NCBI GenBank assembly: GCA_964106915.2
Contig: OZ066915.1
Length of the DNA: 64,000 nucleotides
Strand: one strand, 5' to 3'
Source of the DNA: Podarcis gaigeae
Lineage: Eukaryota
Shown: positions 1 to 64,000 of the stretch, in pieces
How the letters are laid out: each line of letters opens with the position of its first letter
Position numbering within the stretch: the first letter of the stretch is position 1
Notes under the pieces: model-generated
Seen by the model: only the letters and a program-made list of their open reading frames with translations
Database searches by the model: none
What the model was told of the DNA's origin: nothing
Made by a program: the position numbers and the translations under genes

Positions 1-45
1 TCCCCCAAAGAATTGTGGGAAGTGTAGTTTGTTAAGGATGCATAG

Positions 46-351
46 CAGGGCCATCTTACCCATAGGCACTAGAGGTCTGGGGCACCTGGGCGCTGGACTT
101 TCAGGGGTGCCAGGCCGAGAGTCCGGGGCCTGAGAGTTAAGTCTGGGGAAGAGCCCGCCCATCGGTCGGAGCACTGCGGTGGGCTCTTCTGCTGGTGGCT
201 CTGCACCACGAGTTCGGGGGCGACCGAGCCAGCGAGACGCTGAGGCAGCTGGCTGGCTCCACCCTCCTGCGTGCCTGGAATTGGGCACCGGGGGGGGGGG
301 CGCCGGGCGGATCTTTGCACCCTGGCACCGCATATGCTTAAGACAGCCTTG
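46..351. mobile_element. Non-autonomous hAT-type element nested in an older palindromic lizard MITE (host ~1-45 and 352-590)
   Basis: TIRs CAGGGCCATCTTA / TAAGACAGCCTTG. Imperfect 8-bp TSD atgcatag / atgctgag. GC-rich interior. Confidence 0.7.
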
Positions 352-1380
352 ATGCTGAGTGGCCTTAGCAGATCCTAATTTTCTTCCCAGGACAACAATT
401 CCCAGCGTTCCCTGGGAAGAGAACTTGATTTAACTCTATGAAAGGACTCTATGAAAGGACCAAGGGGTCTCCTAACCATTCTCAGTGCAATTAATTAACT
501 CTCAGTGTAATTAATTAATGTATTAATTACACTCCCCAGGATACTTTGGGGGAAAGCCATGACTGTTTAAAGTGATAAGATGCTGCTTTAAATCTCCAAG
601 GCAAGAGTGAGCCTTTCAACCTCGCCGTCAAGCTTTTCCCGGACTCTTCCTGCTTCATTCTAGCTGCTCTGCTACTCAAATACGAAATGGTTAGATTCCG
701 TGGGTGGAGAGTTGAATCACCAGCTGCTTTGTAAGTTACCTTATCACATATCTTCAGGGCACTTCCCTGTGAATCTTAAACAAGAGTTTAAGAGTCAATT
801 ACCATGGAAGAAGTGTACAAGTACAACAGCAACAGTTGACTGGGCACAGGGGCCTGCATTGTTTATATCAAATTGCTGTAACTTTCAAGCTCCACCAGCA
901 CCGTAAGAGAGGTTATGTGACAGGAGAGGCTGTGAATGCCAAGAAATAAGGAAACTGTGAGTCTGTTATTCTGTAGATCTTAGCTGGGTTGTTGGATAGT
1001 GTGCTAGACACAGAAGTGTTGTAAAAAGGCAGTTGATAATAGCATAACTCTATACGTAGTATACACCGGAGTTTATTTTTTATACCTAGGACTTCTTTGT
1101 AGTTTGTTGTTATATAACTATGGAGAATTGAGTAAGGAGTGTTGGACTCTTTCCTGACTGATTCATTTCAGAGAAATCATTAGGGGGACACATCTTCATC
1201 CCTGTAAATTGGGACAGGGGAAAAACGTTTACTAGCTCAACAGCCACTTTGCATTGAGGACAGCCTTTTGGGGACCACATGACAATAGTGGCTGGGAGGC
1301 AGGATCGGAGGCAAAAGTGGGTGGCGCAAAGGATGTGACTCACCTAGGGATGATGGAGAATTCCATTGGAAATGGAAATA

Positions 1381-1619
1381 CAGTGGTACCTTGGTTTTTG
1401 AGCGTCTCGGAAATCAAAAATTTCGGCTTTCGAACACCGAAAACCTGGAAGTAACTGCTTCGGTTTTCGAATGCTTTTCAGAAGCCAAACATGCCACATA
1501 GCTTCGGTATTGAGTTTTCGGGATGTAAATGCTTCCGGAAATGCATGCTTCAGTTTTCGAACGTCAGAAGTTGAAAGGTCTTCTGGAATAGATTACGTTT
1601 GAAAACCGAGGTTCCACTG
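1381..1619. mobile_element. Tc1/mariner (Tigger/pogo-like) MITE, family A
   Basis: TA-flanked TIRs CAGTGGTACCTTGGTTTTTGA / GAAAACCGAGGTTCCACTG. Related copy at ~44370-44603. Confidence 0.8.
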
Positions 1620-1766
1620 TAGAAGCAGAGATTGCCACAATCGGCCTGTTTGCCCAAGGTCAGAAATAGAAACTGTGCATATAAGTGGTATCCACTATCT
1701 TTCTTAAGTACATTATATTTCTTTAATATATTGCTTCCTGCATTGTTTTGATACTTCCCTTGCATT

Positions 1767-1866
1767 CTGAAATCCTGGACAGCTGCTGCCAAGTGAGAGT
1801 AGACAATGTTAATCTGGATGGACCAATGGTCCTCCTTGTTATAAGGCAGCTTCCTGTGTTTCTTTA
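1767..1866 (+). mobile_element. 3' half of tRNA-derived SINE (Squam2-like)
   Basis: ctgaaatcctggacagctgctgcc..gtagacaatg..gatggaccaatggtc..ataaggcagcttcctgtg, shared with copies at 17928 and 20611. Confidence 0.6.
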
Positions 1867-4270
1867 GCATGTTTGAGAGTCATAGAGCTTCCATTCCAAT
1901 ATATCAATCAATTTTACAACTGTGCAAGTATTATTGTCCCCATATTGGCAGTGGAGTGAGCGATGGTGATTTACTTAAGGCTCCCTAGTGAGTTCATGGC
2001 AGGAGCAAAATGCAAACCATGAACTTCCTGACTCTCATTGCAATCTCTCAGACACTTTGATGCACCACTCAACACCACATAAAGCTAAGGATCTGAAATC
2101 CCAACTGTAGTTTTGCCTTCAGTCAGGCAGAGCTTCTGAATTTAAACTGGTGCAGGCAAGACAGAATATTCAACAAATGTGGATTTCCGTCTTTTTTGCC
2201 ATCCCATAAGAGCAAACTGGAAAGATGTCAGAGTGCATATTCAGCCACTTTTTTTGCTGAAAAGGTTGTGGAATGATTTTTGAAACTACAATGTGAATAT
2301 TTGCCAGAGGAATCCTGTGCAAGTCCCACTCTGTTCAATAGAGTTTACTTCTAGGTAAGTGCATATAGGGTTGCAGTCTCAAAAATGAACAACATAAAAC
2401 TTCTTTTTAAAATGGTTGTGGGGAGGCAATCCAGTTGCTGCAGTTATACAAACAAGCTATGAAGCAGCACGCCATACTTGGGATTGGCCTTATTTCTGGG
2501 AAGGAGACGTGCAGGCTTTCATTGCATTTATCTTTTTAAAGCCTCTAATACCTAATTAAAAAATTAATCTGTGAGCTGTGTCCAGCTTCTCCTGGCAAAA
2601 TCCCCACTGACCTCTATGGCAGTGGGATTGGATTCCGTGGCTCGCATGTTCAGTGTTTTGTCTGTCCCTTAAGCTTGTATTACAAGGGAGGTTCGCATGC
2701 AATCAGGCTCTTTGTTCTTAATAGTTCATCTGCTTCTGCTGTTTCACCCCAGGGCAGGTGCGCTGAAGTTCAATGAACCCTGATGCTGAAGGAAATCGCT
2801 ATTTATATAAGCCTCTATTCATCCAAGCTATAGGGAGAAGCAAAGGTGCTTCCATGATCAATGTTCTGGCTTTTTAACCTAGGAAAGAGAAGTTTACTTT
2901 GTTCTTTCACCATGAGCTTCTTGGGTGAGCTCAGGGTTAGACGTGTAACAAAGATTTTTGCGGAACGCTAATGTTGCTTTAGTTACTTAAGATTCAAAGA
3001 TTTGCTGCACCAGTGCTCACCCAGAGGCATTGTAGCCACTGTGCCAACGTAACGCCAGAAATTACAGCATCAATCTGGAATTTGCCGGTATAATAAGGCA
3101 ATACAGAGGGTGACATGTTATATTCCTGTGAGCATAACTGAACTTTCCCAAAATCTGAAGGCTAATCTTAAAGGGCTGTTATCTGCAGAGTGGTAAATGA
3201 ACGGTAGGCAGTTGCATGAGTGAAACAGAGCCAGAGGCTCTTATGTGGCATAATGCATAATAAATACAGCTATTGAAATGGGTCTCTAGTTGAGCATGTT
3301 ACGAACCACAGTTTCAGTTGCTTTTTGTCTGAAGAAAAATAGCTGAACTTATGCGACATGGGGCATCTTAACCATCATAAATTGCTTACCGCAGATCTTA
3401 AACCCGAGACCTACATAGTATTAGAGATCTAACTAGTGTACCATCACACTGAGCTCTGCCCAAAACAAAGAATCATGGGGTGTGGAGAGGTTATATATGT
3501 GGGAGTCATCCAAGCAGCGCATTGGCCAGAACAGGTCATGTGGCATAGTCTGTTCTCTCTAAGAACATCCTTGTTAGACCAGAATAATGGTCAATTCTCC
3601 CTTAATAGCATCTTTATTATAACATTTGGTTAATGTATAGAGAATAATTTGATTCCTGTCAGGAAAGTGAAATGTCACAAATCTGCAGGTGTCTAATTTC
3701 CTATTGCCTTGAGCATTAAAAGAAACAACAATCCACAACAATCCTATGTATGTTTACTCAGAAGTATTCCACATTGAGTTTGATAGGGCTTACTCAAAAG
3801 TTAGGGGTATAGGATAGCAGCAATTAAAACATTTTCATTCACAAACTTTGGGAGAGTCGGTGAAAGCAATCATTAAGGACCCTTTTCAGAGGACAATGTT
3901 TAACTAGCATTTAATTGGGGCCTGTTGTCTGATCTTTATCTACTGCATTCACCATATTAGCATCGCTGTATGCAAGCAGGACTTAGAACAAAGCACATCT
4001 TCAGTGCTATAGCTCAGTACTGGAAGCTGCAAAGTAATATGAAAAGAATTCACCTGATCATAAACAAAGTGCTTTTTTTCAGCCCACCAGTGAATGTACT
4101 TCAAGGGAAAGGGGGCAGGTTTTAGAGCAGGAATAGTGAGCCTGTGTTCTTGCGAATGAGATTGGACTCCAACTCACATCAGCCTCAAGCATTGGTCAAT
4201 TAAATTTTACCCATTGGAATAGACTTAACTTAATCATGCTCATTACTTTCAGGGGATCTACTCTGAGCAA

Positions 4271-4518
4271 CCTAGCAGTTCGAGAGCATGTCAAAGTGCA
4301 AGTAGATAGATAGGTACTGCTCTGGCGGGAAGGTAAACGGCATTTCCGTGCACTGCTCTGGTTTCGCCAGAAGCAGCTTAGTCATGCTGGCCACATGACC
4401 TGGAAAAACTGTCTGTGGACAAACATCGGCTCCCTCGGCCCGTAAAGCGAGATGAGTGCCACAACCAGAGTCGTTTGCTACTGGACTTAACTGTCAGGGG
4501 TCCTTTACCTTTACCTTT
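4271..4518 (+). mobile_element. Sauria SINE, 5'-truncated
   Basis: Body gcaagtagatgaataggtac..gggaaggtaaacgg and (ACCTTT)n tail. Perfect 12-bp TSD TACTCTGAGCAA (4259-4270 / 4519-4530). Confidence 0.9.
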
Positions 4519-4571
4519 TACTCTGAGCAAAGCCTAGCTGAATACCACCCATTGTTTCCACTTTACACTTA

Positions 4572-4813
4572 CAGTGGTACCTTGGGTTAAGTACTTAATT
4601 CGTTCCGGAGGTCCGTTCTTAACCTGAAACTGTTCTTAACCTGAAGCACCACTTTAGCTAATGGGGCCTCATGCTGCTGCCACGCTGCCAGAGCACAATT
4701 TCTGTTCTCATCCTGAAGCAAAGTTCTTAACCCGAGGTACTATTTCTGGGTTAGTGGAGTCTGTAACCTGAATCATATGTAACCTGAAGCGTATGTAACC
4801 CGAGGTACCTCTG
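4572..4813 (+). mobile_element. Tc1/mariner MITE, family B
   Basis: TA-flanked TIRs CAGTGGTACCTTGGGTTA / TAACCCGAGGTACCTCTG with repeated TAACCTGA subterminal motifs. Four copies in the window. Confidence 0.85.
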
Positions 4814-4971
4814 TACAGGTTTGTTGTGTAGTTATATGACTTGTTTCAGCATCCCTATGTATTTAAATGAGACAGCAAACATGACCCTTTAGACGGTGGG
4901 TGAAAGCAGCCAAGCTTTTTTGTTGATGTGGGGGTTATACTGTTTGCCATTTCAGACCAGGCTATGCAACT

Positions 4972-4974
<3 letters not shown>

Positions 4975-5009
<35 letters not shown>
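4975..5009. repeat. (GT)n microsatellite
   Basis: Direct reading. Confidence 0.95.
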
Positions 5010-5015
<6 letters not shown>

Positions 5016-5637
5016 CAGTGACCTGTCAGAGAAAGAATTAACGTGATCAGTCTGACAACCCAGAGGAATCCAGAAATTAAGAATTAAGCCCTTGGCCTCA
5101 GGCAGCCCTCTTCTCACCAGACATCCTCAGTTTTGTGGCATCTGGATGTCTAGGCAGGTTTACATCTGACTTGCCTTGCTCTTTACAAGCCAAAGGCAGA
5201 TTCTTAGCATTATTTAAACATAAGATCTTGAGTATTTTATTTCCTCTGTGGTAGCCTTTAAAAAGTAAACAAGAGGAAATGAGGTTACATAATAGTTGAC
5301 ATTTAGCAGTGTAAACCATTTTCTCTCCGGCTTCCCAAGTACTACCGCAAGAGCGCTGGCAGACAATCAGGCGAAACTATCAGCATGACTGAGGAAGGGA
5401 CAAAAAAACCCCCAAAACAAAACAAGGCTCTCTAGGAAGCAAGTCCTATTGGACTTGATGGCACTTACTTCTGAGTAAACATCTTCATTTCACAGACAGG
5501 CTAAATTACTGTCCCAGGATTTGAGTCAGTACCTGCCAAGGCCTTCACGCCAGCCTTGTTTGTCTGACGTGGTTCCTGAATGTCACCCAGACAGCTCAGA
5601 ATGCTGTAGAGTACATGAAGTGTGTCCCACTTGATGT

Positions 5638-5776
5638 TCACAACAACCCTGTGATGTAGTTTTGTTCAGTGTGTGCGATTGGCCATGGCTGCCCAATGAG
5701 CTTCATAGCTGAATGTGGATTTGAACTCAATTTAAGCCAGCCACTCTCAAACTCTTTAACCACTATGCCACACTGT
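5638..5776 (-). mobile_element. MIR/Squam3-like SINE remnant
   Basis: cacaacaaccctgtga..cccaatgagcttcatagctgaatgtggatttgaactc..taaccactatgccacactg, typical antisense CORE-SINE pattern. Confidence 0.55.
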
Positions 5777-6361
5777 CTTTCTCAAAAACTAATTGTGCTC
5801 AAAAATAGCTGCAGCTGCTGCACTTACTCATATTCATACTATGCATTTAACAGCTGCACAGTGACAATACAATTCAAGAGAATGACACCTGCCATAAAGA
5901 TAGTCACAATAAAATCAAAAGAGCCAAGGATTTGGAGGAATGAGGCAAAAAAGGAAGAGGAAGTAGTAGAAGGAGTTCCAATTTGTGGATTGATTTCTGC
6001 TACTACATTGGCTGATGGATCTAGTTGTTTGGTCCTTAAGCTGACTTGGATTTATGCTTAAGCCCTTGTGTCCAAATTGCGAAATAAAAATGGAACTGTC
6101 ATCTGAAATATTTGATGTTTTTTGAAATCTGGGATTTAACTTGACAGCTCAACGCTTTCCCTTTAAATTACATTGATACCACACTTCCGATATGAAAGCC
6201 AGCAGCGATGTCACACTTGTCACTGTGATTTATGGGTCAAGTGTTCAAGTTAGACAGAGACATCTTTTCCCAGAATAAACACATGTACTTAATAACGCAA
6301 GATACCTCTTGCTCATAGGGACCGGAGGCTGTCCTGTGCTCTGGACACGAGTGATACCCAC

Positions 6362-6472
6362 CTCTCTTTCTCTTTCCATATTGTGTACCACTTAAGTAAT
6401 CTTTTGGTACTCGGGAGTTTGGGATGCAAGCAGTACTGGTGGCCACCTCGGAATCGGGATTTCATTGTGACT
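6362..6472 (-). CDS. CXCL14: CXCL14 coding exon 3 ([37 protein letters not shown], 111 bp)
   Basis: Acceptor tgtctttcctttcag, donor AG|GTGGGT. CLHPKL.STKR..KWY..W.EK matches human CXCL14. Phase 2 in and phase 2 out. Confidence 0.97.
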
Positions 6473-7268
6473 CTGAAAGGAAAGACAAGTTGTGAAGATG
6501 GAGCTGCCGTAATAATGTTAACAAATATGGATTCTTAACAGAACGATAGCTAGCAGTCTAATCCTAAGAGAATGTTATATAGCACTGGTCCCCCATCTCC
6601 CCCACCCCATCCTGCAGTGTGTTACATACATGCCATATTGTTGTTTGCTGCACTAATGCCTCCAATCCCAGTTGGTTGGGGTGGATGTGATGTCATGGAA
6701 TGTTTATGGACATTCCAACTCTGAATAGGGCTGTCTCATTTGAAGTCCATTTGGAAGCCCATGCATTGCGAACAGATTGTCAGTGTCATTGAGCTTCGAC
6801 AGCACCCATCACCTGCTGGAGGGGAGAAAAGCAAGACTGGATACAGTCTTCTTCCTGCCAGAATGGCAAGCAGCTGACTAGACCAACTATTTGTTGGCTG
6901 GGGAATGTACAAGAATAGGACGCCATCAAGCATGGGTCATCAATGGCACAATTCCAGGTGGCTAAATGGATTATTTTTCACTAAGAGTAGATTGAGGCAA
7001 CCATGTGCTGCTTGGAAGCAGCTGCTGGGGCTAGCAAAGTGAATCAAAGTTGATCTCTGGGGATCTAGTGAGCCTTTTTGGTGTCACAGCTGTCAGAAGA
7101 TTCTCAGGGTTGCCACACCCTCTTGGGGTGGCCACTTGTGCATGCATGGCCTAAGAAGAGAACTTGCATCACCATGAAAGAGGACCCCAAGCTCCATAAA
7201 ATTTGCTCATGGTAATTTGTATGTATGAGTGCAAATAATCACTATAATTTAAAGAATCTCAAAATCCA

Positions 7269-7404
7269 AGAATTGTACAGTTGGAAGGGACCACAAGGAT
7301 CATCTAGTCCAACCCTCTTCAATGGAGGAATCTTTTTGCACAACATGGGACTCACACCCATGACTCTGAGATTAAGAGTCTCATGCTCTACCAACTGAGC
7401 TATC
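7269..7404 (-). mobile_element. tRNA-Lys(CTT)-derived SINE with CR1-type 3' tail
   Basis: Reverse complement gatagctcagttggtagagcatgagactcttaatctcag.. matches tRNA-Lys(CTT), followed by ggttggactagatgatcc..cccttccaact tail. Confidence 0.8.
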
Positions 7405-8310
7405 AGAAGACCCCAGCGGATGTGTGTGTGTGCCTGCTCAGTCTGCTGCCCAGATGGTCATTGTCAAGGTTTATAGACTACTTCAAGGCTCCTGCTCCCC
7501 CTTTTTATGTGGTTTCTTATTTTTAAATGAACGTCAGATAAACAGACCTTCAAAACAGAGGACTGCCCTCTGACACATGGTCACCCTATATCCATACAAG
7601 CAGCCCATTAATTTCATTGGGTTTGGCAAAGCTGTGAAGCTTTCCATGTCATGTTTAGTCTTTGCCTGGCCAACAATAAATTTGTCTTGCATCAGCCAGA
7701 CATTCGCTCTCTTCCTTTACTTTGCAGTATAATGACTTTCCTTCCAGTCTGTTCAGACCTCAGGGTATTGTGTCCCCAGCGTTCCAGCTTTTCTTTCTTG
7801 TCTATGTCTGCAAAAGGTTCAGCTTTCCAACACAGTCTTACACTGAGTCAGCTAAATAATTATCCCACTCTCCTATTTTCAGACCTGATTAGCAACAGCT
7901 TTTATATCTACCGCTCCAGGATTTCAAATATATCTAGATATATATTTCCCAGCTGTACTCCTTAAAATTCCTTACCTGAGATGGAATGTGGAATATTTTA
8001 ATGGCAAAGCCATGCAAACAAGCAATGACTGACAGAACACAATGTTCTGACTACGTAAAGTCTGATGCATTTTTTAAAAGGATTTTAATCGCTTTTGGGT
8101 TGTTGTTTTTTATTACCACAACGACTCCAGAAAAATCTAGCAGTTGTTAACAAATCTCTTGTTGTTTCTTTGAAAAGAATGGGATTCCAGTCAAAATGAA
8201 GAAAATGATCGTGTCATGACGGTTTCTTCATGAAAAGTTTGTTTCTGAAATACTGCAATAATTCTACATGCAGAAATGTGGGAGGAGATTGTTAGGAAAG
8301 GCTGCCACAC

Positions 8311-8312
<2 letters not shown>

Positions 8313-8379
<67 letters not shown>

Positions 8380-8381
8380 TC
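8313..8381. repeat. (CT)n(CTTT)n compound microsatellite
   Basis: Direct reading. Confidence 0.95.
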
Positions 8382-9840
8382 AATACTGATAATAACAACT
8401 AAATTTATGTAACATTTAAGAGGTGGCTCTTGCAGCAGTTTGCAAATTTAGTCAAAACTCCCACTCCGTGCTGCAACAAAGTGCAACCAAACACACAAAA
8501 ACATTCCTGGTTCAGTCTCTTCTACGCTAATTTCCTTCAGAGCAGCGTTGCAGTTTCAAACATTTAAAAGAAAAGGAGAAAGGGAAAGGAGGAGGAGATA
8601 TACTGAGAGAGAACAAACTTTTAGGGCTGTGAAAATGTATCTGAAATATTGAACAACGTCAGCTGTTCTTGAAAAAGATGAGAAGGGAGAGTTTTGCACT
8701 CTGGACCTTGTTTCATATCTAGAGCTCCACTCCCAAGCGGGCTTAACTGTGTGTGTTTTCTTGATGATTTTTCAGGGAGAGTGTAAAGTTTCTCTAATGG
8801 GCATTTCATTTATGTTTGTACCTCACGGCTTCTGCCTTTTCATTTGGCTGCCAAATCTGGCTGAGCTTCTAAAGGTCTGGAGCACACGTCTCTCCCATAC
8901 CCATCCTGGAGAAGCTTGCTATTGTTTTTTCCTTGACGGCCTTTCAGCGTCCTTCTACTGCTGGCATCTTGTTTGTGAGAGCATACTGCTGTTTGGTTTT
9001 CCCATCAGGCAGGCAAACTCCGAGGCCCAGACTCCAGTCCTTGGCAGCCAAGGCTTGGGCAGGAAAGCCTCGCACTGCTTTTGTTATGCTGATGCACGTT
9101 TCTGAACTCTTTGTCAGCCCTGGGTTACTGATGTAATGGAGACATAACTGTGTATGCGAGCTGACTGGGAAACTGCTACCTCCGCACCTTGTGGGAGTTT
9201 GCTAATTTGTAAGGACCTGTCAGGAAAGGAGGTCACTGGCACATCGGTCCACATGGAGGGAGGGTGGAACACCCATTTCCTGGTGTTCACATAGAAACTC
9301 TGGCTCATATTTTTGGACGGAGGAAAGAGAGAGCAAAAAGGGAGGGGTGGCCTTCTTCCTTGGCGATGGAGTGAACGGTCTGGCCTGCTATTCCAGTACA
9401 CAAGGTAGGAAGAAAATTCTGCATCCCCACCTTCCTCTTGGCTGGCTCAGCCACTCCTTTTTCTGGCCCAGTTTTTCCCACTAAGCTACAATACCAGCCA
9501 TACCAATGAATTACTGTCCTGAACTTGCCAGTTCTTCCTGGGAGTTTCTGAAGGCAATTTTCTCTCACCATCCGAGGACCACCTGAGTCTCCATCACATG
9601 CTCTTGGGTTTGTTGCCCTCCTAGGACTATGCATGAGACGAAGGAAGCTCAGAAATTCAGTTTTCTTCTGTCCAGCCTCCAACACTCATTGGCCATGGAC
9701 TTCTAAATTGCAACCACTGCTATGCTGCTACTTTGAATGTGATGTAGCTGCATATATTGGCACCACCCTATGTTTCTATATCTACAGGAGGCGGTTCTGA
9801 ACTCCCATCAGCTCCAGGCAACATGGTCCAACAACATCAT

Positions 9841-9983
9841 GCTCAGCAAGTAGAGCAGAAGAGACTCTTAATCTCAGGGTTGTCAGTGTGAGACCCACAC
9901 TGAGCAAAATATTCCTGCATTACAGGGTGTGCACCAGATAACCCTTGCGGTCCCTTCCAACTCTACAATTCTGTTCCTATGAT
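9841..9983 (+). mobile_element. tRNA-Lys-derived SINE with CR1-type tail
   Basis: gctcag..tagagc..gagactcttaatctcagggtt..ttcctgcattac..gtcccttccaactctacaattct. Confidence 0.75.
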
Positions 9984-12900
9984 CATGTTCAGGGATGATG
10001 GAAATTATAGTCCAACACTATGTAGAGCACAGAACACTTGATGTATGGAATGCTATTTCCAGAGGCAGTATACCCTGATTACCAAATCCTAGGGGGAAAT
10101 AGTAGTGAACAAAAAATGAACATACTCGCTTTTTATGTACTTCTGGAATATTCTTCCTAGGTAAAACCACCTGGTTGTCTCACTGACTTCTTTCCCCCCT
10201 TATGCAAATATATTTGTTTGTTCAGAAGACATTTCTTGACTGCTTCTTTTACTAACTCTGCTGCTGCAGCAATGATACTATTTATCCAGGCTGAATGTTG
10301 ATTGCATGATTGATGTACTGGTGGGATTTTGTGTTATAATTGTGCTTTTGTGATGCTTCCTGGATTTTAATATTTTTAATTGTGCATTTGGCAGAAAATG
10401 TGCCTCATACGATTTTAAAGAAACAAGGGTTTGCTGTTGAATCCTGAAACTCTGAATCCACCTGAGTTCAGCTCTTGCAGAATCTTAGTGCATTACGGCA
10501 AACCTGTTAAACTAGGCTAGATTGAGCCAGGGAGTCATGGAGAAAAGTGCCGGACTCCAGATTGCAGTGGAGAGAAAGTTCACGGAGATAAAACCTTTTC
10601 TTGTGAGTTAGGCATGCATAGGAAATTTTTCTATTGGAGTTCCCCCCGGATTCTGAATTATCTGAAATTGTGTGCAGAGCAGTACTGATACAATAGCAAC
10701 CTTCCATCTTTCTGTTTTTGATTTCTGGATTCCGTTTAGGATTCTGCACACGTACGGTTTTACTCTTTTTCCAGGTTCTGTCTCCCCACTTCCCCTCCCG
10801 CCTTACTGGTTAGCAATCTGCAGAAGCACACATATGTGCATTTATTTAAAAAAGAGCAAAAAAATGAATCTTTATGTTATTGTACAAATACACAAAAAGG
10901 GGGAGTTACAGACTTTAAACTATGAAAACTGTGCATGTGCCAATTCCTAAAATTTATTTTAGAATTATCAACAATAAGCTGGGCAAAATGCAAGGCAGAG
11001 CCGACCTGTTAAAATGAATGGGCAAAATGGAAGAAGGGGTGCCTGCTGATCTCTGTTAGCAGCCAGGCGTGCTGAGGACAGTACATTTGAAGAGAAGAGC
11101 AATGCCAAAAACACAAGCCAGGCAGTTTCAAATAACTAGAATATGGGTGGTGGCGGTGGGGACCTTCTTCCTAAACTATATGAGTATAGTTGTTCAGTTC
11201 ATTCCAATGCAGGAATGTCAGTATATGGATTAACTCATTTATTTCTTATAAAGAGATTTAGCAGAAATGTGTATCTAGTCACTGAAACAGCATTTAAGAA
11301 GTCTGTCCCATATAATGTATTTTGGGATTATGAAAGTGGAAATTATTATTATTTAGAAATATCAACATGGGTGTCAAATCAGTGTCTTGGGCATTATGAG
11401 TTGCATCCAATCATGCAAGCCATAGGATCCTCACACAATCTACCTTTCTCTACCCTTCACCCCCTTTCTCTGTACCCCCCGAAAAGCCTCTGCATCCGAA
11501 CAGTGTAGGCTGTGTCTTATGGGGCTGCAATGAGAGTGGGGATAATCTGGAATCAGGCAGAAGAAGCCTTGATCATTAAGGGAAGTGTAGTCAAATGTGC
11601 TTTGATGGAGAAACAGGTTTCTACTGGGAATGTGCTAATCAGCATAATTGTAAGAAAGCTTTGCCCCATTCAAAATATTTCCAATGTAATCAGGGAATAC
11701 AACATAGTTACAAGCACACACCTCTTTTAGGCTTAAAAGATGCCTGTATCTTTACCCAACATGAGTAAAAGTAGCTGTGGGGAGAGGGGTCAGTGGAGAA
11801 TGGAATAAAAGGAAAGTTCTATAAAGTCCAACATCCAAAAAAAGAATCATAGAACACCATGAAATGTATAACTCTGCCCTGTGAAAAAAAAATCAGATGA
11901 GTTTTGGCAATTTGCTTGGTAGGCTTAGTTTGATCCGAAGAAAAACTATTTGTGCTTCCCACTAGAAAAGCAGATCATGATGTATAGACATGTTTGGAGG
12001 CTTTTATAAAGTTACTATAAAATAGAAGACTTTGCTTTGCCCACAGAGCTTTGCATTAAACTACTGATCACTGGCTAATATGCTTTGCTCTCAATACTTT
12101 ATGAGAACCACTGTAATCAAAACATAGGTTGCCAGGGGTTCAATTTCAAACCAGCTCATCCAAGTGTAGTATGGTTTGCTTTTAGCACATGGTTCACACA
12201 ACAACTGTCCGCCTATCTGACAAGTGTTTTCCATTTTCTTGAACACCTGAGCATTTCTGTCACTGCAACAGAAATCAATGGGCATCAGCTGCTTCCAGTG
12301 TGGAAATAAGTGGTCTATACTGTGGACTCACCCATTGACCTTAAGCCAAGGAGTGCAAAGATGCTATTTCTGGTCATTTTCTTTCATACCAACCATTTCC
12401 CAACCACTGAAAACCATATAATCTTTCTCATTTCTAGGAACATTCCATTCAGCGGCAGATGGAGCAAAGCTAAAAATCAGAATCGGATGGATACACTGGA
12501 GGCCTTAATCTGCTGTCCGTAAAGTGAGTAGATACAGGTCATTAAGTGAGGATTTGTTCCCAGTCACGTTGACTGGTTCTTAACCTCTAGGTGTGTCCCA
12601 ATCCACAATTAGCCACCAGTTGTTTGGCATTGCAGCAGGTTCCCAGAACCTTTCAGTGCAGCGGGCCAGTCCCAGACAACAACAGAGATGTTGTGAGTCC
12701 TGAAAATGGCCATTTCCCCTTTCCATATGCCCACTCCCATGCCCCCCACATTAGATTTACCATTTGGAAGCGACTGAGCTTCTTTCTGGCAACCTTGCTA
12801 TGACTGAGAGGGCTGTTGTGCATAAGGAGGGTTGGGTTGTGTTTCTAGCAGCAGCTGACGCAAACAAGACCCAGTTGTGATGCAACACTGCCTTCTCTCT

Positions 12901-13492
12901 CTCTCTCTCTCTCTTTCTAAGTAGGGAACAAGTTGGTTACCACTTGTTATGTAACTAGTTCCAAAGGCAGCATCCCAAGGAGGAATTCTAATTGTTTTAT
13001 TTCATAATGTTGGCCTGGCCCCATTCCGACAAATGACATGGCAGTGTGAAAACAAATAAACAAAAAGTTTCAGACTTTTAATTTGGCACGCCTCACAAGA
13101 AATGCCTAAGCAGAAATGATCTCATTCAAAGTTGTGCAAGTTGAAACAGGTCCCCGAAGATAGAGAGGTAATGTTTATATTTGAGGCTGAGCACTTTGAT
13201 TTATTGACACTGGTTACTCCACGCAATGAAGAGGTGTTCCACATGTACAAGCCAATATTTATGTGGAAGTTCAATTCCACCGAGTGTGATGGGATTTATG
13301 GCAACCTTATGGTGCAATCCTGAACTCAATTGCTTTAAGCCCACTGGAGAGAATGGGATGAAGGTTGCAATCCTATATTAACTTATCTGAAAGTAAGTCC
13401 CATTGACCTCAGTGGGGCTTACTTCCGAGTAATGTATAGGATTATACTGTCAAGCACTTGTGCAATATTGCAGCCTTCTATAGCAGATATTT

Positions 13493-13766
13493 NNNNNNNN
13501 NNNNNNNNNNNNNNNNNNNNNNNNNNNNNNNNNNNNNNNNNNNNNNNNNNNNNNNNNNNNNNNNNNNNNNNNNNNNNNNNNNNNNNNNNNNNNNNNNNNN
13601 NNNNNNNNNNNNNNNNNNNNNNNNNNNNNNNNNNNNNNNNNNNNNNNNNNNNNNNNNNNNNNNNNNNNNNNNNNNNNNNNNNNNNNNNNNNNNNNNNNNN
13701 NNNNNNNNNNNNNNNNNNNNNNNNNNNNNNNNNNNNNNNNNNNNNNNNNNNNNNNNNNNNNNNNNN
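13493..13766. other. Assembly gap (274 N) in CXCL14 intron 2
   Basis: Run of N. Confidence 1.
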
Positions 13767-14032
13767 TCATTACATTTATGGGCATTTTAATATTACCCTC
13801 ATAAGCCTTGTCTTCTTTTCTAGCAATTTACAATTAAGCAGATTTACTATATCAGAGACAGATGGAACATTTTCATAACAGTTACCAATTGTGCTGGGTT
13901 TAACATGTTACCATACTGTCATAGGCATTTTCTCCCTCTTTAAAACATTAAAAAGGCAGAAAAACAATCTGATTGATACAAACATATTTATTTTGATAGT
14001 GCCCTTAAAAAAAAAAAAAAGGTGTGACTTAC

Positions 14033-14138
14033 ATGATCATTCTTTCCTTGCAATATGGATACTTTGGCTTCTCTTCCAGCTTTTGTATATCACTGAATCT
14101 TATCTTGGGGCCCTTTCTTGCGCATCTGCATTTTGATC
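14033..14138 (-). CDS. CXCL14: CXCL14 coding exon 2 ([36 protein letters not shown], 106 bp)
   Basis: Acceptor ttttcttctag, donor GTAAGT. CXC motif and KGPKIR..KLE.KPKYP.C match human [29 protein letters not shown]. Phase is consistent with exon 1. Not present in the ORF track; read by hand. Confidence 0.97.
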
Positions 14139-15250
14139 CTAGAAGAAAAAGTATTTACCCATTTGTGTGTATAAAATTCATTTCATATTATACATGTCCT
14201 TATCACTGCTCCCAAACTCTCTTTAATTCACGAGCTATTTAAACATATACAGTATAGAAAAAGTTCATCTTTTCTACAGTTTAATATGAAAGAGCACATA
14301 ACTGTATTTTTTATCTAGGCTAGTTGTAATCCTAAGCAACATATTGCAAAAAACAAAAGTTTTTCACTGAGCAAGATCTTAAGATTGCAACCATTGTATA
14401 TGGTTAAGTGAATTCCCCTGAAGTTAGTAGACTCCCCAACCAATTTATGTAAGTAAGAGCTAATAAGTTGACTAGGACTAATTCACAAGTACGGTAAGTG
14501 TGCACAGGTCTGCAATCTTTTGTATTTGAAGCCATGTGGCGGTCCTGTCTTTTAAAAGTGCACCTGCTGTGATCAAACTTTGTAAAAAATATGCACATTA
14601 AGATAAATAAACAGTCAAGCCACACTATTCAGGTGATGGTTAAATATAACTTTTGCTACTGATTGCTTCTTTTTAAAAAAAATTGGAAAAGGAATATAAA
14701 GACTTCTGAATTCTTTTGGAATTATTTGATATACAAATTGTCAAAGCAGCATCTGAGCTGGGCAAAAATCAGCCCTTCAAATTAAAGGGTGGCCAATTCA
14801 AAACCATTCCCAAGAGCATGGGACCAGTACTTAATGGGCTGCAGAGTTTGGCTGAAACTGTACCGGTCAAAGTTCTAGTTACTTTCCCCAGTGTGCATTA
14901 ATGTGTGTGAATTCACCATTCCAAAGGAGTCCACACCAGATTAAATGCAAAGGGAATATTTCCTGTGATACGCAGCTCAGCTCAGCTAACTTTGGGAAGA
15001 AGCTGGGGTTTCTGCTTTTCTGGTGTTCTTGCTATACAAATCTATAGCTTAAAATATATTTGCTCTGGGATTTTATTTTATTTTTTAGTTCAGGTGTCAG
15101 TTGCTTCTAAGTACATTTCAAAACTATTTCAACAAGCGGTAAAAGTGAAATGTGTGTGCATGAGAGAAAGAGAAAAAGAGAGGGAGGGAGGGAATGAGGG
15201 AGAGAGAAAAGGTGCTGAAATGCATGGTAAGTGAATAACCTGTAACTTAC

Positions 15251-15314
15251 CTTCCACGCTGGTAAAGCAGATTACAATGAACAGTAAGAGGAAAACTGCT
15301 GTCAAGAGCTTCAT
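15251..15314 (-). CDS. CXCL14: CXCL14 coding exon 1 (signal peptide MKLLTAVFLLLFIVICFTSVE-G, 64 bp, ends phase 1)
   Basis: ATG in atcATGa context. Hydrophobic signal peptide resembles vertebrate CXCL14 (human MRLLAAALLLLLLALYTARVDG). Followed by donor G|GTAAGT (plus-strand ACTTAC at 15245-15250). No upstream ATG seen in 15315-15540. Confidence 0.96.
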
Positions 15315-15479
15315 GATAAGAAGACCTGGAGGAGCCTAAAGGTATGCTCTCTTAGATTTCACTTGGATAAACTGCTGTCTTTCCTTTGCCTCTTTGATCA
15401 GACGCACTGGTCAGACTGAGACTTGGTGTTGCCACACTATAGATTGCAATGTGAATGAATGCCTATGATCTGCTCTCTC

Positions 15480-15720
15480 CTGGTTGCTGCTGCTGCTGCT
15501 ATTGCAGCCCTGTCGGTTTCAGCTGCTGTCTGTCTGCGCTCTGCCGCTTCCCTCCTCTTTTAAAACAGCTCCCGCTGCCCTTTCCTCAAACTCATTAATA
15601 TGCAGAGAGACTAAATTACTTTCAGCAATTTCGCAACCCCAAAAAAGGGGGAGGGACTTACAGGGAACGAAAATAACTGATTCTGCTGAAGGCACCGAGT
15701 ATTTTAGAGGATAACATACA
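15480..15720 (-). promoter_or_regulatory. Probable CXCL14 core promoter / 5' UTR start
   Basis: On the minus strand: TGCATATTAATGAG (15591-15604), then TTTTAAAAG (TATA-like, ~15557-15565), then a purine-rich and CAG-rich leader about 250 bp before the ATG. Confidence 0.6.
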
Positions 15721-16435
15721 CTGCAGAGAAGGAGAAGATGAGGAGGAGGGGGGGGATTGAGAAAGAGGTGGCTTTTAACTCTCTGCCCCTTTGGGTCTTT
15801 GAGGTGGCAAGGCTGCCCTTTTTTAACAAGGTGGCGTTGCAGTTGGTTCTATGATGCTAGATGGACCCATAGAATATGTCTCTTTCCCTCCTTCAGAAAA
15901 CCACATTTTAAAAATGTGCAGAAGCAGTGAAAGAGCTACAAGAACTTCAAGATAAGAATTTGTTAGATCACCGCCATACATTGTAATGCTGTGATCTGAG
16001 CTGGGAGCAGGTCATTGATATGCAATAAGTAAGGTAGCCCAGTGACCTTGGGGGCTAGGATGTTGCATGACAGGTGGCTTTTGACAGATCTGAACGTTTT
16101 GAAGAATTGCTTCTATAGGATTTCATCCTTAATCGTAGAACACAAAGACTATCCTTCATTTTGCAATAGCTTCAATCCTTTGGGTGACATGGAAGATTCA
16201 TCACACATCAGCTGTGTTTTGTAGTTTCAATGTTTTGATATGGCAACCCACCCAATTCCTACCAAATGTCTTGGGAAACGGGAAGTATGCTTATAGAAAC
16301 AATGGGTGAAATCCAATCCTGCTGCCCCATTTGTGGAAAGGCTGTTGACCAAGTCCCCTTCTCTTTATAACCCCTGTGCCACCTGTCACACTGTGTTGGA
16401 GGGTCTCTAACTCTCTGGGGCTGATTTTCAGGGAG

Positions 16436-17672
16436 TGCAGAACCCAAAGAGTGCTCACTAATGGTTCCTCATCATCCTGAAAAAAGTGACAAGTAGAGTG
16501 CCACAGAGTAGTGTCCTGGGCCTGTTGTTGTTCAACATCTTTATAAATGACTTGGATGAAAGTACAGTGGTACCTTGGGTTACAGACGCTTCAGGTTACA
16601 GATGCTTCATGTTACAGACTCCGCTAACCCAGAAATAGTACCTCAGGTTAAGAACTTTGCTTCAGGATGAGAACAGAAATCGTGCTCCCACGGCAGCGGG
16701 AGGCCCCATTAGCTAAAGTGGTACCTTAGGTTAAGAATGGTTTCAGGTTAAGAACGGACCTTCGAAATGAATTAAGTTCCTAACCTGAGGTACCACCATA
16801 CTGAGGGGGTACTCATCTAATTTGCAGATAACACCAAACTGGGTAGGCTAGCCAATATCACAGAAGACAGAATCAGGACTCAAGATGACCTTAACAAATT
16901 GGAGAACTGGGACAAAACTAACAAAATAAATTTCAGTAGGGACAGATGTAATGCAGGAAGAACCAGCTGGACAAATATAAGATGGTGGACACCTGGCTTG
17001 CCAGGAATACATGTGAAAAAGTTCTAGGAGTCTTAGTAGACCGCAACCTTAACAAGAGTCAACAGTGTGATGCAGCAGCAAAAAATAATTTAAAAAGGTT
17101 GATGCTATCCTAGACTGCAGCAACAGATTTATGGTGTCCAGGACAAGGGAAGCAATCCACTCTCTTCTGTACTGTGTCCAGTTCTGGGTGTCATCATTTA
17201 AGAAGAATGTTGACAAGCTGGAATGTGTGCAGAGGAGGGTGACCAAGATGATAAAGTGTTGGGGAAGCAAGCCATATGAGGAGCTGTTGAGAGAGTTGGA
17301 TATGTTTAGCCTCATAAAGAGGAGACTGAGAGGAGATATGGTAACCATCTTCAAATATCTAAAGGGTTGTCACATGGAAGATGGAGCAAGCTTGGTTTGT
17401 CCTGCACTGAGGGTAGGACCCAAACTGATGGACTCCAGTTACAAGAAAGGAGATTCCGACTAAACATCAGGAAGAACTTTCAGATGGTAAGAGCTGTTCA
17501 GCAGTGGAACCGTCTCCCTTGGGAGATGGTGGACTCTCCTTCCTTGGAGGTTTTCAAGCAGAGGTTGGATGGCCACCTGTCACGGCTGCCTTAGTTGAAA
17601 TTCTTGCCTTTCAGGGAGTTGAACTAGATGACCCTCAGGGTCCCTTCCTACCCACACATTTCTATGATTCTA
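16436..17672 (+). mobile_element. CR1 LINE 3' fragment (degraded RT region plus 3' UTR), interrupted by a MITE
   Basis: Degraded RT core (LFNIFINDLD..FADNTKL); ORF segments YCVQFW..VDKLECVQRRVTKMI..LRGDM and FRLNIRKNF..AVQQWNRLP; 3' end gtcccttcc..ttctatgattcta. Confidence 0.9.
16565..16798 (-). mobile_element. Tc1/mariner MITE family B inserted in CR1
   Basis: TA-flanked; reverse orientation of the 4572-4813 element. CR1 sequence resumes on both sides. Confidence 0.85.
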
Positions 17673-17927
17673 TTACTCTTCCAATAGTGGATGCTTCTGC
17701 CAAATCTAAATCCCTTCCATAAGTGAAAGGGCACTGATGGGATTCCCTTAAATGGTTGCTTTCAGATTTGCCATAAATTAACTTTGAATTAATTAACTTT
17801 TCTCTTGGAAGTGTGGCTTTAGGCCTCGGCGTGGGACTTTTTCTGGTTTCAAGATTTATTTGGTTCTCGTTAGCTTCTCTTTCCTTAATTATTCTGGAAC
17901 TAGTGATGCAGCTTCTTGAGATTTAAT

Positions 17928-18135
17928 AGGGAAGGGAAGGGCCCTTTCTTGGTAGAGCACCTGCTTGTCATTCAGAAAGTCTTAGGTGCAAGACAATCCC
18001 TTGCATCTCCAGGGCTGGAATACCCCCTTGCCCTGAAACCCTGGAGAGTCACTCCCAGTTAGTGTAGACAGTGCTGAGCTAGAAACTAACTGCTTGGTAG
18101 ACCAACAGTCTGACTATCTATTGACACAGTTTTCT
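17928..18135 (+). mobile_element. tRNA-derived SINE (Squam2-like), degraded
   Basis: ggtagagcacctgcttg..cagaaag..catctccagggctgg..ctgaaaccctggagag..gtgtagacagtgctgagctaga. Confidence 0.65.
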
Positions 18136-18280
18136 GTGTACCTGTATCAATACGAGACCCAGTTCACATATCTATTCAGAGTCCTGGCATTGGCTAGGAA
18201 GGCTTGCACAATCACAACCAGGCTACGCAGTGAAGCGACTCCTTGCGTGACTCCGGCTATTTTAGCATTGTGCTGCCAAG

Positions 18281-18326
<46 letters not shown>
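18281..18326. repeat. (AT)n(GT)n microsatellite
   Basis: Direct reading. Confidence 0.95.
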
Positions 18327-19899
18327 CACATGGGTGGCAGTTTGTAGAGCAGCACAAACGCAACAGCCATTGCACCACCAACTGCATGAGTAAATCAAGC
18401 TTGAATGAAACACCCTGCAATAACTGACTGCTATTCAAATGAAATATATTTGAGCACATTGTTGGTGGGGAGCAACAAAACACGCCCCCAGCCTTTTAAT
18501 GTCTTTTAATGAATGTATCTCTTTGTCCCTGACATCTTATAGACTTGCAAGTGCAGACACACACACACCAACAGTGTAACGTAGGTATCGTCCTTGCTAT
18601 CTCCCGCATTTCCTCATCTTCTACACTTCCGATTTCAAAGGATCTCATTGTTCCAGAGCGCAGCCTTGATCTCATTTTGTAGAATGCTGAATTATATGCC
18701 CTGTTTTCACCCTCGGTTGCAATCCGTGGAGCTAAAGGGGTGATATTTTCATATTTCGATAAAGCAGGCCTTTATGGGAAGCGATGATCCTGGTCTCTGT
18801 TAGTAAATGCAGAACCTGGAAGGAGGAGGTGTGGTGGTGATCGGTCCCCTATTAGTTAACAAATGCATATCCAGCAAAACCAAACCAGAAGAATGACCCA
18901 AGTCCTTGTAAATTTGTTCCATTAATATGATTTCTCCCCCCTTGCGTTGAGCTTGCATCCGGTCTTGTTTCCAAAGTCTGGGTGTTGGCAGGTTAAGCAG
19001 TACATGCATACCACACGCACAGTGAATATGCTGAACAATGCATCCGTTTCTCCCCCTCCTCCAGCATGTTATATACCATTCATGTGAGACGTGCTGCTGA
19101 CATGCTTGGAACATCCTGAATATCCTTGAGGCTTTGCTAATGAAAATCTATGTGTTTGTTTCCTTCCCAAGACGTGCTTCTTGTGTACCATCAAATGCTT
19201 GTGTGTGCGTGTGTATATGTGTGCCACACAGGAACAAGCGCTCGCAAGTTGCAGGATATGGCAGTAAACATGCCAAATGAGAAACATCCGATGAGCTGCT
19301 CTACTGAAGCTCACCTACTTAAATAGCTTTTATTTTTAAAGTCCTTTTATTGCCACTATTATTATTTTTTTAAAAAAAACACACCAAACCAAACCAAAAG
19401 AGGGTCATGAAAAGCTCTAAGCTAGTAGCCCTAGAAGATTTTAAGGTAGTTGCTTGGGAGAGAAGTAATGCAAAAATCCATAAAGCAGTTGTTGTTTTTT
19501 TAAGCTAATTGGGATAAGGGTTTAGGGTGTGAAGTGAGAGCAGATGAATCTACTGTGTGTATCTTTCCCCACATTTCACTGGGGCTTTGAGGAGAGAAAC
19601 TGGGTTATGGGTCATTGCGGTGCTTATTATAAACCACAGATTAGCACCAGTGGATTGGGTTCAGAGATGCATGGGCAGAACAATGCATGTGTAGGGGGCA
19701 TTTCCTGGCTCTACGCCCCACCAAAATTCCCGAGGTTTGAGAGACCCTCTGGGAAAGTCTGGGGTGGGGCATGGAGGGCCAGAGTGGGACAAGGAAATCT
19801 TCAGAGTTCAGGGAGGCAGCCATGAGCAAGTAGAAGTGCCTTTGGATCACCTGTGGAGCCAAGTTCACATGTTTGCCTTTAGCACTCAACACCCACAGC

Positions 19900-20040
19900 A
19901 TACATTTCAAGCACATGGCTTCCCCCAAAGAATCCTGGGAACTGTAGTTTATCCCCTCACGGAGCTGCAATTCTCAACACCCTTAACAATCTACAGTTCC
20001 TATGATTCTTTGGGGAAGCCGTATGCTTGAAATGTATTTG
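19900..20040. mobile_element. Palindromic MITE-like lizard repeat (same family as 1-590 and ~31290-31410)
   Basis: Inverted arms acatttcaagcacatggcttcccccaaagaatc / gattctttggggaagccgtatgcttgaaatgt. Confidence 0.65.
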
Positions 20041-20610
20041 TGCAGGTGACCCTAACGGAAACAAGAAATAGCCCTTTAGAAGGAAGCTTTCAAAGTAAGC
20101 ACCATTTGTATTTATTTTTTAAATCCTTTTTTCCTTGAGAGTTCAAGATAACTTTTTAAATATCATGATAAATCTCCAATTGGATAAGTTTTTAACATTG
20201 GGGATCACACACCTCCTTGTTTCTGTATTGCAGTATAGCTGGAAATATGGTTTGCTCTGACTTCAAAGAGCCATATCAGGCCTCTGCCAGACTGCTTTCT
20301 TCCAGGTGATATATCTGCTACAGATCATGCCAACCTTCCCCAGTTATTAAATCCATTTATATCTCACCTCTTTATGAAGGATCAAGGTAACATACAGTAA
20401 TGAAAATCATAGGCAATGGAAAGTCATGGAAAACCATTAAAAAACCAACAAAGCTGTAAAAAAGCACACACTAGGAATAAAATAGAATGTTCACTAAAAG
20501 CAGAAGCACCCCAACTCCTGCAAAAGCCTGCTAAACACATGGGACTTTTCATATCTTTCTGAAGATCAGTCCAAAAAGGAACTGATACACTTGCTTTGGC
20601 AACTCAGTCC

Positions 20611-20748
20611 AGAGCTGAAGCTCAGCGGCAGAGCATCTGCTGTGCATGGAGAAGGTCCCATGTGCAATCCTTGGTATCTCCACACAGGGCTGTGGGAGAA
20701 CTCAAGAGATTGGCCAGATGGACCAATCGCGTGACTCGATTTAAAGCA
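20611..20748 (+). mobile_element. tRNA-derived SINE (Squam2-like), internally deleted
   Basis: agctcagcggcagagcatctgctgtgcatggagaaggtccca..caatccttggtatctcca..gatggaccaatc. Confidence 0.65.
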
Positions 20749-23700
20749 TGTGAACCCCACACCATTGCGAATTGAGTAAAAACCCTCCTCCCCAATGCAT
20801 TTTCCTTCACGTGGAGTCTCTCCACCTGCATTCAATGCATGTGTTAAGGGGATTGCATGGATGCAGGGATACACCATGCCTTGGATACCCCCAGCCTGCT
20901 TTTGACACACATGAGAAGATGCTGTACACATACATGTACTAACATATGCACGCAGAGTGCCTCCATTTAGGAATGTGGGTCCTGTTGGCCCATGATCACT
21001 CTTATGTGGAGGAACTCTGCTTATGGGCTCATCTTACATACGCTGAATCCATGGAGGTGGTGAGGTTCAGCTTCTGGTTGCACTGGTGGTGTGGTGAGTC
21101 TGCACAGGGCCCTGCTTCGTGCAAATGTTGGTTTCCCAGATCCTCTCCCTTTTGGATAGGTTTTGTAAGTACTATGTTCATTTCTAACCCAGGAAGCAGA
21201 ACTACGTCTCTCCGCCAGCCCAGTCCTTTTTTCACCTGCTTGATATTGACAGATGTTGGCACCACTTGCTTTTGTTTTGGGGCTGTTGTTCTCACGGATG
21301 AGACCGGACAGTGATTGAGTCGTAGTCTGTATCGCTTACCCTCGGCTGCCACGGTTTTCCCTGGGAAGAAAAGCACCATACAAATTTCAGAATAGATAAA
21401 AAGAAAAATACCCTGTTTGTCTCCCTCATTGAGATGGATGACGGGCCGAACATTTATTCTCATTAAACATTCTTTTCAGCTTTTCTTTTCAGAGTTTGTC
21501 CTCAAGTTTCTTGGCTGCGGCACCCCAGTGGTGAAAATTAAACCACTGAGCAGACGAGACACGGCTTAGCGAATGAATAGAGGCTTGGTGCAATGGGGCA
21601 TGTGACCGAGGGCACTCATTTGAGCCTGCAGAGTGGCTGAAGGCGTTGTTTGGTTCCCAGTCTTACTGGGTTGTGCACTGAGGTGCCGATGGGGAATGCA
21701 AAGCAGGAGCATCCATCATAAGCAACCACAGACCGATTATGATCTGGCAAAAGTGTACACAATAAGCTGATGTCATAATCAAGCTATTTAAAACCAAACC
21801 AAACGTCCGGGGAAGAAAAGAAATGAGGAGAGGGAGAAAGTCCTCTCTCAGTGATGAGGCACATGAAACCCGTATAATTGTGCAAAGATCATAGCTGCCA
21901 TCATCTGTCATCACGGTTTCATTAAAGCTGCATTGCTAAGGGACTTGTTGGCCCCTGCCACTTTGAATCGCCGTACTTGCAGTTTGATGTGAATTTATTG
22001 TGCCTCTAAGTCAATGACGGTGCCTGCCCATGCAAGGAGTAACTAGAAATAACCTTGAGGTATAGGATATTCTTTTAAGAAGACACAACAACAAAGCTCT
22101 TTCAGCCAACACATATGACTTCAGCTTGCTTCAGTTTCACACATTTGCAAAATACATCTCTGGCCATGCTAATACAACCAATGGCTTATCTGTTCTCAAC
22201 CTGCTAAGGGTTTGTGACCCCAGAATGCAGGAAATGCAACATGCCAATATTTAATTTCTTCTTACCAAAATGCTGTCGAGTAGAAAAATCCATTTATTTT
22301 TCTTCTTGTACTTAACTCTCAACCAGTGCCTTCGTTACTATATTACTGTACTTTATACATTTTATCCATTCTACTTAGCAGTGTACCAGCTCTCCTCCCT
22401 TGCTCAATATCTAAAACCACTCTACTTATGAAGAAATTCAGACTTGAATAAAAAGTTATCTGAGCTAGATTTAGACCTTAGAATCCATCCGCACTGTTGT
22501 TTAATGTGGAGAGTGAGCACCCTGTACCTCCATTAATTCTTCATTATCCATATGTCATTGGCCTACAACCACAGCTGTCCCACATCTATGGAAGGGGCAA
22601 ATGTTAGCCACAGTGTTGCTAGTGAGCCTCTGATTTCTTGAAAACCCTGAAAATTGAAACTTGAAAGTTGAAAGCCCTGAAAATTGAGAATTGATGATAC
22701 TTCACATTCCCAGTTTCTTGTGCAGGACAGACAATATCAATCATTTTATGCCTTCTTACGGGTGGTACGCAGGTGGACAAATGGTTCCACAGAAAGCTTT
22801 AACTTCCAGTTTTGAACTTTTAAAAAATAACAATTTGCTGTGTTTTCTAAAGTATGATACTCCATGCACTGCTGGAAAGAGCTCACCTTTTCTCCCAGTA
22901 GTCCTTTTGAGCAGCAGAAGTTTGGTGCATTATGCAAAGCATCCAGCTGTGCTTCATTATCATCACCAAATATTTCCCCTGTAAATGTTTGGGCAAGAAT
23001 GTTCTTGGAGAAGGATTCCCTGCAAAGCTGAACCTTCTACTGCTCCTGAGAACCATGCTGAACTTTGGCACTGTGAGTTCAGGGAGGAGACCTCATCTGC
23101 CCCCCACCTTAAAAAAATAAAATCCCCTACAGTCATTGACAATGTTGGGCAAGTCTGCAGTAACAAACGTTGCAACTGCAAATAGGGGACAGATTGCCTT
23201 GGTGGTGTTTGTGGCCCGACCTGGTATTCCAGAGTGATTGTGGTCCTCTTGGACATATGGGGGCAGCTTAATTTCAGGGACTACTTAGAGCCAGCCATCG
23301 CTACACAGACCATTCTGTCCATTGCTCATCAGATAAGTACAAGATTATAGGAACAAAGGCAGAATACAGGAGAGTATTGACTCACAGGTCCAAATCCAGG
23401 TAACAACAGGGTCATCTTGAAGAACTACACAATATTATTCATGGGGAAGAATGAAGTGTGAAACCAAATAGGGTTCAACATCACCTGGATCTTTTTAGAA
23501 GTACAGAAGAGGAAGAATAACTTTCAACATCTGCTTCAGTTTATGGTGCTTCCGGAACCATGAAAAGACCTTCACCAGCAGGTCATGCTGTGGCTTTCTG
23601 TGCCACACAGATCTGGCTACCGTTAATGCGTGCAGCTACACAGGAGACTGTAATTGTGATAAGCAATGCATGAAGGTTATTCGATTTTGTATTGTACCTG

Positions 23701-25136
23701 GCTTAGAGATTTGTAAAATATTAAGAGGTTTAGAAATGAATGAGTGGATGAACACTGCAATTTGTTTCAGGGTGTATATTTTTGCTTCTTATTTCTCACC
23801 ACTTTAATGTTATATAATCCATCCACATCCTTTGGGTATGGTGAGGCAGATATTAAACTGAACAAATGTATCTTTTTGTAGTTAGAGCCATAGTTATAGC
23901 ACGGTTCACTTTTGTGATGGGATAATTTATCTCCATATAAGCTCTGCGCACATGGCAGATTCTGCCCTTTATAGCTCACATTCACAGGTGTGTGTGTGTT
24001 TTAAAAGGCATATTTTGCTTGAGAGATAGCCTAGATGTTTATGCATGTCCAGTAACCATAGAAATTCAGCTCTCACGGAACAAAGTCATAAAGCAATTCA
24101 CATCAATTACTGTAACTTAGAGTAAGGAAGTACAGATACAAAGAGTTTCATCTCAGGCAAAATAAGCAAAAGTGTGCATGACAAAATAAAGGCCCCCATC
24201 ATTAGGTGCTCTCAGGAGGTTGGAAGCCATGTGGCAGATTCTCAAAGTTTCAAAGTTTCAAAAGTTGCTTGCCAACAGAGCATTACTGTTAAAAATCAAA
24301 AGTATCACACTGTGCCCAAAACTACTTGGAGCCATCAGCGTGTAGAAGAAGGCAGGCAAACTGCAGAGCTACAATTCACGTGAGCTCTGAGTGGTGGCCT
24401 TAAGAGGACAAGTTGCTCCACTACAGACAATTATGTAAAGCAACAACACTGTTTAATTCCCACTGGTCTGACTTATCTTGATTTCCTTATATTGGGTGCA
24501 TTCCACACTTCTTGAATAACTCTGGAAAAAAGTGAAAACAGAGATGCTTCACGGTGTTTCCAAAACATGAGAAGATGAACAACCAGAACTTGCTGAAATG
24601 ACATATTAGATGAATGGGGCTTTCATGCTTGGAATTTACTGTTTCCCATATTGGGGGTTAGAAATATTTCCCCCCCTGGATCCGACTGCTTGGAAACCTT
24701 CCCTTTCCACACAACGACAGAAAACTTGAAATGGCTGGCTGGCTGGGCCCTTGCCCCTTTTCTCTCTCCTAGGGAGGAATTAATAAAGCATGCTTTATTT
24801 GTATAGTGTAACTTTTAAAATGGCATTTTGGAAGTTTCATATTCATTCAGTTGTTCCTCAGAACTTCCTGCATCTGTTTGCCAGCATTGGCTGTTAAAAC
24901 ACAGTTGTCAGTAGAACTGGGATTCTTTGAAAATCATGTTCACACCACATCATATCCCTCCCATGCATCAACAGTGAAACCAAGTTGCACTGAGATTAAT
25001 TTGAAGCATGATTTTACTTTTAAGTGGTCATTGCCTTCATCGTGCTGCCTTGAGAAAAAGCTGTGGAACATCTGCAGCATCTGGGTTGCGGGCATTAGGG
25101 ATGAAATGGGCCGCTATGGACTTGTTGTATGAGCAT

Positions 25137-25300
25137 GTAAGAACATAAGAAGAGCCTGTTGGATCAGGCCAATGGCCTGTCTGGTCCAGCATCCTGTTCT
25201 CGCAATGGCCAACTAGATGCCTGTGGGAAACCAGGGAGCAGAACATGAGGTCAAGATCACACGCCCCTCCCTTGGTTTCCAGCAACTGGTATTTGGAACT
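25137..25300 (-). mobile_element. CR1-type 3' end fragment
   Basis: taagaacataagaagagcctgttggatcaggccaatggcc..tccagcatcctgttct; antisense CR1 terminal repeat. Confidence 0.7.
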
Positions 25301-25693
25301 GCATAGCTGGAGAATGCAGGCTGGCTAACTAATTTCCAGGTTGATCCTTCTCATTTTCCAGCTCTAACATAGAAGGAAAGGGTTCATGGCACGTTTCCTC
25401 ACAAGCTTCTTTCTCACATGTTGCAGTGGATCTTAGGGTTGCCATATTTCAAAAAGTAAACAACAGGACTCCCCGAAAGTTGTTGAGCTTTTCTTTATGA
25501 AAACACACACACAAAAGCATGATTTCCCCCGGGAGAATCTAGATGAATGGCAGCCCTAGTGGATCTCTATACTCATATAGATGCATCGGGAATCCCAGCA
25601 ATGTGTGGGCCTTTTCCCCATGTCCACCCCATTGCTGGCCATTTCACCAGGAAGGCCATAGTTTCATCCTTGCCACTGAAGCTCCAGATTATT

Positions 25694-26028
25694 AAAGGTA
25701 AAGGGACCACTGACCATTAGGTCCAGTCGTGACCGACTCTGGGATTGCGGCGCTCATCTAGCTTTACTGGCCGAGGGAGCTGGCGTACAGCTTCTGGGTC
25801 ATGTGGCCAGCATGACTAAGCCGTTTCTGGTGAACCAGAGCAGTTACCTTCCCGCTGGAGCGGTACCTATTTATCTTCTTGCACTTTGAGGTGCTTTTGA
25901 ACTGCTAGGTTGACAGGAGCTGGGACCAAGCAATGAGAGCTCACCCCATCGCGGGGATTCAAACCGCCGACCTTCTGATTGGCAAGTCCTAGGCTCTGTG
26001 GTTTAACCCACAGCCCCACCCACGTCCC
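25694..26028 (-). mobile_element. Sauria SINE, near full-length
   Basis: aaaggtaaaggg tail, tRNA-like head ..ggattcaaaccgccgaccttc..cacgtccc. About 16-bp TSD gaa(g/a)ctccagatta(t/c)t. Confidence 0.9.
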
Positions 26029-27416
26029 GAAACTCCAGATTACTTCCACTTAATTTCGCACGAGAAGCCTGCAAGCAATGTAAGATAAATCACTGTGATA
26101 CCATTTTCTGCACACCATTATGGCACTTCGATATAGTTTGGATTAACTGATTCTGATTTGCATATCACAGTCAGTAGGTAACAAAACATTCCTTTCTAAC
26201 AATTTCAAAGGAAAAAAAAACACATAGAGGAACTGCTTAGAAGAGTTTGCAGAAGATTAAATAAACTCAGGTTAGCAATTTCTGCTTTCAGGTGTAGTGA
26301 TAAAGATCTTATCGGGAGCTGTACTTGTTAAACTGTTGGCAGCTATATCCATTCTCCAATTCTGCAGAAACGAACATGACTCAGCATCCCTTTTTCCTTG
26401 ACGTGCATGTGGTAATGTTATCACACTGAAGCAAAAACCACAGCAAACACAACTCACCAAGTGAGAGATACAGTGTGAAACAGTCCACAGACAAGTTTAA
26501 AAATGCAAAGCACTCTGCTAAAATAAGGCACAAAGGACACATCTTATAAGACTGCTGGGTTCCTTGTTTCTATGCTACAAAAACCATGTATATTTTCCCG
26601 CATTTTTGAACCAAAGGGCTTCACACAGGCCTCTGCTTAGCTGCAGTGAGAGCAGAATACTGGACTAGATGAGCCTTTTGGCTTGATTCAACAGGGCACT
26701 TCCTGTGTTTTTATGAGTCCACCGATTGAACTTTCTTCCTCTAAATCATGGCTATTTATGATGTTACTGCTGTACTGGTCACTGGGATTGCCATTTCCCC
26801 ATTCCATACCAGGAGTGGTGTTCACTGTTCTGTACCTGTTTGTCTTTTTATTGTATCTCACTCTTGATCCATCGCCACTCATATTTCATTAAACTTATAT
26901 AATCTCAGCCTGATCTTGTAGTATGCTAAAATAACACCATTGTTTTCATCCTCCTGACCGTGTTGTAAGCACCGCTTTTCTGACAAATTCTGTCACAGAA
27001 GCGAAGAGAAGGTGGCATTTGCTCAGCAAATATATGTCTCCTCACATATAAGTACCACAAATGAAATGAAAACAATCCTAATATAATGATTTTAAGGTGT
27101 TGTTGTTTTGTATTCTACAAAGGCGAGGCTATTATCAAATTAGTTCTTCTCCTCGAAACCAGCAGGATAATTTACCACACAGGTGTGGTGGTATATGCCT
27201 CTCCAATAAGGGCAATTATATTTTCAAGTGTGGCCTGAAAGTGTGTCCAGCCAGTTGTGAAGAGGCTTGCCCCTTTTACATGGCAGGGTTGTGCAGGAAT
27301 TAAAACAGAATTAGGACCAATGGTGAACACCCGGAGGCCGTGGATCCTGAGGTTTGCCCTAAAGGACTATGGGACTATATGGAGCAGAGAAAGGGCCTCC
27401 CTTGAGACCCACTCAA

Positions 27417-27507
27417 GTTGTTGTTGTTGTTTAGTCATTTAGTCGTGTCCGATTCTTCGTGACCCCATGGACCAGAGCACGCCAGGCACTTCTGTCTTCC
27501 ACTGCCT
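27417..27507 (-). mobile_element. BovB (RTE) LINE 3'-terminal fragment with (CAA)n tail
   Basis: (GTT)n then tttagtcgtgtccgattcttcgtgaccccatggac..gccaggc. 9-bp TSD CCCACTCAA (27408-27416 / 27508-27516). Confidence 0.85.
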
Positions 27508-28964
27508 CCCACTCAAACCATACCCCTAAAGTAATGGGGCTTGAGGGGAATGGAGTCTTGAGAGGGTCTCCCTCAAGCAGGAGGGGGTTGGCAAGGCACT
27601 TGCTCTCAGGGCAGGATTGGTGTGCCCAGAGAATGCAGGTTAGGAGAAAGTGGCAAGGCCATCCCTTGCTTCAGATATGCCCACACAGCTTAATTGTTGT
27701 AAATTATGTAAAGTTGTGGCCCTTAATCAACCCAATACCCGAGTCCTGTCTCTTTATTCCTGATTGTGGGTGCAATTATAGTGATTATGTGAAGCATGTA
27801 TGTTCAACCATTGAGTAAAATGGGGGGTCTTTTATTTCTCTCAACCCTTTCCCCAAATAAACACTGACATAATAATGGCTGTCATCAAAACAAGTGGGTC
27901 ATGAGTAGACTAAGTTCCAGTCAATTGAGAATAGATATGTCATGTTAGAAGTCCAAACCCCCAACAACCTCAGATGTAATCTTTCACCAATGCCATTTTG
28001 GGGAGAATGTGGAAGATTTCAAGTTTTGGAAGTTCTTGCATGGAAGAACTGCTGGACATTAGCTCACCAGACACATAGACAGTGGAGCAATCAGCATTTA
28101 AAAATAATTAATTTCACATTACAAGCCAGAAGGAACTAAAATGGTGGCACCCATAGGAACCTTCCATCTACTCTGGCAGTTAGGTTTAGACTTGACCAAT
28201 CCAATTCAGGACTAATTCCACAAACCAGCCTTCTTCAAACTGGTGCCCTCTAGATCCTTTGGAACGCAATGGTCTCATCTCTCACCACTGGTCATTGCTG
28301 GGTGGGGCTGATGGGAAATGAAGTCCAACGACATATGGCTGACACCAGCTTAAGTAAGTCTGCCGTAAGATATGAACTGAGCAAATGTGGGACAAAATAA
28401 GTATCCTGGGGATAAGCACCTGGTTGTGTTCCAATTTTATTTCCTGCCATTGTGGACCTAATTGGGCCTCTTTACGGCAACTTGGAATTCACTTCAGGTT
28501 TTGATTCCAAAGTGCATGAAAACTTGGCTCTGCTATTTGATTGCTGTTGTCTTCTATCTGTCTGCAGAATGTCGCATGTTTATCATTCCATCCACACATC
28601 TGCACACACTTCCTGAACTGTTTCATTGGTGCAGGTGGGAGAGGGGCCATGAGACAGGCGAAAGCAACCGGCTGGGATACGGAACCCTGCCACTTTTTTG
28701 TTTTAAAAAAGAGTTTATGAAGAAAAATATGTGAAGAAACAATAAAAACTCAGAGCACACACATATATTCCTTGGGTTACAGCAAAAATACGAGAAAAAC
28801 AAGCCGACAACAGGAACACTCCCTCTGTAACCTGCAACCTTTGACCTAGAAAGTGCTTTAACCAAACATTTCCGCCTAACAAACTGCAACGGGCAAAAGC
28901 ATAGGGAGGTTCTCTCTATGAGTCTGCAAGACCTGATCTTGACCAATCCACTCCCTTCTCTCAT

Positions 28965-29885
28965 GCTGCCTTATCTTCAGTGCTATTTAATATCTATATG
29001 AAGCCACTGGGAGCGGTCATTAGGAGATTTGGGACAAGGTGCCAACAGCATGCAGGTGAAACTCAGCTCTGTTTCTCCACGACATCTGAATTGGGAGAGG
29101 CTGTTGAGTGCCTGGACCGGTGCCCTGGACACAGTGATTAAAAGCATGAGGGAAAACAAGCTAAACTTGAATTCTGGCAGGACGGAGGCATTGTGGGCGA
29201 GTCATTCCCATGTCCGAGAAATTGGTCCATTACCTACTCTGGGTGGGGCTGCACTCCCCCCGAAGGAGCAAGTTTGCAGCCTGGGAGTGCTGCTGGATCC
29301 AGCTGTGTCCCTGGAGGGAGGCCCAGGTAGCCTCAGTGCCTGGAAGTGCCTTTTGCTATCTGTGACTGATGCAACAGCTATGGCTATTTCTGGACCAGGA
29401 AAGACATGCCCCTGTAGTTCATGCATCGGCTACTTCAGAACTGGGTTACTGTAATGCACTATGCGTGGGGCTTACCTTAAGCTTGATCCAGGAGCCACAC
29501 TTGGTGCAGAAGGCTGCAGTGTGATTCCTGACAGGAGCGAGACCCTGTCGTCATATAACACCTGCTCAGAGATATGAACTGGCTGCCTATTTATTTGCTA
29601 CTGGGCCAAGTTTACAGTGTTACTATTACTATCCATGCGACGGTGGTGAACTCCTGTTGCTCTGTCCCAGCTTCTGCCAACCTAGAAATTTATCTCTGCC
29701 TTACCTCATCTATGCCCACTTGACCACTTCAACCTGTGGTACTGGCTTTGTTACAGGTGCCACATAATATTCTGTATATATTTTAATATGGCAGCTCCCA
29801 CTATTTGGAACTCCCTGCCACTTGACAACCAGGCAGGCACCTTCACCGTGCTCTTTTCAACATTTTTCTTTAGGCAAGCTTATCA
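28965..29885 (+). mobile_element. L2 LINE fragment, degraded
   Basis: LFNIYMKPLGAVIRRFG..; ORF segment MRENKLNLNSGRTEALW..KEQVCSLGVLLDP; later LVQKAA and WNSLP motifs with frameshifts. Confidence 0.8.
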
Positions 29886-29969
29886 AGAGAAGTAGAATGT
29901 TGAGAAGCATTTTAATCTGGTTTTTAGCTTATCATTCATTTTAATTATTTTTTGAATATTTTAAATAGA

Positions 29970-30193
29970 GGGTTAAGAACTTAATTTGTTCTGGTTAACC
30001 TGAAACTGTTCTTAACCTGAGGTACCACTTTAGCTAATGGGGCCTCCTGCTGCCGCTGCTGCGCCACCCCCCGCCTGATTTCTGTTCTCATCCTGAAGCA
30101 AAGTTCTTAACCCGAGGTACTATTTCTGGGTTAGCAGAGTCTGTAACCTGAAGCGTCTGTAACCTGAAGCGTCTGTAACCTGAGGTACTACTG
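29970..30193 (+). mobile_element. Tc1/mariner MITE family B, 5'-damaged
   Basis: Same internal sequence as 4572-4813; right TIR ..TAACCTGAGGTACTACTG + TA. Confidence 0.8.
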
Positions 30194-32959
30194 TAGTTTT
30201 AAACTTTACTGTTTCATTCTTTGAGGTTTTATTACAATCAAGCAGTACGTAAATTTTGTGAAACAAATAAACATTTCCATGCTTGCAGCCACCACCGCTT
30301 GATATACAGCTAAGGGAGCTAACTCCAGATCTTGCATAGTGACTAAATGGTCCTCACCTCTGAATGAATTGCTCCCATGCTTGAAGGGGCCAAGGATAAG
30401 AAGCCTCATGTAAACGGACTAGAAAATATTAACAGGCCTGCTTTCTGTCTGAACTGGGAGTCTTTGTTCTGCTTTCTCCAGGTGATAGACATAAATAGAC
30501 GGGGCAGGTAGAATTAAGTCAATTTATTCAAATGTATACAGCAGCCTATAAGCCCACGCAGCTTCCATTTATTATCCTGTCTCTGGGTTTGAGCGGCGGC
30601 GAGAGACAGGGAAAAAGGCTGTTAGTGCCTGTGTACCAAGTGACTAAGCGGAGGCATTTGTGCTCACACACACGCAAGGAAGATCCCATGGAAAGCCAGT
30701 GGAGGAGAAGAGCTGCAAGACTGCTGCGGTGGAGTGGAAGGAGAATGTTACGAAGGCAAGGAGAAGGGCATGCCCGTGCCCAGTGGTTCTGGCTGGGAGG
30801 GAGAGTGAGTCATCATGCTGAGCAACCCTGTCAAAGGACACTAGGGAGCAATGGAGAAAAAAGACACAGCATGTTCATTATGCAAGGATTTGCCTCTCCT
30901 TGGGCAGTGTTTCCACACACATTCCCATCGTTCGGTAGGCGTACCGGTCACTTACTTAAACTTCACTTGAGTTTGCAAGTAGGGACCTGTATATGTACGT
31001 GTGTTTGCATGTGCATTTGTCATGAAGCACATTAATACGTTTATAAATATTTGGAGCAGTGGTAGATGTTGTTGGAGAGCAACTCACATCATCCCTCATC
31101 ACTGGCCACATTGTTTGGGACTTGGCGGCCAATGGCATCTGCAGTGCATCATGTTGGCAACACCTGATTTACAACATGGCTGATTTGTTGGTTGTTATAT
31201 TTCACAGGCTATTAAGTGCCTCTGTGTAGCCACATTCTGGACTAGAAAACTGATGGGAGAACCTAACGCTGTGTACACACCACACCTTTAAAACAAATTT
31301 AAAGCACATTTCCGACTGCCAACCCAAGAATCCTAGAAAGTGTAGTTCACCCCTCTCAGAGCTAAAATTCTTAGCACTCTTAACAAACTTCCCAGGATTC
31401 CTTGGGGGACTGAAGGCTGGTGCGGCCTTGCACCAGGTGCGCCAGTCTCCCAACACTGTGCAGGCTGGTGCAGCCTTCTGTGATGTTGTGCCGGGCCCCC
31501 CTCAATATTGGGAGGGATGTGGGGGCCCCTTAAAACAAATATTGAGGGGGCAGAACACCTTTGCCCCCTAGAGTTTGCATGCCTGGGTCCAGCTGATGTC
31601 TCCACCAGCAGGAGAGGAAGAGTAGCAATTTTGTCTGATTACCTGTGACGTTCCTGATTGAATATGAGCTCCATAAGGCTCAGGGGCCCTTCATAAGAGG
31701 TGGAAGGTGGTATGAGAAGCCCCCCTGAAAGGCAAATAGGCCAAAATAGCTGGGCTTTGTTAGCAGAGGTGACTTCCACATCAAAAGCATCTTCTGACCA
31801 CAAAGGCCCACCATTGGATTCTGCCCTTCATTTTCGTTCTGTCCGTTTTAAAGAGATGAACATTTTAAAAGCTCTCTCTCTAAGTTGGCCCTATAGAATA
31901 CATAATCATAGTCTTCTTTATTTTGTCCCTCAGGCAGTAGGCACAGGGTGGGGTGGGGGGTTCTTTCCATGCTACACTCCTGTGCATTTCATGTTGCTAT
32001 TAACCCCCAAGTCACTAAAATGTGCATTCGGTTTGTGTAGAGCAGATGAGAGCGTATGTGCTTTAATTTGTTTTCTCAAGTGCCAAGCCATTATTTTAAC
32101 CTTTAATTTATACCCTTGTCTGCACAAACCCATGCAGGAACGGAAGCAAGATAAGACAAGTTGGTCTTCAACATTCTTTGTGTTCTGTTTTGTGCTGCTA
32201 GGAAACTCTTTAAAGGGTGAGGCAGGAATTATTCGCACGTATTTCGGTACCTAATACGGCCAATTTTACATTTTAAAGACTGTGAAGTGGTGCCCCATTT
32301 ATCAATGATTAAGTGAGAAAACAGAACAAAGCAGTGTATTTAAGCTTTCTGCTTAAATGTGCTTAACATGACCATAGTGCTCTTTTAGATTTATAAAGAG
32401 AGAGAACTGCAAATAACAGAAAATAAAATTGAGAGAGATTTTATCAGCCATTCCCATGGTGGTGTCCTCCAGTGGTTGGGGCAGTGGTCAGAGATTATAG
32501 GAGCTGTAATCCTGCAACACCAGTAGCCAGAGATTCATTATTCTAGCATCTGTCCACTGAAAACAAGCCTTGCTTGAACTCCTAATCCAGTTAGGAAACT
32601 AAGCAGCCATCCTTTAAACATGCACTTTCTTCATGGTACAAATCCTGTTTCCAGTCAGGGGTTGAGCCCCACAACAGGTCTTGAACCAGTGACTTCCAGG
32701 ATCTCAGGCAAGGCCTTAACCCAAGTACCACCACCCAGCCATGGCCAAGGATGAGAAGCCTCATGGCAATGATGAGCGATAATGGGTGAGGCTAAGGATA
32801 TGTAATGAGGGCACCAGGTAAGCTTCCTTAGAGGGAGCATTCCGCAAACAGAAAGCCACTGCAATGAAGGCCAGTTCTCCTGTTGCCTCTTTCCAGACCT
32901 CTTGTGGACAAGCCATGCAAAGAAGAGCTTCAGATGATGAATGCATGGTCTAGGTTGGT

Positions 32960-33420
32960 TCATATGGGGAAAGGCAGTCCTTTCAGCCCTGAGGTGTTTA
33001 GGTCTTTATAGGTCAAAACCAGCATTTTGAATTGGGCCTGCAAATGAATTGGCAGCCTGTGGAGTCGGGCCAGGATCAATATAATATTCTCAAACTTTCT
33101 TGCCCCAGTGAGAAACCTGGCTGCCGAATTCTGCACTAGCTGAAGCTTCCGAATCATCTTCAGAGGAACCCCTATGTATAATGTGTTAAAGTAATCCAGC
33201 CTAGAGGTTACCAGAGCACAGACGGCATAAGTTAGGCTATCCCTGCCCAGATAGGGGTGCAGCAGGGCCACTAGTCAAAGCTGATGGAAGGCACTCCATG
33301 CCACCGAGGCCACCTGAGCCTCAAGCAACAGGAAATGGGTACCCCCAAGCTGCATACCCACTCATTCAGAGGGAGTGTAACCCCATCACGATCAAGTGCC
33401 CTCTCATCCATTTGGTCTAG
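32960..33420 (-). mobile_element. L2 LINE fragment
   Basis: ORF 32960-33271 ALVTSRLDYFN.LY.G.PLK..RKLQLVQNSAAR.LTG..LH.LP; homologous to the L2 at 39.2-40.5 kb. Confidence 0.85.
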
Positions 33421-35106
33421 GGAACAACCCACAAACCAGCCATAGCCATAAAGGCTTTATAAAACAAATCCACCTTAGAAAGTGCAGGGTTACCATGCTC
33501 TCAGCAGCCAAATCTCAAGAAATTAAAGAAGCACAATGGTTAAATTTCTTCACACACTCATAAAATTTATTTATGAAAATGAGTGGATTCCTAATTCTGG
33601 CTGCTCTCCCTTGAAGGCCTCTAGGGCTTGATAATAATTCTCTTCAATGTCCTCAGGGGAATCTCTTCTGGATTGTTTAGTTTCTCACGTTAGGACTTGT
33701 GTCTCTGGGTGGAGTTATTCCATTTATTTTTAAGTGGTCTAAAATAATGGCAGGTGTCAGCAATCCAAAATACCACCATAAATAATGTCTTCCTTGAGCA
33801 AACAGGCAATTATTTGAGGCCCTTTGAAGTGATCACATTTTGGGGAGGGGGGGGGGGACAGGGATATAAAAGCAACGAAATATTTCCTGTATGTTTTCCA
33901 TGTTGCACACATCGTAACTGCTTTATCAGAAGTGGAGCTGTGCCAGCAAACTATATTGCTTTAGCTTTCTCATTTGGTTCATTCTGTTTATTAAAACAAC
34001 GTTATCTGCTTCTTAGGCATGAAGAACATGACTTCTTGATCATGGTAAAGTCAGAGGTTGGCTTAAGATCAGATTTGTATAGCTAACACATCTATGTGAC
34101 ATCCACACACACATCTATTATCAGCGGAGACGAATGGTGAAAAAGTTGGGCAGATGCTATGAATAAGACAGCATGTGCCAACAACAGCACTATCAGAAAT
34201 GGCATTTGATGGCACTGCTTGGTTTAAGAAGTATTCACATGATCCTCTGTGCCTAGCTCTTTGATTTATGAGTTCATATCTCGAAAGATGAAGATTAAGA
34301 GAGGTTTTGTTTTGGTTTTTTTACAATAAATGATTGTAAAAGTTGTTCAATCTCCCAAATCGACTTAAAAGCAAGTTGTTGTTGTTTTTAAATAGGGCTG
34401 GTAGTTCTCCACTGGGTAACAAGATCAGCTGACTGCCCTCAGTCTGTGAAGTTAGCTCATAAGATTCAGGCTATTCCTGCAGCCCAGAAGATGCCACTGG
34501 CCTATGGAGCCTAGTCTGACTGGCTGGTCAAAGATTCAGGGCACAGAGGTAAAGCTCTGAAGGTTGGCTTCCGGAAGCCCCAGTTCAAGACCTCCCTTGG
34601 AGTCTTACAGATCTAACACAGAAGATTTGTGTCACTTTCTGCCTCCTTGAAGCTTGAATAGTACAGAAGGCAGTTTTCCATAAATTTGAAAGTGAGTTCT
34701 GTCACACTCCACCTGTCTTATTCTCTGGCATGCAACAAAGCCCAATCAACAGAATAATTTGCTTTCTGTATTATGAATAATCAATGACATGCTGAAAAAG
34801 GATGTGAAGAAGATGGGTCTCATGGAAAAAGTGTCCAGCTGCACAAATTCTATCTCAGTCTCATGACATTATTATTTTTTTTGAAAAATTTAAGCACACG
34901 CAGTGCTACTTACACCCTATCATACCCAGAGCCATACAAAAACCCCACAACATAAATACCATACATTTTTTCTATTTTCCCCTTTTGTCTTTCTAATAAT
35001 TTTTATTGATTACAAGAAAACAAAATAGAACAACTACATAATGGAATCCTGTTAGAGACATAAAATACCCAGGACGGAGTCAGACTAGATCTCAGCAAAT
35101 GACTTA

Positions 35107-35250
35107 ATAGAATCACAGAATTGTAGAGTTGAAAAGAACTATGAGGGTAATCTAGTCCAACCCTCTGCATTGCATCTTCCGCCCAATGTGGGGCTCAAAC
35201 CCACAACCCTGAGATTAAGAGTCTCATGCTCTTTCAAGTGAGCCATCCCA
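35107..35250 (-). mobile_element. tRNA-Lys-derived SINE with CR1-type tail
   Basis: atagaatcacagaattgtagagttg..tctagtccaaccc..gtggggctcaaacccacaaccctgagattaagagtctcatgctct. Confidence 0.8.
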
Positions 35251-35279
35251 TTACCAGTTTTGTGTGATCAGTATGCACC

Positions 35280-35714
35280 TGTAATGGTTCTAGGGGTTGC
35301 TCGTGTGTAAGTTGCCGCCACTCCTGGCTAGGTTGCCTGGTTGAACCCTTTCTGTCTGGACAGCCCTTCACTTCGTGGCTGTCTCAGTCGCTGGCAGAAT
35401 CCGTCATTGGGCGTTTCTTGAACTTCTTCCAGCAAAGAAGTTCTTTGACGCCAAGTCTCCTCCTACTCTCCCTGCGCGGAAGTCTTCTGCGCAGGGTGGG
35501 TGTGGGCAGCGGAGGACCCGTGCTCTCCCCGCTGGTCTCCGGTGAAGAGTCCTGGAGCCTCCTCTCCGATTCCCCAATCTGCCCCCCTTCACCACTGGTG
35601 TTACGCTGATTTCCTTCCCCAGCAGATGGGCTGCCTCTCTCCCTACTGTGACCCTCTCCGGCATCCCTCTGGAGCCTTCCCTCCGCCTCTAGCTCCGATG
35701 GCAGTTCCCTGACA
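35280..35714 (-). mobile_element. Solo LTR (435 bp), probably Gypsy/Ty3-type
   Basis: Ends TGTAA..TGACA, perfect 5-bp TSD GCACC (35275-35279 / 35715-35719). GC- and CpG-rich against AT-rich flanks. Orientation tentative. Confidence 0.8.
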
Positions 35715-37387
35715 GCACCAAATAAAGGAGGGGGGGGAATAAAGTCCAGAATCCGTCAGACCAATCTTTCACCACTTCACTTCTCATCACCTGTCTGTGT
35801 CATGTAAGAGACAGTGATCTATCCCAGACATTACTGAACCATGATTCCTTAGGTAGCATTAAACATGACTTCCATAATTGACCAATGATAATCTGAGTCG
35901 CCACCAGTAAAAACAAGACCTGATCTTCATGCTTAACTGTCTGTTTAAGGTCACTTTTCAGAGATAACAATGCCAAGGTGATTGGTTTCTGGCATATTAG
36001 TAGTTTAATTAAGCAAAAGGTCTTTACCAAGTGGCGTTCCAAACTCTAATGAGTTTTTCATTTTAAAACTTTTGGTTCCCGGTATGTGCTGTGGTTTGGC
36101 AAAAGATGTGTAAACTTCAAACAACTTTGCAGTTTTCCTTCAAAATGTTGGTTTTGCACATCCCAGGTAAGCATGAATAGGATTGCAGGATGATGGGGTC
36201 AAAAGCCCAAGCCCATTCTTTTGTTGATTGTCAGTGTTGAGACCATTTAGCCAACTATTTGCCCCCAACAAACATTTTGCTCCTGTACTTTAAAATATGT
36301 TTAGATGTAACTCAAATATGCTTTGTCATGTTCCTAAAACAAAAGGGTGCAAGATTAATTTTCTATTTTATTTATATTTGGGGGAAGGTTTGACTTCTCT
36401 GATGGAAGCTCATAATAGTATAATCTGGGTGATTTATGCTGCAGTACTGGAGAGTAAGCCCCACTGAATTTAGTGGGGCTTACTTTTAAGTAGATGTGTA
36501 TAGGATTGTGTTGTTATTCACTTGTTCCCCTGGTAAGGTTCAAACACCTCTTTTTGCAATAGCAATCAGGGGTCTGATAATTAAAATGTCACCTTCAGGG
36601 ATTGGTGACAAATGCCAATAGACTAATCTATTTTACCCCAATGTTATGAAGAGGTAGCTTTTTGGAGGATGCATTCTGGCTGTAAAATCTATTACCTGTC
36701 ATCCTCACATTCGTGCCCTTTTCAAGCTGAAAATATTATTTGAGCACGTAGGCTTCTGGAGTTACAGCTGACTTTACAGAGTTACACTAGCCAGGTATTT
36801 TTACTGGCAAAACACAGAGGGGAAAAAGACATCAATGAATGCAGTCAACTAGGACAGAAAACAGAAAAAAGGATTAGAGTTCTATTTTCTCTTCCTGTGT
36901 TTTGTTTCTTGAAGATAGCCTTCAATAACAGACATATGGCCACAATCATGATGAGATGCAGTTTCCCCAAATGGCTGATTTCTGATCTTATAAGAAAAAT
37001 ATTCCAGAATAAAAAAAAATATATTAGGAGGCAAACTTCAAAAGGTGATAAACAAAATTATACGCAGGTGCACTTAGATGTCTTCCACATTCCATTTCAA
37101 GGAAGTTATAAGTTGCTTCCAAACTGTTAGTATTTTGCAGGAGAGATTCAATTGCATGCTGGAAAATTAGGTTTGCACAACTGAAGTGAATTAAAGTGCT
37201 TTAACAAAAACAAAACTTTTTGCAGTTAGGAAAGTGACAAGGAAATGTGCTTAAATGTGGGATTGCGGTAAACTGATAGAGAGAACTATAAGCTCATTGC
37301 AAACAGAATGTGTAGTAAAGAGCAGATATTGTATAACCAAATCAGGATGAATTCTCAATAGGCAGATTATTTGGGGGAGACCCTGGC

Positions 37388-37523
37388 TAGGGTTGCCATG
37401 TGTTCTCTTTTCCCCGGACTCGTCCTCTTTTCCAGGGATAAACTTTGGGACAAATTGCATTTATTTGGTTTGAATGGCCGTCATAGCGTCCACATTTTTG
37501 CTCTTCAAAATATGGCAACCCTA
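37388..37523. mobile_element. MITE with TAGGGTTGCCA TIRs (hAT-Blackjack-like); related copy ~25434-25558
   Basis: TAGGGTTGCCAT..ATGGCAACCCTA. No clear TSD. Confidence 0.6.
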
Positions 37524-37640
37524 CGGCCTATGCATCACCATAAGCAGTAACCTCTTCTGACTAAGATGCTTCTTCCTCGAGATAAGCACCAGTCAGGGAG
37601 TGGTTTGATCTCTGCAAAGCTGACATTCTTTACAATCTTA

Positions 37641-37984
37641 AAAAGGAAAAGTTAAAGGGACCCCTGACCATTAGGTCCAGTTGTGACCGACTCTGGGGTT
37701 GCGGCACTCATCTCACTTTATTGGCCGAGGGAGCCGGCATACAGCTCCCTCATGTGGCCAGCATGACTAAGCCGCTTCTGGCGAACCAGAGCAGCACATG
37801 GAAACACCATTTACCTTCCCGCTGGAGCGGTACCTATTTATCTACTTGCACTTTGACGTGCTTTCGAACTGCTAGGTTGGCAGGAGCAGGGACCGAGCAA
37901 CGGGAGCTCACCCCATTGCGGGGATTCGAACCACCGACCTTCTGATTGGCAAGTCCTAGGCTCTGTGGTTTAACCCACAGCGCC
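37641..37984 (-). mobile_element. Sauria SINE
   Basis: Collinear with 25694-26028; B-box-like region ggattcgaacc. Confidence 0.9.
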
Positions 37985-38046
37985 TTTATGTGTCCAATAA
38001 GCCAACTGGTCTCTGGATTGAGAGCAAAGGGAAAACAACACTACCC

Positions 38047-38285
38047 TAGAATTGTAGAATCGTAGAGTTGGAAGGGACCCTGAAGGGCATCTAGCCCAAC
38101 CCCCTGCAATGCAGGAATCTCAACTGAAGCATCCATGACAGATGGCCATCCAACCTCTGCTTACAAACCTCCAAGGAAGGAGAGGCCACCACCTCATATG
38201 GAAGTCTATTTCACAGTTGAATGGCTCTTACTGCCAGAAAATTCTTCCTGATGTTCAGTCAGAGTCTACTTTCTTGTAACTTGTA
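38047..38285 (-). mobile_element. CR1 3' end fragment
   Basis: tagaattgtagaatcgtagagttggaagggaccc..catctagcccaaccccctgcaatgcaggaat..aacctccaaggaaggagag; antisense of the 17450-17670 region. Confidence 0.85.
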
Positions 38286-39217
38286 TATCCTTCATTCTTC
38301 ATTTCTCATTTCTTCCATTGCTTATGCACGACCTTCTTATATCTCAGCTCTTGCATAAGCTCCGTATTCAGTGTAAAACAGCACGCTAGCAATCTGCGCT
38401 GCTGGTGAAGATGCTGCAAAATGTGACATTCTTTTGCACCTGAAAACACTCTTTGCAAGCCCATGCTGCAGCAGAAGGATTTGAGATGACTGGCCGAGTC
38501 TTTAAAAAGAAGGAAAGAAGGAAAATCACTTCAAGGGGTTGGCTGTCACAGGAGTGTCTGCTCCTCAGAAACCTGTAACAGATAGCCAAAAAGTTCACTG
38601 CCTCCATCCTCCCGCCAAAAACGGATCACCTTTTATGTCCCGCTGTACTGATAAAAATCTGTTGCCTGAATTCAGTGAGGTAATGGTATGCATACAGTGG
38701 TGTTGTGACATTGAGATTAGGCCCTAGATGCTTTTATGCCTTAGGAAAACCACCTCATGAGCTGTGGTGGGTCTGTTCCCACCCCCGCCCCCAGCCCTTG
38801 ACTGCAGCATCTGGATGGAAGTGTGAAGTCAATGTGGGGTTTTGCTGGTGATATAAGGAAATATTTTGCAACAGTTCAGCTCCCAGCACCTGCATGGGAG
38901 CTGCTAATATGCCATAGAGCATTTTGTCCATTTTGTAATTTTATTAACCCTTTCCTTAGCCACATTACGCAAGCCTCAAGTGAGCAGAGTATCTCTGGTG
39001 GCCCCGGACTAAAGACCTTTCACAGCAGCAACAATCACCACGAGGGGCCGTGTGCTAAGCTGAGGCAGGCAGGAGTTCCAGGAAAGCTGTGGTTTCTAGG
39101 AATATAGAGCCAGACAGTTGTCACTGTGGCCTGGCAAGTCAGAGTAGTGATGGCAAAAAAGCAGTGTGTGTGCCTGGATGAGTGAGGTAGGCTGGTGGGG
39201 CGAAGCTCTCATATAGC

Positions 39218-40446
39218 CTTGCCGACGTGGGGATCCAGGGCACAGTCCTTCAATGGCTGCGTTCGTTTCTCTCTGGTCGGGGACAGAGGGTGGCGCTTGG
39301 GGGGAATTGTCATCCCGCCACTCCTTGGTGTGTGGTGTGCCCCAGGGTGCAATACTCTCCCCGATGCTTTTTAAAATCTTTATGCGCCCCCTCGCCCAGC
39401 TTGTCCGGAGTTTTGGGCTGGGCTGCCATCAGTATGCTGATGACACCCAACTCTATCTGTTGATGGACGGCCACCCTGACTCGGCCTCAGACACACTGAT
39501 CAGATGCTTGGAGGCTGTGGCTGGATGGTTACGTGGGAGCCGGTTGAAGTTAAATCCTTCGAAGACAGAGGTCCTCTGGCTGGGATGGGACGACATGGGA
39601 CTGAGGGGGCAACTCCCATCTCTTGCGGGGGTGCAATTAGTGCCAGCACCGTCCGTTAAGAGTTTGGGTGTAATCTTCGATACCTCCCTCTCCATGGAGG
39701 CGCAGATTGCAGCTATAACAAAGGCGGCATTTTTTCATCTCCGCCAAGCTAAGCAGTTGGCTCCTTACCTCTCTCGCCCTGACCTAGCCACTGTGATCCA
39801 TGCGACGGTCACCTCCAGACTGGATTATTGTAACTCGCTCTACGTGGGGCTGCCCTTGAGACTGACCCAGAAACTCCAGCGGGGGCAAAATGCCGCAGCG
39901 AGACTCCTTACGGGGTCTTCGCTTAGAGATCACATTCATCCGGTGCTATACCAGCTGCACTGGCTCCCGGTGGAGTACAGGATCAGGTTTAAGGTGCTGG
40001 TTTTAACCTTCAAAGCCCTATACGGCCTAGGGCCCTCGTACCTACGGGACCGCCTCTCCTGGTATGCCCCACAGAGGAACTTACGATCTTCAAATAAAAA
40101 CACCTTGAAGGTCCCAAGCCACAGAGAGGTTAGGCTGGCCTCAACTAGAGCCAGGGCTTTTTCGGCTGCGACTCCAACCTGGTGGAACGCTCTGTCACAA
40201 GAGACAAGGGCCCTGCAGGACTTGACATCTTTCCGCAGGGCCTGCAAGACAGAGCTGTTCCACCTGGCCTTTGGTCAGGGCGCAGCCTGACTCCCTCCTT
40301 TGGCAATCTTTACAAAACTTTAGTTTATGGTTGCCATCAATTTTGATTTTAATTCATTTTTATAATGTTTTATAATGTTGTACTGTTTTAGTGTTGTTAG
40401 CCGCCCTGAGCCCGGCTTCGGCTGGGGAGGGCGGGATATAAATAAA

Positions 40447-40490
<44 letters not shown>
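39218..40490 (+). mobile_element. Young 5'-truncated L2 LINE (RT C-terminal ORF 39253-40290, 3' UTR, (TTA)n tail)
   Basis: GVPQGAILSP, YADDTQLY, LKLNPSKTE, SRLDYCNSLY, QNAAAR and LHWLP motifs uninterrupted over ~330 codons. Short TSD TATAGC. One apparent 1-bp frameshift in the G-run near 39299-39304. Confidence 0.95.
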
Positions 40491-40492
<2 letters not shown>

Positions 40493-41674
40493 GCTTCAAA
40501 ATAACCCCGCCAGTTCTTTGGCTGAAAGCTTCTAGTCAGTTTTATGGAGTGACAAGAAGTTCTAGTCAATCTCTCTCTGTCTACTTTCTGCTTCCATCCA
40601 CAATCTTATAAACATCTTTTGTGGCCCCCTCACACTTCTATTGGCTAAACCACTAAGGGAAGTAGGATTTCAGCATCTCCCTCATGTTTAGTCCAATCGT
40701 TACAAATGTTTTTTAAAACATGTGTCACTACTGAATTGTCATCTGCCCCATGGTGTGGAGACAACAGCTTTATCTGCAGAAATAGACAGGTGGAGTTTTC
40801 ACGGCATGGAGAGAAGCTGGAACACCTGCTAAGGCTTGCAGATCAGATTGATAGCACAAAATTGTGAATCAAGGGAACAATTACGTGAACGGCTTTTTTT
40901 TTGTCAAATCCATTTTGGCAGTTGATGAAAAGAAGTTACATTTTTCTGTCTTATATTCCTTTAAATCCCTGCAATAATATCATAACGCATACAAAGAACA
41001 GTCATATGTAGTTCTTTTAGCTTTGGTAGTGATTAGTTCCAAAATCAACAGTATTAAATCTCAAATGCACACAGTGTATTTATAGTGATTCTATTTACAT
41101 GTTCTTTTGTGGCTTTGAATCCAGACTCGCCTCTGGTTTTTACATCTGTCTCTGTCTGTATCAATATTTCTCAAAATGGGAGTGGAGGGGGGGGGGGTAC
41201 ATTTATAACACACACATGCAGGATCTAGTCCAACACAATTGTCCAGGCACAAATATAAGGGTTATTTTAAAAGAAAAGGATGAGTTCCAATTGAAAGGCA
41301 CTGTGTACATGTAGTACAATTGCTTCAAGCAACTGTCTGCCTGGTGGCTTTCATGAGAGGATGGAACTGATTGTGCAGAGTTCAGTGGAAACCTCTTTTC
41401 TGCTTAGAAAGGGTAGCTTTCCCCTGCCATTTAGTTTTGGTTTCAAGGCTCTGTGTTCATTATACTGGCCTCAGGAGTAGTGCTTTTAGCTGTTATTTTG
41501 AAACTGTGCCTGCCACTTTGAAACCCTATCACATGGCCAAATGACATTGCTTGCCTAAGTTGATGAGCCCTTTAAAACATCAGACAAAATGTATAACTTT
41601 TGTGCATGGATTCTGTGCCACCTTCCAGTTTATCTATCGCAGAAGGATGAATATAAAGAAAAAGTGTAGCACTT

Positions 41675-41830
41675 GGAGCATAAAGCTGTTTTAAACTGAG
41701 TCAGACCTTTGATCCATATAGAGCAATATTATCTACACTGACTGGCGATGACACTCCTAAATTTCAGGCTGATGTCTCTCCCAGCCTAACGTGGAAATGC
41801 AGAAATTAAACTTGAAAGATTTTCAACCAA
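41675..41830 (-). mobile_element. tRNA-derived SINE (Squam2-like), degraded
   Basis: aagctgttttaaactgagtcagacctttgatccat..atctacactgactggc..tttcaggc..tcccagcc. Confidence 0.55.
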
Positions 41831-41970
41831 GCCGGTGTTGGTGGAGGCATTGGGCAAATGAACAGGTGGCTGTGACTCTCTGCATGCATGTGTGAAAGTG
41901 GGTGTGAAGCTGGTCAAGACCCACGATTAGAGAGCGGGGGACATAATAAGCTCTAGGTCCACGGCTGAAA

Positions 41971-42336
41971 AGGGACGCAGCTGGCGCTGTGGGTTAAAGC
42001 CTCAGCGCCTAGGACTTGCCGATCGAAAGGTCGGCGGTTCGAATCCCTGCGGCGGGGTGCGCTCCCGCTGCTCGGTCCCAGCGCCTGCCAACCTAGCAGT
42101 TCGAAAGCACCTCCGGGTGCAAGTAGATAAATAGGGACCGCTTACCAGCGGGAAGGTAAACGGCGTTTCCGTGTGCGGCTCTGGCTCGCCAGAGCAGCGA
42201 TGTCACGCTGGCCACGTGACCCGGAAGTGTCTCCGGACAGCGCTGGCCCCTGGCCTCTTGAGTGAGATGGGCGCACAACCCCAGAGTCTGTCAAGACTGG
42301 CCCGTACGGGCAGGGGTACCTTTACCTTTACCTTTA
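41971..42336 (+). mobile_element. Full-length, young Sauria SINE
   Basis: GGGACGC..TGGCGCTGTGG (A box)..GGTTCGAATCC (B box)..(ACCTTT)3. Perfect 12-bp TSD CCACGGCTGAAA. CpGs retained. Confidence 0.95.
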
Positions 42337-43912
42337 CCACGGCTGAAATCTTAGCTCAGCCTTGAGCTCATAGGATGGCCGCTATCCTCAACTCCTCACC
42401 ACTTCCCCAGCCATAGCTGGAGGATAATAATGCTGGTCAACCTCATAGGACAGATTTAGGATAACTGAAATAATTGAAATGCTTTAATCACGTAGAAAAT
42501 AAATCCTATATATGTATGCTTTTGATGTGGGCCAATGACTATAAAAATGGATAATGTAAACACAATAATGTCCTGAGGAACATCATAGCAGATTTCTCTT
42601 ATAGAATTTCTTATAGAATTTCTCTTATAGAAATTCATCACATTGTACTGGGAATGAAAAAAAAAAGGAAAAGGAAGGCTTAATAATTGGTATGTTAGAG
42701 TGAAAGCAAGAGAAAGAAATTCAGTGGTAGAATACAAGACCTTTACCATCAAAAAACTGAGATGGCTCTTTGAGAATCTCTCTGTGTTATCTCCCTTGAC
42801 AGAATTTAATGCTCCAAAGTAGTTTCCATTGACACAAGTCACTTGAATCCCAAAACTTAGATTTCCTGAGATTTTTCTTTTCTTTTCTACTTGGCACGCC
42901 ACTGTGAGTATGTGGGAGACAGTCTGACGTAGACCAAGGCAGGGAAAACGCCAATGAGATGTAATGTCTGCTTCAGTCTGAGTGTGAAAAGATTTCTCAA
43001 GCCATGCAGATGTGTAGACTTTACTGGAGTGTTCACTTTCTTTATACCTAATTACGTTTCCGTCCTGCTCTCCCAGTCTCCTTCCAGCCAGCTCAGGGAG
43101 CCCTTAAGCCAGCGCAGGTGCATACAGGACTTCCTGCACTAGTGTTACACTCTCTTACTGGGTTTAGTGGCAGCATTACACACATTCTGGTACAGATGCT
43201 GAGAAGACTTGACCCCAGGACCAGCGGTTTTTCTCCAGCTCATGTCAGATTTCCTGGAGGTGGGGTTGATCCCTCTTACATGCAGTCCCCCATTGACACA
43301 AGATCCTTTTCCTACCAGAAAAAACCCAAAACACTTCCGTGGAGGAAATTGCACAAATCCCATGTGTGGTTCATCGCAAGTGATGGATGTGTGTGTCTGC
43401 TTTGCTGAGCGCGCACACTTGGTGGGAAGCCACAGTTGGCAATGGTTTCCCACCACGCCTACATGCTGTGGCAAAAGAGATCTGACGCATATGTCGAAGT
43501 ACACTAAAGGTCTGTACTACTTTCCATATGGCAGAGATTTCCCCCGAAGAAATTCTGATTTGCACAAAAGTATTATTTTCATTTATTAATCGTCTCAAAG
43601 CAATTTCACAAACACAATAGAAACATACACGAAACAAAATTTCAAATCCAATCCAGATACCAAATGGGATCTGAAATGACCGTCAGGATAATTTATACTG
43701 AAATAAGCAATTGTGGTTACTCTATCCACACTATTGCATCCTTCTGCATCCCATTAGGAGATGTCACAAGACTATGCAACGGAATATGATTCTTCCTCTC
43801 TCTGCAGAAGCATTGGTATTGGAAGACCCTGTACCAAAAGCCAATTTTCAATCATCCAACCACCATTTTGAAGTCACTGCAATATACAAATTTACCCTCA
43901 ATCTCTCTAAAA

Positions 43913-44048
43913 CAGGCTTCCTCAACCTTGGCCCTCCAGATGTTTCGAGACTACAATTCCCATCATCCCTGACCACTGGTCCTGCTAGCTAGGGATCATG
44001 GGAGTTGTAGGCCAAAAACATCTGGAGGGCCGAGGCTGAGGAAGCCTG
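43913..44048. mobile_element. 136-bp palindromic hAT (Charlie-like) MITE
   Basis: TIR CAGGCTTCCTCA / TGAGGAAGCCTG. Perfect 8-bp TSD CTCTAAAA. Confidence 0.9.
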
Positions 44049-44369
44049 CTCTAAAATAACCAGTGCATTTCATTGTTTTTCTAAGGTCTGGTATCTGTTT
44101 ATTTCTTTCTGCTAAATGTTGTTTGAGACTGTGAAACCCTAGCCTGTTTGCAGCACAAAAATGAAGTTTTCTCTCAATCTGGATTCATGCTCAATGTGCT
44201 GCTTTCAGTCCAGATTGATTCTAGATCCTGCCATGAACAAGCCTGGATGTGGTCACTTGAAACTATTCAAAAGCTCTCCCCTTGATTAGGTTATCCATGC
44301 CTTTTCCTCACTGCACATGCCCCAGATGAATGAAGAAGGAACTGGTGTTAGCAATCTTGCCAGAGGGCT

Positions 44370-44603
44370 GCCTTGGTTTCTGAACATCTCAGAAGTCGAA
44401 CGTTTCAGTTTTCAAATGCCAAAAAACCAGAAGTAAATGCTCCCATTTTCGAATGCACCTCGAAAGTCGAATGGCTACAGCTGAATGTTTCTCAGTTCCC
44501 TCAATTACATTTGCAGGCCACCTTTTGCACCTTGGTTTTTGAACGTTTCGGAAGTCGAACAGTCTTCCGGAACAGATTACATTTGAAAACCAAGGTGCCA
44601 CTG
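44370..44603. mobile_element. Tc1/mariner MITE family A, left end eroded
   Basis: Collinear with 1381-1619; right TIR GAAAACCAAGGTGCCACTG + TA. Confidence 0.75.
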
Positions 44604-47031
44604 TATATGCCCACCACAACACCATTGGACAGCCCTTATTGTTTGGACCACACCATAGGGTAATGGAATTAATCTGCAACAAGCTTTATTTTTGGAACGA
44701 AACCTATGTCTCAAGAAGCACTTTTCAGGGGCAACAAATATGCAATAGATCAAGATTTGCATGGACTACATAGGGGAAAAAAACCATACTGAGTCTTCAC
44801 TGATTCTAAAATGGAATATTGTATCTACACAGCCTGAAATGCATTTGTTTCTAAAGCTTCCTTTCAACACCCATATAGGGAAATATTTGCATTTCAAATC
44901 CATTTCTTCTAGGAGTTCAGGTCTTCTTGCTGTATTTTGTTTGGTGTTGTGCATGCAGATATTGTCTTGATCAAACCTGGGTTTCTGTAAACAAGATGTA
45001 ATGTGAACTACAGTAGAGTAAGCAGAGAGCATTTAGAAAATGAATTTTCACATAGTATGCTCAGTTGTGGATGTATGGATTTTACACCAGTGAGCTAGTC
45101 ACAAATACCAGACAGATACTTGCCCACAGTTTACTTTACAAATCAGTGACTTTTCTGAGATTTGTGCAACTTGCACAATATTTAATTCTAAAGTGGTTCC
45201 TGCAGATCTGCAGTTTAGTAATATTTGCCTCTGAAATTACATGAATTGCCTGCATCTATTGCATGTGTGTATCTCTGACACCCAAGGGGTGTGTTTAGCC
45301 TAATAACTATAATTTAAATTCTTATTCATTGAGTTAAAATCATTACAAAGCCATGATCAAGTTTCAAAAGCAAAGCAAATTGCAAATTATGCAATTGTGT
45401 AATTGTAACCTGGAAGCAATTCTTTCTTCCTAGTGGCACAGTCAAGGGATCCATGCATTGCAAAGAGTGGTTTCAGATGTGGGCTTATTGTGGAATTGGT
45501 GCTTCACATGCATCCAAGGGCTTCACAGTGTCCACACAATGCCATTAACATTTGATCCAGATTTACCCTTTCCATGGAAAATCTGATGAGTTCGCTTATA
45601 AAATGTTGCCATTTGTGAAGAACCCATTTGCAGTATTAAGCCTTCATTTGGAAGCACCCAGAATCAGTCAGTCTGTATACAATCTTTCCTTAAATTTGGG
45701 GCAATGTGGTGCAATCCTATGCTTGTTTACTGTCAAGTAATTCCTATTGAGCTCAATGGGACTTACAAGTAAATGTGTATAACGCTGCAGCCTTGGTTAC
45801 TTTCCTCTTGGAAATTTAAACAAAGCAAAACAAATGGAAACGGTGTCATCTGACAAAACATATAAAGCCTGGAGTGTGATTCCAAGCTCATTCTGTTTTA
45901 AACACAGCATGCAATTATTTTGGGTTGCTAGGAGAATATTGTTGAGCCCTGAGGCTAAAGGCAGTCTTGGTAAAGGCAGGTGCAACTTTGCTGAAATTTT
46001 CTAGGAATTGTTCTTTCTTTTTTGTTCATAAATACCAGGTTGTAATTTCAGCAGCAAAGCTCTTGATCATTGATAGGGGGATTCAATAATTCATGGGACT
46101 GTTTCCGCTGTTAGATAGTTAGGCATTTGATTTATGAGTTTTAATATCACTTACAATGGAAATATTATTTTCCTTGAATTATGCACTGACTGGTTTCAAT
46201 CTGTGTTTGCTGGACACTGCATGGCAAGTTCTGGAATATGCACGGAATTTCATTCCAGTTCACAACTCCCCCCCCCCCACCCAATGTGTTTCAAATATTG
46301 ATACATAATTGCAAATAAAGCCAACTGGAGTGATATTGTTCAGGTTGAAATGAGACCAATGTGTTGTTGCAAGATGGAACAAACAAGAACACCCAAAACA
46401 TTCTAAGAAATCATTGTGTGCATTTGAGGGGCATGCTTGAATTAGATTGGGATAGAGAATACAGAATACCATTAGGATTTAAAAACATATATGATAGAAA
46501 GTGAACAATCTAGAGAACTACAAACAGAATCACATGCAGTTTTGGTCTATTGCCCCAGAAATTTCTTTTTTCTTCCAAAAGACTTGCAAAAGCCTGGAGT
46601 TTATCCATTTGAGCACAGTCCCCCTGAAAAGAAACTCTAAGCATGTGTTTTAAAACTTTCTCAATGAAATAATTTTTTTAAAAACTTTTATTCAGTCATG
46701 CCTATCATCAATCATCATCATCATCATCTGCCCTCACCAGAATGTCCTGTGGGATATCTAAGTATATTATTGTAATTAAATAAGCAATTTAAAACATTCG
46801 CTCTGTAGTTTTACAATCAAACAATAATAGTATTTAAGACTACACAAGAACTTTAAATCATGAGCAACCAGATAGTCTATATGAAAACCATTATGTTCAT
46901 CAGGAAAATGTGTATTTAATTTTAATGAATAACAAACAAACAAAATTCTGCTGCTAAATAAATAATGGCCAAATTGGGATGGTCGTGGAAAGTGTTTGGT
47001 CTCTGAAACCAGTTTGGGTTCAGAACTAGTA

Positions 47032-47034
<3 letters not shown>

Positions 47035-47066
<32 letters not shown>
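47035..47066. repeat. (AC)n microsatellite
   Basis: Direct reading. Confidence 0.95.
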
Positions 47067-47070
<4 letters not shown>

Positions 47071-47330
47071 AGACCATAGGTTGGTGGAAAGAGTCTGATA
47101 TTGCCAGTAGAGTTCAGTGCTCACCAATGCATATTTATGGGTCTAAGAGAATTTAAAAAAGCCTACCAAGCAGAGCCAGTCTTTGCATAAACAATCTGCC
47201 CTAGAACCAGGGGAATAAAAGACAGACTAAAGCACATCTGACAAGGTGTTAGCAACACTGCATAATGCACTGCTCACATACACTAGGGGAGATGGCAAAA
47301 GAACCAGTATACCTTACATAACTGTGTATA

Positions 47331-47459
47331 GTTACAGATAGGTAGCCGTGTTGGTCTGCCATAGTCAAAACAAAAAAAATCCTTCCAGTAGCACCTTAAA
47401 GACCAACTAAGTTAGTTCTTGGTATGAGCTTTCGTGTGCATGCACACTTCTTCAGATAC
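47331..47459 (-). mobile_element. Penelope-like element terminal (pLTR) fragment, copy 1
   Basis: ggtagccgtgttggtctg..gtagcaccttaaagaccaac..gagctttcgtg..cacttcttcagatac is typical of reptile PLE termini. 9-bp TSD CTGTGTATA (47322-47330 / 47460-47468). Second copy at 63368. Confidence 0.85.
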
Positions 47460-47460
47460 C
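47421..47460 (-). ncRNA. Minimal type-I hammerhead ribozyme motif (putative)
   Basis: GGUAU-CUGAAGA-A-GUGUGCAUGCACAC-GAA-AGCU-C-AUACC: conserved core, palindromic stem II, palindromic AGCU at stem III, and 5-bp stem I (one base contributed by the flank). Confidence 0.7.
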
Positions 47461-48695
47461 TGTGTATATATTCAGATGTTATTGAAATGTAAGCTTCTTT
47501 CATGTGAATCAGTTGTCGGGCAACAACACCTGTCATCCCCAGCCATGTGGACAGAACTGGTGAAAGTTGGAGTCCAAAAATGCAACTGATGTGCCAGAGG
47601 TTCACAATGCCCAATTTATATTCTCTTGATAGTAAGACAGAAGTCTACCTACATGCAAGGTTACCTGCCAGAGCAATGGTTTTTAATGGCTGCTGAATGT
47701 GTATCAGTTGCCATGAACTTCCCTAAGAAAGCCAAATTTTATGTAACTCGCCCTTTGCAAAACTCTCCCTAGCTGACAGGTTCTGTGGCGTTAATGCTCA
47801 GACCAACCTGAAGCAGAGGGTCAGGCTAAAGTGGTCTAAAGCAGTTGAACTGACAGGGAGCAAGTGGAACTGGACAGTCAGAGCAACATTTCTTCATTCC
47901 CAGTGAAAATTTGTGCTGTGTTTTTGCTGTTACTAATCCCTCAAGTTAAATTCTGGCCACCATGCTAAAAAGGTCTGGTTTTTTAGGGACAGGAAAGATC
48001 TGCTGATTCCTTCTTTCCCTCCCTCCCTCCCTCCCTCCTTCCTTCCTTCCTTCCTTCCTTCTCCAGAAACAGACCAGAGGTCAGTGTGCTTCTCTTCTGG
48101 ATTTGAAGCATTTTGTATGAACCATGACTGGCAATGAGACGAATGGAGTATGTGAAGACCTTACCAGGGGGAAAAAATTAAGCAGTAAATTATTATTTTT
48201 AAAAAGCAACAATCAATAATACACAGCAAAATTTTTGGAGTAGCTATTCTTATTTGCAGGTTGAGAAGGAATTCTACTGAAAATTAAAGTCAGCTGAAAA
48301 GAAAATTACTAGCAGTTGCTAGGATGTATGGAGAAAACATTTGCATAGATGGGGTTTGAAAGTGTTTCAGGAACAGTTAACAAGCTTTATCTCACCAGCA
48401 CTGAGGCACCCAGCTAACAATGGCTCAAGATCATTTATAGGTTGTGTTGCCACTTTGATTTCTGGCATGGCTGATGTGCCTTTGACAGTTGTGTGACAGG
48501 CAGCACTTTCAGTGGGGCAGGCTTTACCCAGCATGTGAAAACAACCTTCTGTGCACCCACTCACCTCAAATAGGGAATCTGTGGACCTCTGGATATTGTT
48601 GGACTAAATTTCCCATCATCCCAGAACATTGTCCAGTCTGCTTAGGGCTGATGGGAGGTGGAGTTCAACCAACACATGGAGGGGTTCAATGAGTA

Positions 48696-48937
48696 CAGTG
48701 GTACCTCGGGTTACAGATGCTTCAGGTTACAGATGCTTCAGGTTACAGACTCCATTAACCCAGAAATAGTACCTTGGGTTAAGAACTTTGCTTCAGGATG
48801 AGAACAGAAATCGCGCAGTGGCGGCGCAGTGGCAGTGGGAGGCCCCATCAGCTAAAGTGGTACCTCAGGTTAAGAACAGTTTCAGGTTAAGAACAGACCT
48901 CCAGAGTGAATTAAGTTCTTAATCTCAGGTACCACTG
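48696..48937 (-). mobile_element. Tc1/mariner MITE family B
   Basis: TA + CAGTGGTACCTCGGGTTA..AGGTACCACTG; collinear with 16565-16798. Confidence 0.85.
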
Positions 48938-51600
48938 TGTTCCCAGCAGAATGTCCTAGAATTCACTCCTATAAGATTTAAACTCTTCAGGTTTTCCTTA
49001 AAGCCTGCAGAAGAGGAAAACGCCATGTATATTGTGAAAGGTAAAATGATCTAGCTTTCTAACTAGCACTTCCTGACCTGATTTGAGAAAATAAATCTAT
49101 GGAACCACCAAACACCTCAAATGAAGGCAGATTTAGCAAAGGCCATGCTGTCTGTCAAGTTAATTTTTAATAAGGAGCGAAACTAGAGCTAGCAAAGTTG
49201 TTTAAGAGTATAATAATTATGCATCTAGGTGCCAGTGAATGTCAACCTGTGGTTTAATAAAAGTTCACTGGATGACCTCATAGTCTGACATTTGGAGAAA
49301 GTGAGAGTATCCTCTCTCAATCCACTCTTTGAGATATTTGTAAGATTTTCTCAGGTTGCCCTATACTTCTGAAAAGAGAGATATGATAACTGACTGTTCA
49401 CACATAGAGTGGGGCCTTTTCACTAGTGTCACCAAAACAGAGAAGCAAATGGCCACATTATTGCATTCTGCTTCATACCTCATTGAACCTGCCTTTAAAA
49501 GAGCATTTCAAAGAAAGTTGACAGAATTGCTGATCTTTATTTCTGTTTAGTTTGATGTACTTTTTCAGTCTGCTGATTTTTAGAATTTTTTTTCTCTAAA
49601 AATGGTTTTGATGTTGTTGTAGGTAGAGGTTTGTGGGTTTTTCTTTTTGGTATCAGGTTTTTAAAAGCCAATTTTAATTCTTAGTATTTTATTTTAGCCA
49701 TTTCAAATAAAAAGAGTTTATGGACACTGAAATGTACAGAGAGCATGGACAGGGACAAATTATTTACTCTCTCTCTCTCTCTCTCTCTCTCTCAGAATAT
49801 TGGAACTTGAAGTCATTCACTGAAAGACTGATTGGAAGTAGAGTCAAGAAAAGAAGAAGCATTTATTCACAAGAGGCTTACAATAATTAACTCATGGAAT
49901 TCATTGCTGCAAGATGTGGTGGTGATGCCTGCTACCTTAGAAAACTTGAAAAGGCAACCAAGTAAACAGACTAGAAAGCAGAATGTTTTTTTTTTCTCTT
50001 GCAGACCAGTGTGATCCTCTATTTAAATGAATCCAAGAACTCCCTCATTTCCTTTTACTTACGATGAGAGTTGTGGACTGACTCAGGAAAGCTGTCCTTT
50101 CCTTTCCTCTGATTTCTTCCAGCCTCTAACTGACTGAGCGCAGTATAACCTCATTCATTTATCCAAATGGACAGTGGGACAGCCAAAACACAAAACTTTA
50201 AAAACATTAACAGCACAATCCTACACATGTTTACACAGAAACAAGTCTCACTGTGCTTACCAGGACTTTCCCCCTGGTAAACATAATTCAGAATGTGTCT
50301 ACAATTTATTTAATTGTTTAAAGCATTTTTTTTACCCTGTGACTCAGCCAAAAAAATATTCCTGGGGTTGTTTACAAATGAGTTAAAAAACCAACAACCA
50401 AAAGACACCCCCTGTTGAGGCTTACAATTTGGTAAATCTAGTTGAATCAAGAAGACACATATATTGCCAGAGGAGCAGCAATTTCATAAAGAATTTGGAA
50501 GTAAGACACACGGCTGTTTTGTCATGGAAGTCAAACACGGTGTATTTAAAGTTTTGAGGGGGGAGGAGATAAGAGGAAGCCACCACTATAAATAAAATTC
50601 AGATTTCACGCCATTAATTGTCCCAAACAGAAAGAAACAAAGGGAAGCCAGTGGGAAATAAACAGTTCCATTAGATCAAAGAGAGTTCTGCTGAAACTTC
50701 TTCGAGGCAAAAGGATTTCTTCCCCCACCTTCCCTATAGCGAAGCACGAGATCATGAGAAGCCTAGTTGGCATGAAATATTGGCATCGTGTTCCTGTAAT
50801 TAACTACAGCTCAGTCTTCCAAACATAACAAACAGAACCCCAGGAACGGTAAGAGAGATATTATATTTGGAGCAAAGTTTGGCCCTGGTGATATTTCTTT
50901 CCTATTGGAGTCACGCCAAGGTTAATCTGCCATAATTGTTCCTATCTCCAGATTCCTTTTTAATAAATAAAGCAGGCAGCCCTGGAGTTGTTGATACAAC
51001 TCTTGCATTAACAACCGCAGAGCACGACTCTATCAGATCTCATTCTTTCTGGATTAAGCAGTGGGTTACCGAATTACTCCATCACTGTAATTGTATTTTG
51101 CAGGAAGCTCGCAAAAAACTCCGTGATCATTTCCCCTTTGAGAACACTTATTAGTCATAGCATTTGGAGGATTGAATGGATATAATTCAACCCACAGGAA
51201 CCACCAACAATATAAATCTATGGCAAGACTGCACAGACAGCAAGTTTTCAAGTTTTGATTTTTACTAGAACCCCAAAGTTCAAAAAGCAGAGTCGGGGCA
51301 CAATGGTAATGGGCCCGAGGGAAGAGGCAGAAGTAAAATGTTGGTTCTAGGGGTAGAGCCAATTACATTCTATACCCCAGATCAGACATACACTGGCATG
51401 TCCTGCATCTTCAAATCCTACTGAGTTATTACTGCTCAGAAAGGCCAATAGTTGTAGCTTGATTATCCAGCTCAGTCATCATTAATTCTAATATGAATGG
51501 TAATAATGTGCACCTTGATTTTTATTTTTTTGCAGGCATTTTACTGCTGAAAACATGGCATCTCTGAAAAACAGGTGAGCACTGAGTTTACACAATAGTA

Positions 51601-51985
51601 GGGACACGGGGGGTGCTGTGGTCTAAACCACTGAGCCTCTTGAGCTTGCCTATCAGAAGGTTGGAGGTTCGAATCTCTGCTACAGGGTGAGCTCCCCTTG
51701 CTCTGTCCCACCTTCTGCCAACCTAGCAGTTCAAAAGCACACCAATGCAAATAGATAAATAGGTACTGCTGCGGCGGGAAGGTAAATGGCATTTCTGTGT
51801 GCTTGTGGCTTCTGTCACGGTGTTCCATTGCACCAGAAGCAGTTTAGTCATACTGGCCCACATGACCTGGAAAGCTGTCTGTGGACAAATGCTGGCTCCC
51901 TCGGCCTGAAGCATGATGAGCGCTGCAACCCTATAGTCGACTTTGACTGGACTTAACCATCCAGGGGTCCTTTACCTTTACCTTT
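51601..51985 (+). mobile_element. Full-length, older Sauria SINE
   Basis: GGGACAC head, GGTTCGAATC B box, (ACCTTT)n tail. Degenerate TSD acaa(t/g)agta. Confidence 0.9.
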
Positions 51986-52221
51986 CTTAACAAGAGTAGA
52001 TTTTAAATAGTATGAGGAGTTAAGTTTCCAGCACATTTTAATTCATTGTGAAAGATCTCCATGCTTACACAATATAAGGTCTAAAAAGACCTTTAGTGTT
52101 GCAATGATTTATTAAGGCTGGGACTCACTTTTCAGGTATATTGCATTGTCCCTCCCACAGATATTCTGTACCAATGCTAGAATCAAACCCTCCCATCATC
52201 TGCACCCAGCATAGCTTAAGG

Positions 52222-52358
52222 CAGGCACCCCCCCAAATCAGCCCTCCAAATGTTTTGGGACTACAGTTCCCATCATCCCTGACCACTGGTCCTGTTAGCT
52301 AGGGATGATGGGAGTTGTAGTCCCAAAACATCTGCAGAGCCGAGCTTGGAGGTGTCTG
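52222..52358. mobile_element. Palindromic hAT MITE (same family as 43913), nested in an older related element
   Basis: Perfect 8-bp TSD GCTTAAGG (52214-52221 / 52359-52366). Confidence 0.85.
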
Positions 52359-53589
52359 GCTTAAGGTATTCAGGGGTGGTGGCAATTGTAGTCCTGCAAC
52401 ATCTGGCGGGTCACAGGTTCCCCATCCCTGCTGACAAATCTGTCCCTTCCAGAGCTAGCCGCATTTGACAGTTCCTATAATTAAGAACAGACTTGGGACT
52501 GAATGTTCAGACTCAAGCGAGTGTGTTGCGCCGACAGGCAAGGAATGGAAACACCCTTTCACTCTTTTGAGCATCCTAAAGCTCAATACACAGATTCTGT
52601 GACTATTTTAATGTCTAAATATTTATAGCAGGGGGTCAAAGGTTCTTTGTTAAATGTCAAAGTTGGTTAGAGTAAGCATTCCTTGACACAATCTATCAGA
52701 GCTCTGCACATGTTTTTAATGAATGATGCCTCTACTACCCCTACAGGGGTTTTGGTCTGGAGTCAATGGTTTGAAAATGCTCCTAGAAAGAAAGAAAGAA
52801 AAAGAGAGAGAAGAATGAGCACTCTTTCAGTTTCTGCCTTTTCCAAAGAATTTGAGGATTGGATTTCATATTTTTTTTCTGAGGGGGGGGGACAGCTGAT
52901 GGAAACTGTTTAATGTTGTTTATACTCCCAGTAGAAAAAGGGATGGGTGCACAGCTGAGAGCACTTCACTTCCTGCAGCTCTTTTGCAAAAGGGGTATAA
53001 TTTTCCTATGCAGTTGCAGACTTCCTTAGAAAAGATTTTTTTTTTTTTAAAAAAGCATAGCTCTCAGAACTCACTGGGGCTGTGGCGGGTGGGGAATGAG
53101 TCTCCTTGGATATTCTGTAGTGGGGTGGGAGATGGACTTTCAAAGGTAGAAGAGGATTCCAGTGTGAAGCAATTGGAAAATGTTGGAATTCATCAGCACT
53201 CTGGAATTTGACATACTTTCCCAGAACCCCTCATCAGAGCAATGCTATTCCAAGGTGTGTATGGGAAAATAAAAATGACCGACAACAGCTGGAAAGAGCC
53301 CTGGCAAACAGTGGCAACTCACCCCGCCTTGCAAACCTGCGTCACCACTGCTCCCCCATCTTTTTTGTCAGACCCAAGCTTTCATCCACGGAGTGCGACA
53401 AAATTTGAGTCCACATGCCTCTACAGATAACATTTATCTATACAATATAGTACTAAATTCTATCAATTTACACAGGATATATATCAGGCAGGTGGCCCTG
53501 CTATTTCCTGGCTCCCCTCCCTTTTAAAATTGAGATTATTTTGGTTACCTTCCAAAATTCTGGTATAGAGACTGATTTCAGAGTGAGGA

Positions 53590-54290
53590 GTGTGTGTGTG
53601 AAATTTGAACTTTTAAGACCTTTCAGATATATGTCATCCACACTCCGCGACCAGTTAGTTTCTTTCATTTTGTCGTTTGGTCCAAGAATTTCATCTCTTG
53701 CCATCTCTGGAGATTTAGTTCTTCAGATGCTATCCCTGGAAAAAGCAGTTCTGGGGTGGGTATCTCTCCAGCATCCTTGGTAGGGTGGACCAAGATAAAA
53801 AGGTCATTCAAATTCTCCTCCTTTTTCTCCTTTCATAATTGTTATACCTCCTTTGTTTAAAAACCCAAACGTTTCTCTGGATCTTTGGCTGTTTTTGATA
53901 TATTTACATCACAGCCATCATTCTTTATTGCAAGTCAGGCACTTCTCAAGCTCTTTTCATTTGATATTTCCAGCTAGCCTTATCAACTTACCGTACCTTT
54001 GCAATGATTGAGTTAGGGCTCATTTTTGTTCTCATTTGGAAGACTTCCACATTTTAAAAAGAAGCCTTTTATTAACTTCTTTAGCAATGCTGTATTAAAC
54101 CTTTGAGCTGCTCAGTAATTTTCCTTTTCCAATATGTTTTTGCAAACCATCTCTTATAATGGTTTGTCATCATCATTTTTATGGGTTATGACCATTTCAG
54201 CTTCCTTTTAACATAACCTGACTCCCCCCCCCCCCAATAAGTTAAGTTCACTCTTTTGAAATTAAATGTGATTATAGCAGACTTTCTGAG
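53590..54290 (-). mobile_element. Ancient CR1 ORF2 remnant
   Basis: Broken-frame translation ENLNDLFILV..DAGEIPTPELLFPGIASEEL..DEILGPNDKMK..DDIYLKGLK resembles the CR1 segment EKLNEFFASVF..DVGEIP.PE.FF.G..SEEL..EVL..IDKL..DGIHPRVLK. Confidence 0.6.
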
Positions 54291-56520
54291 CAGTCTTCAA
54301 CTTAGAGATATCCAACCAATGTTAAAGACTACAACTCCCACAATCCCTGGGCTTTGACCATGCTGCTTGGGGCTGATGGAAGTTGGAGTCCAAAACATCT
54401 GGAGAACACCCGGTTGGTTACCCCTACAATAGGGTGTCTGCATGTTTAATCCAAAGGAAGGTTTAGGTTGCAGCCCTGTAACAATTTCCTGGGGAAATAA
54501 TTGCATTGAGCTCAGTGGGGCTAACCTCTGGATAGAAGTGCATAAGGACTGTTTTATTAATCTTGAGTGCTCATTCATTGTTTAGTTTTTGCGATCGCTC
54601 ACGACTGACAAAAAATTGAGCTGCTTTGGCGAGTTTATTATTCTTGCAAAGTATAGGATCATTTATCAAGGTAGTTAGTGAGCCTTGTTGGTAATGATTC
54701 ACGGCAGTAAGATATTAAAGGACTAAGGAGATTCATAGGATTTTCTCATGGATTAATAGGGTTTTCTGATCTTTTGTTTCAAAATTACGCATGAAGCAGA
54801 CAAGCTGAGGGGCCAAGACAGGCTGATATATTGCACCATATGTGACAAGAATCATGTGCTTCATTTTCCTGTGACTACAATCCTATTACTACAGCCCTAA
54901 CTTCTTTGTAATGCCAGTTCAAATAAATCCCTTTAAACCTCAGAGCGAATGTTCAGGGCTCTTCCTGGTTTTAAAAATTGAAGTTGGTCTGTGACATTTT
55001 GTAGGACAAGGAGTTGATTCAGGAACAATTTCTCCAGCAGGTTGAATTTGCTAGAAACTGATACAATTAGAAAATCCATACTTCTCCTTTGAAAAGCCAT
55101 ATATACTGGGTATAACGTAATTTATGTCCATATCCCATGACTTTGTAATAAACTAATTGAGCAGACAAGCTAGAAAGTTGTACTTTAATTTTCTGAGCAG
55201 TAAGCTGCTGGAATTAGTTTAATAGGAACCAGGCATTCAGCCTCTGAGAAAAGATCCATTCGAGGCAAGGACTTGTGGAGGGCAGTTGGGATGGAAAACC
55301 AAAAGGATTCTAGTATATTCTATGTCCTTTGTTGGCAATTAATTAAGAGGAGATGTCCTGTTTTCACAGGGGGCAAGTGGTTCCCATTATTAAGTTTAAT
55401 TCTGGTAACTAAAAGTGCTATTTATTTAGAATAATATTTCTTTAAAAAGGAGAAAGATTTCTACAATCTGAAGAGAAACCAGAGTACAGAAGAATATTTC
55501 TAAGCTGACAGCTCATTAAAAGTATAAGTTTCATGGCTATGATATCATCACAAAATTATACAGTCATAAAATGTAGAACAGATGAGCAACACTGAATCAC
55601 ACCAATTCTCCGAAAATGTTCCGACATGCTTTCTCATGTCCATATAGGAAACAGCATAGACCCCACATGGACACCATTACATTGTGATGAACACACACAT
55701 TTTTGCTCTACCTACACAAGATCAGAAGCCCCAACCAATCATGTTTAAAAATATGCTCTGACTTCTATGGGACTTAGCATAATTAAACATCCACATAGCA
55801 ATCATGCACTATAGCTGCTTGTAACCTGCTAAGTTCCACTGAGAGAAGACCCATTGAAATTAAGGAACTTAAGTCAGTCATGCTTATTAACAGTAAAGAG
55901 TCTACTCAGAATACGACTAGCATTAGATCCTACCCAATAATTAATAAAAACTTTAAACCTAGTGTCTTTGAAAAAAGAAGCAGTTCTTGGGGGTTTTCTT
56001 TGACTGTTATTTCTAGAAGATCTTCAAGTACAGACTTTAGGAAACCCTTCACACTTCTCTGAATCTTGAAATGCAGTCAAGTAGGGGATTCCGAAATGCA
56101 TCTACTAAGGTGGAATGTGCAGTGGAATAATGGAATTTTCAAGAGGATTTGTGGTTTGGTTTGGTTTTTAAAATCACAACCTGATATGCATGTGTGGAGA
56201 ACTGAACTCAAGATTTGAAAAAATGAGAAACTGAGAGAAACCAAATACAGACATATATGCCCATCGCTACCATCACCTGGCAAACCATCAGCAAACAAAC
56301 TGTCCTTTCCAGACTTCACACCTTCAGGATGGAAGCTTAGAGTGGAAGAGCAGTTTAGAAACAGACCTCAGCTTCAGCATTAACTGTTTTGACTCTTCAA
56401 GGTATTAGGGCCATAACACAATTGACACATAAATAAAGGTATTTAAATAAAAGCTAGTTAACCACAATAATGAAGAACTTGTCTCTTTGGGCCAGTCTCT
56501 CTCTCTCTTTCTCTCTCATA

Positions 56521-56856
56521 TACTATTTTCCCATGTATAACACGGCCCCGTGTATAAGACGACCCCTCTTGGGGAGGATTGCCAACAATCACTCACCCGC
56601 CTCAATGAAGCCACCAATTGTCTGCCCGCTTGCCGCCAGCAGCTGCCAATCGCCCACCCACTTGCTGCAGCAGCCGCCAATCACCAGCAGGCCTTGCTGC
56701 AGCCACCAATCACCCGCCCAATCGCCAATTACAATCTGCTGCTCGTGGTTGCCACCAATCGCATGTCCCCCCCACAGTATCCGTGTATAAGACGACCCCC
56801 AATTTTTAACAATTCTTTATAATAAAAAACCTCGTCTTATACACAGAAAAATACAG
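56521..56856. mobile_element. pogo/Tigger-like MITE with internal CCAAT-containing tandem repeats, inserted in a Squam3/MIR-like SINE
   Basis: Subterminal GTGTATAAGACGACCCC twice; right end CGTCTTATACACAGAAAAATACAG + TA; degenerate left TIR. SINE tail continues at 56860-56950. Confidence 0.7.
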
Positions 56857-56960
56857 TAACCTCCCTCATAGGTTGATGTGAAAGAAAATGGAGATGCGGG
56901 GAAATCATGTGTACTACCCTGAGCTACTTGGAAGAAAAGTGGGATATAAATGAATCAAAT

Positions 56961-56963
56961 TGT

Positions 56964-57037
<74 letters not shown>
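56961..57037. repeat. (GT)n(GA)n compound microsatellite
   Basis: Direct reading. Confidence 0.95.
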
Positions 57038-57039
<2 letters not shown>

Positions 57040-57108
57040 TATTATGTATCCTAGACTTGGGCTTTATTAGCAAATATTAGAAATGTTAGCCACACTTTAA
57101 ACCGCAAC

Positions 57109-59033
57109 CATGGGCGCCGACTCCATGGGACCTGAGGGGGCCCGAGCCCCCTCAAAAATTCATTTGGGGGGGGCTCTGCCCCCCCAATAATTTAAAAAAA
57201 ATTATTACCGTAAATTTCGCTCTATAACATGCAGATTTTTTCTCCTAAAAAGTAAGGAGAAATGTCTGTGCGCGTTATTGAGCGAATGTGTGGTCCCTGG
57301 AGCTGACTCGCCGGAGCGCAGGGGCAAAAATAGGCAAAAATCAGGCAAAAATAAGATCGGGCGGGCGGGCGGAGGGAAGGCGGAAGCTGCTGCTTTCCTG
57401 CATTCTGCCTCAGGGTTTTACTGCCCACCCGCTTCTGTTGCTGCGTTTGCTCAAACTCAACAAAGAGCAGGGAATCCCCTGCCCTCCTGGCAAGCAGAGG
57501 GTTAAGGAAAGGATCGAGTCCTTCCTTCTAATTCTTTCCTAGTCACACTGCGTGCAGGCTCCAGCCCACCACCTCCTCCTCTCTGTGCTCTAGGGACTCG
57601 CAGGTGGGAGAGAGAGAGAGGGGGCTGGCTTGGGGGGGGACTTTTGCCTTCCTTTCCCCCCCCCACCCCGTTAAACTCCTTCCCTGCATTCTTAGCCAGC
57701 TGCTTCTCCGCACACCCCTCTTGTGCTTCTTGTCCCTTCTGTGTTTTTCCTTCCCTCCCCATTTAAAACGTGGTGACAAAGCACGGATCCACATGGATCC
57801 TCAGGATTTTTGCATTGGGTCACTCCAAATTCACCATCAGATCACATTACATGTCCATGGCTACAGTCTGTACCAAAAAAATCACGCACCCACTGTTGCC
57901 TGGGGCTGCAATGGTGCAAAAACGTGGTTACAACGCATGGATCCACAGGATCTTTGCACTGGGTCACCCCAAATTCACCATCAGATAACATAGCATGTCC
58001 ATGGCTACAGCCTGCACCAAAAAAATCACGCACCCACTGTGGCCTGGGGCCACAATGGTGCAAAAACGTGGTTACAAAGCACGGATCCACATGGATCCTC
58101 AGGATTTTTGCATTGGGTCACCCCAAATTCACCATCAGATCACATAGCATGTCCATGGCTACATCTTGCACCAAAAAAATCACGCACCCACTGTTGCCTA
58201 GGGTCACAGTGGTGCAAAAACGTGGTTACAAAGCACGGATCCACATGGATCCTCAGGATTTTTGCATTGGACTACTCCAAACTCACTGTCAGATATTAAA
58301 AATCTTTATAAAATAGAGAATTAAATACATACAGAATGTTAAATTTTCAGTTTCGAAATATTAGTACTAGTTTAGTACTGTATTTCTATATTACTATAGT
58401 ACTGTATTAGTTATTTTCAAATACTTAAATATTTTTAGGGTTTAAGACCCAATTAAAGCCCGTTATTTACATACAGTATTACAGTATTTACATACAGTAT
58501 TAGGCATACTGTATTAACTTTATTAACTGTATTAAAGCATTAACTTTGAGATATTATTTTTATTTAATGAACCCTCAGCCTTATTCAAAGTAAGCTTAAA
58601 TTAGCTATTTCACTTATTAATCAAAGTGCTATTACTGTGCGACAGCAATATTTTATGTTTTATTCTTTTAATGATAGTTTAGGATTTATTTAAATATCAT
58701 TTCAGTCTTTTCAGAGCTATATATTCACTGCTCTGTAATAGTCTATAAGCATAATTGTTACTGTAAATTAAATTAGCTTTTTACGAAAATACCGTGCGTG
58801 TTTATGTTTTGTTTCTTTTTTCAAAGCCAAAAAGTGTTTCAGGCTTGTCGAGTTTCCCGGAGTGTGGAGTTATAGAGAGTCGAGTTTTCGGGGTTCTAAT
58901 GTTGATCATATGACTCTAAAATACTTTTAAAAAACTTTAAAACTCACTAATTTTCATCTAAAATTTAGAAAACTTCCCGGGGCAGGACCCCGGTATGGCC
59001 CCCCCCAATATTTTTTATAAGTCGGCGCCCCTG
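57109..59033. mobile_element. 1.9-kb non-autonomous hAT element
   Basis: TIRs CATGGGCGCCGACT / AGTCGGCGCCCCTG. 8-bp TSD ACCGCAAC / ATCGCAAC (one CpG-type change). No transposase ORF. Confidence 0.85.
57765..58295. repeat. Tandem array, ~3.5 units of 154 bp (154, 144, 154, partial)
   Basis: Units start AAAACGTGGT at 57765, 57919, 58063 and 58217. Unit 2 lacks 10 bp of the GGATCCACAT duplication. Confidence 0.95.
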
Positions 59034-60033
59034 ATCGCAACTACAAAATGGCTTCCTATCAAAATATTTGCTCATTTGTTATCACAAGGGATATATGTCC
59101 ACTGGCCTAATATAGTACAGGAAAAGCTGGTGTAGTTAGTGTTGACAGAAAATAAAATGGTACAGGACTTTAAAACTGATTTTTTTAATGGAAGAACACG
59201 ATGACTATTTATTGGGGACTTTGACACTTCCCTGTTCTTCTCTAAAGCCCTGAGTCAGTCAGCCTCTGCGCCTCAGGATATGTCAGCCCTGGGAAAACAA
59301 AGCTTCAAAGGTCTGTCTGTTTCCAAAGTCCCTCTGTTGAAAGGAAACCCAGGATACTGAAGATGTAATATGCGCACAAAGCTTTAACTTCTTTCTTTTC
59401 CCCTGGAAAGTTTAAAATAATAGCCATTTTTAAAAGGCAGGGGAACATCATGGTTTGTTTCAAAATAATGCATTGAGTTTATCTGGCATTTGACATATAA
59501 AGCGTTCATGAATCATGCTATTTTCTTTTTAAACTTTGTGGCCTAAGACAAGAAGCAAGGCTGGAAAATGTTTGACATCACTTGATCTTCTTTTATTTCA
59601 TGCTCCGTCTGACAAATGGAAGTTTCCACAAGAAGGGGGAAAGCTGTTTTTTGGCCCCTGTTTAATGAAAAGCAAGATGAGGCATTAAGTGGGGCAAGAT
59701 CAGTTATCAGATTAAGAGTGTGAGGTGTTAGTGTTCTTCTATCACCTTACAGTCAAAGAACTGATCGTGCCCAACCCATTTGTGCCTCATTTTGCTTTTG
59801 TTTCATCAAACCTGGACCAGTAAACAGAAGCCTTTCCAATTTCACATTATTCAAGTGATTTAAAAGGAAACTGACATCTTGCCAGGAGAAGCTTGTTAGG
59901 TCCAAGGAAGGGGAGGGATCAATAGGAATAGATACTGTTTAATTTTTGTTAACGCATTTTGTTCTCAGTGTATGTATTTTGTTCTGAAACTGCCTTAGAA
60001 GCATGGCTGAAGGGCATGTGCATGTCTCTATAG

Positions 60034-60170
60034 CAGGCACCCCCAAACTTAGCCCTCCAGATGTTTTGGGACTACAATTCCCATCATCCCTGGCCACTGG
60101 TCCTGTTAGCTAGGGATGATGGGAGTTGTAGTCCCAAAACATCTGGAGGGCCGAGTTTGGGACATGCCTG
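60034..60170. mobile_element. Palindromic hAT MITE (same family as 43913 and 52222)
   Basis: CAGGCA..TGCCTG. Perfect 8-bp TSD CTCTATAG. Confidence 0.9.
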
Positions 60171-60609
60171 CTCTATAGGAACAAAACAGTACCTTTCCTG
60201 GCCTTCCAGGAAATGTACTGGTTTTTTATAGACCTTGAGACTTGTTACTGCAGGATTTTCCTTAATACAATGTATTTTTGGTATGTTATTTTCACAAATT
60301 GATTTATTTTTATGCACAATCTCCCCTTATGTATTCCTCCCCCCCTAAAAATTGTTTGCTCAAAAAACTGCACCACAGTATTTGAATAAGAGCAAAATTG
60401 GAAAGATAGCTGTATTTCAGTCCACAAATTGCAAATTTGGTAGATTCAGTTTTAAATAATAACAATTTTTTATTTGCATCCCATCTCTGTCCAAGAGTAT
60501 TTCCAATTGTTGGACCACAACACCTGTCTGGAAAGTTGCATTTTATTATTTCACTTCCTTCTCTAGTCAAATTCTCAGTCTTTGATAAATCATTTTTTTT
60601 ATACAAGGT

Positions 60610-60800
60610 CAGGAGTGCTGTGCCCAGTTCTGAGCACCACAATTTTAGAAGGATGTGGAGAAGCAGGAATGTGAGAATAGGAGGGTGACCATGATGATCA
60701 AGGGTCCGCAAACCAAGCCTTATGGGGAATGATTGAGGGAGCTGGGTACATTTAGCTTGGTAAACAGGAGACTGAGAGGAGATATGACAGCCATCAAATT
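60610..60800 (+). mobile_element. CR1 fragment, degraded
   Basis: tgtgcccagttctgagcaccaca..gagggtgaccatgatgatcaaggg..ggagactgagaggagatatgacagcc; collinear with 17170-17350. Confidence 0.75.
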
Positions 60801-63199
60801 TTGACTGCAATGAGCCAGGTGGGAAGGAGCTTCTCATCCTTATTTTGGACATCTCCAGCACTCTCCCTATCATTAAAGAGCAAGATGTCTTGAACAAAAC
60901 TGCTGAAAAAACATTTAATTTGAATATTGAGAACGGACTAATCTAAATATGGGCTGGGAAAGATCTTGGGAAATAGTAGAGAGGCAAACAGATGGAACAG
61001 TTAACAGATTTTGCCTGATATCTTTCAGCTTTAAAAGGAGCCTATGCCCCAATCATTTCAAGCCTAGCTGGGGCACCATGTTTTTGGGTTGGGTTGTCTG
61101 TTTTTCTAATTTGAGAAGGGCTGGGGGTGGGGAGACACCAAATCGTTTGAAGTCAGGTTGCTTTGAAACCTCAGCTGTTCATTTCATTTTTATTTTTCCT
61201 AATTGGGGTTGGGAAAGTTCAGAGTACAGCTGCAGGGCTGACTCGCTCTAGGATGAAGTAAAAACGGGAATCTGAGTACAAAGCTTGGACTTCAAGCCTG
61301 AGAACACTAATCCATTAGAGAATCAAACTCTTAATGCATCTAAGAGGTCCTTTCTCCTTTGCTCATGGTAGTGTAATCATTGCACAATTGCTCAAGTGGA
61401 AATGGCTTGTAAAACCATTCCCATTTCAATAAAGTTACCGTAATTAGTCTTTGGAGTGCTGGGATGAATAACTCAAAATACCAGACTGTTGCAAGCCTGA
61501 CCTTTGGAATGATTGCAACATCTTCGCCACCATCATCAGGCCCATATTTTCTTGGCCAACAAGCAAAGCAACTTTATGCTGCCATATTTTGGCTCTGTGG
61601 TTAAAAAGGTCAGGAAAACAAGCAGGGTGAGCCCAAGGCATTTTGCTGCCTGACGCAAAGGGCAAGATGGCGTCTGTCCCAGCATCCCACATACAGCAGC
61701 CGAATGGACTGACAATTGAGTCACATTGGTGATGGGACAACATCCTCCACCACACCCAAGGGCAATTGGCTAGCTTAATAGGCACAGCCTCATGGCACAC
61801 AGTGCTCTGTCTGCTAGCATCTTGCTATTGCTTGAGGCCCCCAAGCACCTATTGCCTGAGGCAGTCACATTATATGGAGAGAGAGATGGAGAGAGTGTAG
61901 GGCAGCCCAGGGGACCATGTGTCACTGGACCTGAAAACATGGCACTGGCTGCCAATCAGCTACCAGGTTCAATGCAATGTATGTATTAGCATTAAGCATG
62001 TGAAACCCTAAATGGCTGTGAGAACTAAGTCTCTCAATATCAGGTGTCTCTAATCACAGAGGCCCAATAAGTGGTGCCACCACTGGTGAAGCCTGCTTAG
62101 TGCTGACTCATGACAGAACCTTCTTGTTGGTGGCTCCCTGTTTGTGGAAAGACCTCCCTGTTTGGCTCCCTCATTATTAAAATTCAGGAGGAATCATCTT
62201 TGTTCACCCAGGCAAAGGAGACTGTTCTGAAAACCTTGCAATTTATTAGCTGTGTATGTACCTGAATTTTCTTAAATGTTTTTTGATGCTCTTAATTTTT
62301 TAAATATGATTTCATGTGTTTTATTTTAAATTGTATTGTATTTATGACTTTGCTGTTTGCTGACTTGGGCTCCAATAGAAGTAAGGCTGGGTAGAAATTT
62401 AATAATCCTTAATAACAATGCTTTGGCCCTGTTCAATTCCTTCTCTGTGGACATTAGACAGGCAGTGAGTATACAAGGTTCTGAACACCTACTGAAGACT
62501 TTTCTTTTTTTAGAGAAGATGTCTCATAGGATTGATCCTATTCAAAATATTCAAAATATAAAGCAATTCTCAGAAGTAAGCTTCAGTGAGTTAATTGGGC
62601 CTTAGTTCCAGGTGTGTGTGTGTGAGTGTGTACACACACTATAAAAGGGTAATTTCCCTTTCCCAAACAAAGGCTTTATGCTTTTAACAGCTTCAAAATA
62701 TTCAAAAAGTGGCAGCATTCCCTAATATAACTTAAGACAAAGCCAACAAGGTTTTTTTAAAAATGTAAGTTATTAATGTCTTGCAGAGCGTGAGGATCTT
62801 ACAGATGTTAAAATACATCTGTTTACAACATTTTTCTAATAAGTCCTCTGAGTTTTCCCCTGGTAGTCTTTGAAAGACTTAACGTCCCCTGGCAAAATAC
62901 TGTGCTTGTTTTTATTAAAATAATTAGTCATGGTGCCTGAAAAAATTAATGGAAAGCTCGAGCTGAAGTTGTCTCTTACTTGCTGCCAATCCTTTCCCTC
63001 CCATCACCTTCTGCAATATTTTAACTTTCATATTTAGAAGTTAGGGCTTCACCCCGCACCATGCTGATGAAGCCTAAATTATTACAGTACATTCCTACAC
63101 TAAAGCAAAGACCCCTTAACTTCAGTGGGACTTAGTTCAATAGGTCTTACTCCCAGGCAACTGTAGATTGCAGCTTTAATGATTTATTTAATTACCATT

Positions 63200-63568
63200 G
63201 CAATTACAATTATTATTTTATACCTCTCCTATCTGACTGGGTTTCTCCAGCCACTCTGGGCAGCTTACAGCACATATAAAAACATAATAAAATATCAAAC
63301 ATTAAAAATTTCCTGATACAGAGCTGCCTTCAGATGTCTTCTAAAAGCTGTGCAGTTCTTTATCTCTTTACAGATAGGTAGCCGTGTTGGTCTGCCATAG
63401 TCAAAACAAAAAAAATTCCTTCCAGTAGCACCTTAAAGACCAACTAAGTTAGTTCTTGGTATGAGCTTTCGTGTGCATGCACACTTCTTCAGATAGTTGG
63501 TCTTTATCTCTTTGACATCTGAAGGGAGTGTGTTCCACAGGAAGGGCACCACTACCGAGAAGGCCCTA
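63200..63568 (-). mobile_element. L2 3'-end fragment hosting the second Penelope insertion
   Basis: ccagccactctgggcagcttacag..gctgccttcagatgtcttctaaa..gttccacagg..accactaccgagaaggccct (antisense RAFSVV..LWN). Confidence 0.7.
63368..63505 (-). mobile_element. Penelope-like element terminal fragment, copy 2, with hammerhead motif (63458-63495) and short inverted piece
   Basis: Differs from 47332-47458 by one T indel. Followed by GTTGGTCTTTA (inverse of internal TAAAGACCAAC). Flanked by duplicated CTTTATCTCTTT. Confidence 0.85.
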
Positions 63569-64000
63569 ATAATTTATATATATGAAATATTATAATGAAA
63601 AATACTATCAACAAGAATTAAGCTGTATTATTATTTAATAATAAACTTAGTCAAACTGTGAAGTCCTGAGGTGATTTACTGTCATGAGAGTTAACCAAAC
63701 ATTTGGTATATTCGTCTGTAATATGAGACTTGGGGGTGAGTCCTTGTTATACAGCAATAATCTTCAAAAGTACTTAGTTCTGTAGAACTTAACATAACAT
63801 TAAGAGAGTCTGTTAAAAACAACAACAACAAAGCTTATAATCCTTGCAATCTCTTTCCACAAATGTCTCGAGTAAAACTGAACAAAGGTCACAAAGTCCT
63901 AGAATGCAAATACAAAGATTATGTATAGCTTGGTAGATTGACAAACAGACAGGATACAATCTGATTGCAGGGCACAAACTCACAGGAGATAGATTTTTTC

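Follow-up and report, generated by a model that had tools for sequence, protein, structure and literature searches.

Introduction

Endonuclease-bearing (EN+) Penelope-like elements (PLEs) leave truncated insertions, described in PMC8557442 and PMC3846280, and turtle and snakes are among the animals in which minimal hammerhead ribozymes of PLEs have been reported, most of them scattered as single motifs (PMC4209133). The pseudo-LTR (pLTR) of the rotifer element A. vaga Pen2a carries a TATA/initiator-like pair (PMC3846280), and the promoter of D. virilis Penelope is described as internal and TATA-less (PMC2377424). A zinc-finger-like motif between the reverse transcriptase (RT) and endonuclease (EN) domains is common to Neptune and Nematis (PMC8557442). 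For the anole element Poseidon PAc, the tail lies between two internal RT start sites and uncleaved RNA is used; the 5' ends of the short products are not discussed in the main text of that report (PMC11167929). Our literature search, which covered titles and the beginnings of abstracts and had Repbase, Dfam and subscription papers outside its scope, returned no account of a fixed 5' edge in short PLE copies. Here we describe a short, hammerhead-bearing insert and the family of copies to which it belongs.

Results

A hammerhead-bearing insert in the window

The window, that is, the whole 64-kb stretch of Podarcis gaigeae DNA that was analysed, carries on its minus strand a 129-bp insert flanked by the 9-bp target-site duplication CTGTGTATA (Table 1). 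An earlier note on this DNA, made from the letters alone, had reported both the length and the duplication correctly; its span of 47331..47460 took in one duplicated base, the true end being 47459. Throughout the text, +1 denotes position 47459, the G that opens stem I of the hammerhead, the base just before it is position 0, and -1 is two bases before +1.

Table 1. Coordinates of features in the window, with the basis of each assignment.
Feature	Position	Strand	Basis or remark
Leader-only Penelope-like copy, 129 bp: 5' UTR and first 10 codons ("tail")	47331..47459	-	Sequence identity to parent and other loci
Target-site duplication, 9 bp, element 3' side	47322..47330	.	First base also matches the element's next base
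Target-site duplication, element 5' side	47460..47468	.	Innermost base is G on the minus strand, the commonest base before +1
Minimal type-I hammerhead, predicted cut 47426/47425	47422..47459	-	Motif, fold, descriptor, hallmarks of PMC4209133
Stem I, 5' strand GUAU	47459-47456	-	Seen in sequence
Hammerhead core CUGAAGA	47455-47449	-	Seen in sequence
Unpaired A after CUGAAGA	47448	-	Seen in sequence
14-nt palindrome (stem II)	47447-47434	-	Seen in sequence
GAAA	47433-47430	-	Seen in sequence
GCUC, then predicted cut between 47426 and 47425; stem III is a loopless palindrome	47429-47426	-	Seen in sequence
Stem I, 3' strand AUAC	47425-47422	-	Seen in sequence
8-bp inverted pair, arms 47400-47407 and 47350-47357, around T-tract and start codon	47350..47407	-	Fold not above shuffles
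Inner 3' boundary (about +88 to +99), the starting point of inverted partner copies	47361..47372	-	Partner starts in sampled copies
Tail: start codon at 47362 and first 10 ORF codons; its end is the outer 3' boundary	47331..47362	-	Parent comparison, copy 3' ends
Second leader-only copy	63368..63495	-	Starts at +2; 13-bp duplication; 5-nt filler matching the element itself; inside another repeat
CXCL14-like gene: signal-peptide exon from 15314; IL8-domain exons 14032-14136 and 6361-6471	15314-6361	-	

The hammerhead core, stem I and the palindromic stem II that the note had named are all present on the minus strand. The motif has the core, a base separating positions 9 and 10.1, G10.1 paired with C11.1, and a palindromic 15.2-16.2, all hallmarks of PLE minimal hammerheads; the extra A after the core, which the note had considered non-canonical, is a conserved trait of these ribozymes according to PMC4209133. 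A minimal-hammerhead descriptor had a single match in the 64-kb window; 50 shuffles, a control of a crude dinucleotide-block type, gave none. The note had also proposed a check with hammerhead covariance models, and an Rfam search of the insert gave no hammerhead, neither at the gathering score nor at E up to 10. A phage collection gave no match. When compared with shuffles, the fold of the 45-nt motif had a z-score of -2.5, the whole 130 nt -0.5, and the 3' 90 nt with the second hairpin -0.4; the second inverted pair named in the note is present, and its hairpin is thus predicted to be no more stable than chance. Among 230 descriptor matches, 201 were identical and no compensatory stem variants were seen, the family being too young for covariation.

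In a rough folding model, two molecules pair through the 14-nt palindrome at -37.2 kcal/mol, against -17.7 for a hand-drawn double hammerhead and -10.1 for one monomer. This predicted preference for the palindrome duplex is in keeping with PMC4209133 and PMC11167929, where activity was low or depended on help from protein. The dimer requirement that the note had mentioned agrees with the same two reports, in which a lone minimal hammerhead was inactive as a monomer (PMC4209133) or inactive without protein (PMC11167929). Cutting of host RNA by a lone copy is unlikely; the hammerhead would need a partner or the element's protein.

The parent element and the size of the family

The insert matches many other loci identically over 127-130 nt, and it shares 97.7% identity over 130 nt with the end module of a longer element in the same genome, locus L244. 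This parent consists, in order, of an upstream pLTR, the leader, a 910-aa open reading frame (ORF), a 3' UTR and a second leader ending at +98. A single ORF encodes the RT (RVT_1, E 9.5e-12) and, at its C-terminus, a GIY-YIG domain (E 7.8e-6), and the pLTR is formed by a partial tandem covering the ORF start, as expected of an EN+ PLE. The parent start codon lies at +98, so that the insert corresponds to the 5' UTR and about ten codons, and longer copies continue upstream into a GIY-YIG ORF. A zinc-finger-like CxxxxCxxC at residue 770 of 910, between RT and EN, points to an element of the Neptune or Nematis type. The assignment in the earlier note to a Penelope-type element with a minimal type-I hammerhead was borne out.

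An exact whole-genome count of the intact leader start (+1..+26) gave 10,979 segments, with forward and inverted halves counted separately. The 26-mer from the 3' end of the insert had 7,964 matches genome-wide, against 185 for a pattern that extends just past the tail into the ORF start. Based on these sequence comparisons, we read the insert as the leader of a young endonuclease-bearing PLE and not as a separate mini-element. The window copy itself is of the one-sided simple form, stands single and has no TATA-like box, which lies outside the short unit; it is probably transcriptionally silent.

Two 3' boundaries and target duplications

We examined the first 90 loci among 100 listed 3'-end matches, chosen by their 3' end only; two copies inside a neighbour's locus were left out. 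Forward segments end at +125..+131 in 79/90, and an inverted segment adjoins the 5' end in 68/90, most of these starting at +88..+99. The sample thus shows the inverted 5' copy and the optional 30-40-bp tail of EN+ PLEs, the 30-40 nt between the two 3' boundaries being the PLE "tail" by position. The inner boundary is likely one start site of reverse transcription and the outer boundary a second. Target duplications were mostly of 12-13 bp (43/90), and none was detected in 8/90. The second copy in the window lies in the same apparent part of one other repeat as six further copies (L002, L011, L073, L079, L115 and L197), a region that may be a preferred target.

A sharp 5' edge that is not the cut site

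In the 90-copy sample, the density of 5' ends was 6.4 per 100 nt between -12 and +4 and 0.2-1.0 elsewhere, a peak too sharp for random truncation. Whole-genome exact counts gave the same picture. Of the 10,979 segments, 3,131 are broken right before +1 and 2,341 right before -1, about half of all leader segments breaking at just these two positions, and 3,250 keep ten upstream bases. The position of the earlier note, that the boundaries are non-random and the copies are not random truncations of a PLE, holds in these 5'-end counts. Ordinary truncation occurs too, since 34/90 forward segments end inside the leader and 21/90 run further upstream.

The insert starts 34 nt before the predicted cut site, where only 160 segments carry a changed base, compared with 72 one base upstream. 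Set against 3,131 and 2,341, this small number argues that the copies are not cleavage products. Thirty of the cut-site cases were inspected and comprised 18 true breaks and 12 point changes. Breaks at the cut site somewhat exceed those at the neighbouring position, and cut RNA may on rare occasions serve as template.

Inverted partners stop together

Thirty-one pairs in which both halves reach +4 or beyond were informative: 19 were edge/edge, 11 long/long and one, a borderline case, mixed. In a further 36 pairs one half ends inside the leader, which makes them uninformative, and one pair with its inverted match in the ORF was dropped. The +46 allele was common to both partners in 49/51. As the partners stop together, the edge belongs to the template, and there are two template classes, one ending at the edge and one continuing upstream.

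This concordance bears on the possibility that the RT, or the processing of ends in repair, halts on long templates when it comes to the edge of stem I, the short copies then being structure-biased truncations of the 3' pLTR. The edge does coincide with the start of stem I, a place where fillers and fold-back joints often occur. If the halves stalled independently, however, about 14.5 of the 31 pairs should be mixed, and only one was observed. An RT encounters a template hairpin from the hairpin's 3' side and would be expected to halt there, not after unwinding it. Stalling also leaves the excess of G at the edge, described below, unexplained, and we regard it as quite unlikely. We also rejected a fold-back model, which has the first cDNA serve as template for the inverted half: inverted halves often reach further upstream than their partners (e.g., -1131 vs -47), yet mostly lack the tail.

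At four loci (L056, L057, L064 and L183), the junctions of inverted halves carry short repeated patches from the first 10-25 nt of the leader, and in sequence they look like repeated abortive re-priming at a template end.

Probable run-off at the 5' end of the mRNA

A TATA box commonly lies about 30 nt from the transcription start. Among 82 long segments, 62 have a TATA-like box whose first base is exactly 30 nt from an initiator-like A downstream at -2, and 20 are without a match. The base before +1 is G in 72/100 of the first listed breaks. A long variant lacking the base at position 0, which would supply this G, had 0 matches, and the G is therefore not a subfamily trait; a guessed promoter-variant pattern had no match either. 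Untemplated G is a mark of cap copying in L1 and SVA (PMC4859970). Of 21 G cases inspected, six were also explained by the joined partner, four showed a single extra base and 11 fell in neither class. From the TATA spacing and the G excess, we infer a transcription start at the edge. The base before the -1 edge was T in 77/100 and G in 11/100 of the listed breaks, contrary to what cap copying predicts. The internal, TATA-less promoter of D. virilis Penelope (PMC2377424) also speaks against the inferred start.

We consider it probable that the insert is a dead-end copy of the leader. In this reading the template was an RNA that had not been cut and was probably capped; the RT began within its leader and continued until the 5' end was reached. 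Transcription from a TATA/initiator promoter, located in the upstream pLTR, would start the mRNA at an inferred point 0-2 nt before stem I, and the leader would therefore sit at both ends of the mRNA. The RT-GIY-YIG protein would make a staggered target cut and prime at about +130, with a second priming at about +95 on the other target end often giving the inverted partner. Priming in the 3' leader copy would yield the longer, 5'-truncated inserts, and priming in the 5' leader copy would stop at the cap after about 130 nt. What the copies themselves display directly is identity with the end module of the parent, two fixed 3' boundaries, a shared sharp 5' edge and almost no starts at the cut site.

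Alternatively, the edge could be an RNA processing site. Stem I might, for instance, begin at a 3' splice site whose first exon is very short or has been lost; in D. virilis Penelope, the end of the intron has been mapped to where helix I begins on its 5' side (PMC4209133). Long copies have a pyrimidine tract ending in CAG just before position 0, a sequence that would also make a good 3' splice site, and a cap does not account for the T before -1. Splicing predicts a junction at position 0, however, where 9/114 ends fall, against 17 at +1 and 15 at -1; the short copies have no common upstream sequence beyond 1-2 nt, no such splice joint occurs among the joints listed for four RNA runs, and the TATA spacing suits a start of transcription at the edge. 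We therefore consider RNA processing an unlikely origin of the edge.

In the four RNA runs of a related organism, about 6-12% of each being searched, molecule starts did not accumulate at either the edge or the cut site; these are ordinary libraries, dominated by read-through of genomic copies. A search across sequencing runs listed no RNA run containing the sequence, which says nothing about expression. In one run of a related organism, reads over the ORF were strand-biased, consistent with sense transcription.

Arrays and extensions into the ORF start

We inspected 46 loci with 54 extensions into the ORF start. Thirty-eight extensions end at +176..+191, 10 at +157..+175 and 6 later, the search pattern itself demanding a reach to about +157, and a new leader edge follows in 43/54. 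Eight loci (L188, L195, L199 and L291-L295) have two extensions each, whose end positions are the same in four, 1-2 nt apart in three and 18 apart in one; most lie in arrays with a period of about 160-190 nt, the junctions being near-equal within a locus and different between loci. The ends suggest that the RT leaves the 5' end of the RNA and lands in a narrow zone past the tail, about 50-60 nt beyond the outer start site, a distance that resembles the minimal 3' boundary on the RNA for the anole protein. The repeated junctions may reflect repeated jumps on one RNA, a circle, or later duplication of the DNA. At L296 (G000:C1, about 9791980-9792340), an array of four head-to-tail 75-nt units, each with a complete hammerhead and joined at about +74 to -1, stands behind an inverted partner and is a candidate natural substrate for cleavage as a dimer in cis.

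Retroviral minus-strand strong-stop DNA arises by priming inside the RNA, near its 5' end, and run-off across the terminal repeat. As a tentative extension of the run-off reading, priming in the 5' leader could be the normal first step of replication: a target-attached "strong-stop" copy of the leader would be made and would then jump, a homologous jump to the 3' leader giving long copies with a rebuilt promoter, and failure giving the majority of about 130-bp stubs. The protein would here hold the RNA just past the tail, which would account for the 43/54 new leader edges and the 38/54 ends at +176..+191. If this extension is true, the mRNA opens with the ribozyme, and cleavage there would take off the cap. 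The likeness to retroviral strong-stop DNA is an analogy only; here the copy is target-primed and integrated, with no tRNA primer and no integrase.

The arrays also raise the proposal of the earlier note that the copies may form a non-autonomous, retrozyme-like family; such a family would be copied from short or circular RNAs of tandem unit arrays. Tandem units with complete hammerheads do exist at a few loci (the 75-nt units at L296, the longer-period arrays elsewhere), and these fit the operational retrozyme definition of bioRxiv 10.64898/2026.07.22.740005. In addition, an RNA joint that links the ORF start back to the leader edge, a step of 193 nt (L244:5642-5834), was supported by 7 and 12 reads in two runs (X21 and X22) of one study; it could be a circle or a transcribed genomic tandem. 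The array junctions, however, lie at the leader edge and not at the cut site and differ between loci, and the 185 copies with the ORF-start extension are few against the 7,964 with the 3' end. The family's ends are likewise placed at the leader edge and not by the ribozyme cut. No allele was private to the short copies at the two sites tested; at +46, short copies had 42 A/55 G and long copies 41 A/33 G (p = 0.13), so the unit shows no lineage of its own at these sites, and the TATA-like box lies outside it. The window copy is solitary and contains no tandem unit. The insert is instead a module from the end of an autonomous element that this genome also carries; the proposal finds no support, and an independent retrozyme-like family is very unlikely.

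The insert and CXCL14

The earlier note had suggested that the insert could cleave a CXCL14-sense upstream transcript. The copy and the CXCL14-like gene are indeed on the same strand. The insert lies 32 kb upstream of the start codon at 15314, though, and is identical to many dispersed copies; lone minimal hammerheads were inactive as monomers in PMC4209133 and without protein in PMC11167929. The suggestion thus finds no support, and selection of this copy to regulate CXCL14 by cutting an upstream transcript is highly improbable. The flanks of the insert had next to no coverage in one RNA run. We also looked for an empty site in DNA contigs: those of one run enter the insert from both flanks, whereas the listed contigs of another, a run of a related organism, end at the flanks. 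None of the pieces listed reaches across the whole site. Elsewhere in the window, Rfam gave two partial tRNA matches (7345-7402 and 35188-35245, minus strand), which are probably the heads of a tRNA-derived SINE.

Discussion

The single copy described here is ordinary; the family is young and abundant, and its junctions record how Penelope-like elements insert. The counts indicate that the template is RNA that has not been cut and that an inverted insertion draws both of its halves from a single class of template, and they place the hammerhead at the probable 5' end of the mRNA. The family-wide edge, the concordance of partners and the jump zone offer clues to the PLE cycle that can be tested, by mapping of caps or in vitro with a natural ORF that is intact.

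Compared with the non-LTR retrozymes (PMC7229834; bioRxiv 10.64898/2026.07.22.740005), the copies are likewise short, non-coding, hammerhead-bearing and PLE-related, and a few loci are tandem. The window copy differs from the retrozymes as described there in being a monomer with a target duplication, in its minimal and not canonical hammerhead, and in ends that do not lie at the cut site. The hammerhead resembles those of PLEs in PMC4209133: helix I is short, helix II is long and has G10.1-C11.1, a base is unpaired between 9 and 10.1, 15.2-16.2 is palindromic, and loop 3 is missing; in contrast to the hammerheads reported there, stem II is fully palindromic here and is predicted to favour an intermolecular duplex. 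Anole Poseidon PAc, as assayed in vitro in PMC11167929, shares the two internal RT starts bounding the tail, the extension of both target strands and the use of uncleaved RNA. It belongs to another clade, and its start codon lies inside the ribozyme, whereas here it lies 64 nt after the cut site.

The insert, a leader-only copy, belongs to an already known kind of PLE. Like the EN+ elements of PMC8557442 and PMC3846280, its family has an ORF with RT and C-terminal GIY-YIG, a pLTR with the first codons, an inverted partner (68/90 here), an optional 30-40-bp tail and target duplications, and its pLTR has TATA and initiator-like motifs as in A. vaga Pen2a (PMC3846280). The truncated insertions of PMC8557442 and PMC3846280 are described as cut short at the 5' end without a fixed edge, whereas about half of the segments here stop at two edge positions.
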